DNA of 64,000 bases from Clostridiales bacterium. GTDB taxonomy: Bacteria > Bacillota > Clostridia > Christensenellales > UBA1242. Under the pieces are notes generated by a model. The model was given only the letters and a program-made list of their open reading frames with translations. It was not told where the DNA came from and made no database searches. The position numbers and the translations under genes were made by a program. This document shows positions 1 to 64,000 of this stretch, one piece after another (position 1 is the stretch's first letter; every line of letters starts with the position of its first letter). Location of the stretch: positions 14,326 to 78,325 of the forward strand of contig SVHX01000002.1 in the NCBI GenBank assembly GCA_015055665.1, read 5' to 3'.

Positions 1-1467
1 GCAACTGCTAATAATGGAACAACTGCAACTGCTAAGCTTACAATCAAGGTTAGTCCTAACACAGCATACAGTCCATATATCTACAATCTAGGACAACTTA
101 ATGCTGTTAGATATAACCTAGACAAGGAATACTTCCTTGCAGCAGACATTAATGTAGGTGACTGGACTCCTATTACTGGATTCACAGGATCGCTTAAATC
201 TTTGGCTAATGGAAATACTTATTACAAATTGACCAATGTCAAGGTAAACGCTGGTAATGGTAATGCGGGATTATTCGCTACTCTAACTAATAGAGCTAAA
301 GTGGAGAATTTAATTATTGAGAATTCTTCGTTTGTTGGCAATAATTCTGGTGCTATTGCAGGATGTATAACAGGTGATACTAATATCATTAATTGTAAGG
401 TTAGCAATACAGCTGTTACCGGTAATGTAAATGCTGGTGGTTTAGTGGGTTTATGTATTACTAATGGTATATTAATGCGTAACACACTTGTTAACAATAC
501 AATTACTGCTAAGGCAAACAATGGTAATGCCGGTGGTATTATAGGTGATGCAACAGAGGCATATATTAATAATTGCTCGATAACTGGTGGCAGTGTTCAA
601 GCTACTGGTCGTGGGGGCAAGGCTGGTGGAATCATTGGTGATTCTAAGAACTCTCTAGTTTCTAACAAAACAACAATCTCTAATGTGTCTGTATCCTCTA
701 GTACTAATGATGGCGGTTACGCTGGTGGTGTAGTAGGATTTACTAATGGACATGGTTGCACTGCATTTGAGCAAAGTATCGAGACTACTATAGTGTCAGG
801 TTGTACAGTAAGTGGTTACTATGCTGGTGGTATCGGTGGAGCAATTACTTCTTCACAGAGCATTAGCTTGACATTTAGTAATTACAAGAACGGATTTAGA
901 GCAGAAGATCTATCTTCTATTAGTTACAAGGCTAATATTACGAGGGTAGCTGTTAAGTCTGGCACTGTTAAGGGTGTTATGATTGGCGGACTATTTGGTG
1001 AGATTAGATCTGGTGTAGTAGAGAACTGTTACACAAGAGTTCAATTATACGGAACTGATGGCAAAAGCATCAAGGGTGGATTCGCATCTACAATCCAAGC
1101 TAGCTCGGTATTTAATAACAATGGCGGAACTGGCACTGTTGGACTTGTTAGATACTGCTACTCGGCTTGTACATTTGCTGGATCTGGGGATGCTTATGCA
1201 ATTACTTCATCTCTAGTACATAACTACGGTGCAGCTAATAACGGAGCTGGTCGTGCTGGATATGTTATGAATTATCTATTTGATGATGATATCGATGGCG
1301 ATGCAACATATCATGATGGAAGTAACATCTTCTCTTCTGACAAAGTTCAGGCTCGTAAGAGCACTAGTGACATGAAGAAGGCTTCTACATATTCGGATAA
1401 GGGCTTCTCAAGCACTACCTGGAAATTGACAGATGGCAACTACATGACACTTAAGTTCGAAGGTTAA
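1..1467 (+). CDS. Large surface protein, C-terminal part (Ig-like segment followed by GLUG/GGxxG beta-helix repeats); 5' truncated by the window
   Basis: Frame is open from base 1 (ATANNGTTATAKLTIKVSPN...). Repeated AGG(L/I/V)(V/I)G motifs; C-terminal GF..TWKLTDGNY typical of GLUG proteins. Confidence 0.75.
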   Translation, partial: ATANNGTTATAKLTIKVSPNTAYSPYIYNLGQLNAVRYNLDKEYFLAADINVGDWTPITGFTGSLKSLANGNTYYKLTNVKVNAGNGNAGLFATLTNRAKVENLIIENSSFVGNNSGAIAGCITGDTNIINCKVSNTAVTGNVNAGGLVGLCITNGILMRNTLVNNTITAKANNGNAGGIIGDATEAYINNCSITGGSVQATGRGGKAGGIIGDSKNSLVSNKTTISNVSVSSSTNDGGYAGGVVGFTNGHGCTAFEQSIETTIVSGCTVSGYYAGGIGGAITSSQSISLTFSNYKNGFRAEDLSSISYKANITRVAVKSGTVKGVMIGGLFGEIRSGVVENCYTRVQLYGTDGKSIKGGFASTIQASSVFNNNGGTGTVGLVRYCYSACTFAGSGDAYAITSSLVHNYGAANNGAGRAGYVMNYLFDDDIDGDATYHDGSNIFSSDKVQARKSTSDMKKASTYSDKGFSSTTWKLTDGNYMTLKFEG

Positions 1468-1470
1468 TAT

Positions 1471-1513
1471 AACAAAAAACTCTCAGGAAATTATCTCTGA
1501 GAGTTTTTTTGTT
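1471..1513. terminator. Bidirectional intrinsic terminator
   Basis: aacaaaaaactctcag / ctgagagtttttttgtt inverted repeat between convergent genes. Confidence 0.8.
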
Positions 1514-1601
1514 ATATTAATTTGTTATATCAAATAGACCTTAAAAAAATCATAGATATTAGTCCGTTAGGCAATGTCTATGATTCTTCTGCTATGAAAA
1601 A

Positions 1602-1871
1602 TTAAGCATTAGCAGATTTTTCTTCTTCGTATTTAGCAAGTACTAATCTGCTGATCTCTTCTCTAGTAGGAGTATTGATTGGATGAGCGATATCTTTGCT
1701 TTCGCCATCTGCAGACTTTCTGCTAGGCATTCTTACATAGTTGCCTTGGTTGCCTTCTAACACTTTGATGTCGTGTACAACGAAGCAATCTTCAATTGTA
1801 ATGGATGCTACTGCTTTTAGCTTGCTGTCTTCGTTTTGGAGCAAACGAATTCTTACATCAGTAATTTTCAA
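1602..1871 (-). CDS. spoVG: Septation regulator SpoVG
   Basis: MKITDVRIR...KLKAVASITIEDCFVVHDIKV.EG..G.YV.MPSRK...DIAHPIN signature. Confidence 0.95.
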   Translation of the reverse strand: MKITDVRIRLLQNEDSKLKAVASITIEDCFVVHDIKVLEGNQGNYVRMPSRKSADGESKDIAHPINTPTREEISRLVLAKYEEEKSANA

Positions 1872-1978
1872 TAGTCTATACCTTTCCCTTTTTCATATTA
1901 GCATATTTTGCTACTTTCATTTTAACATGAAACATACGCTTTTTACAACTTTTTTGATTTACTTTCATATAAAATATT

Positions 1979-3301
1979 ATGAAAAATTTGCATATTTTAC
2001 ACCAAAAGCGTGTTTATTTTATTGGTATTGGCGGAATTAGTATGTCGGGGCTAGCAAAACTTGCTATTGCAAGAGGGGCAATTGTTAGCGGAAGCGATAT
2101 GTCAAGTAGCCCTGTGACCGAAGAACTTGAGGGGATGGGGGCGATTATTCATGTAGGGCATGAGGCTAGCAATATCACCAGTGACATTGATCTAGTGGTA
2201 TATACTCTTGCCATATCTTCGGACAATCCAGAATTGCTTAGGGCGAGAGAGCTTGGCTTGCCGGTAATGGAGCGGGCGGAGATGCTAGGACATATATCCC
2301 GCGAATACGAGCGAGTTGTGGCTATTGCAGGTACTCATGGCAAGACAACTACAACAGCTATGCTTGGTCTTATATGTGTTAGTGCAGGTCTTAATCCTAC
2401 AATTCATCTGGGCGGTAATAGCAAGGCTCTAGGAGGCAACACCATACTTGGTGATAATAAGTATCTAATTGTAGAGGCGTGCGAGTACAAAGAAAGTTTC
2501 CGTTTCCTTAGCCCAGACATTGGGCTTGTTACCAATGTTGAGCTTGATCATGTAGATTATTACAAAAATATCCGAGAGATAACCGAGGCTTTCTCTCGAT
2601 TTGTAACAAGATCGCATATATCTATCTGTAGGCAAGACGATGGCATTGGTGGTAGCAGTACTATCTTATTAGGGCATGACTGGAAACTGGGGCGGGTGGA
2701 ATTTGTCTATAACGGCTACAATTTCGTGGTGTATCATAAGGGTAAAGTCTATGGAGAGTTTAGGCTCAATGTTCTGGGACTACATAACGTTGATAACGCA
2801 TTGTGTGCAATAGCTTGTGCCTATGAGTTAGGAATTGCTAAAGATATAATTGCTCAAGCCATAAGCGACTTTGATGGCGTAGACAGAAGATACGAGTGTA
2901 TACATACATTTTCTACCGGTTGCAGATTAATTATTGATTATGCACATCATCCAACCGAGTTAAAACGCAGTATTGAGGGCATAAACGGCGTTTATCCTCG
3001 CACGCTATATATTTTTCAGCCACACACGTATTCGCGGACTCTTGCGTTATTTGACGACTTTGTTAAGGTGCTTAGTAGTGTGGAGCATCTTATATTATAT
3101 GCAACCTATCCTGCTCGCGAAAAAGAACTGGCTGGAGGTACGGCTAGAGATCTAGCGGAAGCGTTGGGAGAACGTGTAATTTATTGCGAAAATAAAGATG
3201 ATATATTAGAGCAAATTAGCCAAAATAATATGGATTTTGATTGTATTCTTGTGCTTGGTGCTGGTAATTTGGCAGAAATATTAAAGAGAAATCATTTTTA
3301 A
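1979..3301 (+). CDS. murC: UDP-N-acetylmuramate--L-alanine ligase
   Basis: FIGIGGISMSGLA, AGTHGKTTT, EACEY, DYAHHPTE, FQPHTYSRT motifs. Confidence 0.95.
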   Translation: MKNLHILHQKRVYFIGIGGISMSGLAKLAIARGAIVSGSDMSSSPVTEELEGMGAIIHVGHEASNITSDIDLVVYTLAISSDNPELLRARELGLPVMERAEMLGHISREYERVVAIAGTHGKTTTTAMLGLICVSAGLNPTIHLGGNSKALGGNTILGDNKYLIVEACEYKESFRFLSPDIGLVTNVELDHVDYYKNIREITEAFSRFVTRSHISICRQDDGIGGSSTILLGHDWKLGRVEFVYNGYNFVVYHKGKVYGEFRLNVLGLHNVDNALCAIACAYELGIAKDIIAQAISDFDGVDRRYECIHTFSTGCRLIIDYAHHPTELKRSIEGINGVYPRTLYIFQPHTYSRTLALFDDFVKVLSSVEHLILYATYPAREKELAGGTARDLAEALGERVIYCENKDDILEQISQNNMDFDCILVLGAGNLAEILKRNHF

Positions 3302-3387
3302 TAATAAATTATTGCTAAAAGTCTTGACAAATTGTGAAAAGTCATATAAAATATAAAAGCATTAATTTATTAAAAGAGGTGAGTATT

Positions 3388-3594
3388 ATGAAACAAGGCA
3401 TACATCCAGATTATCACGAAGTGGAAGTTGTTTGTGTTTGTGGCTCTAAGTTTAAAACAAAGTCTACAGTTAAAGGCGATACAGTAAAAATTGATGTGTG
3501 TGATAAATGTCACCCATTCTTTACTGGTAAGCAAAAACTTGTTGACACTGCTGGTAGAGTAGAGAAATTCAAGAAAAAACACAATCTAGACTAA
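3388..3594 (+). CDS. rpmE: 50S ribosomal protein L31 (Zn-binding type)
   Basis: [13 protein letters not shown]...[13 protein letters not shown]; start moved to the ATG after RBS gaggtg. Confidence 0.95.
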
Positions 3595-3660
3595 TTGAAA
3601 TCTTAGTAGGCAGGGGTAATTTTTCCTTGCCTATTTTTATTGTTTGTGGAGAGATTGTTT

Positions 3661-4503
3661 TTGGGAAGAATAGAAATATTAAAATGGGCAAAAGATCTTC
3701 TGGGACAGGCTAATGTTCCGGATATAGATGCTAGTGCTGAGCTAATACTAGCTCATATATTGGGAGTGTCAAGAGGTGCTTTGCGTGTAGTGGATATCCT
3801 AACGCCAGAGCAGGAGGCGGTATATATAGAGTTAATTGCTCGTAGGTGCAATCGAGAGCCATTAGATAAGATACTTGGCAATACAGAGTTTATGGGGTTA
3901 AGTATTAGATATAGCGATAATGTGTTGACGCCTAGGCAAGAAACAGAAATCCTTGCCGACAAGATAATTGCCATAATTAACTCGGCTCCTAGCACAAATT
4001 GTCGAGTATTAGATATCTGTTGTGGGAGCGGGTGCATAGGATTATCTATTGCTCGCAATACCGGTGCAAGAGTGACTCTATCAGATATTAGTGAGCTAGC
4101 TCTATTGGAAGTTCGTGCTAATATGGAAGCTAATAATATTGGCAACGACAAGATTGAGATTGTTAGGAGTGATATGTTTAATAATATCACTGGTGAGTAC
4201 GATATAATTGTTAGTAATCCGCCATATTTAAGGACAGATGAGATGCTTAATCTTGAGCCTGAGGTTAAGGACTACGATCCAAGTATATCGCTTGATGGTG
4301 GTGTTGATGGTCTTGAGTTTTATAGAATAATAGCAGACAATTGTAGTCAATATCTAGCTATTGGTGGCAGGATGTATCTTGAGATAGGTATGGGGCAGCA
4401 CGAGGATGTAATTAAGCTCCTAGAGCCGTATTTTGAGAGGGTTGTCGCAGAGAAAGACTATGCGGGTATATATAGATTTATAATAGCGGAGAATAGAAGG
4501 TAA
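3661..4503 (+). CDS. prmC: Release factor glutamine methyltransferase
   Basis: VLTPRQETE, LDICCGSGCI, SNPPY, LDGGVDGL; upstream of prfA; exact start uncertain (3640 or 3661). Confidence 0.92.
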   Translation: MGRIEILKWAKDLLGQANVPDIDASAELILAHILGVSRGALRVVDILTPEQEAVYIELIARRCNREPLDKILGNTEFMGLSIRYSDNVLTPRQETEILADKIIAIINSAPSTNCRVLDICCGSGCIGLSIARNTGARVTLSDISELALLEVRANMEANNIGNDKIEIVRSDMFNNITGEYDIIVSNPPYLRTDEMLNLEPEVKDYDPSISLDGGVDGLEFYRIIADNCSQYLAIGGRMYLEIGMGQHEDVIKLLEPYFERVVAEKDYAGIYRFIIAENRR

Positions 4504-4504
4504 G

Positions 4505-5575
4505 ATGTTAAAAAAGATTAGATTTTTGAAAGAGAAGTTCCTCGAGATTGAGAAGGAAATGCTTAAGCCAGAGAATATAGCTAATAGCAAGAAGTATACA
4601 GAGCTTTGCAAGGAGTACAACGAGCTAGAGCCTATTAGTCTTAAGTATGATGAGTATAGCAAAGTTCAGAGTACAATAGATGCTGATACCGAGCTTCTTG
4701 CGGTAGAAACAGACAACGAGATGCGTAGTATGCTTAATGACGAGATTGAGTCTTGCAAGACAAGGATGAGCGAGCTTGATGAGGAGATTAAGTTGTTATT
4801 GTTGCCTAAAGACGATAATGATGATCGAAACGTTATCATAGAGATTAGATCGGGTGCTGGTGGCGAAGAAGCGAGCCTATTTGGCGGAGTTCTTATGCGT
4901 ATGTACACTATGTATGCAGACGGCAAACGTTGGAAGACGGAAGTACTTTCGATCAACGATACTGAGCTAGGCGGCGTTAAGGAAGCAACAATTCGTATCT
5001 CTGGTAAGGGAGCTTATAGTAAGTTTAAATACGAAAGTGGCGTGCATAGAGTTCAGCGTGTTCCAGAGACAGAGAGTTCAGGAAGAATTCATACCAGTAC
5101 TGCTACTGTTGCGGTGTTGCCAGAACACGAAGAAGTTGATGTAGAAATCAACGAAAAGGACCTTAATATTGACGTGTATCGTAGTGGCGGAGCTGGTGGA
5201 CAGCACGTTAATACAACAGATAGTGCAGTGCGTATTACTCACCTTCCTACAGGTATTGTGGTTGCGTGTCAAGACGAGAGATCGCAGATTAAGAATAGGG
5301 AGAAGGCAATGTCTATCCTTAAGAGCAAGCTCTACGATTATTACCAGATGCAGATTGATGAAGAGTATGCTAATAACCGCCGTAGTCAGGTAGGAACTGG
5401 CGATAGATCAGAGCGAATTAGGACATATAACTATCCACAAGGACGTATTAGTGACCATCGTATCAATTATACTGCGTACAACCTTGACGCCTTTGTAAAC
5501 GGCGACCTTGATGATCTAATAGCTAGTCTATCGGTTGCTGAGAAGAAAGAGAAGTTAGAAAGGATTACACTCTAA
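4505..5575 (+). CDS. prfA: Peptide chain release factor 1
   Basis: ESGVHRVQRVPET, GAGGQHVN, RIRTYNYPQ. Confidence 0.97.
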   Translation: MLKKIRFLKEKFLEIEKEMLKPENIANSKKYTELCKEYNELEPISLKYDEYSKVQSTIDADTELLAVETDNEMRSMLNDEIESCKTRMSELDEEIKLLLLPKDDNDDRNVIIEIRSGAGGEEASLFGGVLMRMYTMYADGKRWKTEVLSINDTELGGVKEATIRISGKGAYSKFKYESGVHRVQRVPETESSGRIHTSTATVAVLPEHEEVDVEINEKDLNIDVYRSGGAGGQHVNTTDSAVRITHLPTGIVVACQDERSQIKNREKAMSILKSKLYDYYQMQIDEEYANNRRSQVGTGDRSERIRTYNYPQGRISDHRINYTAYNLDAFVNGDLDDLIASLSVAEKKEKLERITL

Positions 5576-5602
5576 TATCTCTAAACATAAGGAGAACAAA
5601 TT

Positions 5603-6601
5603 ATGGAAAAAAAGACAATGTATACAGCAATTAAGCCAACAGGAATATTAACTCTTGGCGGATATATAGGTGTTGCACAAACTCTCAAAGAACAGACAGA
5701 ACTATATAATAGCTATATCTGTATTGCTGATCTTCATGCTTTAACTATTAATATGCCAGCACAAGAACTTACAGATAATACATATAAGCTGGTTGCGTTC
5801 TATCTAGCACTTGGATTAGACCCAGATAAGTGTACGCTCTATGTTCAGAGTCAAGTAGATGCTCATAGCCGAATTGCGTGGGTGCTTAATAACTTCACAA
5901 TGTTTGGTGAGGCTAGTCGTATGACGCAGTTCAAAGATTATCAGAATAAGCTAAAAGAAGTTAATGTGGGTATCTTTGATTATCCTGTGCTTATGGCAGG
6001 AGATATTCTATTATTCGATACTGAGATTGTGCCTGTTGGAATTGACCAGAAACAACACGTAGAGCTATGTAGGAATATTGCAATTAGATTCAACCATAAG
6101 GTTGGCGAAACATTTAAAATACCAGAGCCAGTTGTTCGTAAGTCTGGATATAAGATATGTGGATTGCAAGAGCCAACTAAGAAGATGTCTAAGTCTGATA
6201 GAGCTGATACAGGCTCAATATTTATAGAAGATACCGAGGATGAGATTCGCAAGAAGATTAAGCGTGCGGTTACAGATAGCGAGAGCAAAGTGTATTTTGA
6301 CCCAGAGAATAAGCCTGGAGTAAGCAACTTACTGACTATATATGCTTGTCTTAATAGGATGACAATTGAAGAGGCTGTAGAGCATTTTAAGGAGGCTAAC
6401 TACGGTACTCTAAAGAGTGAGGTGGCGGATACTGTAGTTAATACACTAGCCCCAGTTCAGGCTAAGTACTACGAGTATTTAAGCAATAGAGAATATTTAG
6501 ATCAAGTTCTTGCAATAGGTAGGGCTAAAGCGGAGAAGGTTGCCAGTGCTAAGGTAGATGAGGTTTATGCCAAACTTGGATTGGTTTTACCAAGGAAATA
6601 A
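5603..6601 (+). CDS. trpS: Tryptophan--tRNA ligase
   Basis: IKPTG.LTLGGYIG, YPVLMAGDILL, VPVG.DQKQH, KMSKS. Confidence 0.95.
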   Translation: MEKKTMYTAIKPTGILTLGGYIGVAQTLKEQTELYNSYICIADLHALTINMPAQELTDNTYKLVAFYLALGLDPDKCTLYVQSQVDAHSRIAWVLNNFTMFGEASRMTQFKDYQNKLKEVNVGIFDYPVLMAGDILLFDTEIVPVGIDQKQHVELCRNIAIRFNHKVGETFKIPEPVVRKSGYKICGLQEPTKKMSKSDRADTGSIFIEDTEDEIRKKIKRAVTDSESKVYFDPENKPGVSNLLTIYACLNRMTIEEAVEHFKEANYGTLKSEVADTVVNTLAPVQAKYYEYLSNREYLDQVLAIGRAKAEKVASAKVDEVYAKLGLVLPRK

Positions 6602-6604
6602 CAT

Positions 6605-6638
6605 AAAATACTACAAGGTTATACTTGTAGTATTTTTT
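6605..6638 (+). terminator. Intrinsic terminator after trpS
   Basis: aaaatactacaag/cttgtagtatttt hairpin plus T-run. Confidence 0.75.
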
Positions 6639-6680
6639 AAACAAAAAACCACTGCAAAAATTCATGCAGTGGGAATATGA

Positions 6681-7091
6681 TTATCTTCTTATTAGAGGAA
6701 GTAGGCTAGTGAGAGTATTAGGTAGTTCTGCCATACTTTCTGCCATATCCATGCTAGTTCCGAAAGCAATAGCAAACATAATTATACCTAGTAATACCCC
6801 AAGAACGGTCTGAACAATGAAGGCTATTAGCCAACCCTTAATGAAAGTCTTACGCGCTACTGTACCCTCTGGAAACATAAGCAAGCCTATAACTATACCA
6901 ATAACGCCTAGGAATATAGACATTATTACGCCAATAACAGTCTTTGGTTCGTCAGCACCTTGAGCATTAGCAGAGGTGTTTGTTGTGGTATTTGTATTGG
7001 TTGCTTGGTGATTGTGGTCAAATGTGCAGCCGCAGTAAGGGCATTGAGGAGTGTCATCTGCAATTTGACTTCCGCATTGTCTGCAATACAT
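6681..7091 (-). CDS. Zinc-ribbon domain membrane protein
   Basis: MYCRQCG...CPYCG N-terminus followed by two hydrophobic segments. Confidence 0.8.
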   Translation of the reverse strand: MYCRQCGSQIADDTPQCPYCGCTFDHNHQATNTNTTTNTSANAQGADEPKTVIGVIMSIFLGVIGIVIGLLMFPEGTVARKTFIKGWLIAFIVQTVLGVLLGIIMFAIAFGTSMDMAESMAELPNTLTSLLPLIRR

Positions 7092-7199
7092 ATTTTTATC
7101 TCCTTAATGATTTTATGTCTTTAGAATATCACAAATACTACTATTGTGTCAATGTTTTGTCGACTTTTGATACAAAGTGTATTAATTATTTGAAAAATA

Positions 7200-7712
7200 T
7201 TATTTGTCTTCGATATCTAGGATTTTCTTGCGTTTAGCGGCGTATTCTTCTTCGGTAATAATGCCTTCGTTTTTCATTTGGTCTAACTTTGCAAGTTCTT
7301 CTTTTTGCTTGTCTAGAGAAGGTTTAGTGGCGAAAGCTTCTTTGGTGTTCTTCCATAACTCTTTGCTCGAGTCTACAACTGTATCCGAGAAAGATTTTTC
7401 AGTCTTTTCTGCATTGCCTTCTTCAATGTCTTTGATGTAATTGTTGATAAGTATCGAGCAAACAATAAGAGCAATCATTACAATACCGGTAGGGGCACAC
7501 ACTATACTAAGGAATATTCCCCAGCCGAACAAGCTTCTTCTGTGCTCGACAAGCTCGGTATCTGACATCTTCTCTGCTGCTTTAAATTTCTTGAATGCGA
7601 TAACTAACGGAATTGTTAGTACTAGTCCGGCTATTGTAATTCCATAAAGGACTGCCATAACAATAGACACTATCCACGCTACAAGGAAATAGGTTTTTGC
7701 GTAGTCTTTCAT
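7200..7712 (-). CDS. Membrane protein with C-terminal SHOCT domain
   Basis: Hydrophobic helices; C-terminal ELAKLDQMKNEGIITEEEYAAKRKKIL; RBS aaggag. Confidence 0.8.
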   Translation of the reverse strand: MKDYAKTYFLVAWIVSIVMAVLYGITIAGLVLTIPLVIAFKKFKAAEKMSDTELVEHRRSLFGWGIFLSIVCAPTGIVMIALIVCSILINNYIKDIEEGNAEKTEKSFSDTVVDSSKELWKNTKEAFATKPSLDKQKEELAKLDQMKNEGIITEEEYAAKRKKILDIEDK

Positions 7713-7868
7713 AAATTAGCTCCTTTTATATGTTATATTATTACTATCACTAGATTATCACATAATAACGAATTTTGTCAAGAAGTGATGGAGCTTTGTA
7801 TAAGTAAGGTGGTAACTTAATGATTTATAGTAAAATACAAGAATATTGACCTAATGTATAATATAGGA

Positions 7869-7988
7869 AGTTCAAGCAAGCAGTGCGAAGCAATATTTGA
7901 ATTGAACTGACGACAATTTCACTATTGTGTCGGCTGATTTGTCAGCCAAAGGCAATGTTAATTGCCGAATTGCGTTAGCAATGACACA
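7869..7988 (+). other. Highly structured intergenic element (hairpin plus four-way junction)
   Basis: Stems agttcaa/ttgaact, tgc-GAA-gca, tgtgtc/gacaca, ggctga/tcagcc, ggcaat-GTTA-attgcc, attgc-GTTA-gcaat. Confidence 0.6.
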
Positions 7989-8062
7989 TAATGTATACTA
8001 TGGTAACACAAAAGTTGGCAATTGCATATTAAAATATAGAAAGGTAATTTTGGGGGTGTTGG

Positions 8063-8308
8063 GTGAACTTTGGTAATGATGTATTATTAATCTTGTTATT
8101 ATCCATATTATCAGCTCCGACTGATGAAGATGGAGAGGTGGACTTTGCAACCAATACTAATTTCTTGTTGTTGTTATTACTAATATTGCAGACTAATCGT
8201 GCAGTAGATAGTGTTAATAATTCGTTGTGCAATAGTGGTTGTAATTGTGGATGTAATAGTTGCAATAGGTGCAATAGTTGTTCGGCTTGCAATAGACTAC
8301 TAGGATAA
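8063..8308 (+). CDS. Small hydrophobic protein with Cys/Asn-rich C-terminal tail (possibly spore-associated)
   Basis: GTG start after gggggtg RBS; tail LCNSGCNCGCNSCNRCNSCSACN; followed by ggggcaaaag/cttttgcccc hairpin. Confidence 0.6.
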   Translation: MNFGNDVLLILLLSILSAPTDEDGEVDFATNTNFLLLLLLILQTNRAVDSVNNSLCNSGCNCGCNSCNRCNSCSACNRLLG

Positions 8309-8449
8309 TTGGACCTAGACATTATTTGTTTGTTAAGGGGCAAAAGATTTGACTTTTGCCCCGTGGGTTGTTAAAGTATAATGTGTATCAAAAAATTATG
8401 TTTGCTATGTAGGACAAGCATATTTAAATAATATTTAAAAGGGTATGAG

Positions 8450-8737
8450 ATGAAAAAGGAAGAGATTGGAAGAGAAGATATATTATACCTAGCTCAGTTG
8501 TCAGGGTTGACGTTTGATGAGAAGGGCTTAGACACAATGGCCAGAGAGGTCGAAGGCGTACTTAATATGTTGAGTGGTTGTGCCGAGGTTGATGGCGACG
8601 AGATTAAGCCCACTAGAGTGTGTGAGCTAAATAGTCTTAGAAGTGATGAGCCAAGACAATCCATGGATCTTAATGATGTGTTTAAAGACAAGAATTGCGA
8701 GCAATCAATGTTCGTAGTACCTAAGGTGGCTGAGTAG
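8450..8737 (+). CDS. gatC: Asp/Glu-tRNA amidotransferase subunit C
   Basis: Size, LA.LS.L, LR.DE and FVVPKV motifs; first gene of gatCAB. Confidence 0.85.
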   Translation: MKKEEIGREDILYLAQLSGLTFDEKGLDTMAREVEGVLNMLSGCAEVDGDEIKPTRVCELNSLRSDEPRQSMDLNDVFKDKNCEQSMFVVPKVAE

Positions 8738-8738
8738 T

Positions 8739-10178
8739 ATGAGTATGAAGAATTTATCTGTAATAGATATTGTTAACAAAATTAAATCAAAAGAAATCTC
8801 TTGCCAAGAGATAACCCAATACTATCTTAATAACATAATTAAGTATAGAGATAAGAACGCTGTACTTGAAACATTTGATGATGCTATGGATAGGGCAAGG
8901 GAAATAGATGACATGGTTGCATCTTGTGAGCCAGATAATTTGCCTGCTCTTGTAGGTGTACCTATTCTTCTTAAAGACAATATAATGTACAAAGGTCATG
9001 TATGTTCGAGTGCAAGCAAGGCGTTAGAGAATTACGAGGCACAATACAATGCAACAGTAGTGGACAAGCTTCTTGATGCTGGTGTTGTAATCTTGGGTAG
9101 AACTAATATGGACGAGTTCGCAATGGGTGGTAGTTGTGAAAATTCTGCATTTGGCCCATGCAAAAATGCTCATGATGATGCTTGCGTTAGTGGCGGTAGT
9201 AGTGGTGGTAGTGCAGTTGCAGTAGCATTAGATATGTGTGCTTTTGCATTGGGTAGTGATACCGGTGGTAGTGTAAGACAGCCTGCATCATTTAATGGTG
9301 TTGTAGGTATTAAGCCAACTAATTATAGGGTTAGTAGATATGGGCTAATGGCGTTTGCGGGAAGTCTAGATACTGTAGGAATTTTTACAAGAAGTGTTGA
9401 AGATAATGCGTTGGTATTATCTATTATTGCTGGCAAAAGCGAAGATGATGCAACGACCATGGATGAACCTGTCGAAGATTATTTGTCTAAGATTACTGGT
9501 AATATTGCTGGCAAAAAAATAGCTATTATCAAAGAAGTGCAAGAACTTGTAAATAAAACTGAACAAGTAGGATTGTTCCAAAATGTCATAGAGTATTGTC
9601 AGAAACATGGTGCAATTGTGACAGAAAGTGTATTACCGGAATATCCAATGATATTGCCTGTATATTATACAACTGCATTTGCTGAAGTAACAACTAACAT
9701 GAATAGATATGATGGTGTTAGATTTGGTAATGCAGTGGCTAGCGAAGATTATATTGAGATGGTTAGTAAGTATAGGTCAGACCTTCTTGGATGTGAGGTT
9801 AGGCGTAGAATTATGCTAGGTAACTTTGTACTATCTAGTGAACATTACAATAGCTATTATCTTAATGCAAGGAAGATGGCAGGTATTATTAAGAGTAAGT
9901 TCTTAGATATCTTAAAAGACAATGATGTAATCTTTATGCCGACTACTTATGGTGAGGCTTTTGAGATTGGTAGTAAGACAAGCGATCCTGTAAGTATGTA
10001 TATCGAAGACATGTTTACAGTGACTGCTAATATTGTAGGCCTTCCTGCAATTAGTGTGCCTGTTGGAACTGGCAAGAGAGGATTGCCTATAGGGCTTCAG
10101 ATATTATCATCACCATTTAATGAGGGTGAGATATATAATATGGCAGACTTTGTAAGTAGGAGGTGTGACCATGAGTAA
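8739..10178 (+). CDS. gatA: Asp/Glu-tRNA amidotransferase subunit A
   Basis: Amidase signature GGSSGGSA, GSDTGGSVRQPAS, EVRRRIMLG. Confidence 0.95.
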   Translation: MSMKNLSVIDIVNKIKSKEISCQEITQYYLNNIIKYRDKNAVLETFDDAMDRAREIDDMVASCEPDNLPALVGVPILLKDNIMYKGHVCSSASKALENYEAQYNATVVDKLLDAGVVILGRTNMDEFAMGGSCENSAFGPCKNAHDDACVSGGSSGGSAVAVALDMCAFALGSDTGGSVRQPASFNGVVGIKPTNYRVSRYGLMAFAGSLDTVGIFTRSVEDNALVLSIIAGKSEDDATTMDEPVEDYLSKITGNIAGKKIAIIKEVQELVNKTEQVGLFQNVIEYCQKHGAIVTESVLPEYPMILPVYYTTAFAEVTTNMNRYDGVRFGNAVASEDYIEMVSKYRSDLLGCEVRRRIMLGNFVLSSEHYNSYYLNARKMAGIIKSKFLDILKDNDVIFMPTTYGEAFEIGSKTSDPVSMYIEDMFTVTANIVGLPAISVPVGTGKRGLPIGLQILSSPFNEGEIYNMADFVSRRCDHE

Positions 10179-11583
10179 TTACTCTATTACAGTTGGACTT
10201 GAAGTACATGCAGAGATTAATACTCGTACCAAAGCGTTCTGCTCTTGTGCGTGTACTAGTGGAGCAATTCCTAATACACATGTATGTCCTATGTGTCTAG
10301 GGTTGCCGGGAGCTATTCCGAGTGTTAATCGATTGGCTATAGAGAAGTTGATTACAACGGCTATTGCATTTGGTGCAGATGTCGCTCATGAAATTGTATT
10401 CGAACGCAAGAATTACTTCTATCCCGATCTGCCTAAAGGATATCAGCTGGTTCAATATAATCATCCAATTGGTGTTGGTGGTAAGGTTGTATTATTATCT
10501 GGCAAGGAAGTTGAGATAGATAGAATTCATCTCGAAGAAGATACAGGCAAGTCTGTACATAACGAAGAACTAGGTAAGACTTATGTGGATTTTAACCGTA
10601 GCGGAATACCTATTGCTGAGATTGTGTGCAAGCCAACTATTCTATATGCAGATGAAATTGTCGAACTTGTTAGTATTATTAAAGATGTTCTTATGTTCTC
10701 GGATGTGTCCGACTGCAGACAGGAACTAGGTAGACTTAGGTTTGATGTTAATATATCTCTTAGCAATACAGATAATCTTGGTACAAGAGTTGAACTTATT
10801 AATCTAACATCTTCGGATGACGTACGTAGAGCTATTGCGTATGAAGTAGATAGACAGTCTGCATTGTTGGATATGGGAGAGAAGGTCGTTCAGGAAACGC
10901 GTATGTGGTCAAGCGAGATGGATAAAACTTATACGGTTCGCTCCAAGGAAAATGTCAAAGATTATAGACATGTTGCCGATCCGGATCTACCAATTATTAA
11001 GATAACCGAAAGAGATATTAAGAAGCTTAGGAAGTCTTTGCCCGAGAGCAAGGCAAGCAGGGTTACTAGATACAAAGGTTTTGGATTGGAAGAAAGTGCA
11101 ATTGATTTGTTGGTTTCTTCCAAGGAAATCTCCAATTATTATGATAACATGCTAGCGATACTATTTGAGCCTGTTGAAGTATATAATTGGATTGCTACCG
11201 AACTATTAAGACATAGTAGAGAGCAGGGATGTTCGAAGTTAGATCAATTAATTAAACCATTAGAACTTGCCAACATTATCTCCATGTGTATGTCGAATAA
11301 AATTTCGAGGTATAATGCAAAAATTATATTAGACGAAGTTGTGTTGACAGGTAAGACTGTAGCAATGCTTGTAAGAGAGCATAATATGTTGGGTGGAATT
11401 TCGGAACACGATCATCATGTTATAATGGATGAAATTGTCGAAACCAATCCTACTCTTGCTGAAGACTACAAGATATCTCCAGATAGAGTGATTAACTATA
11501 TTGTTGGAGAAGCTCTTGAAATGTCGCAAGGCAGAGCAGATATAGATACTATCAAAAGAATAACTGAAGAAAGACTAAAGTAA
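10171..11583 (+). CDS. gatB: Asp/Glu-tRNA amidotransferase subunit B
   Basis: GLEVH, CLGLPGAIP, RKNYFYPDLPKGYQ, IHLEED; RBS aggagg. Confidence 0.93.
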   Translation: MSNYSITVGLEVHAEINTRTKAFCSCACTSGAIPNTHVCPMCLGLPGAIPSVNRLAIEKLITTAIAFGADVAHEIVFERKNYFYPDLPKGYQLVQYNHPIGVGGKVVLLSGKEVEIDRIHLEEDTGKSVHNEELGKTYVDFNRSGIPIAEIVCKPTILYADEIVELVSIIKDVLMFSDVSDCRQELGRLRFDVNISLSNTDNLGTRVELINLTSSDDVRRAIAYEVDRQSALLDMGEKVVQETRMWSSEMDKTYTVRSKENVKDYRHVADPDLPIIKITERDIKKLRKSLPESKASRVTRYKGFGLEESAIDLLVSSKEISNYYDNMLAILFEPVEVYNWIATELLRHSREQGCSKLDQLIKPLELANIISMCMSNKISRYNAKIILDEVVLTGKTVAMLVREHNMLGGISEHDHHVIMDEIVETNPTLAEDYKISPDRVINYIVGEALEMSQGRADIDTIKRITEERLK

Positions 11584-11881
11584 AAATAAATACCATAACA
11601 CAAAACCAACAATTATTAAATACTGCTTTTAAAAGAAAGTAGTCGATTATTGCTAGTTGGGAGGATTGGTTGTGGTATTTTTTATGTCCAAAAATATATG
11701 TGCGTTTTAATTATATTAGATAAGTGTGATTTGACTAATAATTACTACGCAGAACGGTGAAAATAATGTAAGTGTAACATAAAGAGGTTTTAAATACATA
11801 TTAGTTTTCTTTTTTCGACAAAATTGCTTGATATTTTAAATGCTTTTTGGTACACTAAAGGTGTTAAGGAGTCGGATAATC

Positions 11882-12292
11882 GTGTTTTTTCGTAATATCA
11901 AACACAATTTAAAAGCAAGAAAGATGTCAATCTTCAAGATTGCCATTACTTGTTTGTTGTTCCTTGCCATTAGTGACAAGGGCTTGCTCCAGAACACTTT
12001 TAATAATTTGCATAATTTATTCAGTTCAAGTTCTTTTTCGATAGAGTCTGCAATAACCAGTATGGTTAATCTTAGTCGAATCGCAATGCTAGATTATACT
12101 CTAACTATGGGCATTGGGTATGTATTTATAGAATTGGCAATATTTGCCGCTGCGACGCTAGCAATTCTTGCTGTAATAATATTCTTCGTTGACAATGTTA
12201 ATGTTCAAGAAGTACGTTTTGATCAACAAGTAGAGCAAAAAGTGTTATCTACTAACGATATATATTTACAAACTAGTAAATTCATTTGTTAA
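11882..12292 (+). CDS. Small membrane protein, possible regulatory leader of the downstream ABC operon
   Basis: Two hydrophobic segments; aaggag upstream of GTG 11882 (start uncertain); ends IYLQTSKFIC. Confidence 0.55.
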   Translation: MFFRNIKHNLKARKMSIFKIAITCLLFLAISDKGLLQNTFNNLHNLFSSSSFSIESAITSMVNLSRIAMLDYTLTMGIGYVFIELAIFAAATLAILAVIIFFVDNVNVQEVRFDQQVEQKVLSTNDIYLQTSKFIC

Positions 12293-12536
12293 ATCTAACT
12301 AAGTTAGATGTTTTTTGCGGGTAAACGATCAAATGGCATTGTAGGGTTTTGTGATTAGATTTGTATACTATTTATATATATAACTAACGAAGGGAGTTTT
12401 ACCCGTATTGCATTTAACTATTAAAAACACTAAATAAAGCAATCAGAAAATGGGAAATTAAATTAAAGATTACTGTTTTTTTGATTGTGGCTTAGTGTTT
12501 TTTTGTTTCGAATAATTTAAAAAGGAAAATTGTATT

Positions 12537-14912
12537 ATGTTAGCCTCTCAGGTTCTGTTAACTATTGCATTAATTGCAGGTGTGTTAATAGGGTATTTCG
12601 TTTTGAAGTTCAAGAAAAAATCGTTGTCCAAGTATGTATATATTGTGCTTGCTAGTGTGCTTGCAGTGTCTTTCTTCTTTCGATTTATGTTGGGAGATGA
12701 GGCAATTAGAGATGTTTTTCGACTAACGGGTTCTCCGCTTGACACAAAGTTTGAAACGGTTGTCTCTTTACTGGGCTACTGGTTGATGTTAGCTTCAATG
12801 CTATTAATTGTTTTGTATCCATTATTTAAAAAAAGTGCACAGGTTGTACTTATTAAGTACTTTGCGTTGCCAGTATCAATTTTGTGTTTACTGGCTATCT
12901 ATCCAATTACCAAAGGTATCGTTGGTGTAACATGCTATACAGAATTCGATATAAGAATATTGCTTATCTCTATTGAATTATCAACAATGATTTCAATGTC
13001 TACAATAATTTTTGTCGAAAACGGATGTTTTAAGACTAATCGCAAGGATCTATTAGCATTATTGTTTATTCCTCTTTGTATCGCGGTTACAATCCCGATA
13101 TTTATGTTATCTGCTTTATTTGGTGAGAAATTTGTTGCCCGTGAAATATTAGACCTGTCCGTTAATCATCGCAAAATATTATATTTGGCATTTATAATTC
13201 CGTTTGTTACTTACTTATTATTTCGCAAGAAAGATTATGAGACTAAGAGATTGGCTTTGCTATACTTTAGCTTGGCTACTTTAATAACATTCTGTATCAA
13301 CTTTAAATTTGCAGATCTTATGGATGTGACGGCTTGGCCAATTCACTTATGCCATACTGCTATGTTTATTATACCTCTATGCTTAATATTTAAATGGGAC
13401 AAAATATTCTATTTTACGTATTTTATTAATGTACTTGGAGCATTTCTTGCAATGGCAATGCCTAATTACACTTTTAGTAACGATTTGTTTAGAGAATCAC
13501 TTGTGAACTTTTATATTAATCACTTTATAGCATTCTTTATGCCGATATTAATTGTTATGTTGGGTGTTTATCAGCGACCAAGGTTTAAGCAGTTTAAATA
13601 TTCCATGATTGGATTTGGGATCTACTTTGTATTTGTATTAATAATGAATGCTTGGTTTAGTAATTATGGAGAGGTGGACTATTTTTATCTCAACACAGAT
13701 TTTATTGCGGACAAGCTTGGTGTGTGGGCAGAGAATACAAGAAATATTACCTGGAGCTTTAATATAGGAGAATTAAATTTTCTATTTTATCCGCTTTATC
13801 AGTTCTTGTACTTTATTATTTATGTTGCGATGGGAGCTGGTGTTTGGTTCTTATATGAGGCCATGTATATTTTTGAAGATACGGTATTGGACATATTAGA
13901 AAGAAAGAAAAAAATAAAAGCAGACGCTCTGGCATTGTCGGTGGCCTTAGCCGGTAGGAGCAAAGGAGACCCTATGAATAAAAAAGGTGTTAACAAGTTA
14001 ATAATTAATAACTTCTCTAAGCGTTATGGAGCAAGCGGAGTTTATGCTGTAAAAGATGCAAGTCTTGAAATTAATGGTGGAGAGATATTTGGATTCCTCG
14101 GACACAATGGTGCAGGCAAGAGTACAATTATCAAATCTATTGTTGGCATACAGCCAATAACTAGTGGAAGTATTGAGGTGTGTGGTTATGATGTCGACAA
14201 ACAATCGGTTGAGGCGAAAACTCATATTGGATTCGTCCCAGACCATTATGCGTTATATGAGAAATTAACGGGTAGAGAATATATCAATTATATTGCGGAT
14301 TTGTATAGTGTATCCAAGGAAGATAGGGATGCCAGAATAGACAAATATGTTAAGCTGTTTGAATTGGGAGATGCTTTCGATAATCAAATAAAAACATATA
14401 GTCATGGTATGAAGCAAAAGGTGACAATTATTTCGGCGCTCGTGCACAATCCAAAAGTATGGATACTTGATGAACCTCTAACTGGTTTAGACCCTACAAG
14501 CATTTATCAAGTGAAAGAATGTATGAGAGAGCATGCTAGACAAGGTAACATAGTATTCTTTAGTAGTCACTTGATTGATATTGTTGAGAGTTTGTGTGAT
14601 AGAATTGCTATTATCAAGAAGGGGCATATACTTACATGCAAAACCCTTAAAGAAATAGAGGCGGAAACCACTCTTGAACAATTCTATCTCGATATAACCA
14701 GCACACGAGTTCAAGCATCTAGCGTCAAAGCACAAGATATCGAGAAAGAAAAAGAATCAATCAAAGCAATTCGTGCACAGGAAAAGATAGAAAGAGAAGA
14801 AAAGAAAAAGGCTAAAAAAGAATTAAAGGCAAAATTAAAAGCGGAAAGAGTTGCTGCTAACCAAATTGTTAAAAATAAGAAAATAAATAAAGAAGATAAG
14901 GACGCAAAGTAA
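12537..14912 (+). CDS. YwaF-like integral membrane protein fused to an ABC ATPase
   Basis: Many TM helices with WPIHLCH and FYINHF motifs; then Walker A GHNGAGKST, YSHGMKQK, ILDEP, SSH. Confidence 0.85.
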   Translation: MLASQVLLTIALIAGVLIGYFVLKFKKKSLSKYVYIVLASVLAVSFFFRFMLGDEAIRDVFRLTGSPLDTKFETVVSLLGYWLMLASMLLIVLYPLFKKSAQVVLIKYFALPVSILCLLAIYPITKGIVGVTCYTEFDIRILLISIELSTMISMSTIIFVENGCFKTNRKDLLALLFIPLCIAVTIPIFMLSALFGEKFVAREILDLSVNHRKILYLAFIIPFVTYLLFRKKDYETKRLALLYFSLATLITFCINFKFADLMDVTAWPIHLCHTAMFIIPLCLIFKWDKIFYFTYFINVLGAFLAMAMPNYTFSNDLFRESLVNFYINHFIAFFMPILIVMLGVYQRPRFKQFKYSMIGFGIYFVFVLIMNAWFSNYGEVDYFYLNTDFIADKLGVWAENTRNITWSFNIGELNFLFYPLYQFLYFIIYVAMGAGVWFLYEAMYIFEDTVLDILERKKKIKADALALSVALAGRSKGDPMNKKGVNKLIINNFSKRYGASGVYAVKDASLEINGGEIFGFLGHNGAGKSTIIKSIVGIQPITSGSIEVCGYDVDKQSVEAKTHIGFVPDHYALYEKLTGREYINYIADLYSVSKEDRDARIDKYVKLFELGDAFDNQIKTYSHGMKQKVTIISALVHNPKVWILDEPLTGLDPTSIYQVKECMREHARQGNIVFFSSHLIDIVESLCDRIAIIKKGHILTCKTLKEIEAETTLEQFYLDITSTRVQASSVKAQDIEKEKESIKAIRAQEKIEREEKKKAKKELKAKLKAERVAANQIVKNKKINKEDKDAK

Positions 14913-16564
14913 TGAATAATCTAAAAACCCTAGTCCTTATGCAGTTAAAGGATAAGGTAGACTTTTCGTATCTACACAGTGTTAAGAAAACAATATTTAA
15001 AGTAGTTACAAGTATAATTAAGTTTGCTGTAATTACTGCAGTGATTTGGTTGGGATTTTTCCTAATTACTCATCTAAGACTTGTGTCTGCTTATTCAGGA
15101 ATCCCTCAAGACTTCTTGACTGTTATATTTACAATTGTTTACTCATTGTCTATTATTACGTGCTCGTTTGGACTAATGAAAACTTTATACGAAGGCAAGG
15201 ACAATCAACTGCTTCTAACTTTTCCGGCTAGTAGAACTATTGTATTTGCCAGCAAATTAATTGTATACTATATATATGAATTAATTAGAAATATTACATA
15301 TTTACTTCCGATATTTGTAGCTTATGGAATTATCAATAATCTTCCATTGTACTTTTACTTGTGGTTGATTGTTATATACTTTGTAGTAGTTGCTGTTCCT
15401 GTAGCACTAGGAGCTTTGTTGTCAATACCTACAATGTATGTGGTTAATTTTATAAGACAACACAAATGGCTTGAGTATATCATCCTTGTAAGTAGTGTGG
15501 TGTTTATTATTTGGGGACTACTCAAGATTATTGATGCGATACCAGAAAATATAGACATTATTGGTACTTGGGGGACAACTTTCTGGGAGATTAGAGCATT
15601 CCTTGGTAAATTTATTGAAAACTTTGCCGTGTTCTACCTGGTTATTCAATCTATTACAGGGTTACGAAATGGTATTACCACAGTTCTATTTACATCAACA
15701 TCAATGATGACTTCCTTTGTTATGTTGTTGGTCGTTGCTGGTGTGGTTGCCATAACATTTGTAATTGTTAGACCTTTGTATTTCCATATGGCAAGTTCTC
15801 CATTTGAGTATAAGAAAGTTAAGGTTAATCATGAGATAAAGAATAAATTTCATAACCCAGTATTTTCGTCAATCAAGAAAGATATGATATTAAGTTATCG
15901 AACTCAGTCTAAGTTTTATAGCTTGTTAGGGATAGTTGTAGGTTTGCCTATTGCAATATTGTTACTTAATAAACTATATGCTGCGATGGATACAAGGCTA
16001 TCTGGAACAAATATGACAATAGCGTTTAATATGTTAATGATATTGCTGATTGTTTTATCTTCAAATATTAATCTTGCTCATATTTATAGCGAAGAAGGAG
16101 CGTCTACATATCTACTTAAGGTTAACCCAAAACCATATATTCAGACATTATTTGTTAAACTCATGCCTAATCTAATTGGTATTACCGTTTCTATAATAGG
16201 TGCAGTGAGTGTGATGTGTACATATCTTGGATACGGATTTGGTAAGTCATTGCTTATATTTGGTATTATTGAGAGTTTTTATGTTGCACACTTGCTCATG
16301 AGTGCGGAGATGGATATAATGAATCCTCAGTCTAATCAATATCAAACTGCTGGGACTCATCCTAATAACCCAAATGATATTAAGTCTACAATTTATGCAT
16401 TTGGATTAAGTGCGGGCATTGGATTATTAACTTATTTCTTAATATCCGAGAGTCGTATAACTATTTGGTGGAAACTTCTTGGATTGGGACTTGCGTTCCT
16501 AGCTCTCAGAATTTGGTTGTATATTAACAAAATAAAAGTATATTTCAAGGAGAAACAAGGATGA
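14912..16564 (+). CDS. ABC exporter permease (ABC-2-like, duplicated halves)
   Basis: Numerous TM segments; DNQLLLTFPAS..IVFASKL and LLKVNP...KL motifs; translationally coupled to the ATPase gene. Confidence 0.8.
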   Translation: MNNLKTLVLMQLKDKVDFSYLHSVKKTIFKVVTSIIKFAVITAVIWLGFFLITHLRLVSAYSGIPQDFLTVIFTIVYSLSIITCSFGLMKTLYEGKDNQLLLTFPASRTIVFASKLIVYYIYELIRNITYLLPIFVAYGIINNLPLYFYLWLIVIYFVVVAVPVALGALLSIPTMYVVNFIRQHKWLEYIILVSSVVFIIWGLLKIIDAIPENIDIIGTWGTTFWEIRAFLGKFIENFAVFYLVIQSITGLRNGITTVLFTSTSMMTSFVMLLVVAGVVAITFVIVRPLYFHMASSPFEYKKVKVNHEIKNKFHNPVFSSIKKDMILSYRTQSKFYSLLGIVVGLPIAILLLNKLYAAMDTRLSGTNMTIAFNMLMILLIVLSSNINLAHIYSEEGASTYLLKVNPKPYIQTLFVKLMPNLIGITVSIIGAVSVMCTYLGYGFGKSLLIFGIIESFYVAHLLMSAEMDIMNPQSNQYQTAGTHPNNPNDIKSTIYAFGLSAGIGLLTYFLISESRITIWWKLLGLGLAFLALRIWLYINKIKVYFKEKQG

Positions 16565-17007
16565 GAAAGTCAATACTTATTGCTATTGCAATCGTTTATG
16601 TAGCGTCCATCGTTGTGGTCTCAGTATTTGGCCTTAAGGCAACTATGTATCAAAGTAATATCCAGGTAACAGGAATTGAATGTGTTAATCAAGACAAGGG
16701 TGAAATTTTTATCGGAGAGACTAATGGGATTAAGACTATTACTATGAACTTTACTGAACCAGGCGATCTAGAGTCTCTTACTGGTACAATTTTACAATTG
16801 GAAATTAGAGTGTTGCCTGATGATGCAACTAATAAAGAGATTGGGTTTAGGTATGCTAGGGAAAATTATCCACAAGTCCACTTTCATCAGATTGAAGGTA
16901 GAGAGACTGGCGCCATTGCGTTTACGGGTATAGCAACCTTTACTTTGACCATATATTCACTAGATGTGCCAAGTATATATACTCAAGTTCTTATAGATGT
17001 TGTATAA
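16561..17007 (+). CDS. Membrane-anchored Ig-like (Big_2-like) protein
   Basis: N-terminal anchor; LQLEIRVLPDDATNKEI motif. Confidence 0.6.
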   Translation: MRKSILIAIAIVYVASIVVVSVFGLKATMYQSNIQVTGIECVNQDKGEIFIGETNGIKTITMNFTEPGDLESLTGTILQLEIRVLPDDATNKEIGFRYARENYPQVHFHQIEGRETGAIAFTGIATFTLTIYSLDVPSIYTQVLIDVV

Positions 17008-17132
17008 TATTCCTATTAGGTAGATTGGCTCTGCCTATGTAACTCGTAGTAAGGCATATGTCTTACATAATTAATATGGTATTACAGCGAATTCTTTCGC
17101 TTGGAATACAAAAATAAACAAAGGAGACGGAA

Positions 17133-19582
17133 ATGAAAAAGATTTCTAGATTGATGGCTGTGTTGGTTATTTGTCTAAGCTCACTCCTATTCTCAACCGC
17201 TTGCGGAGTGGAGATTGTAAGTGGCACAGTTGTACCGGGTACACTAGAAGTTAGGGTAGTTAAGGGTGATACCATAGATACTTCTAATGTGATTGCAAGA
17301 ATTACATACTCGGATGATGAAGTTGTTACTGTTACTGCAGATGAACTCGAATTTAGCGAAGTTGACACATCTGAAGCCGGTATTCAAGTTCTCGAAATTA
17401 CTTATGAAGGATTTACCTTCAAAGTTAATATCACTGTATTTAATACAGAGAGCGATATGCTTAAAATAACCGAATTTAATAGTTCGGACGTTAACATTTT
17501 TAATGAAAACGTAAATAGCAATCCTCAACAGTTCTATAATGTTAAGAGTGGAGATGGTCTAGAAGTTAAAACTAGATACGTCGGCACAGATAATCCTTGG
17601 GTTGTAGATCTGGTAGTTAGTGGTAAAGATGCGTCTAATAAGACTATCACTGCAGTCAAGAATGTTACAACAGATATTACAGTTGAACTTAAGACAGGTA
17701 ATGATTATGTAGTACTAGATGAAACTACTACACCTAAACTATCAGACGTGGTTGAGAGTATTAGCGAGGTTGATGCTAAGATCAAGTTTAAGGCCCATCA
17801 AGATGTATGGGGTAAGGACTTCCGTGTAACTATTGAACCAGAGATGAAAAATAATGAATCTCAAACAATTCTAAAGGTTGTAGAAGAGATAAGAGTAATT
17901 GAAGGTTATAATGTACACAATGCCAAGGAGATGGCAATATATGATAATAGCGGTAATGATTACGATAAGGACGGTGCAGCTGACTGGTTCGAAATCAAGA
18001 AAGAAGTAGGTCAAGTAATATCTGCAGACCAAGATGGTAAAAATGCTGTATATAAGACTGCTTCAACAATCATCCTTCAGAATAACATTAATATTACAGC
18101 AAAAGATGTTCCTAGTACAAATTTCTGGACAGATAACAAGAGTACTGTTGAATTCCATAGAAATTGGGATGAGGGGCAATTAGGAACATTGTTTGATTAT
18201 GCTCAATCTATTACAGATCAACCTTTAAAGGGGTCTTTCGTAGATAGAGATAATACTGGTGTGTATACCATCACAATTTCACTGCTGGTGAGACACTTAA
18301 TTTAATTGGTAACTATTATACTATCAGCGCAAACGCACTCCCAAGATGTGTAGTTGAGTTTAGAGGTCAAACAAAAGATTATCTAGACCTACCATGTGCA
18401 GTTGATGTGGAAGCAGGGCAATATATGACTAGTCACTCTGCTCTGTTCTGCAATTACTATGAGACAGGTCTTGATGTTGCTATGAATGCTGCTTGTGAAG
18501 TAAATTGGAGCAATGTTAATGCTGTAGGTAATGGTGAAGCAAGTCAGGAGAATATTTATTCTGGTGCAATAATATTGGTAAAATCATATAGAGTTAATTC
18601 TAACTTCGTAAACAATGTAACCAATAAGTTCTATATTAATTACCTAGTTCATACAGGTGAAGAGAATTGTGCTAACGATGGTCAATTTAAGATTGATTAT
18701 TGTAAGGGATATGATGCTTATCAGTGCTTATTATTCTTCAATGGAGCTGAGAAAGCAATTGTAAGTAATAGTGAATTTAAGCGTGCTGCTGGTCCTGCAA
18801 TCATCACTACAATGATTGGATATGAGGACTATGTTAAAAAAGATGCAACCGATTATAATATTACCCGCTTGGATATAGTTAATTCAACCATAGAATCATT
18901 GGTTTCTGGAAATGAGCCATGGTTCAAAATATATGGTGCAGCTCCTCAGTTTGCATCAGTAACCGCATTAGAAGCAATGTTGAATGGCACATATGACCTT
19001 TCTCCAATGGCATCTGCCATGGCCGGTCAGCAGTTGCCTGCTGGTACAATCAAAACTCCAGGAACAGACAAATCAATATTCGCAACAACAACAGATTCTG
19101 CTAGCTATATGAATATGATCGTAATAAGCATGCCGGATTCTATAAGCTTTGATCAGGCGTCAAAGCCAATGTTGGGTTATGTTAGAAAGTTTGAATCACA
19201 AACTGACTATGAAAACTTCTATGCTGATTCTGAAAATACTGTAGATGACGAGTTTGGTCTATACATGGGTGAGACTGGTAATCTTGGTCAGTATTCTAGT
19301 CAAGCAATTACTGGCGAATCTACAATTTTTGTAGAAGATGATGTGAATTATTTTAGTACAACTGGAGTGTTGTCAGGAACTAGCTTCCAGGCAGGTGATC
19401 CAGAAGGTTTGTTGGGTGGTGTAAGTCTTTGGATTGCTGGATGTCTTCAAAGTAATGAAGAAATGAAAGCCCAGGGTGCAGCACTTTACAAACAAGCATT
19501 TAATGCTGGTGGTAGTACATTCAACCTATATCTATTTAATGCAATGGGTACAATGATTGAAAGTCAGCCAAGAAATAAGTAA
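17133..19582 (+). pseudogene. Large lipoprotein (Ig-like domain plus beta-helix region) split by a single frameshift near 18267; true pseudogene or sequencing error
   Basis: Lipobox FSTAC; ORF 17133-18305 and ORF 18407-19582 overlap in shifted frames, and the second frame is open from 18254 (HHNFTAGETLNLIGNYY...). Confidence 0.7.
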
Positions 19583-19869
19583 TATACTTTAAACATTAAT
19601 TATCCACTACTAATTAGTTGTTAAAGTTAAAAAGAGAGAAAGTATAGTATTTTCTCTCTTTTTTGTAACAAAAAAATGATTTTAGGATTAATATGAAGTG
19701 TACAGACTGATTGGGGAATATTGCTAAGGATGAGATATTAATATTATTGTAGGTCTGTACATTAATTCTTATCACCAGCATTGTATGAGAGATTATCTCT
19801 ATCAAAGCTGTTTTTATATAATAAAAGTCACCTAAGGAACATTTGTTGTCTTAGGTGACTTTTTGTTGT

Positions 19870-20469
19870 TTAACCATTGGTTGTGGGGAGGTCGAAGGCG
19901 GATTTCTGTTGCTGGATAGCTAGTGCGTATTCGCAACCGCAGTAGCCTTGGCGATATAGGCCGTATTTGGTACTATTACGTATCGAATTAAGGAAACCGT
20001 TATTCTTCTTAAAGTTGCTAGGGAGATAATTAACGGAGTATTTCTCCGATAGAATTTCTCCTATATTATTAATTGTCTTGTAATTCTTGTGAGGGGATAC
20101 GGACAGTGTTGATGCAAATGTATTGTAGCCATTGTCCTTTGCGTATTCGGCGGTAAACCCTAATCGCATAGCGATACAATAGTCGCATCTTTTGCCACCC
20201 TCTGGCTCGGTTTCTTGACCTCTTGCACCTATGATGAATTTGTCATGTTCGTAAGGGATGATTACAAGCTTGATGTCAGACTTAAATTCCTTATTGAATT
20301 TCTTGACATACAGTTCCATAGCCTTGGCTCTTCGGTTGAATTCTTCCTCGGTATTAATATTAGGGTTATAGAATAGTAGGGTAATATCCCAAGTATCAAT
20401 TAGTTGTGGGACAACACCGCTGGAACACGGAGCACAACACGCGTGGAGTAAGAGTTTAGTCTTGGGCAT
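19870..20469 (-). CDS. queH: Epoxyqueuosine reductase QueH
   Basis: LLLHACCAPCS, FYNPNI, EGGKRC..C, SPHK, LYRQ.YCGC. Confidence 0.92.
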   Translation of the reverse strand: MPKTKLLLHACCAPCSSGVVPQLIDTWDITLLFYNPNINTEEEFNRRAKAMELYVKKFNKEFKSDIKLVIIPYEHDKFIIGARGQETEPEGGKRCDYCIAMRLGFTAEYAKDNGYNTFASTLSVSPHKNYKTINNIGEILSEKYSVNYLPSNFKKNNGFLNSIRNSTKYGLYRQGYCGCEYALAIQQQKSAFDLPTTNG

Positions 20470-21067
20470 AAGGGGATGCCTCGCCAGACTCTCTAAGAGA
20501 TTTTAGGAAACAATTGTAGCATAGAGGCTTGTAGTAATCCTCTTTGCCAATGAGTATCTCCTCGCCGTTAACGGTAATCTTACCGTCTATAAATCTTGCA
20601 TTGACATTGGCTCTATTGCCACACTCGCAGATGAATTTGATCTCTTGCAATACGTCTGCAGTTTCGACAAGTCTTTTCGAGCCTTCGAACAATTCTGTCT
20701 TGAAATTGGTAAGTAGTCCGTAACAATTAACAGGGATATGTGCAGATACTTCCTTGAGCTGGTTGACTTGCTCGGTGGTTAAGAATTGAGATTCGTCAAC
20801 AATTACGACCGATCTATCTCGAAATTGTGTTAAGCCAAATATTAGCTTATAAAGATTCTCTTCCTTGTCAAAGACAACACATTTTGCCTCAAGGCCCACT
20901 CTGCTACGGCAGACAATATTGCCGTCCTTGTCTACATCTCTAGTGTCTAGTGATGGCTTAAGTAGTGTTACCTCAAATCCTTGTTGTTCGTAATTAAACC
21001 TGTACATTAGAGCTTGAGCTGTCTTGCTACTGCCCATAACACCATATTTGAAATATAATTTTGGCAT
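20456..21067 (-). CDS. tdk: Thymidine kinase
   Basis: LYFKYGVMGSSKT, VDESQFL, CYGL.TNF, C.CG and C..C zinc sites. Confidence 0.93.
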   Translation of the reverse strand: MPKLYFKYGVMGSSKTAQALMYRFNYEQQGFEVTLLKPSLDTRDVDKDGNIVCRSRVGLEAKCVVFDKEENLYKLIFGLTQFRDRSVVIVDESQFLTTEQVNQLKEVSAHIPVNCYGLLTNFKTELFEGSKRLVETADVLQEIKFICECGNRANVNARFIDGKITVNGEEILIGKEDYYKPLCYNCFLKSLRESGEASPYAQD

Positions 21068-21154
21068 ATGTACCCCCTTTTGTATTGCAAAATTACTTCA
21101 CTTCCATTTATTATTATAAATCTAATTGAAGTGCATGTCAAACGATTCAAGTAA

Positions 21155-21229
21155 TGTGAAAAAAGTCGCAAAACCGTCGCTCTCCATGTGGAAAAAACAT
21201 GGATAAATAGCGATTTATTATGTGGATAA
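21155..21229. promoter_or_regulatory. Cluster of DnaA boxes
   Basis: tgtggataa (perfect, 21221-21229), tgtggaaaa (21187-21195), catggataa (21198-21206), tgtgaaaaa (21155-21163), all in the same orientation. Confidence 0.55.
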
Positions 21230-21397
21230 CTTAACTTTTTAAAAATTTTTAATTAAATGTTTGGGTATCAAAAAAATATGTGCTATCATAATAATATAAA
21301 GAATTTCGACGCAAACTGATATATTATGTCTAGGGGTAGTGTTAAGCAATTCTTTATAAATAAGATAAAAATCAAAAAAATTGAAGGAGAATGATTT

Positions 21398-22399
21398 ATG
21401 AAAAAGAAAAATATTATGAAGGCTGGATTTGCAGCGCTAGCCGTTCCTGCAATGTTGCTTACAACAGCATGCGGAGACAAAGTAGAGACTATTGACGTTA
21501 ATAGATACACCGAGTTGCTACACGAGAGTGCTCAAGAGTGGTTGTCTGCACAGAGAGATTACAAAACATATAATGATACAACAACTGAGATGAAGGCGTC
21601 CGTTATTTGTAAATCAAAAGAAGAAGTTACTTATAAAGAGTCTGCCGAGGGAGAATTTGTTACTAAAGAATTTGATGGCAGTATCACTGTAGATGCGAAA
21701 CAAAGAATCATGATTAATAGAGACGAAACCGAAAATGGTGCAGTGGCTGTTCAAGTGGTTCAAGAGATTACAACTGTTACAAAGGGTAAGCAAGCTAACT
21801 CAGAAACAGATTTGTTGGAAGATTACGAAAGAACTGATGTATCTAATGTTACACATACTTTAGTAAAAGTGGGAGAAGATTATAAATACTTCAAACTTAG
21901 AACTTCATCTATTAAAGAAACAGGAGAGGAAGAAGTAAAGCAAGAACAGAAATTGGTGCATACGTTTGCAAATGCAGACGAATTTAAGGATGCTGTTCAG
22001 AGTGTAATTAATGAGCACAATAATGAGGCAGTTTCTTCCTTCTATAACAATACTCCAGATACATATTTAACTTTAAAGCCAGAGTTCTATGAAGGAGAAG
22101 ATGCATTTGGTTTCAAAAATGGAACTTATAGTGCTATTGAAAGTGAAGGTTATGGATATGAAATTGATGTTGAATATACTAATGTCGAAACGTCTTGTGA
22201 ATTTAAGGGGAATAAGCCAAGCTCAACATCCTCTAAAGTTAAAATGAATACTCTAGATAATACTACAGATATCAATATGAGTGCTACAATTGCACATGTT
22301 GCAGAGACAATTTCTGCACCTGCAAATGCTAGCGAATATGAAGATGACTATCTAAGTACTAGCGATTTAATTGCTAATATTTACGAATTTATGGGTTAA
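21398..22399 (+). CDS. Lipoprotein, paralog 1
   Basis: Signal peptide with lipobox LTTAC; RBS aaggag. Confidence 0.85.
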   Translation: MKKKNIMKAGFAALAVPAMLLTTACGDKVETIDVNRYTELLHESAQEWLSAQRDYKTYNDTTTEMKASVICKSKEEVTYKESAEGEFVTKEFDGSITVDAKQRIMINRDETENGAVAVQVVQEITTVTKGKQANSETDLLEDYERTDVSNVTHTLVKVGEDYKYFKLRTSSIKETGEEEVKQEQKLVHTFANADEFKDAVQSVINEHNNEAVSSFYNNTPDTYLTLKPEFYEGEDAFGFKNGTYSAIESEGYGYEIDVEYTNVETSCEFKGNKPSSTSSKVKMNTLDNTTDINMSATIAHVAETISAPANASEYEDDYLSTSDLIANIYEFMG

Positions 22400-22460
22400 C
22401 AAATTAAAAACACCTTATGTTAGGAAATGTCCTATAATAGGGTGTTTTTTTGTTTGATAC

Positions 22461-22676
22461 TTAGATGTCTAAGAGCATGCTGGATAATATCTTGACACCG
22501 GCTAGGAAGCCTTGTTTAAATGCCTCTTGGTGTTGGATAGGGGATTCCTTGTAATACTTGTAACTCTCTACCTCGAATAGAACTCCCACCATCTCCATAT
22601 ATTTCTCAAATAACTTCTCTTCCATAGTAAAGTACTCTCTAATATATCTTTCGTCGCCTTTGTTTTTCTCAAACAT
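22461..22676 (-). CDS. Small protein (DUF6809-like), divergent from the XRE gene
   Basis: RBS aaggag; EAFKQGFLAGVKI C-terminal motif. Confidence 0.6.
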   Translation of the reverse strand: MFEKNKGDERYIREYFTMEEKLFEKYMEMVGVLFEVESYKYYKESPIQHQEAFKQGFLAGVKILSSMLLDI

Positions 22677-22711
22677 ATTCTATCTCCTTAAGTATAATAA
22701 CTGCATTATAG

Positions 22712-22756
22712 CACTAAGATAACTTAGTGTCAAGTATACAATTAAGTTTTCTTAGT
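22712..22756. promoter_or_regulatory. Two palindromic operators between the divergent genes
   Basis: cactaag-ataa-cttagtg (22712-22729) and attaag-tttt-cttagt (22741-22756). Confidence 0.6.
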
Positions 22757-22770
22757 ATACTAATTATAGT

Positions 22771-22974
22771 ATGGAAATATTTAGTAATAGACTTAAGTCA
22801 CTCAGGAAGGAATTGGGCATCAGTGCCAAAGCTCTAGGCGAGAAGATTGGTGTAAGTGACGCATCAATTATTAATTGGGAAAATAATGTATATGATATCA
22901 AGGGTGAGTATATAATTAGGCTTGCTAAGTTTTTCGGTGTGAGTGCGGATTATTTGCTTGGAATTGAGGATTAG
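22771..22974 (+). CDS. XRE-family HTH transcriptional regulator
   Basis: RLKSLRKELGIS..LG..IGVS..SI.NWE...LAKFFGVSADYLLG. Confidence 0.9.
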   Translation: MEIFSNRLKSLRKELGISAKALGEKIGVSDASIINWENNVYDIKGEYIIRLAKFFGVSADYLLGIED

Positions 22975-23167
22975 CATGCGGTTTATCATATGAACAACTT
23001 AGCTTTTTAAAAAATTCCAATTAAATATTTGCAGTATCAAAAAAACATGTGCTATCATAAAAATATAAAGAATTTCGACGCAAACTGAGATATTATGGTT
23101 AGGGGTAGTGTTAGGCAATTCTTTATAAATAAGATACAAATCAAAAAAGATTGAAGGAGAATTATTT

Positions 23168-24175
23168 ATGAAAAAGAAAAATATTATGAAGGCTGGTTTT
23201 GCAGCCTTAGCAGTTCCTGCTATGTTGCTTACTACTGCATGTGGTGACAAGGTAGAGACTATTGATGTTAATAGATACAACGAGTTGCTGCACGAGAGTG
23301 CTCAAGAGTGGTTGTCTGCACAGAGAGATTACACAACATATAACGATACAACAACTCAGATGAAAGCGACATCATCTTATACATTAAAAGAACAAGTTAC
23401 ATATAAAGAAACTGCTGAGGGTGAGTCTGTTACTAAAGAATTTGATATGACTGTCAGTAAAAACGATAAACAAAGAATCATGATCAATAGAGACGAAGCC
23501 GAAAATGGAGCGGTAGCTGTTCAAGTGGTTTACGAGAGCAAGGTAGTTACAAGGGGTAAGCGAGCAAACTCAGAAACAGACTTATTGGAAGATTACGAAA
23601 AAACATATATATCTAATGTTACACATACTTTAGTAAAAGTGGGAGATGAGTATAAATACTTTAGGCTTAGAACTACATCTAATAAAGTAACAGGCGAAGA
23701 AGAAAAAGAAGAACATAAGACTGTATGTACATTTGCAAGTGTAGATGAATTTAAAGACGCTGTGCAGGATGTGATTAACGAGCATAACAATGAAGCTCTT
23801 TCTACTTTCTATAACAATACCCCAGACATGTATTTAACTTTAAATCCAGAGTTCTATGAGGGGGAAGATACCTTTGGGTTCAAAAATGGTAATAACTCAG
23901 GGAATAGTTTTGGAGGAGAAGGTAGTTACGATACAAATTATATTTATACCAATGTAGAAGGTGTTTGTTGTGAATTCAAGGGAAATAAGCCAAGTTCATC
24001 ATCCTCTACAAGCAAATTCGATTTTCTAGATTATTCTGCAGATGCAAATATGAGTGTTACAATTGCTCATGTTGCAGAAACAATTTCAGCGCCTGCAAAT
24101 GCTAGCGAGTATGAAGAAGGCAGTGTAGCGCAGTTATCTGATTTAATAGCTAATATTTTCGAAATTATGGGTTAA
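23168..24175 (+). CDS. Lipoprotein, paralog 2
   Basis: Same signal peptide and lipobox as 21398-22399; clearly homologous mature region. Confidence 0.85.
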   Translation: MKKKNIMKAGFAALAVPAMLLTTACGDKVETIDVNRYNELLHESAQEWLSAQRDYTTYNDTTTQMKATSSYTLKEQVTYKETAEGESVTKEFDMTVSKNDKQRIMINRDEAENGAVAVQVVYESKVVTRGKRANSETDLLEDYEKTYISNVTHTLVKVGDEYKYFRLRTTSNKVTGEEEKEEHKTVCTFASVDEFKDAVQDVINEHNNEALSTFYNNTPDMYLTLNPEFYEGEDTFGFKNGNNSGNSFGGEGSYDTNYIYTNVEGVCCEFKGNKPSSSSSTSKFDFLDYSADANMSVTIAHVAETISAPANASEYEEGSVAQLSDLIANIFEIMG

Positions 24176-24380
24176 CAAATTAAAAACACCTTATGTTAGG
24201 AAATGTCCTATAATAGGGTGTTTTTTTGTTTGATACTTAGATGTCTAAAAGCATACTGGATAATATTTTTACACCTGCAAAGAATATTTAGTTTGATTTT
24301 GATTTTTTATAAAAATATTATAAAATTTAATACAGATATATTTTTGATGTGTTATAATATATAAGAATATAGGAGATTTT

Positions 24381-25268
24381 ATGAAATATACAAACTTATT
24401 TGAGAGAATAGGAAATATTGTTTTGTGTCTTTTTTATGTTTTTGTAATATTGTTATTGTTGGGATTTTGTGGATTAGCACTTTGGGTGGACTTTCTTTGG
24501 TCTGTATCTATTTATACTTGTACGTTTCTTTTTTTGTTACCAGGAGTTGTAATACTTATAAATTATTTATTAGGAAAAATTTTTGGAGATCGATATCGTC
24601 AAATTGGATGGATTTTGGAAGGTGAAAGCAGGATATATGAGGTAATAAAAACACCTAAATATTGTACAAGAAGTATGTTTGTTTGTTTTGTAGAAGCATT
24701 TTTGTTTGTTTTGTTAATTATTAGATTTATTTTTTTGTTTTACGTGAAGGATGGACACTACATATTTACTATTATCGGTTTAATAGGATCAATAATTGGC
24801 GTTATTATTTGTTTTATATTGGCAATGAGATATTATAAACAAAGTAGCCTAAGAGATAAATACAAACAAAAGATTGAAAGGCAAAAAAACAAGCAAGTGG
24901 ATAAATTTAAATTTGATAAGTATCCTGACTTGTTAGAAAAATATAATGCATTTAAACTTTGGAACTCAAAAAAACATACAACTTTTGAAAATCCAGATGA
25001 AAAAAAGCATGCATTAGTTGAACTAGAAAAAGCTCTTGATAGTTTGGCATTAGCAGTTTTTAACACATTTAACGAAAAGAAACCTCAATTAGTTGTTAAA
25101 AGCACAGGAGAAAAGGTGGAATGGGATGAGGTAATTAATAAACCGTTTGAAGAATTATCTTATATGGAAAAACTGATATTAGTTAGATTATTGGATAGAT
25201 TGTATAAATATGTTTTGCCAAAAGAATATTATGATTATAAAGAGGTAAAAGTTAAAAAAGATGCTTAG
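24381..25268 (+). CDS. AT-rich hypothetical membrane protein (4 TM plus soluble C-terminal domain)
   Basis: RBS aggag; hydrophobic segments; A-ending codon usage unlike neighbouring core genes. Confidence 0.7.
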   Translation: MKYTNLFERIGNIVLCLFYVFVILLLLGFCGLALWVDFLWSVSIYTCTFLFLLPGVVILINYLLGKIFGDRYRQIGWILEGESRIYEVIKTPKYCTRSMFVCFVEAFLFVLLIIRFIFLFYVKDGHYIFTIIGLIGSIIGVIICFILAMRYYKQSSLRDKYKQKIERQKNKQVDKFKFDKYPDLLEKYNAFKLWNSKKHTTFENPDEKKHALVELEKALDSLALAVFNTFNEKKPQLVVKSTGEKVEWDEVINKPFEELSYMEKLILVRLLDRLYKYVLPKEYYDYKEVKVKKDA

Positions 25269-25330
25269 AAAGTAAGCATCTTTTTTAGCTAGTTTCAAAC
25301 ATCAGAAACTTTGGCAAGTCTTTTTCTTAG

Positions 25331-27739
25331 TTATTTTGCAATGATATTAACAAGTCTATTCTTGATAACAATTACTTTGATAATTGATTTGCCGTTAAGA
25401 GCCGAGTTAACCTTTTCGTTAGAGCGAACGGCCGTTTCGATCTCTTCGGTAGTAGCGTTAGCGGAGTAAAGTTCGCGTGCAACAATCTTATTATTAATCT
25501 GGATTGCGTACTCGATCTCGTCCTTGATAAGTTTGTTCTCGTCCCAAGTAGGCCAAGCGACATCACATATTCTTGGCTCGAATTTACATAGAGTCCATAG
25601 TTCTTCGGTTACATGAGGTGCAAATGGGTTAAGTAGAGTAAGGAGAGTCTTATATTCGGCGTGGTTAATTTTGCCTACTTTGCCAATCTCGTTAAGTAAT
25701 ATCATAAGTGCAGATATTGCTGTATTAAACTTGATATTGTCTATGTCTAAAGACACCTTCTTGATAGCGGTATGCATGGCAACTTCGAGGTCCTTGGAGT
25801 ATGTGTCGCCTGGGACAAGGTTGTCCATAAGATTCTCCACTCTGCCAAGGAATTTGTGACAAGCTCTAACGCCATCATCACTCCAGGTAGCTGTTTCGAA
25901 GTAATCTCCGATAAATGACATCCATAGTCTAAGGGCATCTGCGGAATATTCCTTGATAACAACTTTAGGGTCTACACCATTGCCTGCGGATTTGCTCATC
26001 TTCTTGCCGTCATTACCAAGGATAAGTCCTTGGGAGATACGGCGTTTAAATGGCTCGCTAACAGGGCTTAGTCCTTGGTCGTACAGGAACTTATTCCAGA
26101 ATCTTGCATAAAGTAGGTGACGGGTAGTGTGCTCGTTACCACCATTGTATAGGTCAATAGGAAGCCACGACTTAAGAGCGTCCATAGATGCGAATTCCTT
26201 GTCGTTATTAGCATCACAGTAACGCATAAAGTACCAGCTACTACCAGCCCAGCCTGGCATGGTGTCTGTTTCTCTGCGAGCAGGAGCACCACAACAAGGG
26301 CAGGTTGTATTAACCCAATCGGTAATTAGAGATAATGGGCTTTCGCCGTCCTTGGTAGGCTCGTAACTTTCGACCTTAGGTAGATGTACTGGTAATTGGT
26401 CATCTGGAACAGGCACCCAGCCGCACTTATCACAATGTATCATTGGGATTGGCTCTCCCCAGTACCTCTGTCTAGAGAATATCCAATCTCTCATACGGAA
26501 GTTAAGTTTTCGCTCGGCAACGCCCATAGCAACAAGTTTATCAGTGATTGCAACCTTTGCCTCTTCGACAGTAAGTCCGGAGAATTCCTCAGAATTAATA
26601 AGCTTGATGCCTTTGCCTAGGTAATCGGCTTTCTCAAGGGCGTGTTCGGATACATCACCTTCGATAACTTGAATCTTGTCTATGCCGTATTTGTCTGCAA
26701 ATTCATAATCTCTCTGGTCGTGAGTAGGAACAGCCATTACTGCACCTGTACCATATGAAGCGATTACAAAGTCGCCAATATATACAGGAACTTCTCTGCC
26801 GGTAGCAGGATTGATAGCCATGATTCCATCTAAGATGCAACCGGTCTTGTCTTTGTTAAGTTCGGCTCTGTCGAATTCGCTCTTCTTGGCAGTAGCCTTT
26901 CTATAAGCCTCGACTTCAGACCAATTTTTAATCCTTGGTTTAAGTTCGTCAACAATACTACTCTCTGGAGCTACTACAACAAATGTAATGCCGTATATAG
27001 TTTCGATACAAGTAGTGAATATCTTAAGATTGCCGCCACCTACGATATCTAGAGTGACTTCCACGCCTTCTGATTTGCCAATCCAATTGATCTGGCTTGT
27101 CTTGATGTGTTCCATAAAGTCTGTGTCGCTTAGGTCGTCTGCTAGTCTATCTGCATATTCAGTCATCTTAAGCACCCATTGAGCCTTGCTCTTCTGAGTA
27201 GTTTCGGCATGGCACTGGCAACAAGTTCCGTCTTCGACTTCTTCGTTGGCAAGCACTCCGCAGTTAGGGCAGTAGTTAACGTTCATCTCACGTTTCTCGG
27301 CAAGTCCAGCCTTAACAAACTGAATAAACTGCCATTGAGTCCATTTGTAGTACTCGGGGTCGCAAGTATTAATTGTTCGTGACCAATCGATACTCATACC
27401 GATAGCTTTTACTTGGCTCTGGAAAGTTGCGATATTCCTCTCTACAATTTCTTGAGGGGTTTTCTTCTCTCTAATTGCGGTACGTTCTGCCTCTAGTCCA
27501 TAGGCGTCTGTGCCAAAAGGGAACATAACGTTGTAACCTTCTAGACGCTTCTTTCTAGCGTATGCATCAATTGCTGTATAGCTACGGCAATGTCCTAGGT
27601 GAAGACCAATTCCACTAGGATAAGGGAACTCGATAAGCACGTATTTGTTCTCTTTGCCTTCTACATGATTAGGCACTTCGAAGCGTTTCTCGTCTTCCCA
27701 AACTTTTTGCCATTTCTTCTCAATATTTTCGTAGTCCAT
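25331..27739 (-). CDS. leuS: Leucine--tRNA ligase
   Basis: FPYPSG.GLHLGH, GTGAVMAVPTHDQRD, DWIFSRQRYWGEPIP, KMSKS; start set at MDYENIEKKWQ. Confidence 0.97.
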   Translation of the reverse strand: MDYENIEKKWQKVWEDEKRFEVPNHVEGKENKYVLIEFPYPSGIGLHLGHCRSYTAIDAYARKKRLEGYNVMFPFGTDAYGLEAERTAIREKKTPQEIVERNIATFQSQVKAIGMSIDWSRTINTCDPEYYKWTQWQFIQFVKAGLAEKREMNVNYCPNCGVLANEEVEDGTCCQCHAETTQKSKAQWVLKMTEYADRLADDLSDTDFMEHIKTSQINWIGKSEGVEVTLDIVGGGNLKIFTTCIETIYGITFVVVAPESSIVDELKPRIKNWSEVEAYRKATAKKSEFDRAELNKDKTGCILDGIMAINPATGREVPVYIGDFVIASYGTGAVMAVPTHDQRDYEFADKYGIDKIQVIEGDVSEHALEKADYLGKGIKLINSEEFSGLTVEEAKVAITDKLVAMGVAERKLNFRMRDWIFSRQRYWGEPIPMIHCDKCGWVPVPDDQLPVHLPKVESYEPTKDGESPLSLITDWVNTTCPCCGAPARRETDTMPGWAGSSWYFMRYCDANNDKEFASMDALKSWLPIDLYNGGNEHTTRHLLYARFWNKFLYDQGLSPVSEPFKRRISQGLILGNDGKKMSKSAGNGVDPKVVIKEYSADALRLWMSFIGDYFETATWSDDGVRACHKFLGRVENLMDNLVPGDTYSKDLEVAMHTAIKKVSLDIDNIKFNTAISALMILLNEIGKVGKINHAEYKTLLTLLNPFAPHVTEELWTLCKFEPRICDVAWPTWDENKLIKDEIEYAIQINNKIVARELYSANATTEEIETAVRSNEKVNSALNGKSIIKVIVIKNRLVNIIAK

Positions 27740-27921
27740 AATTAAACCTCTAAAAATAAAATATATTATGTGTAAATAATACCAAATTTTTGGTACAAAA
27801 GTCAATCTATTATGTAAGATTTGAGGCAATTTATTTGTGCGGATAGATTTTTTTTGGTACAATATGGGAGAAAATATATAGTGAGTAATCACTAATTAAG
27901 AAATGAGAAAAGGAAAAACAA

Positions 27922-29046
27922 ATGAAACGACTGCTTAAGAGCATCTTATGCGGTGTGATGCTTGCTATTACTATAATAGGTGTATCTGGAAGAATAGATA
28001 TTAATGCCAACGCTAGTAATAGTACACATACGGTAACATTTGACTTTAGTAAAGATAGGGTACTTAAGTACATTAATAGTACTAGTGAAATACTAGAATC
28101 TTTGCGAAGTTATACGCTTACCACTCCGCATAATCAGATAATAGAAGACAGTTTAATACGCGTTCCACACAACACTATTAGCAGATATTACACATATTAC
28201 TGGACGTATAACGGTACTAGAGTTGACCTAGGCAACTTTGTGATTAACCGAGATGTTAAGTTTGTTGCTGAGTGGGTGCCAAGAGATAATACAGCATATT
28301 TCATATTTGAAAACGAAGAGGTTGCGACTGAGGTTACTAATAGGGTAGATACGCTTAAGTTTAATATAGAAAGCGGAAGGATAGAATTGTATCGCCCTAT
28401 AAGGCAACATTATATATTCGCAGGATGGTACAAACCAGATAGTAAAATTGAAGAAACATATATCCCTGCGGGGACGGAAGGTGACAAGGTGTATTACGCC
28501 AAGTTCCGTCCTATTAATTATTATATCAATTACAATACTAATGCAACGATTAGTAATCCTACTAGCTATACAGTCGAGGACGAAGATATTATTCTATACG
28601 ATCCTGTGGCGGAAGGGCATATATTCCATGGGTGGTATTCGGATAGCGGATGCACTAATCCAATAGATAAGATAGACACATCAGTTGGCGGTAATATTAG
28701 TATCTATCCATTATGGGAGTTAGAGAAATACGCGGTGACATATACTCTGCCCAATGGAACTAAAGCAGTTGTCATGACCGAGTATGGTAAGAAAGCCGAA
28801 CTTCCTAGGCTCGAGGGCAAGAGCATATTTAGTATTGTTAAGACGGATGTTAGCAGGGATAATATAACCAGAGAAACCAGTATAACTATTAGATATGTTA
28901 ATATCTGGTATGTTTATGTGCTAGGGATACTAGTAATAGCAGGGATAGTGGTTGGAATTATTCTAGCAATTCGCAAGCGTAGGAATACACATAATACTCT
29001 AAGGAGTTATTATCAATCAAGTATGGCAAGGAGGGGAAGGCGTTAA
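27922..29046 (+). CDS. InlB B-repeat (Flg_new) surface protein with C-terminal TM anchor
   Basis: Signal peptide; repeated P...GY/H.F.GWY...YAKF/W units; C-terminal TM followed by a basic tail. Confidence 0.8.
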   Translation: MKRLLKSILCGVMLAITIIGVSGRIDINANASNSTHTVTFDFSKDRVLKYINSTSEILESLRSYTLTTPHNQIIEDSLIRVPHNTISRYYTYYWTYNGTRVDLGNFVINRDVKFVAEWVPRDNTAYFIFENEEVATEVTNRVDTLKFNIESGRIELYRPIRQHYIFAGWYKPDSKIEETYIPAGTEGDKVYYAKFRPINYYINYNTNATISNPTSYTVEDEDIILYDPVAEGHIFHGWYSDSGCTNPIDKIDTSVGGNISIYPLWELEKYAVTYTLPNGTKAVVMTEYGKKAELPRLEGKSIFSIVKTDVSRDNITRETSITIRYVNIWYVYVLGILVIAGIVVGIILAIRKRRNTHNTLRSYYQSSMARRGRR

Positions 29047-29047
29047 T

Positions 29048-30415
29048 ATGGCGGACAAAGTTAAACAGCCCAAAGAAATAGATGTCTTTAATAGATTTAG
29101 CAACTTTAACAAGCTCAAGATTATTGGCATTGGTCTAGCAATTGCGTTAGTTATATGCACGACAATATTTTTCCTCGCCAAGATATTCTCTTCCTACACT
29201 ATATCTTTCGAAACATATGGCGGTCTTGTATACGGCGAGCCAATTAAGACAGATACTTACAAGTTCCTCGAGAAGACACGAGAGCCTGTTGGTCTTAAGA
29301 AGGAAGGGTATTATATCGAAGGGTATTATACAGATGCCAAGTTTACTAATAGATTCGAATTTGGCAAGCGTACATGGAACAGCAAGAAACTTTATGTTAA
29401 TTGGCAAGTAGGTTATGCGGTGCAGTTATTCTTTGCAGAAGGGGAAGATACTAACGAAAGACCATCAACAGATACAACTGGTATTGATGTTGCTAGACTA
29501 AAATTATACCACGAGCAATATGTCAAGCCGGGTAGCGAATACACGTTGCCACTAATATATAACGATATCCAAGACAACGAGCATTATGGTGAGCAGTTAT
29601 ATTGGAATATGGAAGGCGATCTCGAGAGCAAGCCTTTCGCAACCAAGACATTTACTGTATCGGATAACATTAAGATCTTTGGCACTTGGTTTGATACTGC
29701 CGAAGACAAATTCGCTGTAACGCAAGAGGGTGTTCTTACTAGATACCTTGGCGAGTGTGCCAACGTTGTATTGCCTAGCAAAGTTAAGAAGATTAAGGAT
29801 ATAGATAAGTTTACTGCAGGGCGTTGGAACGTTATGAATACTGCAGACGGTAGCGGTTATAGTGCCTTTGATAAAGTCTATGAGAAACTTGACACGGTTA
29901 TCATTGGATCGGAGTTTCAGGAGCTTGGCTCGCACTCATTTAGGAATTGCTCTAAGCTAAATAGAGTATATTTCGAAGGCAACAAAATCCACACTATTGG
30001 TGAGTGGGCATTTGTTGAGTGTGGCAATTTGGCGAATTTGGAACTCCCTAATAGTGTTAGAACGATAGAGGATAGAGCTTTCTACAAATCTGGTATTAAG
30101 ACACTTACGGGATTAAATAACGTGGAATCTATTGGATACGGTGCGTTTATGGAGTGTGTAAGCCTCAAAGAACTAGAGCTTAGGAATATAGCTACAATAG
30201 ATAGCCTAGCATTTGCGGGTACAACAATGTCTAAGCTAATACTTACTACTGCAGATGTTCCAGAGGTAAATATGCCGACTGACGATACAGATATCCTATG
30301 GGGAAACTTCGTGTGCAAGATATATGTGCCAGAGGCAATGTTAGAGGAGTATTCTAATAAGTATCCATGGAGTATATATCATCAGGCAGGAAGAGTACTG
30401 GCAATTACTGAATAA
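29048..30415 (+). CDS. Membrane-anchored protein with InlB B-repeat and BspA-type leucine-rich repeats
   Basis: KEGYYIEGYY...LYVNW; repeats of IG..AF..C..L..L.LP.SV..I...AF. Confidence 0.85.
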   Translation: MADKVKQPKEIDVFNRFSNFNKLKIIGIGLAIALVICTTIFFLAKIFSSYTISFETYGGLVYGEPIKTDTYKFLEKTREPVGLKKEGYYIEGYYTDAKFTNRFEFGKRTWNSKKLYVNWQVGYAVQLFFAEGEDTNERPSTDTTGIDVARLKLYHEQYVKPGSEYTLPLIYNDIQDNEHYGEQLYWNMEGDLESKPFATKTFTVSDNIKIFGTWFDTAEDKFAVTQEGVLTRYLGECANVVLPSKVKKIKDIDKFTAGRWNVMNTADGSGYSAFDKVYEKLDTVIIGSEFQELGSHSFRNCSKLNRVYFEGNKIHTIGEWAFVECGNLANLELPNSVRTIEDRAFYKSGIKTLTGLNNVESIGYGAFMECVSLKELELRNIATIDSLAFAGTTMSKLILTTADVPEVNMPTDDTDILWGNFVCKIYVPEAMLEEYSNKYPWSIYHQAGRVLAITE

Positions 30416-30511
30416 ATTATATAAGTAGGTAGAGAAAATTGTGATTCTTTGCCTATTTTTTTATGCAACAATAAGAGATTTTGTCGTTGTTGTATTTTTT
30501 CCAATTGCCTA

Positions 30512-30539
30512 TTGACAAACGCAAAATCCGTGATACAAT
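30512..30539 (+). promoter_or_regulatory. Sigma-A promoter of the three-paralog operon
   Basis: TTGACA-16 bp-TACAAT with TG extension. Confidence 0.65.
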
Positions 30540-30578
30540 TAGTATAATACAAATATTTTTATGGGAAAGGAGAAGATT

Positions 30579-31130
30579 ATGAGCGATAAGAAAACTAAAA
30601 AGTTCGAAGACAGAATTGTTCCTACATTTCTTGTGTACGAATTAGCCACAATGGCAAATGGATTTGCTGGTGAAGATGGTAAGAAGGTGCAATACAAGAA
30701 GACAGATTTCTTCCTTATTACAGATGATCTAAATGAGATGGATGCTCGTGAAGGGGTTGCCCTTCAACTAACAGGTCGTAAGGCGGGAGAGAAGGTTAAG
30801 TATACGATTGATCGCAAAGTTATGTCTCAGAAAGGGGCGAAAAAATATTATGCAGAAACTATGAAGATTGATTCCGAAGAGCAGTATACCGGTGCTGTTA
30901 CTTATAGGGCAAAGGGTATAGCATGTTGTACTGGAGATTCTTTCATAAGTGGAATTAAGCCTACAACTACTAGATTTGATGATAAGTACATTACAATTAT
31001 GAACATTATTGGCAAGTCAATTGAACTAAATACCGAGCAATATGATAAGGTAAGAGCTGAGTATTGTAATGACAAACTCCGCGAAGAGGCAGAGTGTGAT
31101 GTTGCCGAATTAATGGCAGATAAAAATTAA
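30579..31130 (+). CDS. Hypothetical protein, tandem paralog 1 of 3
   Basis: RBS aaggag; shares DRIVP...VY.L.T and A..LTG...G motifs with the next two genes. Confidence 0.75.
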   Translation: MSDKKTKKFEDRIVPTFLVYELATMANGFAGEDGKKVQYKKTDFFLITDDLNEMDAREGVALQLTGRKAGEKVKYTIDRKVMSQKGAKKYYAETMKIDSEEQYTGAVTYRAKGIACCTGDSFISGIKPTTTRFDDKYITIMNIIGKSIELNTEQYDKVRAEYCNDKLREEAECDVAELMADKN

Positions 31131-31155
31131 AAATAATACATAAGAGGTGGAAATT

Positions 31156-31668
31156 ATGAAACAAAAATTAAGAGATGACATGATATTGCCTTTGAATAAG
31201 GTATATGGGTTAGAGACTGGAGAGTGTCTTTATGACTACGAGGGCAAGAAGATCCCAGGTAAAGCAGTTGGTTACTTCCTAATAGACGGATTAGGACAAT
31301 CTAAAGAATGGCAGTGTGGTTGTACAGAAGAAGGTCTTGCTATACGTGTAACTGGTGACAGTAAGGGGTGCTTTGTGCCATATAAATTATTTCATTACTA
31401 TAAAAGAAATTCTTTTACAGTTAGTTTAGAGATAAAGACCGAAGGCCAGTACTATACTACTTATGAAGCTAAAAGTATATCTGAATTGCCAACAGCGGTA
31501 AGCGACTTTAAGGATGCAAAATATGGTACTGTAGCAGATATCAATGTGTATGCCGATACATATAATAAGACATACAAAGAGAACGCAATCAAGGCTCATC
31601 TAGAATATGAAGGTAGCAAAATTGCCGAGGAAAATGTTGCTAAGCTATTTGATATGAGTGATGAGTAA
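31156..31668 (+). CDS. Hypothetical protein, tandem paralog 2 of 3
   Basis: RBS gaggtg; motif YNKTYKENAIKA shared with paralog 3. Confidence 0.75.
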   Translation: MKQKLRDDMILPLNKVYGLETGECLYDYEGKKIPGKAVGYFLIDGLGQSKEWQCGCTEEGLAIRVTGDSKGCFVPYKLFHYYKRNSFTVSLEIKTEGQYYTTYEAKSISELPTAVSDFKDAKYGTVADINVYADTYNKTYKENAIKAHLEYEGSKIAEENVAKLFDMSDE

Positions 31669-31679
31669 GAAGGTGTATT

Positions 31680-32228
31680 ATGAGCAAAGAACTTAAAGAC
31701 AGAATTGTTCCTCTAGATAGAGTATACGCACTAGAGTGTGATACTTATCTCTATGTCGATAGTAATACATTTGGAACCAATGTTGTGTATATTCTTTTGC
31801 AAGAGCCTATGTATGAGCATGTCGGAACCGATTGGTTGCCTTCGCGAGAGAAGGCGATAATTCTTACAGGTGAGCATGCCGGTGAGAGTGTAAAAGATAA
31901 ACTAGATATTGATGATGATATAGTATTTATGCGAGTTGATTTGGTTAACAAATCGCGTATAGCATATAGACATACATGGACATTGGCGGAGTCTAACCGA
32001 CTTCGCAATCGAGAAACTCGATATAAGAATCGTACTGTGACTTTCGGTAGCGCTATGGATGATAGGGCGTTTAACGGTGCTAAATTTGCAAAAGTTGGAG
32101 ATATTAGTGCTCTAGCTGATGAATATAATCGTGTATACGAAGAAAACGCTATCAAGGCAAGCATTGAGAATAGTTATGCCAAACAATCTGAGCAAGACAT
32201 GGAAGAGCTGTTTGGCAAAGGTGAGTAG
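31680..32228 (+). CDS. Hypothetical protein, tandem paralog 3 of 3
   Basis: DRIVPLDRVYALE; YNRVYEENAIKA; followed by terminator 32245-32282. Confidence 0.75.
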   Translation: MSKELKDRIVPLDRVYALECDTYLYVDSNTFGTNVVYILLQEPMYEHVGTDWLPSREKAIILTGEHAGESVKDKLDIDDDIVFMRVDLVNKSRIAYRHTWTLAESNRLRNRETRYKNRTVTFGSAMDDRAFNGAKFAKVGDISALADEYNRVYEENAIKASIENSYAKQSEQDMEELFGKGE

Positions 32229-32341
32229 TTAACATAGGATTTATAAGCAAGCGGATTTATGTAAAATTTGCTTGCTTTTTTTCGTGCATTGTGCCTCTAA
32301 TGTTTAGACAAAGTGCAAGTAATTTGCTAAAATAAAATTGT

Positions 32342-32359
32342 TAGTGAGATTTTACACAA
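32342..32359. promoter_or_regulatory. Probable Rex operator just downstream of a TAGACA-17-TAAAAT promoter (32305-32333)
   Basis: TAGTGAG-ATTT-TACACAA versus the Rex consensus TTGTGAA-N4-TTCACAA, upstream of an NADH-linked hydrogenase. Confidence 0.55.
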
Positions 32360-32392
32360 ACTAAAATTATTATTAAATGGGAAGGAGTGTAT

Positions 32393-32878
32393 ATGTGTAA
32401 TTGTGTAAGGTTGGGAACAGATGAGCAAGTTAAAGAGTTTGAGGCTGTTCTCGAGGAATATAAGGGAGATAGAGGCAATGTAATGGTTGTGCTCCAGAAG
32501 ACTCAGGGGATATTTGGATATATACCTGAGGGCACGCTTAAGATGATAGCAGAAAGTCTTAAGATGCCAGAGAGTGAGATATATGGAATTATTACTTTCT
32601 ATAGTCAGTTCACTCTAACCCCTAAGGCAAAGTATAATATAGATGTGTGCTTGGGAACTGCGTGTTTCGTACTAGGAGCTCAAGATGTAATGGATAAGAT
32701 TCTTGCTAAGCTTGGTGTCAAAGTGGGCGAGATGACCAAGGACGGCAAGTGGATAGTAACTAGTTGTAGATGTCTTGGTTGTTGCGGACTAGCGCCAGCT
32801 ATAACCATTAACGGCGAAGTTTACGGCAAGATGAAAGTCGAAGATGTAGATAGAATTATTGATAGTTTTGCAGATTAA
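32393..32878 (+). CDS. hydC: Electron-bifurcating [FeFe] hydrogenase gamma subunit (NuoE-like)
   Basis: ITFYSQF, VCLGTAC, CRCLGCCGLAP. Confidence 0.88.
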   Translation: MCNCVRLGTDEQVKEFEAVLEEYKGDRGNVMVVLQKTQGIFGYIPEGTLKMIAESLKMPESEIYGIITFYSQFTLTPKAKYNIDVCLGTACFVLGAQDVMDKILAKLGVKVGEMTKDGKWIVTSCRCLGCCGLAPAITINGEVYGKMKVEDVDRIIDSFAD

Positions 32879-32890
32879 TAGGGGGCGAGT

Positions 32891-34750
32891 ATGAGTAAGG
32901 AATTAGAAGAATTAAAGCAGAAGTACTTGGCCGAAGTATTATTCCGTCGTGATGGAGATACCTCGGGAGTAAATTACAAATATAATATTATGGTGTGCGG
33001 TGGTACAGGATGCCGTAGCTGTAAGAGTAAGAAAGTTCAAGAGAAACTTGAAGAGGTTGTCAAAGCCAAAGGTCTTGAGAGCGAGATTAAGATTAATGGT
33101 GTAGGATGCTTTGGATTATGTGTTAATGGACCAATTGTCCTTGTGTACCCACAAGACGCTATGTACGAGAAAGTTAGCGTAGACGACTGCGAAGAGATTA
33201 TATATAGATTGCAGGAGGGTGCGTTGGTTGAGCGACTACTACATCACGAAAATGGTAGTGCTGTAGAGAAAAAGTCTGACATTAACTTCTGCAAAAAGCA
33301 GAAGTATGTTGCACGTAACAATGCTGAGTATATGAGTCTAGAAAATATTTTAGGAGACTATGTTGCTCTTAATGGTTACCAAGCACTTAACAAAGTTGTT
33401 AACTCTATGACTCAAGACGAGGTTATTAAGGTTATCAAAGATAGTGGTCTTAGAGGCAGGGGTGGAGCAGGATTCCCAACTGGTAATAAGTGGGAGTTTA
33501 CTAAAGTGGTAGATGCTCCTCAGAAGTATGTTATTTGTAACGCAGACGAGGGTGATCCTGGTGCGTTCATGGATAGAAGTATTATTGAGAGTAATCCTCA
33601 TGCAATTATCGAAGCAATGGCAATATGCGGATACGCAATTGGTGCTAGCAAGGGTTATGTTTACTTAAGAGCAGAGTATCCTCTAGCTGGTGAGAGGTTG
33701 CAATCTGCAATTGATGAGGCAACAAACAGAGGGTTCTTAGGCAAGAATATATTTGGCTCTAACTTCTCGTTTGAGCTAGGCATCAAGTATGGTGCGGGTG
33801 CGTTTGTATGTGGAGAAGAAACTGCACTTATGCGCAGCATTGAGGGTGGCAGAGGCGAGCCAACTCTTAAGCCTCCATATCCAGCAGAGAAAGGTCTGTA
33901 TGGTTGTCCATCTGTAATTAATAATGTAGAAACACTTGCTAACATTGCTCAAATTATTAATAATGGTGCAGAGTGGTTTAATTCGATAGGTACTGAGGAT
34001 AGTAAGGGTACTAAAGTATTTGCTCTTACTGGTAAAGTTGTTAACTCGGGACTTGTAGAACTACCAATGGGTACAACAATTAGAGAGATTGTGTATGATA
34101 TTGGTGGCGGAATACCTAACGGCAAGAAATTCAAGGCTGTACAAATGGGCGGACCGTCTGGGGGATGTATACCAGAGGCACATCTAGATACACCTATTGA
34201 CTACAAGAGTCTTAACGACCTTGGCTCTATGATGGGTTCTGGTGGTATGATTGTAGTTGACGAAGATACTTGCATGGTAGACTTTGCTAAGTTCTTCCTA
34301 CAATTTACTCGTGATGAAAGTTGTGGTAAGTGTACTCCATGTAGAGTGGGCAATATGAGAATTCTAGAAATTCTCGAGAAGATTACATCTGGCAAGGCTA
34401 CAATGGAAGACTTAGACAAGCTTGAGGAACTATGTAATTATGTTAAGAGCAATTCGCTTTGCGGACTTGGTCAGACAAGTCCTAACCCAGTATTATCTAC
34501 ACTTAAGTACTTTAGAGATGAGTACATTGAGCATATCCGCGATCACAAGTGTAGAGCGGGTGTTTGCAAGAGCATGACTAGATATAAGATTACTGACAAG
34601 TGTATTGGATGTAGTGCTTGTAGTAGAGTGTGTCCAGTAGGAGCAATCTCAGGCGAGATTAAGAAGAAATTTGAAATAGACCCAGAGAAGTGTATCAAGT
34701 GCGGCAAGTGCGAAGCTACTTGTAGATTTGGGGCTATTGTAAAGGAGTAA
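32891..34750 (+). CDS. hydB: Electron-bifurcating [FeFe] hydrogenase beta subunit (NuoF-like, NADH/FMN)
   Basis: GLRGRGGAGFPTG, NADEGDPGAFMDR, GAGAFVCGEET, ESCGKCTPCR, C-terminal 2x[4Fe-4S]. Confidence 0.92.
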   Translation: MSKELEELKQKYLAEVLFRRDGDTSGVNYKYNIMVCGGTGCRSCKSKKVQEKLEEVVKAKGLESEIKINGVGCFGLCVNGPIVLVYPQDAMYEKVSVDDCEEIIYRLQEGALVERLLHHENGSAVEKKSDINFCKKQKYVARNNAEYMSLENILGDYVALNGYQALNKVVNSMTQDEVIKVIKDSGLRGRGGAGFPTGNKWEFTKVVDAPQKYVICNADEGDPGAFMDRSIIESNPHAIIEAMAICGYAIGASKGYVYLRAEYPLAGERLQSAIDEATNRGFLGKNIFGSNFSFELGIKYGAGAFVCGEETALMRSIEGGRGEPTLKPPYPAEKGLYGCPSVINNVETLANIAQIINNGAEWFNSIGTEDSKGTKVFALTGKVVNSGLVELPMGTTIREIVYDIGGGIPNGKKFKAVQMGGPSGGCIPEAHLDTPIDYKSLNDLGSMMGSGGMIVVDEDTCMVDFAKFFLQFTRDESCGKCTPCRVGNMRILEILEKITSGKATMEDLDKLEELCNYVKSNSLCGLGQTSPNPVLSTLKYFRDEYIEHIRDHKCRAGVCKSMTRYKITDKCIGCSACSRVCPVGAISGEIKKKFEIDPEKCIKCGKCEATCRFGAIVKE

Positions 34751-34753
34751 GAT

Positions 34754-36466
34754 ATGGATATTGAGATTATAATTGACGGCAAAAAAATCAAAGCCGATAG
34801 TAATAGTACCATCCTTGAGGTTGCAAGGAAGAACGATATCGAAATACCTACTCTTTGCTACCTAAAAGGAATTAATGAGCCAGCAAGTTGTAGAGTGTGT
34901 GTGGTAGAAGTAGAGGGGGCTAGAAATCTAGTAACCGCTTGTACTACTAAGATTAGACCAGATATGGTTGTTAAGACCAATACAACTAAGGTAATTAAGG
35001 CGAGAAAGACTGCTCTTGAATTGCTATTAAGTAACCACAATAAGAACTGTCTTAACTGTCCAAAGAACCTTAAGTGCGATTTCCAGAAACTTGTAGAGCA
35101 ATTCCATTGCGATACAGAGAAGTATGCTGGAGCAACTACCGAAAATCATATTGACGACACTAACCATGCAATAGTAAGAGATATGAGCAAATGTATACTT
35201 TGTGGCAAGTGTGTGTCTGTTTGTGCCAAATTGCAAGGCTGCAGTGCCATTACTAAGATTAATAGAGGATTCGAAACTAAAGTAGGTTCAGACTTTGATA
35301 AATGTATGCAAGAGTCTAGTTGTATAGGTTGCGGACAATGTGTTCTTGTTTGTCCAACTGGTGCACTTACTCAGAAGAACGATATTCCTAAGGTACTAGA
35401 TATACTAGAGAAGACTGATGTTATCAGAATTGCTCAAGTGGCACCATCTGTTCGTGTAGCTATTGGCGAGGAGTTCGGTGGCAAGATTGGCGAATTCGCA
35501 GAAGGCAAGATGGTTACTGCTCTTAAAGAGATTGGTTTTGATTATGTATTTGATGTTAATATGGGTGCGGACTTTACAATTGTCGAAGAGGCACAAGAAC
35601 TAATTGAACATCTTAAGACTAATTCTAAGTACCCATTATTCACATCTTGTTGTCCTGGTTGGTTTAATTATGTTCAGAAGAACTATCCGGATATGGAGAA
35701 GTATCTGTCTTCTTCCAAATCTCCTAACGAGATGCTTGCAAGTATTATTAAGTATTACTTCGAAGAACAAGGCAAAAAGGTTGAGATTGTATCTGTAATG
35801 CCTTGTACAGGTAAGAAACGTGAGGTATTTGCTCATGGTGTAATTGATGCTTGTATAACTACAAGAGAGCTAGGAGAACTTATTAGACTTAAGGGTATTA
35901 ACTTTAATAAGTTAGCAGATAGCAAGTTTGATGATCCATTTGGCGAGTATACAGGTGGAGCGTTGATCTTTGGTGTAACAGGTGGTGTAACCGAGGCTGC
36001 TCTTAGATATGCGGTACACAAGCTTACCGGTAAGAAGCGTAATATTATAGAAGATGTTCGTAATAGCAAGGGCGTTAAGGAAGTTGAGGTTGACCTAGGC
36101 GGAAGAACTATTAGGCTTGCTATTGTACATGGTCTTGCTAATGCTCAGAGAGTAATTGAAGATATAATTGCAGGGGAGAAGCATTATGACTTTGTAGAAG
36201 TTATGGCGTGCCCAGGCGGATGTGTTAATGGTGGTGGACAGCCATATGTTGACTATAACAAGATTAGTGCTACCGAAGTAGCTAAGAAACGTGCTGCTAC
36301 TATCTACAAGGCAGATGGCGATATGAAGTTTAAAGAAGCTGGCGAGAACAAGGGAGTTGCCAAAGTATATAGCGAGCTATTCAAGGGCGATCACGAATTA
36401 ATTCATAAGCTCCTTCATTATGTTCATGTTGACTATGATAGAGTGGAAGAGTCTAAAGACAATTAA
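34754..36466 (+). CDS. hydA: [FeFe] hydrogenase catalytic subunit (group A3 context)
   Basis: H-cluster motifs FTSCCPGW, MPCTGKKRE, EVMACPGGCVNGGGQP; N-terminal FeS clusters. Confidence 0.93.
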   Translation: MDIEIIIDGKKIKADSNSTILEVARKNDIEIPTLCYLKGINEPASCRVCVVEVEGARNLVTACTTKIRPDMVVKTNTTKVIKARKTALELLLSNHNKNCLNCPKNLKCDFQKLVEQFHCDTEKYAGATTENHIDDTNHAIVRDMSKCILCGKCVSVCAKLQGCSAITKINRGFETKVGSDFDKCMQESSCIGCGQCVLVCPTGALTQKNDIPKVLDILEKTDVIRIAQVAPSVRVAIGEEFGGKIGEFAEGKMVTALKEIGFDYVFDVNMGADFTIVEEAQELIEHLKTNSKYPLFTSCCPGWFNYVQKNYPDMEKYLSSSKSPNEMLASIIKYYFEEQGKKVEIVSVMPCTGKKREVFAHGVIDACITTRELGELIRLKGINFNKLADSKFDDPFGEYTGGALIFGVTGGVTEAALRYAVHKLTGKKRNIIEDVRNSKGVKEVEVDLGGRTIRLAIVHGLANAQRVIEDIIAGEKHYDFVEVMACPGGCVNGGGQPYVDYNKISATEVAKKRAATIYKADGDMKFKEAGENKGVAKVYSELFKGDHELIHKLLHYVHVDYDRVEESKDN

Positions 36467-36470
36467 TAAC

Positions 36471-36512
36471 AAAAAAATACTATCAGTTTGAGATTGACTG
36501 GTAGTATTTTTT
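36471..36512. terminator. Bidirectional terminator
   Basis: aaaaaaatactatcagt / actggtagtatttttt. Confidence 0.7.
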
Positions 36513-36552
36513 GTGTATTATATTCATTGTAATGATAAAGTTTGGTAAATAT

Positions 36553-37815
36553 TTATATTACATAGTTTAGCCTTAGATTGATGCGGAAGGACATATCCGA
36601 CATATATTCGTTATCCTCGAGTGAGTTAATATAGTCTTGGAACTTTCGGTACTTGAACGCGTTGAATTTCTCATACACATTAAGGATATCATAATGTTTG
36701 GTTTGCATAAGAGATATTGTATTTTGCAATTTTTCATCTATCATGGCGTTAATTTTTTCTTTCACGTTATCTGTGAGGTAATTGATCGTGCCATTGGTTG
36801 AAGCAAAAGAGTGGTTCTCGCTCGATACAACTTCGTCAATCATTAATGATAACCAAATATTATACTCCATAACTGGCTTGCCGTCCTCGAACTTAGGTAT
36901 TGCTACAACAACCTTGTCTGCTTCCTGAAAGACTACTGTACTATCTATAAAGTGCTCGTCATTTATGTCTTCGAGTACGAATTTCTGATACTCGCCAGTT
37001 TTGCTCAGTAGTGTGTATATAAACTTCTCATCATCACTAAGGTGGGATAGGAATTTGCCATCGCGAATAATTGCGATTTCTCCCTTGTTGGTTATTTTGC
37101 TCTGTTGTTGACTGCCACCAGTAGCGCTCTGAGAGCTGCCGCTCTGACTGCCTCCTCCGCTAGAATTATCGCTACTACCGCTACCACCGCCTTCTCCCTC
37201 GTTGCTACTAGATTTCTCGACATTGATTATAGGTATTGCAAATGTTGAATTCGGACTATAATATGCTCGGTAGAATCTATCTATTGTAACGTTGCTAAGA
37301 AGAGATCTCTCCTCTTGGCTCATGATAATATTCTTTAGGCTAAGGTCAAGAAGGTTGTTGCTAGTCTTAACTGCGTTAAGAAGATCCTTTGTGCTATCGG
37401 GTGTTGCAATAAGTGTTGGGTTAGTGGATAGGTTGGCTGTTCGAATAAAGTAATCAAGAATTTGAGTAAGGTTGTCTTGCATTAGGTCTTCATGAAATAT
37501 AATGCAGTCGCAGTGGGCAAGTCCAATGTTTCTGCCGATATCGAGAGTTATCTTGTCTAATGCTTGAGAGATAGATTTTCCTTTGGCGTCAAATAGTTCG
37601 AGGTTCGAATTTATATCGTTTTCGCCTTTGGGTATTACTGCAAGTATGGATACTTGGTACTCATCCTCGATCATTTCTACTCCTATTGATGTAGCAACAA
37701 TGGTTTTGTCTTTGTCTGATTGTTTGTATAGTGTTGTGGGCGAACTAATAAGTATAAGAATTATAAATACTGCAAAAATCTTGTTTCGCCATATCTTAGC
37801 AAGTGCACTTAGCAT
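36553..37815 (-). CDS. Spore germination receptor C subunit, Ger(x)C family
   Basis: GKSISQAL...LAHC..IIF; third gene of a GerA-type operon. Confidence 0.8.
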   Translation of the reverse strand: MLSALAKIWRNKIFAVFIILILISSPTTLYKQSDKDKTIVATSIGVEMIEDEYQVSILAVIPKGENDINSNLELFDAKGKSISQALDKITLDIGRNIGLAHCDCIIFHEDLMQDNLTQILDYFIRTANLSTNPTLIATPDSTKDLLNAVKTSNNLLDLSLKNIIMSQEERSLLSNVTIDRFYRAYYSPNSTFAIPIINVEKSSSNEGEGGGSGSSDNSSGGGSQSGSSQSATGGSQQQSKITNKGEIAIIRDGKFLSHLSDDEKFIYTLLSKTGEYQKFVLEDINDEHFIDSTVVFQEADKVVVAIPKFEDGKPVMEYNIWLSLMIDEVVSSENHSFASTNGTINYLTDNVKEKINAMIDEKLQNTISLMQTKHYDILNVYEKFNAFKYRKFQDYINSLEDNEYMSDMSFRINLRLNYVI

Positions 37816-38948
37816 GATGCTTTCCTCTTGGATTTTTTAGGTTGTAGTGGTGGAGATATGGTGGGCTTATTGTTTCGAGAAATCTTAATGCTAGAGATAA
37901 TTAACATTATTACGAATATTGTTTGCAGTATTCCAGATAGTCCAGAAAATACCGGAGTTGTAGCTATTGCAATGATGGCTTGTAATTGCATATATGTTAT
38001 AAGCGCTATTACAATAACTCCTAATGAAAAGACATAACCTGTCCACTTTTTGTCATTAATACCAAAGATATTGTCAAACTCTGACTTGCCCGCAATTGCA
38101 AGTACCATGCCGTCTGCAAGCAGAATAACTGACCATATCATTATGGTTAGCCACTCTAATTTTCCTATAGTTGCGGGGGTGGAGTTGTGCAGAGGTAGTT
38201 CTCCTAGTGCAAGTGTCTGGCTCATTGAATATTTTCCGAACGAGCCTACGAAGATTACAAAAAATGCAAATATGAATATAAATGCTGACGCAGCAAAGCC
38301 TAGCATCTTTTTCTTAGACGATTGGTCGTATGCAATATGCCCCATGAGAGGGAATAAGATCATGTAATCGCCGAAGGCAAATGTAGTCCTAGATAGTCCT
38401 GTGTATATAGGGTGAAAACCTTGCTCGAAAATAGGAAGGAGTTTCTCTGGCAGAAGGTCTTCGGTAGGGAATATTAGTGTGAAAATTATACCTATAAGAG
38501 TTGGCCAGAAAATTAGCTCAGCTACTCTTCCTATGCATCTAAAGTTTTTGGTTGTGGAGTACATTATAATTAGTCCAAGTACTATTAGGAAGAATAGAGG
38601 GTTGAGTTCTTCGAATAGTGTTGCTATGAAGTAATCGTGTAGTTCTTGCAATACAAGCACGCATTTACCAAAGAAATATATCAGCAAGATAATCTGTGCA
38701 ATTGTGGATACAACTTTGCCAAATGTTCTGGTTAGAAAATCTCTAAAGGTTAAGTCGGGGTGTCGGTGCATAATGCTAATTACAATTAGAGTTCCTATGA
38801 AGTCAAAGATTAGAGCGATAAGGCAAGTGATGTAACTATCGTTGCCAGAGAAGGTGTACATTAGAGAAGGCAGCGCCGAGAGCTTAAGTCCAATTGTAAA
38901 TATACAGAATATGAGGCTGGCTTGGTTACTAGATACTGTCTTGTTCAT
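37809..38948 (-). CDS. Spore germination receptor B subunit (GerAB family)
   Basis: Multiple TM segments, FGKVV, LLPIFE.G; operon position. Confidence 0.82.
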   Translation of the reverse strand: MNKTVSSNQASLIFCIFTIGLKLSALPSLMYTFSGNDSYITCLIALIFDFIGTLIVISIMHRHPDLTFRDFLTRTFGKVVSTIAQIILLIYFFGKCVLVLQELHDYFIATLFEELNPLFFLIVLGLIIMYSTTKNFRCIGRVAELIFWPTLIGIIFTLIFPTEDLLPEKLLPIFEQGFHPIYTGLSRTTFAFGDYMILFPLMGHIAYDQSSKKKMLGFAASAFIFIFAFFVIFVGSFGKYSMSQTLALGELPLHNSTPATIGKLEWLTIMIWSVILLADGMVLAIAGKSEFDNIFGINDKKWTGYVFSLGVIVIALITYMQLQAIIAIATTPVFSGLSGILQTIFVIMLIISSIKISRNNKPTISPPLQPKKSKRKASC

Positions 38949-40386
38949 GAGTCGTACCTCCTTGACGCTTTCGGTTCTTCTGAGATTTGTTAATTGATGT
39001 TGGGCGGGTTTTCATTTGTGTAATACCGGCACGTACAAGTGCGTCCTTAATATCTTCTTTGACAAGTGGGGCAACTGGAGCAAAGTATGCTCCTCCGTAG
39101 CTATCAAAGTCGCTAAGATGCAGTAGTAGGAATAGCCCCATTGAGATGATTCCAAATATCCCTAGAGCACCTCCAGCAAAAGTAAATAAGAGTCGTAGTA
39201 GGTAAAGCTGTGGTGCTTGGTCTGGCACACAATATATGCTAAGCGAAGAGATTGCAACAATCATAACTGCGGGTGGCGAGATGAGTCCTGCTTTAACTGC
39301 AGTGTCGCCCAGTATTAATGCTCCCACAATAGATAAAGCAAGTCCTAGGTACTTGGGCATACGAAGAGAAGCCTCGTATAATATCTCAAATAGTAGCAAT
39401 ACAAAGAGTATCTCGGCAAAAGGTGTTAGAGGGAGTCCTTTGGTTGTGTTAATGATTGTTATCAGAAATTTGAGAGGTATTGCTTTGTAATGGTGGAGAA
39501 TAATTGCAATGTATAGAGCGGGGGTAAGTGTAGAGATAATAATGCTTGCAATCCTTATCCATCTCACAAAAGAAGCACGTTTGCTATTGCTGTAGTAGTC
39601 GTCGCTACTCTGTACATCTTCTAGATATATAAACGGCACGGTTAGTACCATAGGCGAGCCATCTACAATAATTGCAACTCGTCCTTCTAGTAGTTTGCCT
39701 GCAACTATATCTGGTTTTTCGCTATTGCCAATTTGTTTGAACATACTATTTTTGTGTTCTTCGAGAAATTGTGTAATGTAGTGGCTGTCAAGAACACCAT
39801 CTATGTCGATTGCCGACAATCTTTCTTTGATTGTGTCTACTATATGGGGATCGGCAATCCCATCTAGATACACAACGCATACACTTGTCTGAGTATGTCT
39901 GCCAATACTTGTACTGTAAGTGCGGAGTTTTGTGGAGGCGAGGATTTTGCGAAGGGTAGATAGATTGGTTTTTAAATTCTCAACAAAGCCCGCACGTGGC
40001 CCTTTTAGCACGGTGCTAGTTGGAGGCTCTGTAATTGCACGCTCTTTGAATTTGTCAATACCAAGGATTACTGCCTGTGTAGAATTATCAAATATAAGCA
40101 CGCCTTTGCCCTTGAGTAATTCGTTGCAGATATTATTTAGATTATCTTCGGTAGTTGTTTCGCATAGAGGAAGTTTGCTTGGTGCGGTTTGAGGTGTTAA
40201 CGTAATGTTTGCTTGGATGAGTGGAGATACCACATAGTCGCTAAGAGCTATGGTGTCGGTAAGTCCCATAAAATATATGACTGCACACTTATTGTGCGGA
40301 GTATCAATATTCTTAACAACCAATTCGTTGGAGTTGCCAAATTGTTCTTGGATTGCCTTAATATTATCATTTAGTCTTTTTTGCAT
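38929..40386 (-). CDS. Spore germination receptor A subunit (GerA family)
   Basis: EPPTSTVLKGPRAGFVE, EKPD...LLEGRVAIIVDGSP, EASLRMP, SIVGALILGDTAVKAGL. Confidence 0.92.
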   Translation of the reverse strand: MQKRLNDNIKAIQEQFGNSNELVVKNIDTPHNKCAVIYFMGLTDTIALSDYVVSPLIQANITLTPQTAPSKLPLCETTTEDNLNNICNELLKGKGVLIFDNSTQAVILGIDKFKERAITEPPTSTVLKGPRAGFVENLKTNLSTLRKILASTKLRTYSTSIGRHTQTSVCVVYLDGIADPHIVDTIKERLSAIDIDGVLDSHYITQFLEEHKNSMFKQIGNSEKPDIVAGKLLEGRVAIIVDGSPMVLTVPFIYLEDVQSSDDYYSNSKRASFVRWIRIASIIISTLTPALYIAIILHHYKAIPLKFLITIINTTKGLPLTPFAEILFVLLLFEILYEASLRMPKYLGLALSIVGALILGDTAVKAGLISPPAVMIVAISSLSIYCVPDQAPQLYLLRLLFTFAGGALGIFGIISMGLFLLLHLSDFDSYGGAYFAPVAPLVKEDIKDALVRAGITQMKTRPTSINKSQKNRKRQGGTTHEQDSI

Positions 40387-40515
40387 AAATCCTCTATATT
40401 TCTTAATTTTTACCCTGCTTTTATGTTTAGTGTGAGAAAACTTTTCGAAAAATATTCCTAATACTCTTGCATTTTATATATTTATCTGATATAATCATTT
40501 CGGTAATAGATTTTA

Positions 40516-40560
40516 CTACTTGCTTGGGGAGATCCCAAGCCGAATAAGACCATAGGAGGT
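40516..40560 (+). ncRNA. S6:S18 ribosomal protein leader
   Basis: ctacttgcttggg-gagat-cccaagCCG...gaccataggagg; hairpin, CCG and SD arrangement known from Firmicutes rpsF leaders. Confidence 0.7.
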
Positions 40561-40567
40561 AAAACAC

Positions 40568-40864
40568 ATGAATAAGTATGAGATGCTTGTAATTTTCTCA
40601 GCAAGCCTTAGCGACGAGCAGAAAGATGCTATCGTAGATAAATACGCTAAGCTTATGGAGAAAGACGGCGGTAAAGTTGAGTCTGTTAACAAGGCTAATC
40701 CTTGGGGACTTAAGAAACTTGCTTACCCTATCAAGTACAAGAACGAGGGTTATTATGTTCTATACAACTTCGAAGCTACTGCAGAAGTAGAGCATAATGT
40801 TGTTTCTCTAATGAGAATTGACGAAAACGTTCTTAGACAAATGTGCCTAAGAAAAGATAAGTAA
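40568..40864 (+). CDS. rpsF: 30S ribosomal protein S6
   Basis: MNKYE...WGLKKLAYPI...EGYY. Confidence 0.96.
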   Translation: MNKYEMLVIFSASLSDEQKDAIVDKYAKLMEKDGGKVESVNKANPWGLKKLAYPIKYKNEGYYVLYNFEATAEVEHNVVSLMRIDENVLRQMCLRKDK

Positions 40865-40956
40865 TTATCTATAACATTTTCGTATCAACGCCTAGGATAA
40901 TCTCGGTGTACCTATGTAAATCTACCGAGGTTTAATTAAGTTTTAGGAGAAAAATT

Positions 40957-41361
40957 ATGAATAAATGTATTTTGATTGGTAATCTTACCAAAGATCCAGA
41001 ATTGACCACAACTTCTAATGGTGTAGCTGTATGTAGATTCTCTATTGCAGTTAGCCGTAGATATAGTAATTCAGATGGCGAGAGAGAGGCAGATTTCCTT
41101 AATATCGTTGTTTGGCGTGGTCCTGGTGAGAACTGCCACAAGTTCCTTAAGAAGGGTAGCAAAGTTGGTATCGTAGGTAATATCCAGAGCAGGTCTTATG
41201 ATGCTGCGGATGGTACTAAGAGATATGTTACCGAGATTGTTGCAGAGGAAGTAGAATTCCTTACAACTCGTAATAGTGAGGATGGCGGTGCTAGACCTGC
41301 TGCTCCTAGTGAGGATGTAGCTAAATTACAACCTATTGATGATGATGGCCTACCATTTTAA
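40957..41361 (+). CDS. ssb: Single-stranded DNA-binding protein
   Basis: MNK.ILIGNLTKDPE; C-terminal DDGLPF. Confidence 0.96.
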   Translation: MNKCILIGNLTKDPELTTTSNGVAVCRFSIAVSRRYSNSDGEREADFLNIVVWRGPGENCHKFLKKGSKVGIVGNIQSRSYDAADGTKRYVTEIVAEEVEFLTTRNSEDGGARPAAPSEDVAKLQPIDDDGLPF

Positions 41362-41444
41362 TTAGACCAATTAGGTTGTGTTGTTTGAAAGAACAATAAG
41401 ACATAATGTTGTCTTGAATATCGAAAATAGAAAAGGAGAGTATC

Positions 41445-41723
41445 ATGAGCGAAGAAGTTATCGAGCAAGTTGCTACTACTGAGGAGAAAGCTGCTCCTAA
41501 GAAGTTTAAGAAAGTAGCAAGAAAGAAAGTTTGCCAATTCTGTGTAGATCATGCAGAAGAGATCGATTACAAAGATGTAGCTAAACTAAAAAGATATATT
41601 ACTGAGAAAGGTAAAATCCTTCCTCGTAGACAAACTGGTACTTGTGCAGAGCACCAGAGAGCATTAACTGTTGCAATTAAGCGTGCAAGAGAAATGGCAT
41701 TACTTCCATATGTTGGAGAGTAA
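41445..41723 (+). CDS. rpsR: 30S ribosomal protein S18
   Basis: KKVCQFC, IDYKD, GKILPRR.TG, AIKRAR..ALLPY. Confidence 0.96.
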
Positions 41724-42144
41724 TTGGGTATTAACTTTTTGAATGTCAAAAAGTTACAAAAACCATTGGGGAATTACGATTTTCCCCAAACCCCTTGAAA
41801 CGTTTTTCAAGTGGATTATATTGATATGAAAAAATGACTCAAACGAGTCATTTTTTTGTGGGTTGCGTATACGAAGTATTGCGACATATTCACTTGGCTG
41901 ATTATATGGATAAAATTATATGTCGCATTTCCTCGGACTCCTAAAACGCCTTTAATAAGGCTGATTTTAATAATAAAAACAAAAAGTCCCGCTGTTGAAG
42001 TTGTAAAACTTCCTTATCGGGGCTTTTTTGTTGCAAAAAACACTATTTTTACTGCTCAAGATAGCATTAGGAGAGCATTTGTTTGATAAATTTTCCAAGA
42101 TATCATTTGGAGGAGAGCAAAAATAGAAACCTAAGTTTTTATAA

Positions 42145-42924
42145 TCACATTCCATCCCATCCAAAAAAATCTTCTTCTTGTGTTGATTGAGAAGATGCGG
42201 ATTGTTGTTCTTTTTGTCTTAGCACTTCTTGTTCGTAAGTTTTTAATTCTTGAATTTCTTCTGCAGACAATGGCATTTTGTATTTACTTTTTTCATTAAA
42301 TAATGCAAGATAATCATCTATCGTAAATGAAAAATCTGAATTAATGTTAACATTATAAATTTGTTGTTTTAGATAATGAAGATAATTTTCGTGTACTTTT
42401 TTAAAAGCGGATTCTCTTCCATTTTTATTTGAATTCTTAAAGTAATTTTCATTTGGTATAAAAGTTTGAGTGATGGCATCATATGCTCCAACAATAAATT
42501 CACTCATAAGAACATCATAAAGAGGGGGCTCGGTGAACAACTCCTTGTCATCATTTGAGATATAAAAAGCTTTTTTTTCAGTAAAAGCTGCTTCTTTCAT
42601 ATCATTAAAACAAAAGTAATCTGGAAATATATAATTCTTAGGTAATGCAATTATTATCGTTCGCTTACTTTCTAAATGCCTATTATGATTTAAAGCATCA
42701 TGAGCAGATTCTCTATATAAATCGGGAGAACCAAATCCGATAGGATAAGAAGTTGAACCAATGTTTTTTGATCCTTCATTATAACCATAAGATCCGGTAT
42801 CTAGTAACAATCCATTTTTAAAAATTGAAGTTGTTATAGAATTGTCGGTGTCGTTTCCACTTCTTCCTGTTCCGTGAATATAATATTTTAAGTTTTCATC
42901 TTCAAATATTTTAGATATGTCCAT
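42145..42924 (-). CDS. Putative ADP-ribosyltransferase-fold protein (cassette 1 cargo)
   Basis: YYIHGT...SIFKNGL N-terminal motif and VL.SEFI.G strand; RBS aaagga. The ORF is solid, the function is tentative. Confidence 0.5.
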   Translation of the reverse strand: MDISKIFEDENLKYYIHGTGRSGNDTDNSITTSIFKNGLLLDTGSYGYNEGSKNIGSTSYPIGFGSPDLYRESAHDALNHNRHLESKRTIIIALPKNYIFPDYFCFNDMKEAAFTEKKAFYISNDDKELFTEPPLYDVLMSEFIVGAYDAITQTFIPNENYFKNSNKNGRESAFKKVHENYLHYLKQQIYNVNINSDFSFTIDDYLALFNEKSKYKMPLSAEEIQELKTYEQEVLRQKEQQSASSQSTQEEDFFGWDGM

Positions 42925-43360
42925 AATTTATCCTTTTAATTTATTATTAGTAGTGTAGCATTGTTGTTGTTTTATGTCAAACTTATATTGTGAGAATTTA
43001 TATTTATACACACCACAATTACTCCTTTTAATAGTAAAAATCATGCTATCTAGGATGGCATACGGATAGCATTTATAAATGAGATTAAGTGAAAGCAGAC
43101 GTTTCTAGGTAAAACTATGGGGTTTGAAGATAAAATTGCTGTACTACAAGTGAGCAGGTTTTATCGGATAATCGGGAACTTTAAATTTCATGACTTTGAT
43201 TCCATATGTTGGAGAGTAATTAAAACAAAATGTTCCTATTATAGGAACTTTTTTTCATTTCTAGAATCATTTGTTGTTGTCTATTCAAAAATGTCATCAT
43301 TAAGCATTGACTTAATTGCTTAACTATGGTATAATACTAATATATAAGGGAGATTGTGTT

Positions 43361-43762
43361 ATGAGTTACGAAGATTTAAAAAAGCATGTGTTGGGTCAAC
43401 AACAAAGTGATGTGTTGGACCAAGATTCTATAATTATTAATTTGGTGGAATCTCTTGCGGATGATTTTGCTAATGAGCATCATAATATTGAAATAAAATC
43501 AAGGCGAGATGAAATTTTAAGTAAAATTGAATCTTTATCTGATGAAGATTTGTCTAGAGCAATAGATTATTGCATGTTGGCCATTAGAAAAGTTCAACAA
43601 GACAGACATCAACTGCTTAATGAGGATGATAATGAATCAAGAAAAACTGTAACAAATGAAGTTTCAACTAATTTAACTATGTTTTATGAAAAAACATTAG
43701 AAATTCTTAAAGGATTTAAAAAACAAGATAAAGAGACTTCATTAGATAATGATGGGAAGTAA
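43361..43762 (+). CDS. Hypothetical helical protein (cassette 2 cargo)
   Basis: Promoter TTGACT-17-TATAAT (43307-43335); RBS aagggag; MSYEDLKK...DNDGK. Confidence 0.75.
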   Translation: MSYEDLKKHVLGQQQSDVLDQDSIIINLVESLADDFANEHHNIEIKSRRDEILSKIESLSDEDLSRAIDYCMLAIRKVQQDRHQLLNEDDNESRKTVTNEVSTNLTMFYEKTLEILKGFKKQDKETSLDNDGK

Positions 43763-44194
43763 TGTAACTTTGTGTCAAATGTCATTGTTCTATAAATTAC
43801 AAAGAGTTATTTTTAAGTATTATTTAGTTATAATAAATAATTTATAATCTTAATACTTGGCTTTGTTTAGACGTTTTTAAGTAGTGCCAGATATTGCAAA
43901 GTTAAAGCAAATAATGGAATTAAGATTTCCATACGTTGGAGAGTAATTTATTAAACTTTTCTTTATCATTAAAGAAAAGTTACAAAAGAAACTGCTGGGT
44001 GCGGATTTCTCCAGACCCTTAAAATGCCTTTAATATGGCTAAAATTAGAAAAATTGAAGTTCCTATTATAGGAACTTTTTTTGTTTCTAGAATTATTTAT
44101 TATTATCTAAAATCCTAAAATGTTATCATTGTGTCATAAAATATTGACTAAATAGTTAAAATCTATTATAATATATATATAAGGAGATAAAATT

Positions 44195-44437
44195 ATGAGC
44201 TTTAAAGATTTAAAAGAATATTTGTCAGACAATCATACATCTAATAGAGTTATTGATCCAAAAGCTGGCGGAGAATATAAACCAGCACCAAATCTCGATT
44301 CAGGTAAAGCGGTTGATGTAAGTGAATATGGCACGCCTGGCGATAAGCATACACCTAACAGAGCTTTTAATCCAAAAGCTGGCGGAAAATATGAACCAGC
44401 ACCAAATTTTGAAGAATTAGGTGATGATGGAATGTAA
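44195..44437 (+). CDS. 80-aa protein with an internal duplication (cassette 3 cargo)
   Basis: Promoter TTGACT-17-TATAAT (44144-44172); RBS aaggag; two copies of D.HT.NR...PKAGG.Y.PAPN. Confidence 0.75.
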   Translation: MSFKDLKEYLSDNHTSNRVIDPKAGGEYKPAPNLDSGKAVDVSEYGTPGDKHTPNRAFNPKAGGKYEPAPNFEELGDDGM

Positions 44438-44657
44438 TACAACTTTGTTGCCGAATGTCATCAAAGTGTCATCGTTCTACAAATTACAATGAGTTATTTG
44501 TAAGTATTAGCAAGTTATAATAAATAATTTGTATTCTTAATGCTTGGCTTTGTTTAGATGTTTTTTCAGCAATACTAAATATTGCAGAGTTAAAAAATAA
44601 TTTAATTAAGATTTCCATATGTTGGAGAGTAGTCATTTGGCATGGCAATCCAATACG

Positions 44658-44693
44658 CAATAGACTTGAGGGATTTAAGTCTATTGTTTTTTT
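44658..44693 (+). terminator. Terminator after the last att copy, probably the original rpsF-ssb-rpsR terminator
   Basis: caatagactt/aagtctattg plus T7. Confidence 0.7.
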
Positions 44694-44833
44694 GTTTGTG
44701 TGGGGGGAAGGGGGTATTGACAATGGGTGAGGGCAGTAGTATAATATTAATAATATAATTAGTAGTATTTGTTTTTTGGGGTAAACTTAAGCGTTGTCTG
44801 AGCGCGATTGGATAAGAAAGATAGGGGTAAGTT

Positions 44834-45754
44834 ATGGGAAAGAATATGGATTTGAAAATGTTGGAAGAGCAGTATCGCAATACTGGATCGTTAGAACATA
44901 GAAATCTTGTCATTGAAGAAGCTTTTAAATTAATATGTGCTAGGACAAGATCGAAGTACATGAGTTGTGGATTAGATATAGATGATGTTATACAGAACTC
45001 GGTTGTTATGTTAACAACTCGACTAGATAAGTACGATAGTTCGCGTGGGGCATTTACATCTTTCGTATACAATACGGTAGACAATGTGGTTAGAAGTATG
45101 CTTAAGAAGTCTTATTCTTCTATTGATGCATTAGAGCATACTAGTATTCATGTGGATAATGAGGATTATGATAGTGGTGCTATAGAGCGTGGCGAGGAAG
45201 ACATAGATACTATGTACGAATCTGTTATGGAGCAAGGGGACTTCCGAGAGGAAGTTGCTATGGAGGACATGGTGGATGGGTTTCTTAATACTCTTAACGA
45301 TATGGAAAGATATACTATAGTGCATAGGCTTGGTCTTAAGGGTGAGCCAAAGCAGAGCATGGTAGCAATTGCAAGGCACTTTGGGTACGAAGGATACAAA
45401 GAATATAAGTTGTTTGTATTTCAACAAGATAAGGTGTTAACTAGGTTTAAAAATTATTGGTTATACCATGGTAAAGAGGTAGACGGTGTGCCTATGGAAA
45501 TACTTGCTACATATGCCGAGCAAACTAATACCGTTAGGCGAAAGTATATATTGCAACATAGGTATGGGTTTAATGGAGCAGAAAAGCAGACTATTGATGA
45601 GATTGCTCGTCACCTTGGGTTACAGCGTATGCAGGTAAAAACAACCATTAGGCAGTCTTTAGATAGGATAAAGATTCATCTAAACAACCAGGCTTTCATT
45701 AAAAAATATGGTTGCGAAGATACCAATGAGAAAGAGCTGGCAGATGAAGAGTAA
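44834..45754 (+). CDS. Divergent sigma-70 family factor with two region-4 domains
   Basis: Region 2 GLDIDDVIQ...DKYDSSRGAFTSF; L...ERY.I.HRLGL...IARHFG and RKYIL.HRYG...TIDEIARHLGL; promoter TTGACA-17-TATAAT at 44717-44745. Confidence 0.75.
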   Translation: MGKNMDLKMLEEQYRNTGSLEHRNLVIEEAFKLICARTRSKYMSCGLDIDDVIQNSVVMLTTRLDKYDSSRGAFTSFVYNTVDNVVRSMLKKSYSSIDALEHTSIHVDNEDYDSGAIERGEEDIDTMYESVMEQGDFREEVAMEDMVDGFLNTLNDMERYTIVHRLGLKGEPKQSMVAIARHFGYEGYKEYKLFVFQQDKVLTRFKNYWLYHGKEVDGVPMEILATYAEQTNTVRRKYILQHRYGFNGAEKQTIDEIARHLGLQRMQVKTTIRQSLDRIKIHLNNQAFIKKYGCEDTNEKELADEE

Positions 45755-45970
45755 GGTAAAATTTATATAGATATTTAAGCGAAGAAACAGCATTATTGAT
45801 ATGAGTTTCTTCGTTTTATCTTTGTCAAATTCTGTCGAAAAGTTGGGTATTGACAAAGACATAAGTTTGTGATATAATTAAGTAACTTGAATATGATATG
45901 TGTTCGTGAAATATTGGTGGAACAAGCAAGAGCGAGCACAAAAATTAAAATATTAAGGGGTAAAAAAATT

Positions 45971-46606
45971 ATGGTTAGAGCAGAGATAAGATATAGAGAT
46001 ATATTGCCTGTAGGTAAGACTGGTCGTAAGAGTTCGGAGATATATTTTGAGGCGACTCAAAAGAGCGAGGGTGCAATTATGCCTCTCAATAGATTGAGTT
46101 CGTATTTAGCGTATAAGGATAAGCATATTCTTGATGCTAAAAGAACTTGTGTCGAGGATGATACTATTAGTAATCAGAATAAGACTGTGCATGTTGCGCA
46201 AGAAATTTCTAAGATAGAGAAAGAAACCTCTCCGTTTAAGAGAATATTTAATGGAAGAGTACGTAAAAGACTGCAAGAATTAGAGCAGATGCGTGGTAAG
46301 TTGATAGGTCAGGGTTCCAAGATGTATTGGGAGGCCAGGGCTTTAGAAGAAGATAAGTATCCTACTACTGTAGAGAAGACTGCGATATATCGAGAAATGC
46401 TTGACAAGCTTGACTTTGTGCTATTGGGATCTGAGCATGATGATAGAGGTATGCACAAGGAGTATTATGCTAGCACACTTACAGGTGACGAATTAATTGC
46501 TAGAGTAGAGCAGATGTATATAGAGGCTTTGGCAAATAGTCGTGTTGCTGTTGATGAATTTAGATTAAAATATGGATATCTTCCAGAGCCAGATGTTATG
46601 GAGTAA
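45971..46606 (+). CDS. Hypothetical protein
   Basis: Promoter TTGACA-17-TATAAT (45850-45878); RBS aagggg; terminator 46608-46641. Confidence 0.7.
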   Translation: MVRAEIRYRDILPVGKTGRKSSEIYFEATQKSEGAIMPLNRLSSYLAYKDKHILDAKRTCVEDDTISNQNKTVHVAQEISKIEKETSPFKRIFNGRVRKRLQELEQMRGKLIGQGSKMYWEARALEEDKYPTTVEKTAIYREMLDKLDFVLLGSEHDDRGMHKEYYASTLTGDELIARVEQMYIEALANSRVAVDEFRLKYGYLPEPDVME

Positions 46607-46642
46607 GAAAAAACTACTGAAAATAATTCAGTAGTTTTTTTC

Positions 46643-49351
46643 TTAATAAAATTCTTTGATAACAGATCCTTCCTCGGTGTTATCTTTGGTAACAGTAATA
46701 CGGGAGCTAAGGAAGTGTTGCATCTTCTCCACGTGGGTAATGAATCCAACAGTGAAGTTAAGGTTGATAAGGGCATCAAAGCTCTGTAGAACTTTCTCGA
46801 TATAGCTCTCACTAAGGTTTCCGAATCCTTCGTCTATGAAGAAGAAGTTAAAATTCTTGTTATTATTGATAGCTATACTTTGAGATATACCAAGAGCAAG
46901 GCTAAGAGAAACAATAAATCTCTCTCCGCCGCTGAGTGTCTTAACAGAACGCTTGATTCCGCCATTGAAGTTATCTATTACGTTAAAGTCGCCATTGTAA
47001 TTGAGTAAGTACTTGCCTTTACTAATCTTGTATACATAGCTATTAGCAAAGTCTGTAATTAGTCCCATGTATTCTTCGGTAACAAACTCAATAAGTGCAC
47101 CTCCGGCTAGAAGTGTTTCGAGCTTCTCAACTGCGGTATATTCCTTGTTAACAACATCTAAGTCGCTCTGTAGCGCGGTTACAGTTGCAAGATTCTGCTT
47201 CTGGATGTCTATTGTAATCTGGTTAACGTTAATGAAAACTTTAAGTTCGGTAAGCTTCTCTTCGTTGGTATTAATAGCCTCGGTAAGCGAATTAAAGTCA
47301 TCCTTGGTATACCCATAATCTCTTGTCTTGTCCCTTAGGGCAGATGCGTTAATCTCTAGGGCAGATAGTTCGCGGTGGAAATTATCTACTTTGGTTTTTA
47401 GTTCTGGTAGTTCTTCGAGGTCAACTAGTAGTGTATAGTCGGCTTTGGCTTTAAATGTAGCTTTGTTAAATGGTTTAAGGGATGTTTGAAGAACGGCAAT
47501 CTTCTCCTTAACATTAGAAATATTGCTATTAGATACCTCGATATCTATAATTGCCTTTTGTTTATTGGCGTATATTTTATTAAGTGTTTCGGTAAGTTTC
47601 TCATCCTCGGCACGCAACCTATCTAGTGTCTTAATTAAGAAATTAAGGTCGCTAGAAGGGCGAGATTCTTTTAATTCGGATTGAGCCTCGTTAATTTGTT
47701 TCTTGAGAATCTCTAGGTTGTCGTTCTGCTCATCCATTTGTTGTTGCATAATTTGCATAGCAGATGTTGTGCTAGCAAGCATTTCTTTGGCTTCGGCGAT
47801 ACGATCTTCTACTTCGTCGCATTTCTTGTTGAGTACTTCGTTGCGGCGAACATAATTTTCTCGTATATCGTCAATGTTCTCTTCTTCGATATCTAGGTTC
47901 TTAAGGTCAGCAAGAATTCCTGCAACTTCGCGTCTAACACCCAACTCAAAGCTCTCGATATCGTGCACAACGCTCATTACTTCATCAAAGATATTAAAGT
48001 TCTCAACTTCGGCAAGGTCTTCGGGGTTAATCTTATTTTTTGTAATAGTTAGGAACATTGCAAAGTCTTGCTTGGTTTTAAATGTCTGGCAGTTATTGAG
48101 TTTGTCAATAATATCCATGTTATCAAATATAGCAGACTCGAGTCTTTTGTGGTTTAGAGTAAGGTCTGCAATATTGGCTTTGAGTGTGTTGCATTGTTGA
48201 TTGGTTTCGGTAAGTTTGCTAGATATTTCAAGAATTTTCTCGTTAGTCTGTTTTTTGCGTTCTTTTAGTTCTGCAAGAGTATTGGCTTTAAGAAGCCTTT
48301 TTTCTTCTTCGAGTTCGATAGAATTGACTTCCGATTCGAGTTCTTCAATCTTCTGATGGTTGTCAGATAGTAGGATGTTAATTCTATCGCTTTCGGCTGT
48401 TAGGTCTTCAATAAGTTGCTTGCTGGTTTCGATTATTTCGCCTAGTTGGGTTAACTCATCTACGCAAGTGTTGTATTTGTTGTTAAGTATGGTAAATTCG
48501 CCGAATTTTTCTGTATACTCGATTTGTTTTTCGATAAGGTTAATTTCTGGGATTTCACTTTGTTTAATCGATAGGTTAACCTCAATATCAAGCAATTCGT
48601 CCTTGGCTGCAAGTTCTGCTTTGATAGCCTCGGCAAGTTTCTTGTCCTTGGCTATTTGTCTAGTGAGCTTGTCAACCTGTTTGTCGGCGTCTTTAAGAAC
48701 TTTCTCGGTCTTGTCAATGGTTTCTTGATTGATACCTTGGTAAACGCCGATTTTCTCCTCGAGAGTAAGTTTCTTAAGTGATACTTCGCCTTTGCGTTTC
48801 TTAAGTTTCTCGTTAAGTAAAATACCGAACTGCTCTAGGTCGAATAGCTTAGCGAGTGTTTTCTTACGAAGTGCAGGGGTGTCAGACAAGAATCTGTCGA
48901 ATTCGCCTTGAGGAAGGGCCACACACTTGGTAAATTCCTTTTTGCCAATGCCGATAATTTCTAGTACTTTGGTATTGACATTATCTGGCATCTCTGCAAT
49001 GGTCTTCTTCTTACGAACGTCATTAAGAACAGCCTCTGCTTTTAGTCCGCTAGGACGAAGGTGAAAATCTCTACGGATAAAGTATCTATCCTTAGAGCCG
49101 TCAGGATTCTCCATATCAAAAGTGTACTCAACATAAGCATCCTTGGTATTAACGTTAATAACATTAGTAAGAACATCTCTATCGGATACGCCGTATAGAG
49201 CAAGGATAATGCTGTCAAGTATAGTTGTTTTTCCGCTACCGGTTTCGCCAAAAATACCAAAAATTCTGCTTTCGGCTAATTTTTCAAAATCTATTGATTG
49301 CTCGGACACGTAACTATTAATGCCCTTAATCTTTAATTTAATCGGCCTCAT
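46643..49351 (-). CDS. sbcC: SbcC/Rad50-type SMC ATPase
   Basis: GETGSGKTT, LPQGEF, long coiled coil, LSGGE, FIDEGFG, ITHV. Confidence 0.9.
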   Translation of the reverse strand: MRPIKLKIKGINSYVSEQSIDFEKLAESRIFGIFGETGSGKTTILDSIILALYGVSDRDVLTNVINVNTKDAYVEYTFDMENPDGSKDRYFIRRDFHLRPSGLKAEAVLNDVRKKKTIAEMPDNVNTKVLEIIGIGKKEFTKCVALPQGEFDRFLSDTPALRKKTLAKLFDLEQFGILLNEKLKKRKGEVSLKKLTLEEKIGVYQGINQETIDKTEKVLKDADKQVDKLTRQIAKDKKLAEAIKAELAAKDELLDIEVNLSIKQSEIPEINLIEKQIEYTEKFGEFTILNNKYNTCVDELTQLGEIIETSKQLIEDLTAESDRINILLSDNHQKIEELESEVNSIELEEEKRLLKANTLAELKERKKQTNEKILEISSKLTETNQQCNTLKANIADLTLNHKRLESAIFDNMDIIDKLNNCQTFKTKQDFAMFLTITKNKINPEDLAEVENFNIFDEVMSVVHDIESFELGVRREVAGILADLKNLDIEEENIDDIRENYVRRNEVLNKKCDEVEDRIAEAKEMLASTTSAMQIMQQQMDEQNDNLEILKKQINEAQSELKESRPSSDLNFLIKTLDRLRAEDEKLTETLNKIYANKQKAIIDIEVSNSNISNVKEKIAVLQTSLKPFNKATFKAKADYTLLVDLEELPELKTKVDNFHRELSALEINASALRDKTRDYGYTKDDFNSLTEAINTNEEKLTELKVFINVNQITIDIQKQNLATVTALQSDLDVVNKEYTAVEKLETLLAGGALIEFVTEEYMGLITDFANSYVYKISKGKYLLNYNGDFNVIDNFNGGIKRSVKTLSGGERFIVSLSLALGISQSIAINNNKNFNFFFIDEGFGNLSESYIEKVLQSFDALINLNFTVGFITHVEKMQHFLSSRITVTKDNTEEGSVIKEFY

Positions 49352-50576
49352 ATAATCCCTCCGACATTAGACTTAGGAATAATTCTTTGATATCGTCATC
49401 AGGCTCTGCACCTGTGCGAGATTTAACAAAATGCTCGAAGATTTCGGCGTTGGTAAGGTCTTTTTTGCTAATGATTTCAGAAGATGCTTTGGCTTCGTTG
49501 GTAATAACAGATAGAGTTACTAGGTTAGGGTGTCTTTGTCTAAGATTCTTTAGGTCGCTAGGGGTAACATACGGAGTGTACTCGCTATTGTCTACCTCAG
49601 CGTCGATATTATCAACATTTTCGATAACAATCTTGATAAGGTCGTCAGGATTGTTGTCTAGCATCTTGTGGGCAGAGCTAACCGAATTAACGGTAAACTT
49701 CTTGAGGAGCTTAACGTTAAGTGGTTGCCTAATAATATTCTGAACGCCGGTATTATCTATATCTGCAATAATTACATTAGTAGGGCTGTCGTTATTAATG
49801 GAGAAGAACTGGTTAATAAGAGCACCAGAATAGAATATATTGCGTTCTTTGTTAACGGCAGTTGCTTGGTGGATGTGTCCAAGAGCGGTGTAGTGAGATT
49901 TGTTGTGGAACAACTTCTGGTCAACGAAATTAAAGGTTGTGCTTAGATTTGTGTAATTAAGCACTTCGTCCTGAGTGAGTCCAACGCCAAAGCTCATAAC
50001 GTGAGCCATTGTGATATTGATAGTGTCGTCGCGGAATTGCGATACACCCGGTTTAAGCCACTCTTCTACCTTGTCTTGGAAAGACTGACCTTCGCGTTTA
50101 ATCTCGTTATACCTGTAATATGATGGGTATGGCAAAAGTGCAAGCACGCACTTCTCGCCCTTGCTAGTTTCGAACTCGATAAATCCTTTGCCAGACCTAG
50201 TAGCCCAAATATTTGTGCCTTGTCTGCTATTATCGATTGAAATATTATCAATATTACCAACTAGATAAATACCAAATTTGTCTGCAAAAATATTAGCGTT
50301 GCTAAGACGCTTAGGGTCGTCGTGGTTGCCGGCAATGGCAACTACTGCACACTCTCCATTACGGGAAAGCTCTACTACGGTTTTATAAAAAAGCTCTTCA
50401 TCCTCGGCACTAGGAACAATGTTGTTGTATATATCGCCAGCGATAAGAACCATATCTACATTGTAATTTTTGGCGTGCTCGACAACCTGTTTAAGGGCAT
50501 CTTTCTGCTCGTTGAATCTATCTAGGTCATCAGTTTTTGCACCAATATGCCAATCTGCTGTATGCAAAATTCTCAT
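49338..50576 (-). CDS. sbcD: SbcD/Mre11 nuclease
   Basis: HTADWHIG, AGD, AGNHD, ALGHIH. Confidence 0.93.
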   Translation of the reverse strand: MRILHTADWHIGAKTDDLDRFNEQKDALKQVVEHAKNYNVDMVLIAGDIYNNIVPSAEDEELFYKTVVELSRNGECAVVAIAGNHDDPKRLSNANIFADKFGIYLVGNIDNISIDNSRQGTNIWATRSGKGFIEFETSKGEKCVLALLPYPSYYRYNEIKREGQSFQDKVEEWLKPGVSQFRDDTINITMAHVMSFGVGLTQDEVLNYTNLSTTFNFVDQKLFHNKSHYTALGHIHQATAVNKERNIFYSGALINQFFSINNDSPTNVIIADIDNTGVQNIIRQPLNVKLLKKFTVNSVSSAHKMLDNNPDDLIKIVIENVDNIDAEVDNSEYTPYVTPSDLKNLRQRHPNLVTLSVITNEAKASSEIISKKDLTNAEIFEHFVKSRTGAEPDDDIKELFLSLMSEGLYEAD

Positions 50577-50864
50577 ATTATTCTAGTTCTCCATTTTTCA
50601 TTTTTCGTTTTTATTTTACCATATTATTAATTATATTCAAAATATATAGCGTTACTTTTGCTTATTTTTTTATAACTTTTTAAATTGCTAAAAGTAGGGG
50701 TTGTGGTTGTGTTGTGTGGTTATACTAATATAACAAGTAGTCCACATTGGGAGTGTGAACAAAATATGGGTAACTTGCAAAAAATCAAAACATCAAAAAA
50801 TATATTGAAACATAGTGATTTTTGTGCTAGAATAGATGATGAAGATATTATATAGGAGGACAGC

Positions 50865-52313
50865 GTGGCTTTTTGTGAATTCTCAAGTGAGGTGGTTGCT
50901 AGTACATCAACGCAGATAGATAATTTCTTTTTATCAGAATTTTTACCACAACTAGATGGTACATACGTTAAGGTGTATCTGTATGGATTGTATAAGTGTT
51001 CGGCAAGCAAGGATAATACGCTAGCGGGTTTTGCAAAATCATTGCAAATGAGCGAAGATGATGTTATAAGTGTATTCTATTACTTGCAAGAATTGGGACT
51101 AGTTAATGTAATTAATATTGAGCCTATCATGATAAGATACTTGCCTCCTAAAAATGCAACAATCAAGATGAAGAAGTATAATGTAGATAAGTATTCGGGA
51201 TTTAATATATCTGCTCAGGAATTAATTGGAAGTAAGATGCTTACTCCTAGGGAACTTGAAGAGTTCTATTATCTAATTGAGAATCTTCATATGGAGAAAG
51301 AGGCTGTGCTCAAAATTATTGAGTATTGTGTTCGCATCAAGGGCAAGAGTGCTTCTGTAAGCTACATAATGGCGGTGGCTAAGAACTGGGCATATGATGG
51401 TGTATTAACTAGCGAAGATGTGGATACAAGACTAGAAGAACAAGAGCGTGTAACAGGAGATATCGTCCTTGTACTTAAGAGTATGGGTATTAAGAGGCAG
51501 GCTAGTGTTGATGAATATCAGATGTATCTAACATGGACTAAGGGCATGGATATACCATTAGAAATAATTGTACATATTGCTAAGAAGTGTAAGTGCAAGA
51601 CTTTCTCTAGGCTTAACGAAATGGTACAGAAATGTTATTCAAGCAGGGTGCTAAGTGTTAAGGAAATTGATGAGTATATTGAATCTTTGGAAGAGATGTA
51701 TTTCCTTGCCAAAGAGGTTGTTAAGAAACTTGGACTCTGGTATGATAATCTCGAAACGGTTGTTGATACATATGTGGTTAATTGGTGCAATATGGGCTTT
51801 GAGAAAGATGCGATTATTAGGCTTGCAGATTACGCCTTTAGGAGTAATATTAGAACACTAGATGGGTTTAATAACAACATTAATTCTATGTATAGGCTGG
51901 GTGTGCTAACAAGTGCAGGTGTTGACGGTTATATAGACGATATTGCCAAGCTTGACGGGGTTATTGTCAAAATGTTGCACGAATTGGGAATTGAAAGAAG
52001 TGTTGTTTCGAGTGATAGAAACATGTATAAGATATGGGTGTATGAGTGGAACTTGAGTCAAGACATTATAGATTATGCGGTGTCGATATCTAGAGGAAAA
52101 TATCTAGCATTGCAGTATCTTAATAGAGTTCTTTCCGAATATCATGTTGGTGGTGTTAAGACCAAGGCTGAGGCGGAGAAATTTAAATTGTCTTTCGTTG
52201 CATCTGATACAAAGAAGTCGGCGTCCACTGCTCCAAAGTCAGCGAAGAAAAGAGAGTACTCCAAGTCAGAGCTTGATAGCCTGTTTGATGATATTACAGA
52301 AATTAAGATTTAG
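50865..52313 (+). CDS. DnaD/DnaB-domain replication protein
   Basis: T.IDNFF...YVKVYLYGL N-terminus; repeated YI..V..NW and YL..VL..Y DnaD-like domains; RBS aggagg. Confidence 0.8.
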   Translation: MAFCEFSSEVVASTSTQIDNFFLSEFLPQLDGTYVKVYLYGLYKCSASKDNTLAGFAKSLQMSEDDVISVFYYLQELGLVNVINIEPIMIRYLPPKNATIKMKKYNVDKYSGFNISAQELIGSKMLTPRELEEFYYLIENLHMEKEAVLKIIEYCVRIKGKSASVSYIMAVAKNWAYDGVLTSEDVDTRLEEQERVTGDIVLVLKSMGIKRQASVDEYQMYLTWTKGMDIPLEIIVHIAKKCKCKTFSRLNEMVQKCYSSRVLSVKEIDEYIESLEEMYFLAKEVVKKLGLWYDNLETVVDTYVVNWCNMGFEKDAIIRLADYAFRSNIRTLDGFNNNINSMYRLGVLTSAGVDGYIDDIAKLDGVIVKMLHELGIERSVVSSDRNMYKIWVYEWNLSQDIIDYAVSISRGKYLALQYLNRVLSEYHVGGVKTKAEAEKFKLSFVASDTKKSASTAPKSAKKREYSKSELDSLFDDITEIKI

Positions 52314-52330
52314 TATTAGTAGGTGATAAT

Positions 52331-53254
52331 ATGAACGCAAAACAAATTGCAGAGAAGACAATCCTAAAGCGAAAGTTGTATGCCGAAGAGGTAGCTGATA
52401 GAAATGTTACAGCGGCTTTGAAGGATGAAGAGGTTAAGTGTTTGTTTGTAAAGTGCAAGAAGCTTGTTGTCGAGATTGCTAAGATTGATGTTGCTGGCGG
52501 AGATAGCAAAGATAAGCGTAAGGAATATAACGAAGCTAGAGAGCTTATGGCAGATGTTCTAAAGTCCATAGGCATAGATAAGGCTACATTAAGACCGCAG
52601 TATACTTGTACAAAGTGCAAGGATATGGGGTATGTTGGTGGTCGTATGTGTGAGTGTCTTAAACGAGAAATTAGTCAGGAGCGAGTTAGACAAAGCGGTA
52701 TTGATATTAGCGGTATGGCTAAGTTTGATGGAGATTATTCGGTGTTCAAGAGTTCGGCTAAGGTTAAGACTCTTTATGATAGCATGAAGAAGTTTGTCGA
52801 AGGGATAGAGAACACTGTTATTGACAATGTTCTTATACTAGGTAATACAGGTGTTGGTAAGACTCATCTTATGGAGTGCATGGCAACTCATGCTATTATG
52901 ATAGGACGTGATATAAAGTACACAACAGCATTTAACTTTAATCAAGATATGCTTAAATTTCATTGTGCTAAGATGGAAGATAAGACTGATATTATGGATG
53001 AGTACCTAAAGTGTGATATCTTATTTATAGATGATCTTGGTACAGAGAATAAGATAAATAATGTTACTGATGAGTACTTATATTCTATAATCAATGAGCG
53101 TATGCAGAATCATAAGAAGATTGTAATTACAACTAATCTTGACTTTGGTCAGATACAAGATGTGTATGGCGAGAGGATTTTCTCAAGGCTAATGCATAAA
53201 AAACACAGTCTTAAGATTAACTTCGAAGGTGAGGATCTTAGACTTAAGAAATAG
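52331..53254 (+). CDS. DnaC/DnaI/IstB-like helicase-loader ATPase
   Basis: CTKCKDMG...CEC zinc site, GNTGVGKTHL, LFIDDLGTE, ITTNL, ERIFSRL. Confidence 0.85.
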   Translation: MNAKQIAEKTILKRKLYAEEVADRNVTAALKDEEVKCLFVKCKKLVVEIAKIDVAGGDSKDKRKEYNEARELMADVLKSIGIDKATLRPQYTCTKCKDMGYVGGRMCECLKREISQERVRQSGIDISGMAKFDGDYSVFKSSAKVKTLYDSMKKFVEGIENTVIDNVLILGNTGVGKTHLMECMATHAIMIGRDIKYTTAFNFNQDMLKFHCAKMEDKTDIMDEYLKCDILFIDDLGTENKINNVTDEYLYSIINERMQNHKKIVITTNLDFGQIQDVYGERIFSRLMHKKHSLKINFEGEDLRLKK

Positions 53255-53283
53255 TGTTGTACTAATTGTGAGTACTAAGCATA

Positions 53284-53322
53284 AAAAATAAGCACGGCAA
53301 TATAATGCTGTGCTTATTTTTT
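53284..53322. terminator. Bidirectional terminator
   Basis: aaaaaataagcacggca / tgctgtgcttatttttt. Confidence 0.75.
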
Positions 53323-54040
53323 AATTATTGGTTTTGTTAAATTCGTATAGTGCTATACCTACTGACATTGAAAGGTTTAGGCTATCTATCTCGTGGGAGT
53401 GCTTGATAAGTAGTGGTGTGCCAATCTTAAGGAATTTGTCGTCCAGTCCATGTGCTTCGTTGCCAAATGCTAGGGTATGAGGAAATTTCTTAAATTCGAG
53501 TTCTTGCAATGTGTGTTCGGCATTGAGCATAAAAGGATACATCTGATTGTGATTAATCTTGATATAATCTTCTACGCTATCGAATAATTCAATATTGATT
53601 GAGAAGATTGATCCCATACTTGCTCTAATTACCTTGGGGTCGAAAACATCTATGCTAGGCTTAATGATGCTAAGATTCTTGTAGCCAAATCCGAGCATTA
53701 CTCTAATAATAGTTCCAAGGTTTCCCATGTCGCTAGGGTTGCAAAGTAATACTTGATTGGCGTTGTGGTCAACTGGATTGTGATACTTTTCAAATACTCC
53801 AATTATATATACGTTGCCTTTGCCACTGAGCTTCTCAACTAGCTTGCTGTCGTGGGTAATCTTAATATTGTGATCTCTTGAAATAGAGAGTATGTTGTCT
53901 ACAATCTCTGTTTGTTTGATTTTATCGTGTAGTAATATTTCACGAACGTTATCTGGTTTGTGAGTAAGCAACTCGTATGTTGGAAAGCCTCCGTATGTGA
54001 AGCTAAATGCACTATCTTTAGAATAGGTTTTGTATCCCAT
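53321..54040 (-). CDS. TrmH/SpoU family RNA methyltransferase
   Basis: GNLGTIIR, RASMG, FGNEAHGL, SLNLSMSVGIALYE. Confidence 0.88.
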   Translation of the reverse strand: MGYKTYSKDSAFSFTYGGFPTYELLTHKPDNVREILLHDKIKQTEIVDNILSISRDHNIKITHDSKLVEKLSGKGNVYIIGVFEKYHNPVDHNANQVLLCNPSDMGNLGTIIRVMLGFGYKNLSIIKPSIDVFDPKVIRASMGSIFSINIELFDSVEDYIKINHNQMYPFMLNAEHTLQELEFKKFPHTLAFGNEAHGLDDKFLKIGTPLLIKHSHEIDSLNLSMSVGIALYEFNKTNN

Positions 54041-54128
54041 TGTTATATTGTCCTTTGGTGTTAATTTGATTATTATTGTCTTTAATTGTGTGATAGTTGT
54101 CATAAACTAGTATGTTTATGTCAAAATG

Positions 54129-55067
54129 TTATTTGTTAAACATATTATTGTCTTCGAGAATAATCTTGATAATTTCCTTCTTGAGAGAGTTGTCCATTGG
54201 AGCACCAGATGCCTTGACGTGGCCACCGCCTCCATAGATTGTTGCGATTTCTCCAACGTTAACATTGTCCTTATTGCATCTAAATGATATGCCTTGTTGC
54301 ATATTGATTAGTACAACGAAGTCAATGCAGTAGGAGTACTTCTCTGCCAAGTAATTGCCGAGTAGGCTTCTATGTTGCTCTGCAAATACAATGCCACAAG
54401 GATGACCGCAAAGGGTTGCGTGGAACATTGTTTTCTCGCTCTCTTCTAGATATCTCTTAATTCGTTTTTGCTCGACTTCGAGAAGATATAATTGACTATC
54501 TGTGAACTTAAATTCTTGATTATTTTTTAAAAAATCGGTAAACGTGAGTATATACTCTTCACGGCCTAGGATGTTAAGAAGGTCGCTAAGTTTGTTGGCG
54601 TCTTGATTATTGGTTTTTGCCCAGTCCCAGGTATCGCTTAATCTAACAAGTTCGGTATAATCTCTAAGAGATGGTTTGTCAAAAATTTCCGGGTATTTGC
54701 TTACTAGGAACTTATAGAATAGAGATGTTGCACACTCGTTGACTCCTTGGTCATTGGTGCTTATCGCTGTCGCGAAAGGGTAGTTGTTGGCAACAAGGTT
54801 AAGTGCGTGATGATCAAATGCAAAAAATTTATCATCATACCCCGTGCTCATTATTAGTTCGCAAGTTTCTTTGTCTAGAGTAAGGTCCGTTATATATATC
54901 TCATCATAATTTTTGTAAGATTTGTTCTGTATGATTTCTTTTACTTTAGGGCAAATATCGTTTGCGTTGAGCAAGCATACATCTAGGTTTGGTCTAATAA
55001 GATTAAGGAAGATAACGGGGGATAGCCCGTCGATATCTGCCTTGTGGGATAAAATTAATGTCTTCAT
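54129..55067 (-). CDS. DHH/DHHA1 phosphoesterase (NrnB-like nanoRNase)
   Basis: H.DIDG, ITDL, FDHH, GGGHVKASG. Confidence 0.85.
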   Translation of the reverse strand: MKTLILSHKADIDGLSPVIFLNLIRPNLDVCLLNANDICPKVKEIIQNKSYKNYDEIYITDLTLDKETCELIMSTGYDDKFFAFDHHALNLVANNYPFATAISTNDQGVNECATSLFYKFLVSKYPEIFDKPSLRDYTELVRLSDTWDWAKTNNQDANKLSDLLNILGREEYILTFTDFLKNNQEFKFTDSQLYLLEVEQKRIKRYLEESEKTMFHATLCGHPCGIVFAEQHRSLLGNYLAEKYSYCIDFVVLINMQQGISFRCNKDNVNVGEIATIYGGGGHVKASGAPMDNSLKKEIIKIILEDNNMFNK

Positions 55068-55076
55068 ATAAGCTCC

Positions 55077-56435
55077 TTATTTGTTGAGTCGTAAGTTTTT
55101 TGGATAATAATTTTTTAACTTGCCTTGTGTTAGTTTGCCTCCACCTAGAGCAATTCCATAAGTAGTTACTACGCACACTCCTGTTGTATCGGAAGTAATT
55201 TCGAGTTCTTCGCCTCTTAGGTAGTGGTCTACTTGTGACAAGTTAAGGTCTATATGGTTATTGAATAGATTGCTATAGGCATGATAGAATTCGTGAGCAA
55301 TTTTCAAATTGCCTCTTTCGATATTGCCCATAAGTACACCAATGCTTACAACGTTAAGGCCTTTTAGATTGAGTGTAATATCTGGCACAACATAATAATT
55401 GTCGTTGCGTTTAAGTATGTCTAGGTGTGAGATGTCTGCAATATCTTTAAATGCTTTACTAATAATCTCCACGTCTTTCTTGTAGATTGGCTCGTATCCT
55501 GGGATGATATTTTTTGCAAAGTATTCTTCTGTATCCGGTTCGATATTGGTAAGCAATGCCATGAATTGTCCTTCGCCATCAAATAGATGCGGATATCTCC
55601 TACGACACAATGTAGTATTTGTGTGCGTGTCGATATCTACGCCCGCTACTGTGACACTATCTAGTCGAGGGCAAGGGGTTAGTTGGTAGTTAGTATGATT
55701 GTCTATAAAAGCTTTGACAACTTCTTCGTTCTCACGAGTGTCATAAGTGCAAGTAGAATATACTAATTTGCCACCGGGTTTGAGAAGGCCTGCGATACTA
55801 TTAAGTATGTTAATTTGTCTACGAGAATTGGTTTCGATTGATGAATTGTTGTATGCGTTAAAGTCGAAGTTGTCTTTGCGGAACATGCCTTCTCCGCCAC
55901 AAGGAGCATCAACAAGTATGCGGTCAAATTTCATATTAAGTAGGCTGAAGTCCTGAGGGTTATTGCAAGTAATGGCAAAGTTCTTAAATCCCATTTTTGT
56001 AAGGTTTTCATATAAGATCTTGGCTCTATTGTACACAATCTCGTTGGAAATTAGGAATCCTGTTCCGTTGAGTTTCTCTAGTATCTGAATAGACTTTCCG
56101 CCTGGGGCGGAGCATAAATCTAGCACAATATCCCCTGGTTGAATATCCAACATTTCTACAGGATACATGGCACTAGGCTCTTGCGAATATATAATTCCTA
56201 GATGGCTTAGTATGTGGTTACCAATCTTGAGATCTTTTGTGTAATACCCGTTAGATACTTGGGGGATAGGTGTAGTGGAAAAATCGGCAAGAGTAACAAA
56301 GTCTTGACCGTTGAGTCTGCCGGTATTAACTGTAATGCCTTTCTGCGAAGGTGACTCGAGGGCATTAAAAAACTTAGGCGATTCGTCGCCTAATAAATTC
56401 TGCATTTTGGTAATAAAATCTTGGTTAAATTGCAT
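55077..56435 (-). CDS. RsmF/NOL1-NOP2-Sun rRNA cytosine-C5 methyltransferase
   Basis: QEPSAM, LDLCSAPGGKS, DAPCGGEGMFRK, YSTCT, LKNYYPK. Confidence 0.9.
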   Translation of the reverse strand: MQFNQDFITKMQNLLGDESPKFFNALESPSQKGITVNTGRLNGQDFVTLADFSTTPIPQVSNGYYTKDLKIGNHILSHLGIIYSQEPSAMYPVEMLDIQPGDIVLDLCSAPGGKSIQILEKLNGTGFLISNEIVYNRAKILYENLTKMGFKNFAITCNNPQDFSLLNMKFDRILVDAPCGGEGMFRKDNFDFNAYNNSSIETNSRRQINILNSIAGLLKPGGKLVYSTCTYDTRENEEVVKAFIDNHTNYQLTPCPRLDSVTVAGVDIDTHTNTTLCRRRYPHLFDGEGQFMALLTNIEPDTEEYFAKNIIPGYEPIYKKDVEIISKAFKDIADISHLDILKRNDNYYVVPDITLNLKGLNVVSIGVLMGNIERGNLKIAHEFYHAYSNLFNNHIDLNLSQVDHYLRGEELEITSDTTGVCVVTTYGIALGGGKLTQGKLKNYYPKNLRLNK

Positions 56436-56443
56436 ATTGATCC

Positions 56444-56863
56444 TTAGTTTTTCTCGTCTTCTCTTTTGTATGGGTAAGGAAGTAGATCTTTGGCCTTTAC
56501 TTTTAGAACTATATCTTTGTCTACATCTTCAACTATTACGTTGGCATCTAGTTCCAATTTGTCAAATAAATATCTACATACTCCACAAGGAGAAACAACT
56601 CTTGTTGTTCCGTCTTCGTTCATTTTAACTGCAACAAGTGTATCAAAGGCTCTCTCTCCACAAGAAAATGCGTTAGCGATAGCAACTTGTTCGCTACATA
56701 TAGAGTGAGATGTTTGGATATTAATACCCTTGTAAATATTTCCTGATGCTGCCCTTAGTGCACATCCAACTAAGCATGTTTCGTCTGTTCGCAGGTCGGT
56801 ATTACTTAATACAATCTGTGTTGCAATTTCGATTAGTTCTTCGTCTGCTTTTGTGATCTTCAT
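56444..56863 (-). CDS. Cytidine deaminase family, blasticidin-S-deaminase-like
   Basis: C(S)E and VVSPCGVCR zinc motifs; FDTLVAV. Confidence 0.8.
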   Translation of the reverse strand: MKITKADEELIEIATQIVLSNTDLRTDETCLVGCALRAASGNIYKGINIQTSHSICSEQVAIANAFSCGERAFDTLVAVKMNEDGTTRVVSPCGVCRYLFDKLELDANVIVEDVDKDIVLKVKAKDLLPYPYKREDEKN

Positions 56864-57693
56864 ATATTCGCTCCGTTTTTACTTTTTTCGCTACCCATAG
56901 AGCCATTTTTTTCTATGCGTGCTTGGTATTTGGCAATCGCCATGTTAAGGCAATTATCGCTATCTATATTGAGTTCTTCGGCAAGGGATAATAGCGAATA
57001 AAGCACATCTCCATATTCCATGAGAAATTCTTCGGTAAGTGTAAATTGTTCTGTGCCGTATCTAGAGTGTTTGAGGTATTCTTTGCCAAGTTCGCCCATC
57101 TCGCTATTAATATCGAGTATTCTTGCATAAACTGGCATTGGCTTTGTATGGCAAGGTTTGTTATTATTGAAATTGCGTACCTTGGTCTGCAATGGGTTCT
57201 TTTCCGCAAGAAATTTGATGAGTCTGAGGAAACACTCCAATTGATTCTTGCTAAGCTGGTTAGAGCTTGCAAGTTCGGGTAGTTCTTTAAGAGAGAACCA
57301 TCTAACCTCTGATAATTCTTCCTCTTGAATAATAAATTCGTTAATATCTTTGTTGATAACGGTGTAGTACATTACAAAGCAATCTGTTCCGTCACAACCA
57401 CGCTCGACTTCGGTAAGCTGGTCCGCTGTAACGCTCACTCCAAGCTCTTCTTTGATCTCTGTTATCATGCCTTCGATACAAGTTTCGCCGGACTTGGGAT
57501 GTCCGCCAGTAACGCCCCAGTTACCGCCTTTGTTAAGCGATCTTTTCTGCAAGAGGAATTCTCCTTTGTTGTTGCTTATACAAGCGAAAACGACCATTGG
57601 ATAGTATCCGTCGGGGATTGAATCGCCTTTGCGATAAGTCTTGCCTGTATTGTTAAGATTGTAATCGTATAAATCTCTAAGTTCGCGATCCAT
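56860..57693 (-). CDS. NUDIX hydrolase fused to a MazG-like NTP pyrophosphatase domain
   Basis: GG.PKSGE....GMITEIKEELG nudix box; then SEMGELGKE...EYGDVLYSLLSLA. Confidence 0.8.
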   Translation of the reverse strand: MDRELRDLYDYNLNNTGKTYRKGDSIPDGYYPMVVFACISNNKGEFLLQKRSLNKGGNWGVTGGHPKSGETCIEGMITEIKEELGVSVTADQLTEVERGCDGTDCFVMYYTVINKDINEFIIQEEELSEVRWFSLKELPELASSNQLSKNQLECFLRLIKFLAEKNPLQTKVRNFNNNKPCHTKPMPVYARILDINSEMGELGKEYLKHSRYGTEQFTLTEEFLMEYGDVLYSLLSLAEELNIDSDNCLNMAIAKYQARIEKNGSMGSEKSKNGANI

Positions 57694-57824
57694 ATTTACT
57701 CCTTAATTATTGCCTAAATGCAACTTCGTATTATACAAGTTTAACATTTTTTGTGTGTTATGGCAAGCAAATGTAGCATAGGGGTGGTCTAACGAAAGAA
57801 AAAGCAACCGGTATGGTTGCAAGT

Positions 57825-58011
57825 TGGAGCTGATGGAGGGACTTGTCAATGTGACGAAGTCATATTTCTCGGGTGTCAATGAAATTGACGGGGTCCCGAG
57901 TGCCTAAGGGTGAAAGTCCAATGAGATAAACAAAATCCTTAGACTGTGTGCTACTATGTGTAAGGATTAAAAAATGGAGCTGATGGAGGGACTCGAACCC
58001 TCGGTCTTTCG
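57825..58011 (-). repeat. Two extra copies of the tRNA-Thr 3' end (att-like)
   Basis: 37 bp identity at 57975-58011 and 19 bp identity at 57825-57843 to 58073 onward. Confidence 0.9.
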
Positions 58012-58072
58012 CAATGATGATTTCGAAAGATAATGAAAAGTTTATTTCGGGATGAAGAGTAACTCAAAAAAA

Positions 58073-58148
58073 TGGAGCTGATGGAGGGACTCGAACCCTC
58101 GGTCTTTCGATTACGAATCGAGTGCTTTACCAACTAAGCTACATCAGC
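58073..58148 (-). tRNA. tRNA-Thr(CGU)
   Basis: GCTGATGTAGCTTAGTTGGTAAAGCACTCGATT-CGT-AATCGAAAGACCGAGGGTTCGAGTCCCTCCATCAGCTCCA; 76 nt cloverleaf with CCA. Confidence 0.95.
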
Positions 58149-58381
58149 ATTTAATTATCTTTTTTTAGACTGTTTATATTCTATCAGTTAAGTAATGATG
58201 TGTCAATAAAATAATTGTAATTTGTGTTTGTGTATCGAATTTGTTTGACTAATAAATGTACATTTATTAAAATAGAACTATAATGCAGAAAATGTAGAAT
58301 TGTGTCTAGACATAATTTGTCGATTATTTAGATCCTTTTAGACACAAACTATATAAGAATCAAAGTGTTATGTAGGTGAAT

Positions 58382-60814
58382 ATGAAAAAGTTTTGGAAAA
58401 ATATTTGTGCGTGTTCGATGGCGCTGGCTTGTAGTGCTGGTCTTGTTGCGTGTGGTGATGACAAGGCAAGTGCTCCTAAAGATTTAGATGGGGATGGTAT
58501 GATATCCTCTTGGGAAACTTTCTTTGATACAAGTAACGCTGGATCTGTGGGTGGCGGTACAATAATTGCTGCTCCAGAGAACATTGTTTTCATTAGTAAT
58601 GCAGAGCAATTACTTGCAATTAACAACACAACTGATCCTAAGACTTATGTGCTTTCTAGCAATATTGATCTAGGCGGGGCGGAAGTTTGTATTAATCTTA
58701 ATGGCTCTTCGTTGTATGGTAGAGGTTATGAGATTAGAAACTTTAAACTAGGCAAAGTTGCTGATGAATTAACATCTAATCTCTATAGTGACGATAACTA
58801 TTCTTCCAAGAACATTAGATGTTTGTTCTATGGTGGTGTAGAGGTATACGGAGTTAATTTATTTGCAGGAGTGCAGAATCTCGATATTAATACAAGTGAC
58901 AACCGCAGTTATAATAGTCTAAGTATGTTCTTTAATACTGTAAGGATCGAAGGTGTTAATGTCAAAGGATTGTGGTCAATTAATCCGCAGAAGAACGATG
59001 GAAGATCTCTAGGTCAAGTAGATGCTGGACTAATATATTCTGGTATGTCCACAGAGAAGATGATTGGCGAGCAAGAATCGGTAGTAGTTGATAATGTTGT
59101 AACTATTGCTAATTGTTCGGTAGATGGAGCAATTGTAATTAGTGACAAATATGGTACTCATATGGGTGCTAATATTGGATACATTGCTAGCAAAATTCTT
59201 AAAGACTCGACCATATATCAATGTAGTGTTAAGGGTAATATTAAGGGTGTAAATTCTTATAACTACACCAATATTGGTGGTGTTGTGGGATATAATAGAG
59301 GATTTGTATCAAGTGTTAACTTTGCGGGAGATATTAATCTTACAACCACTTGTGATACTGGTGTTACACAGACATCTGCTAGAGAGTGTGTTGGTGGTAT
59401 TGTTGGTAACAATGATGTGCTTGGCGAGATTAAGAATTGTGTTAGTAGCGGAACTATCTCTATTAAGAATACTGAAATCGAGGAAGAAATTGCTAAGTCG
59501 AGTTCAATGTTCCTTATTGGCGGTATTGCAGGATTCAATAATGGTGGAGTATTTGAGATGTGTACCACTGATGCCAATATAGTATGCGATAATATGAGGG
59601 CTACCATGTATATTGGGGGCTTCTGTGGCAAGAGCGATAGAGGTCTTATGAGTTATGGTATTTGTAGAGGAAATATCACGCTTAATAACACTTTAGATGT
59701 AAGTGTAGCACAGATATCTGGTCATGTATTTAATGGATATATTGAGAAGGTTGTTGCAACTACCGGCATAACAATTAATAATACTAACGAAGAATTGACT
59801 ACAGCCAAAATTGATGTAGGTATGGCAATTGTATTTGATGAAGTACTAGATGCTCCGCTTATGTCAAGAGTGCTAATAGATGGAATAACAACTGTGACTT
59901 GTCCTTCACACAGTGGTAGCGCTATTAATTATTTGCATGGTCTAAGGCATGATTTCCTAGTGCATGTAGGCCAAGATGAAGAAACTGGAGAAGATAAATT
60001 CGAGCAAATAGTTCCAGCAATATTTGATAATATTTACAAGTCAGATGGTTATAGGTTTAATAAGAGAAATGTTCAAAGTGGGTCTGTTGAGAGGGAGTCT
60101 GTAACGGTTAAATTCGTTGATGCTATTGGTGATAGTGTTAATGACAATAGATTTTTAATTGATAAGCTTGACTTTAAGAACTATCTTAACCATAACGAAG
60201 TTAGTATGGGAACAATTCTTTCATACAATGCTTTGGCGTTTACAATTGATAGTAAGGTAGCGAGTCAATCGTTCTTTGGTAATAGCAAATACAATGGAGA
60301 ATTGGCGTACTTTGATCACGAATTCAATGATTATTACAAACATATCCAGTCGTCATTGGGTTATTGCGAGCATGATAGGCAAGACGAACTATTGAGCTTT
60401 GTTTATGAATTAATTACTAGTAACAAAGGCAAAAATACAAGCAATTATGCAATTAAATTTGATGATAGCTTCATTAATTATGTATATGATCCAGAGGCTG
60501 AGGATATTATCGAAGGGTTGCCTACTAGGGCGTATTTGTTTAGAGAAAGATTAACTAATGTATTTACTTGTCTTAACATCAAGCCAAGTCCAAATCTTAA
60601 GATGTTAGATAAGATGGGCTTTGATGTAGAGAATAACGAAGATGGTAATGTAGAAGTTAAGTTCTTGCAGTATACCTTTGCGGATAACAACAATGAATAC
60701 GTGATGACTGTAGATATATCCAATCTAATGGCAGATGGCGAAGATGTTTCGCAGTTGTTTGTTGACGAATATATTGTGTATTTGTCATTTAAGATTACAT
60801 CTAAGATTGCGTAG
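58382..60814 (+). CDS. Large GLUG-repeat lipoprotein with an N-terminal EF-hand-like motif
   Basis: Lipobox LVAC; DLDGDGMISSWE; repeated (I/V)GG(V/I)(V/A)G.N.G. Confidence 0.8.
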   Translation: MKKFWKNICACSMALACSAGLVACGDDKASAPKDLDGDGMISSWETFFDTSNAGSVGGGTIIAAPENIVFISNAEQLLAINNTTDPKTYVLSSNIDLGGAEVCINLNGSSLYGRGYEIRNFKLGKVADELTSNLYSDDNYSSKNIRCLFYGGVEVYGVNLFAGVQNLDINTSDNRSYNSLSMFFNTVRIEGVNVKGLWSINPQKNDGRSLGQVDAGLIYSGMSTEKMIGEQESVVVDNVVTIANCSVDGAIVISDKYGTHMGANIGYIASKILKDSTIYQCSVKGNIKGVNSYNYTNIGGVVGYNRGFVSSVNFAGDINLTTTCDTGVTQTSARECVGGIVGNNDVLGEIKNCVSSGTISIKNTEIEEEIAKSSSMFLIGGIAGFNNGGVFEMCTTDANIVCDNMRATMYIGGFCGKSDRGLMSYGICRGNITLNNTLDVSVAQISGHVFNGYIEKVVATTGITINNTNEELTTAKIDVGMAIVFDEVLDAPLMSRVLIDGITTVTCPSHSGSAINYLHGLRHDFLVHVGQDEETGEDKFEQIVPAIFDNIYKSDGYRFNKRNVQSGSVERESVTVKFVDAIGDSVNDNRFLIDKLDFKNYLNHNEVSMGTILSYNALAFTIDSKVASQSFFGNSKYNGELAYFDHEFNDYYKHIQSSLGYCEHDRQDELLSFVYELITSNKGKNTSNYAIKFDDSFINYVYDPEAEDIIEGLPTRAYLFRERLTNVFTCLNIKPSPNLKMLDKMGFDVENNEDGNVEVKFLQYTFADNNNEYVMTVDISNLMADGEDVSQLFVDEYIVYLSFKITSKIA

Positions 60815-60896
60815 ATGAAATTCGAAGTTAATCTTCTGGAGGCACTAGGATAATATCTTGGTGCCTTTTTAGAAAAACTTACAAGGGGCATATAAT

Positions 60897-62024
60897 ATGA
60901 GCAAATGTAAATGGTCTAGTAGATGCGGTGGGTGTGTAAAAATCGATCGTAATATTAACGGGGAACTTGCAGAAAAAACTGAATACATTAAGGATGTATT
61001 CTCCAATCAAAAAGATTTGGTAGATAACTGTATAGGGAGCTACTATCCATACAAATATCGCAATAAGGTGCATCTAGCTTTTGGAGAGCTTAAGGGCAAG
61101 ACAATTATTGGGTTCTTTGAAGAGGGCAGTACTCGCATAATAGATGTGGATAGCTGTATGCTATTTGGCGATTGGTTGACTACATTAATTGCTACTTTGA
61201 GAGAATATATATCAAGGTTTAAAATTCGCCCGTACGACAAGATTACCGGTATGGGAATTATTAGATATGTTCACGCAAGATGTATTGATAACAAACTGCA
61301 ACTCACATTAGTAGCAACTACCGAGAACTTTGGCGGAAGAGATTGGTTGTACAATAAGCTTAAGACTCAGTACTCTGACGTATCGCTATACATTAACATC
61401 AATCGCCGGACGGATAGGGCGGTGCTTGATCGCAAATGCAAGTATGTGGCAGGCTCTAAATATCTTAACTTTGATATGTGTGGAGTAAAGGTTTCGATCT
61501 CACCAGAATCGTTCTTGCAGGTTAATATTCCAATAGCGGAGAAGATGTACAAAGAAGCAATCGCAATGCTAGACATAAAGTCGGATACTACAGTAGTTGA
61601 TCTATATAGCGGGATTGGGATAACTAGTATAATGATGTCACGCACTGCTAGACAAGTTGTGTCGATAGAGGAAAGTGTAAGTGCCGTGAGCAATGCAAAA
61701 GCTATGGCTAGATTAAATGGTGTCCATAATATTATTCATCTAGCGGGCAAGTGCGAGGATGTTGTATCTAAAGTCGAAGTTGTTGGGGATAGAGTGGTAT
61801 TTGTCGATCCAGCGAGGGCGGGATTAGAGCCGAGTGTAATAGACACAATACTTTCGCTTAAGCCTCGAAATATAGTATACATGAGTTGCAATCCAGAAAC
61901 TTGCGTTAGAGATGTTAAGTTGTTAGAAGGCGGGGCGTACCAAGTTAGTAGCATTAAGCCATATAATATGTTTGCTTTTGCCGATCATGTTGAGATATTG
62001 TGTAAGCTTACGCGTATAGACTAA
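60897..62024 (+). CDS. rlmD: 23S rRNA (uracil-C5) methyltransferase RlmD family
   Basis: C...CGGC, YRNK, SFLQVN, DLYSGIG, VDPARAGL, YMSCNP. Confidence 0.85.
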   Translation: MSKCKWSSRCGGCVKIDRNINGELAEKTEYIKDVFSNQKDLVDNCIGSYYPYKYRNKVHLAFGELKGKTIIGFFEEGSTRIIDVDSCMLFGDWLTTLIATLREYISRFKIRPYDKITGMGIIRYVHARCIDNKLQLTLVATTENFGGRDWLYNKLKTQYSDVSLYININRRTDRAVLDRKCKYVAGSKYLNFDMCGVKVSISPESFLQVNIPIAEKMYKEAIAMLDIKSDTTVVDLYSGIGITSIMMSRTARQVVSIEESVSAVSNAKAMARLNGVHNIIHLAGKCEDVVSKVEVVGDRVVFVDPARAGLEPSVIDTILSLKPRNIVYMSCNPETCVRDVKLLEGGAYQVSSIKPYNMFAFADHVEILCKLTRID

Positions 62025-62096
62025 TAATGAGTATTGACTGCTTGAGGGATGTGTGTTAATATAATAGTAATAACTAGATAAGGTAAAGATAATAAT

Positions 62097-62279
62097 ATGA
62101 ACGAAAGAGAGCTTATGAAGTTAGCCGAAACAATGGAAGAATTCTCGGTATCTGATTATACTGTAGAGGAATTGGAGAGGCTAAGAGGTACGAACAAAGG
62201 ATATTCTGGATACAAGCAGAATTACTTTGATTATTATGATGATGTCAAGGACAAAACTCTAAGGAGGCAAGATTGGTAA
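62097..62279 (+). CDS. Small hypothetical protein
   Basis: Upstream promoter-like TTGACT...TATAAT and aagg RBS; overlaps the RBS of the next gene. Confidence 0.55.
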   Translation: MNERELMKLAETMEEFSVSDYTVEELERLRGTNKGYSGYKQNYFDYYDDVKDKTLRRQDW

Positions 62280-62281
62280 TT

Positions 62282-62737
62282 ATGGATAAAGTTGAAGTAT
62301 ACGATAGTATTAATAATGCACTTAAGGAATCTGTACCTGCGGAGATTAAGGCAAGTGAAAAAATAACCCCGAGAGCAAAATCAGCAAAAATAGTTAAGCT
62401 CATTAAAGAATACCATAAGTTTAACGCAAAGTTTGCCAAGACAAATGATGAGTCAGAGAAGAGTCTATACAATTATTATGCATCTAAGAATTGGGCTGCT
62501 GCTCGAGGAATAGCCGGTGGTCTTAGCGAGTTGGAGCAATCAATATTTATTGAGTATCTTACTAAAGATATCGAGAAGAGAGCAGGCAACCCCAATAAGT
62601 TATTAGATAACATAATGTTATATAATTCGATCTTGCGAGTGTTTCCTGAAGACTTAGCTCCAGAGATGCTAGCCAAGAAGCAAGAGCTAGAACAACTCGT
62701 TCAAGAAAAATTTGATCCAATGACTTTCGAGAAGTAG
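62282..62737 (+). CDS. Hypothetical protein
   Basis: aaggagg RBS upstream (start 62273 or 62282); directly precedes uvrC. Confidence 0.65.
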   Translation: MDKVEVYDSINNALKESVPAEIKASEKITPRAKSAKIVKLIKEYHKFNAKFAKTNDESEKSLYNYYASKNWAAARGIAGGLSELEQSIFIEYLTKDIEKRAGNPNKLLDNIMLYNSILRVFPEDLAPEMLAKKQELEQLVQEKFDPMTFEK

Positions 62738-62744
62738 GAGATAT

Positions 62745-64000
62745 ATGAGGGCGGATATACTAGCCAGAATTAAAGAAAAAGTCCATGCGTTGCCTGGTGT
62801 TCCGGGAGTATATAAGATGTTGGATGAATATGGCAACATTATATACATTGGCAAGGCGAAGAATTTGAAGAACAGAGTTTCTTCTTATTTTTTGAATACC
62901 CTTAAACTTCCTAAAGTCCAGAAGATGGTGGATAACGTATACGACTTTGAGTACATTATTACCCTTAGCGAGCTTGAGGCTCTTAATCTAGAAAGCAACT
63001 TAATACACGAGCATCAGCCTTTCTATAACATATTACTCAAGGATGGCAAGGCGTTTCCGTATATACGTATTGACCTTAATCAAGAATATCCAACTATTGA
63101 GGTTACAAGAAGGATTAAGGCAAAAGATAATGCTATGTACTTTGGTCCGTATTTTAATAAAGTAAATATAACAGATCTGATGAAGATAATTAATTCTAGC
63201 TTTAAGATAAGAGATTGCAAGATATCATTGATGCGACCTAGCAAGCGAGAGTGTTTGAATTATCATATAGGTAATTGTCTTGCTCCGTGTACACGCAAGT
63301 GTTCGGTTGAGGAATATAGGGCTGAGGTAGATAAGGTAATAGCGTTTCTTAAAGGTGATCTTAGTATTGCTCGTAAGATACTTGAAGATAAGATGAAGGT
63401 GTATGCCGAGATGGAAATGTTTGAGCGGGCAATCGAAATGAGGGATAGACTAGACCTTATTACCAACATAGATGCCCGAAATGTTACTGGGTTGAGTAGA
63501 GATATAGACATTGATGTATTTGGTTTAGTAGAGAGTGGCGAAACTTCGGTAGTAACAGTAGCATCTATTCGAGGTAGCAAAATGATTGGGGTTAATAATT
63601 ATAATGTTATTGATGCGAGTATGTCTTCCGAAGAACTTGTGACTAACTTTATTACTCAATATTATATTAGCCAGAAGATAGTGCCTAAGAATATTGTTTG
63701 TGAGTACTCAAGTGATGAGCTTATTGAGTGGCTTAAGGGGTATTCGGGGCATAACATTAATATATATTCTGGCAAGAGAGAGCCGTATAATAGGTTGCTA
63801 GATATGGCTTGTCAGAACGGGCGAGAGTTCCTTAATAAATCGCTAGAAAAAAACAAATTGTACGAATTGAAAACGATTGGTGCTATGCGTACTTTGCAAA
63901 AGACATTAGGCTTATCTAGGTTGCCAAGAAGGATAGAAGGTTACGATATTAGTAACTTAGGTGGGACTAATACTGTAGCAAGTATGGTTGTGTTTACGGG
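62745..64000 (+). CDS. uvrC: Excinuclease ABC subunit C, 3' truncated by the window
   Basis: Translated by hand: LPGVPGVYKM...IIYIGKAKNLKNRVSSYF (GIY-YIG), FERAIEMRD (UVR), RIEGYDISN; RBS aggag. Confidence 0.95.
   Translation, partial: MRADILARIKEKVHALPGVPGVYKMLDEYGNIIYIGKAKNLKNRVSSYFLNTLKLPKVQKMVDNVYDFEYIITLSELEALNLESNLIHEHQPFYNILLKDGKAFPYIRIDLNQEYPTIEVTRRIKAKDNAMYFGPYFNKVNITDLMKIINSSFKIRDCKISLMRPSKRECLNYHIGNCLAPCTRKCSVEEYRAEVDKVIAFLKGDLSIARKILEDKMKVYAEMEMFERAIEMRDRLDLITNIDARNVTGLSRDIDIDVFGLVESGETSVVTVASIRGSKMIGVNNYNVIDASMSSEELVTNFITQYYISQKIVPKNIVCEYSSDELIEWLKGYSGHNINIYSGKREPYNRLLDMACQNGREFLNKSLEKNKLYELKTIGAMRTLQKTLGLSRLPRRIEGYDISNLGGTNTVASMVVFT

Follow-up and report, generated by a model that had tools for sequence, protein, structure and literature searches.

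Probable tandem accretion of miniature integrase-less units at the 3' end of rpsR in a gut clostridial genome

The 3' end of rpsR, the gene encoding ribosomal protein S18, occurs four times in succession in the genome of a gut Clostridiales bacterium, and the three units delimited by these copies were probably built up by tandem accretion of integrase-less derivatives at rpsR, in the manner of cis-mobilizable elements (CIMEs). CIME accretion as such is known; on the best reading, the miniature 0.7-kb units described here are an unusual new form of it and not an integron-like system. The window, to which all coordinates refer, is the whole stretch of 64,000 nucleotides that was analyzed; it lies on the 133-kb contig C9 of a metagenome-assembled genome that was searched in full (1,260,317 nt in 18 contigs, 96.5% complete).

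Results

An intact rpsR gene (41445–41723, plus strand; 92 aa; Pfam Ribosomal_S18, E 9e-28) lies upstream of the array, and its last 22 nt form the first core copy. In a mismatch-tolerant search this 22-nt end was recovered on the plus strand at 41704–41725 (core copy 1, 0 mismatches, an attL-like junction joining rpsR to the left end of unit A), 43200–43221 (copy 2, 0 mismatches), 43927–43948 (copy 3, one mismatch, TAT to TAC) and 44613 (copy 4, two mismatches, the stop codon being TAG followed by TC), with no match in 100 dinucleotide shuffles; the four copies reported in the initial annotation are thus confirmed. The change of stop and flank from TAA-TT to TAG-TC is found in the final copy only. 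A genome-wide search for the 19-nt core, also envisaged there, returned the four array sites and no others at up to two mismatches. The three AT-rich units that had been proposed between the cores, here called A, B and C, are borne out by core-to-core spacings of 1496, 727 and 686 nt and by a GC content of 0.25–0.33 across ~42050–44450 versus 0.35–0.43 in the flanks, and each holds a single plausible open reading frame (259, 133 and 80 aa), as had been stated. The extent of the repeat needs amendment: the 22-nt end stands as described, and B and C also share ~170 nt before and ~170 nt after the core. The differences between cores amount to 0–2 in 22, which is not significantly better than the 12–14% divergence of the arms would allow.

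Eight terminator-like sites occur in the array region versus 1.3 expected, among them hairpins after cores 2, 3 and 4 (43232, 44056 and 44657). The hairpin and T-run that had been noted downstream of every core was retrieved by the terminator scan for these three and by eye for core 1. The native rpsR end reads TAG-TCATTTGG, and the TAG, hairpin and T-run of core copy 4 (an attR-like segment at 44613–44697, plus strand, with the terminator at 44657–44687) correspond to the rpsR end of the congeners G005 and G019, where it occurs once. Because of this match, the fourth core and its terminator are the displaced original rpsR end, and the ancestral status assigned to the last copy is upheld. Both features of an insertion that targets a gene 3' end, a restored gene and a displaced original end, are present at rpsR.

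The alignment of units B and C extends from the terminator through the promoter and ribosome-binding site (RBS) into the ~10 codons at the start of the open reading frame; it resumes in the final ~6 codons and continues across the right arm as far as the core, and the interiors of the two open reading frames are unalignable. A 102-nt repeat (D1) in the right arm of B is 88% identical to unit C. B and C represent a single 0.7-kb chassis in two sister copies. All of their features lie on the plus strand. According to the alignment and the scans, the left arm of B (43222–43360) comprises a terminator (43232–43255), a TGTCATC box (43292), a promoter (43307–43335) and an RBS; it is followed by the cargo gene (43361–43762), which encodes a 133-aa acidic helical orphan, and by a right arm (43763–43926) that resembles a P arm, with TGTCA boxes and a CTTGGCT block, and is defined by D1 and by homology to an arm in the congener G013. 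The left arm of C (44054–44194) contains a terminator (44056–44085), degenerate boxes (~44120–44140), a promoter (44144–44172) and an RBS; its cargo (44195–44437) encodes 80 aa with two 38-aa repeats (repeat D3), and its right arm (44440–44612), likewise homologous to the G013 arm, carries TGTCATC at 44456 and 44467 and a CTTGGCT block. Each of the two units has its own TTGACT-17-TATAAT promoter (11/12 consensus) with a terminator upstream. B and C together (1,435 nt) contain three copies of TGTCATC, compared with 140 in 1.26 Mb, and the boxes at 44456 and 44467 are the sole direct pair within 30 nt in the genome; we regard the TGTCATC boxes as candidate arm-type integrase sites. Since B and C share both boundaries, two independent deletions would not explain them, and the chassis would have existed in integrase-less form before its second copy arose.

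None of the three cargo proteins has a family in Pfam, PHROGs or PADLOC. The protein of unit B matched itself alone among 5.8 billion clusters, and a search of the ESM Atlas with it gave generic helical-bundle look-alikes alone and no usable feature match. The cargo of unit C has one relative, 126 aa long and 73% identical, which begins and ends with the same residues. BLAST matches of the B arm across the genus were short and AT-rich (E 1e-4 to 1e-6) and were not counted as homologues. The AT-rich composition, together with cargo that is absent from the genus (A) or orphan (B), points to a putative foreign origin.

An RNA motif, which we call HP, recurs in the array. It spans ~100 nt and has a predicted pseudoknotted structure, with hairpin 1, the sequence ACAAAA and a second hairpin that contains the pseudoknot; it has no Rfam entry and begins 0–7 nt past the stop codons of ssb, rpsR, recR and other genes. 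Copy 1 occupies 41725–41829 (plus strand; cmsearch 98.5 bits, and pair counts), and copy 2, an extra module of C relative to B, occupies 43951–44053 (plus strand; cmsearch 69.5 bits, and the alignment of the units). In congeners the motif is ordinary chromosomal 3' UTR sequence and directly follows the rpsR or ssb stop codon, and for this reason HP copy 1 probably acts as a replacement rpsR 3' UTR that the unit brought with it. A hairpin with a T-run at 41830–41862 (plus strand), seen by eye and absent from the list of the terminator scan, would close this UTR. A possible array in the congener G016 was rejected: an additional HP motif lies there, 3.9 kb downstream of rpsR, and no rpsR-end repeat precedes it.

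Unit A does not have the build of B and C. It contains a truncated second HP motif, reduced to the 3' half (41924–41969, plus strand; repeat D4, 76% identical to 44002–44047; nhmmer E 1.4e-4), and behind it a further terminator, terminator 2 (GTCCCG...CGGGGC and a T-run), which with its flank extends over 41975–42090 and by sequence comparison is homologous to the DNA beyond the native rpsR terminator in G005 and G019. The right arm (42925–43199, plus strand) shows no relationship to those of B, C and G013, local alignments to other arms giving z-scores of -0.1 and -1.0 against 500 shuffles. Because of the truncated motif, unit A is best described as a composite, apparently fused from two older remnants and unrelated to B and C, and the view that it is a simple cassette like the other two has to be abandoned. 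Its cargo gene, on the minus strand (42145–42924), encodes a 259-aa acidic protein of no known family that has four relatives at 51–62% identity besides itself; searches of the 40 other genus genomes, of IMG/VR and of 50,697 phage records returned nothing. The AlphaFold2 model of this protein is poor (pLDDT 57), and a wide VIA-align search with it retrieved C-terminal helices only, with a best Z of 6.2, under the noise guide, so that neither fold nor function can be read from it. An ADP-ribosyltransferase-like N-terminal half, suspected from sequence motifs, was dropped, as nothing supported it.

Profile searches for Phage_integrase (PF00589) and Resolvase (PF00239) gave no match on contig C9, in accordance with the earlier remark that no recombinase is encoded in or near the units. 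The rest of the genome has three PF00589 and two PF00239 matches, on contigs C12, C2 and C4, and its nearest relative of the G013 integrase shares 28% identity over 205 aa with that protein. With no cognate integrase found in the genome, the units look stranded at present. Directly behind rpsR, G013 has a terminator, three TGTCAT(C) boxes and then the genes for an integrase, an Xis-like protein of the HTH_17 family and a Cro/C1-like protein. The integrase (432 aa; PF00589 at 93 bits plus a SAM-like N-domain; PHROG integrase, 4.5e-65) is encoded directly inside the left arm, on the opposite strand. Upstream of a second core in the same genome lies an arm that can be aligned with those of B and C for ~190 nt; for the right arms against this attR arm, z was 16.8 (C) and 5.6 (B), and the score was reached by 0 of 500 shuffles. 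The left arms of B and C match the G013 attL arm weakly and without significance (z 2.3 and 1.8; 19 and 36 of 500 shuffles scored as high). The candidate attR and attL of G013 are on different contigs, whose ends (C3, C4) do not overlap; we infer that they belong to one element. Because an integrase module stands behind rpsR in G013 and a second core with a homologous arm accompanies it, the rpsR 3' end is, on sequence grounds, a real tyrosine-integrase attB in this genus, and the logic of tyrosine integrases at gene 3' ends, on which the initial annotation drew, applies here. An integrase of the G013 type was detected in 1 of 41 genus genomes at E ≤ 1e-20; no relative was found in the other 40 at this threshold or in IMG/VR, which implies that the helper is rare.

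Of 201 genomes of the family, just two had multiple core copies, the present genome (G000, four) and G013 (two), and among 41 relatives G000 alone had several real copies; an apparent second core in G008 sits inside an unrelated coding region. In 10 relatives with rpsR that were compared, the order rpsF-ssb-rpsR is conserved and synteny breaks downstream of rpsR. The search for empty sites had a divided outcome: G005 and G019 have unoccupied rpsR sites with a single native end, and no same-strain empty site was seen in metagenome contigs. Beyond its native terminator, G005 carries terminator 2, TGTCATC boxes and promoters with no second core, which indicates that not all movement of modules at this locus has gone via the rpsR core.

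In contigs of four further faecal runs (X2, X5, X6 and X7) the array A-B-C is present at 100% identity where covered; X7 has no contig cover over 42044–42911 and is uninformative there. Contigs of X2 run through every one of the four cores into unique flanking sequence, left and right, with 0 mismatches, and those of X5, X6 and X7 cross some of them. As independent contigs bridge the cores, the array is not an assembly artefact, and as it is identical wherever covered in the four runs, it looks fixed, not dynamic; the comparison of cassette order proposed earlier showed no difference in these runs. Nor did the excised 0.7-kb circles that had been proposed come to light: in these contigs, which drop rare variants, we saw no circle junction, excision product or same-strain empty site. 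Variant joints do occur. In X6 an rpsR core leads straight into a left end of the B/C type at 91% identity, and X5 and X6 contain a chassis without a gene between the boxes; the sides of these joints measure 25–55 nt at 90–95% identity and could stem from other organisms. Together with the 126-aa variant of the C cargo, the variant joints suggest a possible population of chassis variants in related strains. A pattern for attR-type junctions (the end of the P arm plus the core) had 0 matches in IMG/VR, 1 in JGI metagenomes and 2 in GTDB representatives; two of these (L051, L100) are fortuitous, lying in DNA of 66–69% GC, and the other (L101) is on a contig equal in length to that of G013 and is not independent of it.

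Discussion

The observations at rpsR can be assembled into a scenario in which the 3' end of this gene serves as attB for tyrosine-integrase elements in this genus of small-genome gut Clostridia, and successive site-specific insertions, presumably integrase-mediated, led to tandem accretion. Each incoming element would have supplied its own last rpsR codons, stop codon, 3' UTR and terminator, and each insertion would have shifted the older units and the original rpsR end farther downstream. The remaining units would be integrase-less derivatives of the kind covered by the CIME definition, B and C having kept both att arms, with a cargo that consists of a strong promoter and one tiny exchangeable open reading frame. 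For the origin of the second chassis copy, re-integration through an integrase acting in trans is slightly favored over unequal crossing-over between cores combined with cargo replacement. A bolder version of the scenario is possible and, in our judgment, doubtful: B and C would be ~0.7-kb "att-cassettes" that are excised, circularized and re-integrated at rpsR by the Int and Xis of a temperate phage in trans, and would then be the smallest lambda-type integrative elements, made up of two arms, TGTCATC boxes, a promoter and one micro-gene. If true, they would be a phage-driven, integron-like way to gather and swap single accessory genes behind a ribosomal protein gene.

The initial annotation went further and described an integron-like stack under continued loading. 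Such an active platform, on which a dedicated integrase in trans loads, unloads and shuffles purpose-built non-autonomous 0.7-kb cassettes at rpsR, would account for B and C differing only in cargo with arms and cores intact, for the chassis variants in other runs (one empty, one directly behind rpsR) and for a variant of the C cargo with the same termini. Against it, no integrase, in particular none of the IntI type, lies on the 133-kb contig, and no cognate one was found in the genome; each cassette has its own promoter with no common Pc; no attC-like site was found, the repeat search giving no inverted repeats at unit ends besides palindromic terminators; the order is identical in four further runs with no circle joint in the contigs; cores in multiple copies are limited to 2 of 201 family genomes; and the junction-pattern searches of IMG/VR, JGI and GTDB yielded no related match besides L101. 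We consider this platform unlikely and ongoing loading not borne out. The opposite extreme, plain independent decay, would have three or four full-size prophages or islands arrive in turn and each shrink by its own deletion, with no mini-element at any stage. Decayed tandem elements are usual at such sites in the accounts that the cited sources give (PMC5704250; bioRxiv 10.1101/2020.12.28.424599), unit A is visibly fused from truncated pieces and the helper integrase is absent; however, the deletion boundaries of B and C coincide on both sides, the two units share promoter, RBS and the codons at either end of the reading frame, and the int gene, located inside the left arm in G013, has left no trace in either of them, which makes this reading distinctly unlikely.

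It is also conceivable, if improbable, that site-specific recombination played no part, and that the rpsR end was duplicated by replication slippage, unequal crossing-over or homologous recombination with foreign rpsR-linked DNA before genes were gained. In congeners the HP motif that follows cores 1 and 3 belongs to ordinary 3' UTR sequence, which homologous recombination with DNA of related species could import, and the island in G005 uses no second core. Yet homologous recombination alone does not produce direct repeats of a gene end around unrelated DNA, the repeat ends exactly at the core of the G013 element with a homologous arm adjoining it, and a switch from TAA-TT to TAG-TC at the last copy alone is expected of attL and attR products. 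A repeat-induced chimera in a metagenome-assembled genome, to which fragmentation into 18 contigs might lend some credit, is hardly credible given separately assembled X2 contigs that span each core with 0 differences and X5–X7 contigs that span several. CIME-type accretion is left as the reading that we prefer.

If a phage integrase moves the chassis in trans, it would be a minimal hitch-hiking element and could provide a simple natural scaffold for inserting single genes into the chromosome of uncultured gut Clostridia at a safe position. If they are no more than stranded remnants, the units still document the rpsR end as an integration hot spot outside staphylococci, illustrate how tiny orphan genes driven by strong promoters become fixed downstream of an essential operon in a genome of 1.26 Mb, and supply candidate integrase arm sites in the TGTCATC boxes. 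For RNA biologists, the HP motif may be of more interest than the array.

Comparison with known systems

Integrons have an adjacent intI gene, short folded attC sites and mostly promoterless cassettes that are read from Pc. Like integron cassettes, the units at rpsR are single-gene, non-autonomous and stacked at one site; unlike them, they have ~300-nt lambda-like att arms and their own promoters and lack an adjacent integrase, and neither an adjacent IntI with attI, nor a common Pc, nor attC-like unit ends were found, the ends being direct repeats of the rpsR end with arms of ~170 nt. The units also do not resemble MITEs, which have terminal inverted repeats and a short target-site duplication: there are no terminal inverted repeats at the unit ends, and the flanking repeat is a 19–22-nt gene end. 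Nor do they resemble phage satellites of the PICI/SaPI kind, which carry int, regulatory, replication and packaging-interference genes, since there is one open reading frame per unit and no PHROG family.

Larger elements provide closer parallels. In staphylococci rpsR is an integration hub for SaPI4-type islands (bioRxiv 10.1101/2020.09.30.320143), and as far as that account describes them, SaPI4/SscPIC2865-type islands have the same rpsR-end target as our array, with a tyrosine integrase and with direct repeats of that end at their flanks, but belong to a 15-kb class that encodes int and satellite genes, and their 15-bp core is different. The units here are without int; an element encoding its own integrase at this site was found only in the congener G013. 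In the Prochlorococcus tycheposon islands, insertion at the proximal end shifts older elements inward, partial target copies separate neighbors and degenerated remnants accumulate (bioRxiv 10.1101/2020.12.28.424599); these islands use a tRNA gene as target and consist of larger elements and remnants, with no sub-kb chassis family in the description cited. Dehalococcoides islands in tandem at ssrA are likewise integrated site-specifically at the 3' end of a single-copy gene (PMC3146451) and are large.

The nearest relatives are the CIMEs of the ICESt1/ICESt3 type in streptococci. CIMEs are described with a three-step accretion model, integration genes being lost and attL and attR kept, and as mobilizable in cis by a helper (PMC5704250). 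The array agrees with them in its integrase-less units in tandem at a gene 3' end, in its four cores, which have 0–2 mismatches and are unique in the genome, and in having no integration or transfer genes, as judged from PF00589 and PF00239 on contig C9 and from Pfam, PHROG and PADLOC on the open reading frames. It differs in that the likely parents, none of which was found, look phage-like, not conjugative, and mobilizability is putative, and in that two of its units measure 0.7 kb, each with a single tiny open reading frame under its own promoter whose interior has been exchanged.

Organization of the rpsR array

The 22-nt end of rpsR recurs at 41704, 43200, 43927 and 44613 (cores 1–4, with 0, 0, 1 and 2 mismatches, respectively), and no match to it arose in 100 dinucleotide shuffles. 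The core-to-core spacings of 1496, 727 and 686 nt define three units, A, B and C, with an interior GC content of 0.25–0.33 compared to 0.35–0.43 outside, each containing one plausible ORF (259 aa on the minus strand in A, 133 aa in B and 80 aa in C). Terminator-like hairpins lie 3' of the cores (8 sites against 1.3 expected), and the three highest-scoring promoter matches of the region are those of the B and C ORFs (11/12 each) and of a sigma-like gene located past the array (12/12). The arrangement described in the initial annotation, four rpsR ends bounding three AT-rich, single-gene units with hairpins downstream of the cores, is thus confirmed, and so is the claimed absence of a recombinase in or near the units, as Pfam profile searches with PF00589 and PF00239 gave no match on the window's 133-kb contig. 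In the whole genome (1.26 Mb in 18 contigs, 96.5% complete), the 19-nt core, with up to two mismatches, occurs only at the four array sites.

The congeners G005 and G019 have a single rpsR that ends in TAG, and its downstream hairpin and T-run are those found behind core 4 here. By this comparison, the sites of both congeners are unoccupied and core 4 is the original rpsR end, displaced, which agrees with the earlier view of the last copy as the ancestral end with its native terminator. The core is present in 16 of 41 relatives, with several real copies in the genome under study (G000) only; a second match in G008 was rejected because it sits within an unrelated coding region. Across the family, 18 of 201 genomes contain the core, and more than one copy was found only in G000 (four) and in the congener G013 (two). 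Since the rpsF-ssb-rpsR order is kept and the downstream genes differ in the 10 compared relatives with rpsR, the site downstream of rpsR is a synteny break.

Directly behind the native terminator, 44834–45754 encodes a 306-aa sigma-70-like protein with regions 2 and 4 (PHROG phage sigma factor, E 5.5e-13), the gene with the perfect promoter, followed by a 239-aa protein without family (45887–46606). In an ORF comparison, G005 had only a weak homologue of the 239-aa protein and nothing matching the sigma-like ORF; the entire interval between rpsR and the sbcC-like gene is possibly an older island. G005 itself carries an island past its native terminator (contig C12, about 2090–4050 in rpsR orientation) in which each of three genes has a TGTCATC box in front of it and no second core occurs; its first module is similar to unit B's left arm. 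Such boxes may mark cassette boundaries on their own.

Two stretches of homology connect units B and C. One comprises an identical 24-nt terminator, a TGTCATC box, a TTGACT-17-TATAAT promoter, a ribosome-binding site and the first ~10 codons (MSYEDLKK in B, MSFKDLKE in C), and the other the last ~6 codons and a ~170-nt arm up to the core, while the ORF interiors are unalignable; C additionally has a 100-nt module 3' of its core. Because independent deletions would not share both boundaries, B and C probably descend from a single integrase-less ancestor, here named the chassis. The cargo proteins of all three units are acidic (pI 4.7–5.0) and belong to no known family. No relative of the unit B protein was found among 5.8 billion clusters, and the unit A protein has four relatives (51–62% identity) and is absent from the other 40 genomes of the genus. 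The unit C protein (44195–44437) is built of 38-aa repeats, HTPNR..PKAGGEYKPAPN; its one relative (P0008, 126 aa) is identical in the first 15 and last 5 residues and has three repeats instead of two, so that repeat number varies between strains.

A structured RNA motif behind the cores

The ~100 nt 3' of cores 1 and 3 are a structured RNA motif (HP motif) and not att-specific DNA. Copies lie at 41725–41829 and 43951–44053, with a truncated one at 41924–41969 and further copies at loci L105–L133; by a covariance-model search, 18 of the 41 genomes of the genus carry it, with 1–4 copies each. Most copies start 0–7 nt 3' of the stop codon of an upstream gene, such as ssb, rpsR, recR or a leucyl-tRNA-synthetase-like (leuS-like) gene, among others. 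In the motif, an A/U-rich hairpin is separated by ACAAAAA from a G/C hairpin, and the loop of the latter, UUGCGAUU, forms a covarying 3-bp pseudoknot with the downstream tail AAAACGCUUUU. In 29 aligned copies, 85.3% of cells are paired compared to 73.6% after shuffling, and none of 500 shuffles reached 85.3%. The pseudoknot, which was left out of the model, is 93.8% paired, with two-sided changes at all three pairs (GCG/CGC, GAG/CTC, ACG/CGT, GCA/TGC, CGG/CCG, GGG/CCC). In the array region, no Rfam 15 family matched at E<=1; the motif is a candidate for a new 3' UTR element or for a small mobile RNA-coding repeat.

Elements that insert at gene ends are expected to replace the 3' end. As the HP motif follows cores 1 and 3, units A and C supplied a complete replacement rpsR end: stop codon, 3' UTR motif and terminator. 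After core 1, unit A contains the complete motif, a terminator, the truncated motif and a second terminator; the flank of the latter has its homologue 3' of the native terminator in G005 and G019. Unit A is thus a composite, and the array records at least four insertion events.

An integrase-bearing element at rpsR in a congener

Behind the stop codon of rpsR, G013 has a terminator and then three TGTCAT(C) boxes. The opposite strand next encodes a 432-aa tyrosine integrase with a SAM-like N-domain (PF00589, 93 bits; PHROG integrase, E 4.5e-65), together with a 96-aa Xis-like gene product (HTH_17) and a Cro/C1-type regulator; numerous small ORFs lie beyond. The second core lies on another contig, 2.65 kb from its end. 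The arm 5' of this core contains a direct pair of TGTCATC boxes as well as a CTTGGCT block and can be aligned over ~190 nt to the right arms of B and C (z 5.6 and 16.8, respectively; reached by none of 500 shuffles). The right arm of unit A is unrelated by the same test (z about 0), and the left arms of B and C share with G013 only a common layout of terminator, ~40 nt and box (z 2.3 and 1.8, not significant). That the two cores bound one element is something we infer, since the contig ends do not overlap.

At E<=1e-20, the G013 integrase occurs in one of the 41 genomes of the genus, and no relative was found in IMG/VR. G000 has only a relative of 28% identity over 205 aa, on contig C2, and no second pair of direct TGTCATC boxes occurs elsewhere in that genome. 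In G000, two large serine recombinases are encoded side by side at the start of contig C12 (C12:108–3780; frames of 580 and 555 aa), and two phage-type tyrosine integrases at C2:53284–53778 and at the start of C4 (493–960); these are other mobile elements of the small genome, and no rpsR core lies near them. Beyond the integrase module, G013 (C3:1–20000, locus L103) carries a reverse-transcriptase-like gene (PHROG polymerase/RT, E 2.5e-42), a second integrase (333 aa) and an RtcB-like ligase, and the start of C3 has a CRISPR-array-like appearance (23-nt repeat, ~34-nt spacer).

The array in faecal metagenomes

Seven faecal-metagenome runs contain >=60% of the sampled words of 41300–45000, and contigs of four (X2, X5, X6, X7) were compared. 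Those of X2 bridge all four cores with 0 differences and those of X5, X6 and X7 bridge several, so that the array is real and identical wherever covered. No joint of rpsR to its native end and no circle joint was found among these contigs, which mask rare forms. Three variant joints were observed: in X6, an rpsR core, 19 other letters and a B/C-type left end (91% identity); in X5 and X6, a chassis located after an HP motif and another terminator, its left part adjoining the arm boxes directly and the promoter and ORF missing; and in X2, an HP motif fused to terminator 2. Because their sides are short (25–55 nt), they are hints only; they fit a population of chassis variants and unit A as the newest arrival beside rpsR.

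Origin of the array and relation to known systems

Integration, stacking and integrase loss are the most likely route to the array. An element with a G013-type integrase would recombine its attP (arm, core, arm) with the last rpsR codons, rebuilding rpsR from its own copy and shifting the former end to the far side; recurrent insertions would stack units, and loss of int would leave att-flanked units without an integrase. The second chassis copy is compatible either with integration in trans or with unequal crossing-over between cores and cargo replacement; core conservation fits both routes. The initial interpretation is upheld in part: the native fourth end and the G013 integrase with its homologous arm agree with a tyrosine integrase acting at a gene end, and an integron-like platform with continuing loading is not supported, no circle joint having been found among the contigs. 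A bolder version, att-cassettes loaded by a phage, seems rather unlikely to us. Besides integration and stacking, further recombination routes also shape the locus, since G005 has chassis-like modules (terminator 2 and the TGTCATC boxes in front of three genes) past its native terminator without a second core.

The stacking proposed here corresponds, in outline, to the scheme of cis-mobilizable elements (CIMEs) and accretion described for streptococcal elements (PMC5704250), and the array resembles the island growth of tycheposons as summarized in bioRxiv 10.1101/2020.12.28.424599. In staphylococci, the rpsR end is reported as an integration hub for SaPI4-type islands (bioRxiv 10.1101/2020.09.30.320143). 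As far as these accounts extend, the overall kind of structure is already known, and what is unusual is its miniature size, the common chassis with swapped micro-ORFs and its occurrence in a 1.26-Mb genome of uncultured gut Clostridia.

Follow-up and report, generated by a model that had tools for sequence, protein, structure and literature searches.

The window analysed here, a stretch of 64,000 nucleotides to which all coordinates refer, comes from the 1.26 Mb genome assembly (G000, 96.5% complete) of an uncultured gut member of the Clostridia and carries, on contig C9, an array of short units placed directly after the gene order rpsF-ssb-rpsR. The last 20 bases of rpsR are repeated at 43200, 43927 and 44613, which makes four copies with the gene's own end, and a genome-wide examination of G000 gave no further close copies of the rpsR 3' end. 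These copies, called cores here, divide the locus in the following way:

41445..41723 (+): rpsR, ribosomal protein S18, the target gene (Pfam Ribosomal_S18, E 9e-28)
41704..41723 (+): core 1, the 3' end of rpsR, attL-type, an imperfect inverted repeat about its central letters
41724..43219: unit 1, 1496 bp, bounded by cores and without arms of the cassette 2/3 family
43200..43219 (+): core 2, preceded by about 13 more rpsR-like letters
43220-43946: cassette 2, between copies of the rpsR 3' end
43927..43946 (+): core 3, with central TAC in place of TAT
43947-44632: cassette 3, between copies of the rpsR 3' end
44613..44632 (+): core 4, attR-type, ending in TAG
44633..44690 (+): native flank and terminator

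The sequence past core 4 matches the one that lies directly 3' of rpsR in three relatives (G005, G019 and G051), so that 2909 bp are extra at this site. Comparison with the contigs of four of 24 public sequencing runs showed all four core junctions spanned in three of them (X5, X6 and X7, which may stem from one campaign) with no differing letter, and the array is thus not an assembly artefact. The core retains its imperfect inverted repeat, and the deviation of core 3 is central, in the probable overlap. On the 3' side of the array, a 306-aa sigma-70-like protein is encoded at 44834-45754 (+) behind a perfect match to TTGACA-17-TATAAT.

Cassettes 2 and 3 are built on the same plan, each with one open reading frame between a left and a right arm:

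43232..43248 (+): cassette 2, terminator hairpin followed by a T run
43290..43298 (+): cassette 2, left arm site, single, its partner lost
43307..43335 (+): cassette 2, sigma-70-type promoter, consensus match TTGACT-17-TG-TATAAT
43361..43762 (+): cassette 2, ORF of 133 aa, an orphan, predicted to be helical
43763..43926 (+): cassette 2, right (P-type) arm, single site at 43778
44056..44078 (+): cassette 3, terminator hairpin
44119..44138 (+): cassette 3, left arm pair, degenerate, 11-bp period
44144..44172 (+): cassette 3, sigma-70-type promoter, consensus match TTGACT-17-TATAAT
44195..44437 (+): cassette 3, ORF of 80 aa with an internal 38-codon repeat
44454..44473 (+): cassette 3, right arm pair, 11-bp period
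44474..44612 (+): cassette 3, right (P-type) arm

An earlier note on this DNA had claimed that the arms of the two cassettes align while their coding interiors do not, and pairwise alignment with dinucleotide shuffling bore this out: 96 of 108 aligned letters are identical in the left arms and 130 of 150 in the right arms (0 of 500 shuffles reaching the score in either case), whereas the ORF interiors are alike only at chance level (228 of 500 shuffles). BLAST gave 74% identity over 161 nt on the left and 80% over 218 nt on the right. The likeness enters both ends of the ORFs, over about seven to eight codons at the start (MSYEDLKKH in cassette 2, MSFKDLKEY in cassette 3) and about six at the end (DNDGK and GDDGM before the stop), and the shared part is therefore slightly larger than had been stated. 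The left arm is largely made of terminator, sigma-70-type promoter and ribosome-binding site. What the cassettes have in common includes the terminator hairpin, the promoter match, the ribosome-binding site and the first eight or so and last six or so codons, with the junction from arm site to promoter agreeing within a few letters and that from ORF end to arm site shared as well. An apparent resemblance of this terminator to an FRT site was dropped, the structure being a hairpin with a T run whose counterpart in a related element (G013, see below) has a different stem.

Each unit carries a single orphan ORF, and none of the cargo belongs to a Pfam, PHROGs or PADLOC family. For the cassette 2 protein no homolog was found in 40 genomes of the genus, a comparison among proteins of near length returned only the protein itself, and the Atlas search gave no usable match. 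A single longer homolog, P0123, shares both termini with the cassette 3 protein, whose Atlas matches all stayed under 0.9. The contents of unit 1, and a repeat within cassette 3, are as follows:

41727..41830 (+): dispersed hairpin repeat, REP-like (fold z -4.7)
42145..42924 (-): ORF of 259 aa, from a family of 61 representatives, with a weak ADP-ribosyltransferase-like fold
43950..44052 (+): a further copy of the hairpin repeat, between core 3 and the left arm of cassette 3, with 46 nt identical to copies in G011

The protein of unit 1 shows a conserved YxHGT...I..GL start in an alignment of 45 sequences, and its model is confident (pLDDT 86.6). Neither a noteworthy PDB sequence match nor a Foldseek match at E<=0.001 was obtained for it, and the ADP-ribosyltransferase folds to which the predicted structure was repeatedly but weakly matched reached a best Z of 6.1, below the reliable range, so we treat a resemblance to these enzymes as a lead only.

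Unit 1 shows no likeness to the arms of the cassettes or to those of G013 (259-461 of 500 shuffles reach the scores), and it lacks arm sites of the cassette 2/3 family. The earlier note had also described a core-proximal segment common to cassettes 1 and 3 (aacttttt...aaaagttacaaaa); the segment was confirmed (5 of 500 shuffles score at least as high), but it proved to be a hairpin repeat dispersed across the genus and not a recombination arm. Across the genus, this REP-like repeat closely follows the stop codons of ssb and rpsR, among other genes (loci L034, L036, L039, L042, L084 and L319), its full copies in G000 are found only at the rpsR array, and in cassette 3 it forms an insertion of about 105 bp between core 3 and the left pair. 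A REP-like multi-hairpin repeat was also noticed at 41924-41969. The right end of unit 1 is 87% identical over 39 nt to the rpsR end of G017 and less like the host's own, and unit 1 may have come from another donor or through another integrase. The stretch in question (43187-43219) resembles the last 11 rpsR codons of distant species of the genus, of the FMxLIPYVGE type.

Paired direct repeats had been noted on both sides of cassette 3, and our examination found all four sites (44119, 44130, 44454 and 44465) with the 11-bp period. The related copies proposed for cassette 2 were found at 43290 and 43778, the supposed one at 43772 not being the second site of a pair: the right arm of this cassette is short by exactly one 11-bp unit and its left arm by 8 bp, which leaves cassette 2 with single sites only. 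In both cassettes the left site sits just upstream of the -35 box.

The counterpart of these repeats was found in another genome of the genus, G013, where a 432-aa tyrosine integrase (PF00589 and PF14659) is encoded directly 3' of rpsR, accompanied by an HTH_17/excisionase-like gene. Beside the stop codon of this integrase gene AAATGTCATC occurs twice with an 11-bp period (GATGACATTTT on the integrase strand), and the same AAATGTCATC pair stands before a second copy of the core, located on a different contig, so that both arms bear perfect pairs. The two ends lying on different contigs, we infer that attL and attR belong to one element from their common motif and from the synteny with two further genomes of the genus, G041 and G048. 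The right arm of G013 is 73-75% identical to the cassette right arms (79 of 106 letters against cassette 3, E 1.1e-13; 63 of 86 against cassette 2; 0 of 500 shuffles reaching either score), and its pair lies at -159/-148 from the core, compared with -158/-147 in cassette 3. The left arms of cassettes 2 and 3 do not match that of G013 significantly (39 and 20 of 500 shuffles, respectively, score at least as high), and here the correspondence is one of architecture only, consisting of hairpin, T run and site. Both G013 and cassette 3 thus have paired repeats on either side of the core, and cassette 2 has single sites. The genes seen in the G013 element are of phage type (RtcB, RNase H, phosphoesterases and a MazF-like gene); because no terminase of its own was found and its interior is unassembled, we call it phage-like. 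On one of its contigs (C3, 1-16000, L082) ThiF-like, reverse-transcriptase-like, RNase H and MazF-like genes were observed.

The motif is rare outside this setting. Eight loose matches to the pair were found in G000, two of them in cassette 3 and the other six with different mismatches, and among 41 genomes of the genus the pair pattern occurs only in G013 (twice) and G000 (once), being absent from 39. The DNA after rpsR could be read in 34 of the 40 other genomes of the genus, and four of these regions (G013, G041, G048 and G005) bear the motif; AAAATGTCAT has six exact copies there, all on the + strand, where 0.07 would be expected. The repeats are hence kept in homologues of the cassettes, namely the integrase-bearing element of G013 and three relics at the same site. 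The G041 relic joins a left arm of the G013 type (92 of 102 letters identical) to a right arm of the cassette 3 type (88 of 111; 0 of 500 shuffles), the two being fused at one site into a gene-less remnant of about 250 bp with an eroded core. In G048 the left arm alone is kept, and in G005 single sites flank an unrelated 332-aa ORF, the right arm and core having been lost.

The integrase family provided a further line of evidence. Relatives of the G013 integrase were collected from 80 viral loci, 37 of which are distinct and have at least 120 nt past the stop codon, and a pair of 11-bp period occurs within 120 nt of that stop in 29 of these 37, compared with 6 of 720 control windows; periods of 10, 12 and 13 gave none. 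A second pair follows 195-355 nt on in 9 of the 26 viral loci with enough sequence, and the motif differs by subfamily (for example, GTGGACAA and GTGGCAAA). Genome loci of the wider integrase family have the pair in only 16 of 80, with G013 the only one at rpsR, and a large group from Bacilli, at about 44% identity, is without it; the integrases of this group adjoin genes that we take, from sequence likeness, to be parA-like or mobilisation-like. Most close homologs of the G013 integrase carry PF14657, an arm-DNA-binding domain. Among L231-L309, several relatives of this integrase face protein-gene 3' ends, including ends with a GKKYKxCCG motif. Given the G013 pairs, the identity of the right arms, the spacing to the core and the viral loci, the reading of the paired repeats as putative integrase arm sites is well supported.

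Wider scans returned little. The single G013 integrase sequence found no relative among viral contigs, where the attR-core pattern also had no match, and the integrases of G326 (45% identity) and G226 (30%) lie in short loci in which neither an rpsR core nor a TGTCAT pair was seen. A combined arm-plus-core pattern gave 43 viral loci and the perfect pair one locus; both results were attributed to chance, none of these loci having BLAST likeness to the arms; the one match of a metagenome scan fell inside an unrelated gene and was judged likewise. The core pattern matched 72 of 401 genomes of the family, and among these 72, the only ones in which duplicated cores were looked for, G000 and G013 alone have more than one core copy, with no second core-to-core cassette array. 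The evidence behind the word lineage, as used below, consequently amounts to the two units of G000, the single decayed unit of G005 and some incomplete contigs.

The host assembly yielded no cognate integrase, nor was a close relative of the G013 integrase found in G000, G005, G041 or G048. Of the three PF00589 genes of G000, one is XerC-like and lies beside lexA; the other two encode integrases whose arm repeats are different, and these were rejected as cognates, having a best E of 8e-7 to the family profile and arm repeats of 12-bp period. Their repeat pairs (L002 and L003, on C2 and C4) lie after the gene, and one of the two genes is beside a tRNA-Ser.

Taking these results together, our best reading is that cassettes 2 and 3 are CIME-like mini-elements of one lineage: integrase-free units derived from a single mini-element that arose by interior deletion, stacked in tandem through the integrase of a relative, with their cargo replaced inside the ORF, and now decaying. 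We give this reading a probability of about 0.6. An element of the G013 kind would integrate in the rpsR end by arm-dependent tyrosine recombination, the arm-binding domain of its integrase occupying the TGTCATC pairs of 11-bp period and strand exchange taking place in the centre of the core, as suggested by G013 and by phage mv4; integration would restore the stop codon of rpsR and add a new terminator. Interior deletion, plausibly with help from the direct repeats that both arms carry, as the single fusion site of G041 suggests, would then leave the arms alone or the arms with one gene. Because cassettes 2 and 3 have both junctions and the ORF ends in common, both likely descend from an ancestor that was already a mini-element itself. 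This ancestor would have been duplicated or re-integrated, the latter step requiring that an incoming relative supply the integrase, in trans or in tandem, after which the arms would have diverged by 13-26% and the ORF interior been replaced. That arms, promoter, ribosome-binding site and end codons are common and the interior is not makes replacement inside the ORF likely, and it probably proceeded by homologous recombination across the conserved flanks.

A less probable course of events, to which we would give perhaps one chance in a handful, is that the cassettes are independent deletion remnants of two successive prophage-like elements, each consisting of the arms and one accessory gene beside the right arm, and were never mobile as mini-elements. 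The deletions in G041 and G048 do end at the arm repeat at the rpsR site, the left junction of G005 differs by about 54 bp from that of the two cassettes, and the three-step route matches the one described for CIMEs in PMC5704250. The same deletion would however have to occur twice, given the common site-to-promoter junction and both ORF ends, and the gene next to the right pair in G013 points away from the core.

The earlier note had proposed an attP-like scaffold with swappable cargo. The scaffold is upheld by the homology of the arm sites, their 11-bp period and the differing cargo; present mobility is doubtful, as cassette 2 has single sites, cassette 3 has the insertion in its left arm and core 3 reads TAC instead of TAT. 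These same features weigh against an active system in which a helper integrase and excisionase, acting in trans, excise and re-insert single-gene circles and exchange cargo in the manner of an integron with no resident integrase, which we consider improbable. Cassette 3 does retain both pairs and the exact right-arm spacing, the promoters and ORFs of the cassettes are intact, and other alleles exist in the public runs, in contigs whose depth is low and whose source may be related species: one contig of X6 passes from the rpsR end through 19 other letters into a terminator of the cassette 3 type, contigs of X5 and X6 show another left arm with a better pair, and in X8 an rpsR that is 99.6% identical is followed by sequence unlike unit 1, with cassette 3-like pieces present (the near-zero cover of units 1 and 2 in this run proves nothing alone). 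Only adjacent pairs stabilised the mv4 integrase (10.1101/2023.11.06.565760), whereas cassette 2 has none, a search of G000 and of the three genomes with relics gave no cognate integrase, and the contigs of the four runs, which drop rare variants, contain no circle joint and no precise core-to-core loss. Similarly improbable is a version in which the cassettes, made of att arms, terminator and promoter, are still mobile with a helper integrase and excisionase, swap cargo at the ORF ends and travel in GTA-like capsids. The least likely account, duplication in place through the core copies followed by divergence, with repeats that serve as host-regulator sites or have no role, draws on the left site lying just upstream of the -35 box and on the arms being adjacent direct repeats in the chromosome, but is opposed by the rarity of the pair in the genome and genus, by its presence after the ORF and beside the G013 integrase, and by the TAC allele of core 3 and the repeat insertion, which suggest separate histories.

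The integrase-free mini-elements that we favour resemble the CIMEs and microCIMEs of the ICESt1/ICESt3 family, which, according to PMC7563491 and PMC5704250, likewise lack recombinase and transfer genes, keep att sites and cargo, and accrete in tandem in the 3' end of a ribosomal protein gene. The units here are flanked by attL and attR sites whose cores and arms are homologous to those of the G013 element, and no integrase, relaxase or transfer gene was found inside them by Pfam, PHROGs or PADLOC. The gene-less relic of G041 is similar in size to the microCIMEs of 130-220 bp given in a Streptococcus salivarius survey (PMC7563491). Classical CIMEs, as far as these sources describe them, are larger (1.2-13 kb against 0.7 kb for our units) and are by definition decayed ICEs or IMEs, whereas the only intact relative here, with its unassembled interior, carries phage-type genes. 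CIMEs move only in cis with a tandem-integrated element; here, unlike in the CIMEs of those accounts, no functional element stands in tandem, and two units have one scaffold with cargo replaced inside the ORF.

The attP of mv4, a phage of Lactobacillus delbrueckii, spans 200-300 bp around a core of imperfect inverted symmetry and is bordered at its ends by two pairs of adjacent 11-bp direct-repeat arm sites, a design also seen here, and experiments showed that a 7-bp overlap must match (10.1101/2023.11.06.565760); mv4 is a complete phage with another motif and with tRNA-Ser as target. The rpsR 3' end is also an integration target in staphylococci, where SaPI4 and SscPIC2865 are tyrosine-integrase elements that have their own integrase and a different core (10.1101/2020.09.30.320143). 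The cassettes lack satellite genes, and no integrase, replication or packaging-interference gene of the kind that marks phage satellites (PICI/SaPI) occurs in the units. A literature search, with most subscription journals outside its reach, found no report of this element.

Tandem single-gene units with no resident recombinase are also known from integrons, as clusters of attC sites lacking an integrase, and to these the cassettes are alike. Integron cassettes are bounded by attC hairpins; the cassettes described here, in contrast, end in phage-type, double-stranded att sites that have arms and take their core from a host gene, and each cassette has its own promoter and terminator. A possible vehicle for such small units is a terminase-portal-capsid cluster that looks like a domesticated GTA-like cluster, its capsid gene being present in 78 of 80 other genomes of the family and in 58 of 58 genera. 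The cluster is syntenic between G000 (C12, ~204000-215900, L317) and G013 (C1, ~70000-80000, L314), amid housekeeping genes, and no integrase was seen beside it.

The rpsR site thus brings together a matched set, consisting of the candidate integrase and excisionase-like genes of G013 with their perfect pairs, two minimal derivatives bearing cargo and three relics that have decayed to differing degrees, which makes the origin of integrase-free units and their mobility in trans directly testable. A simple scan for repeats of 11-bp period finds att arms in the family of the G013 integrase. If the units are only relics, they would be a modest extension of CIMEs beyond conjugative elements, and if the mobile-cassette reading were true, they would amount to an integron-like shuffling of genes built from prophage arms.
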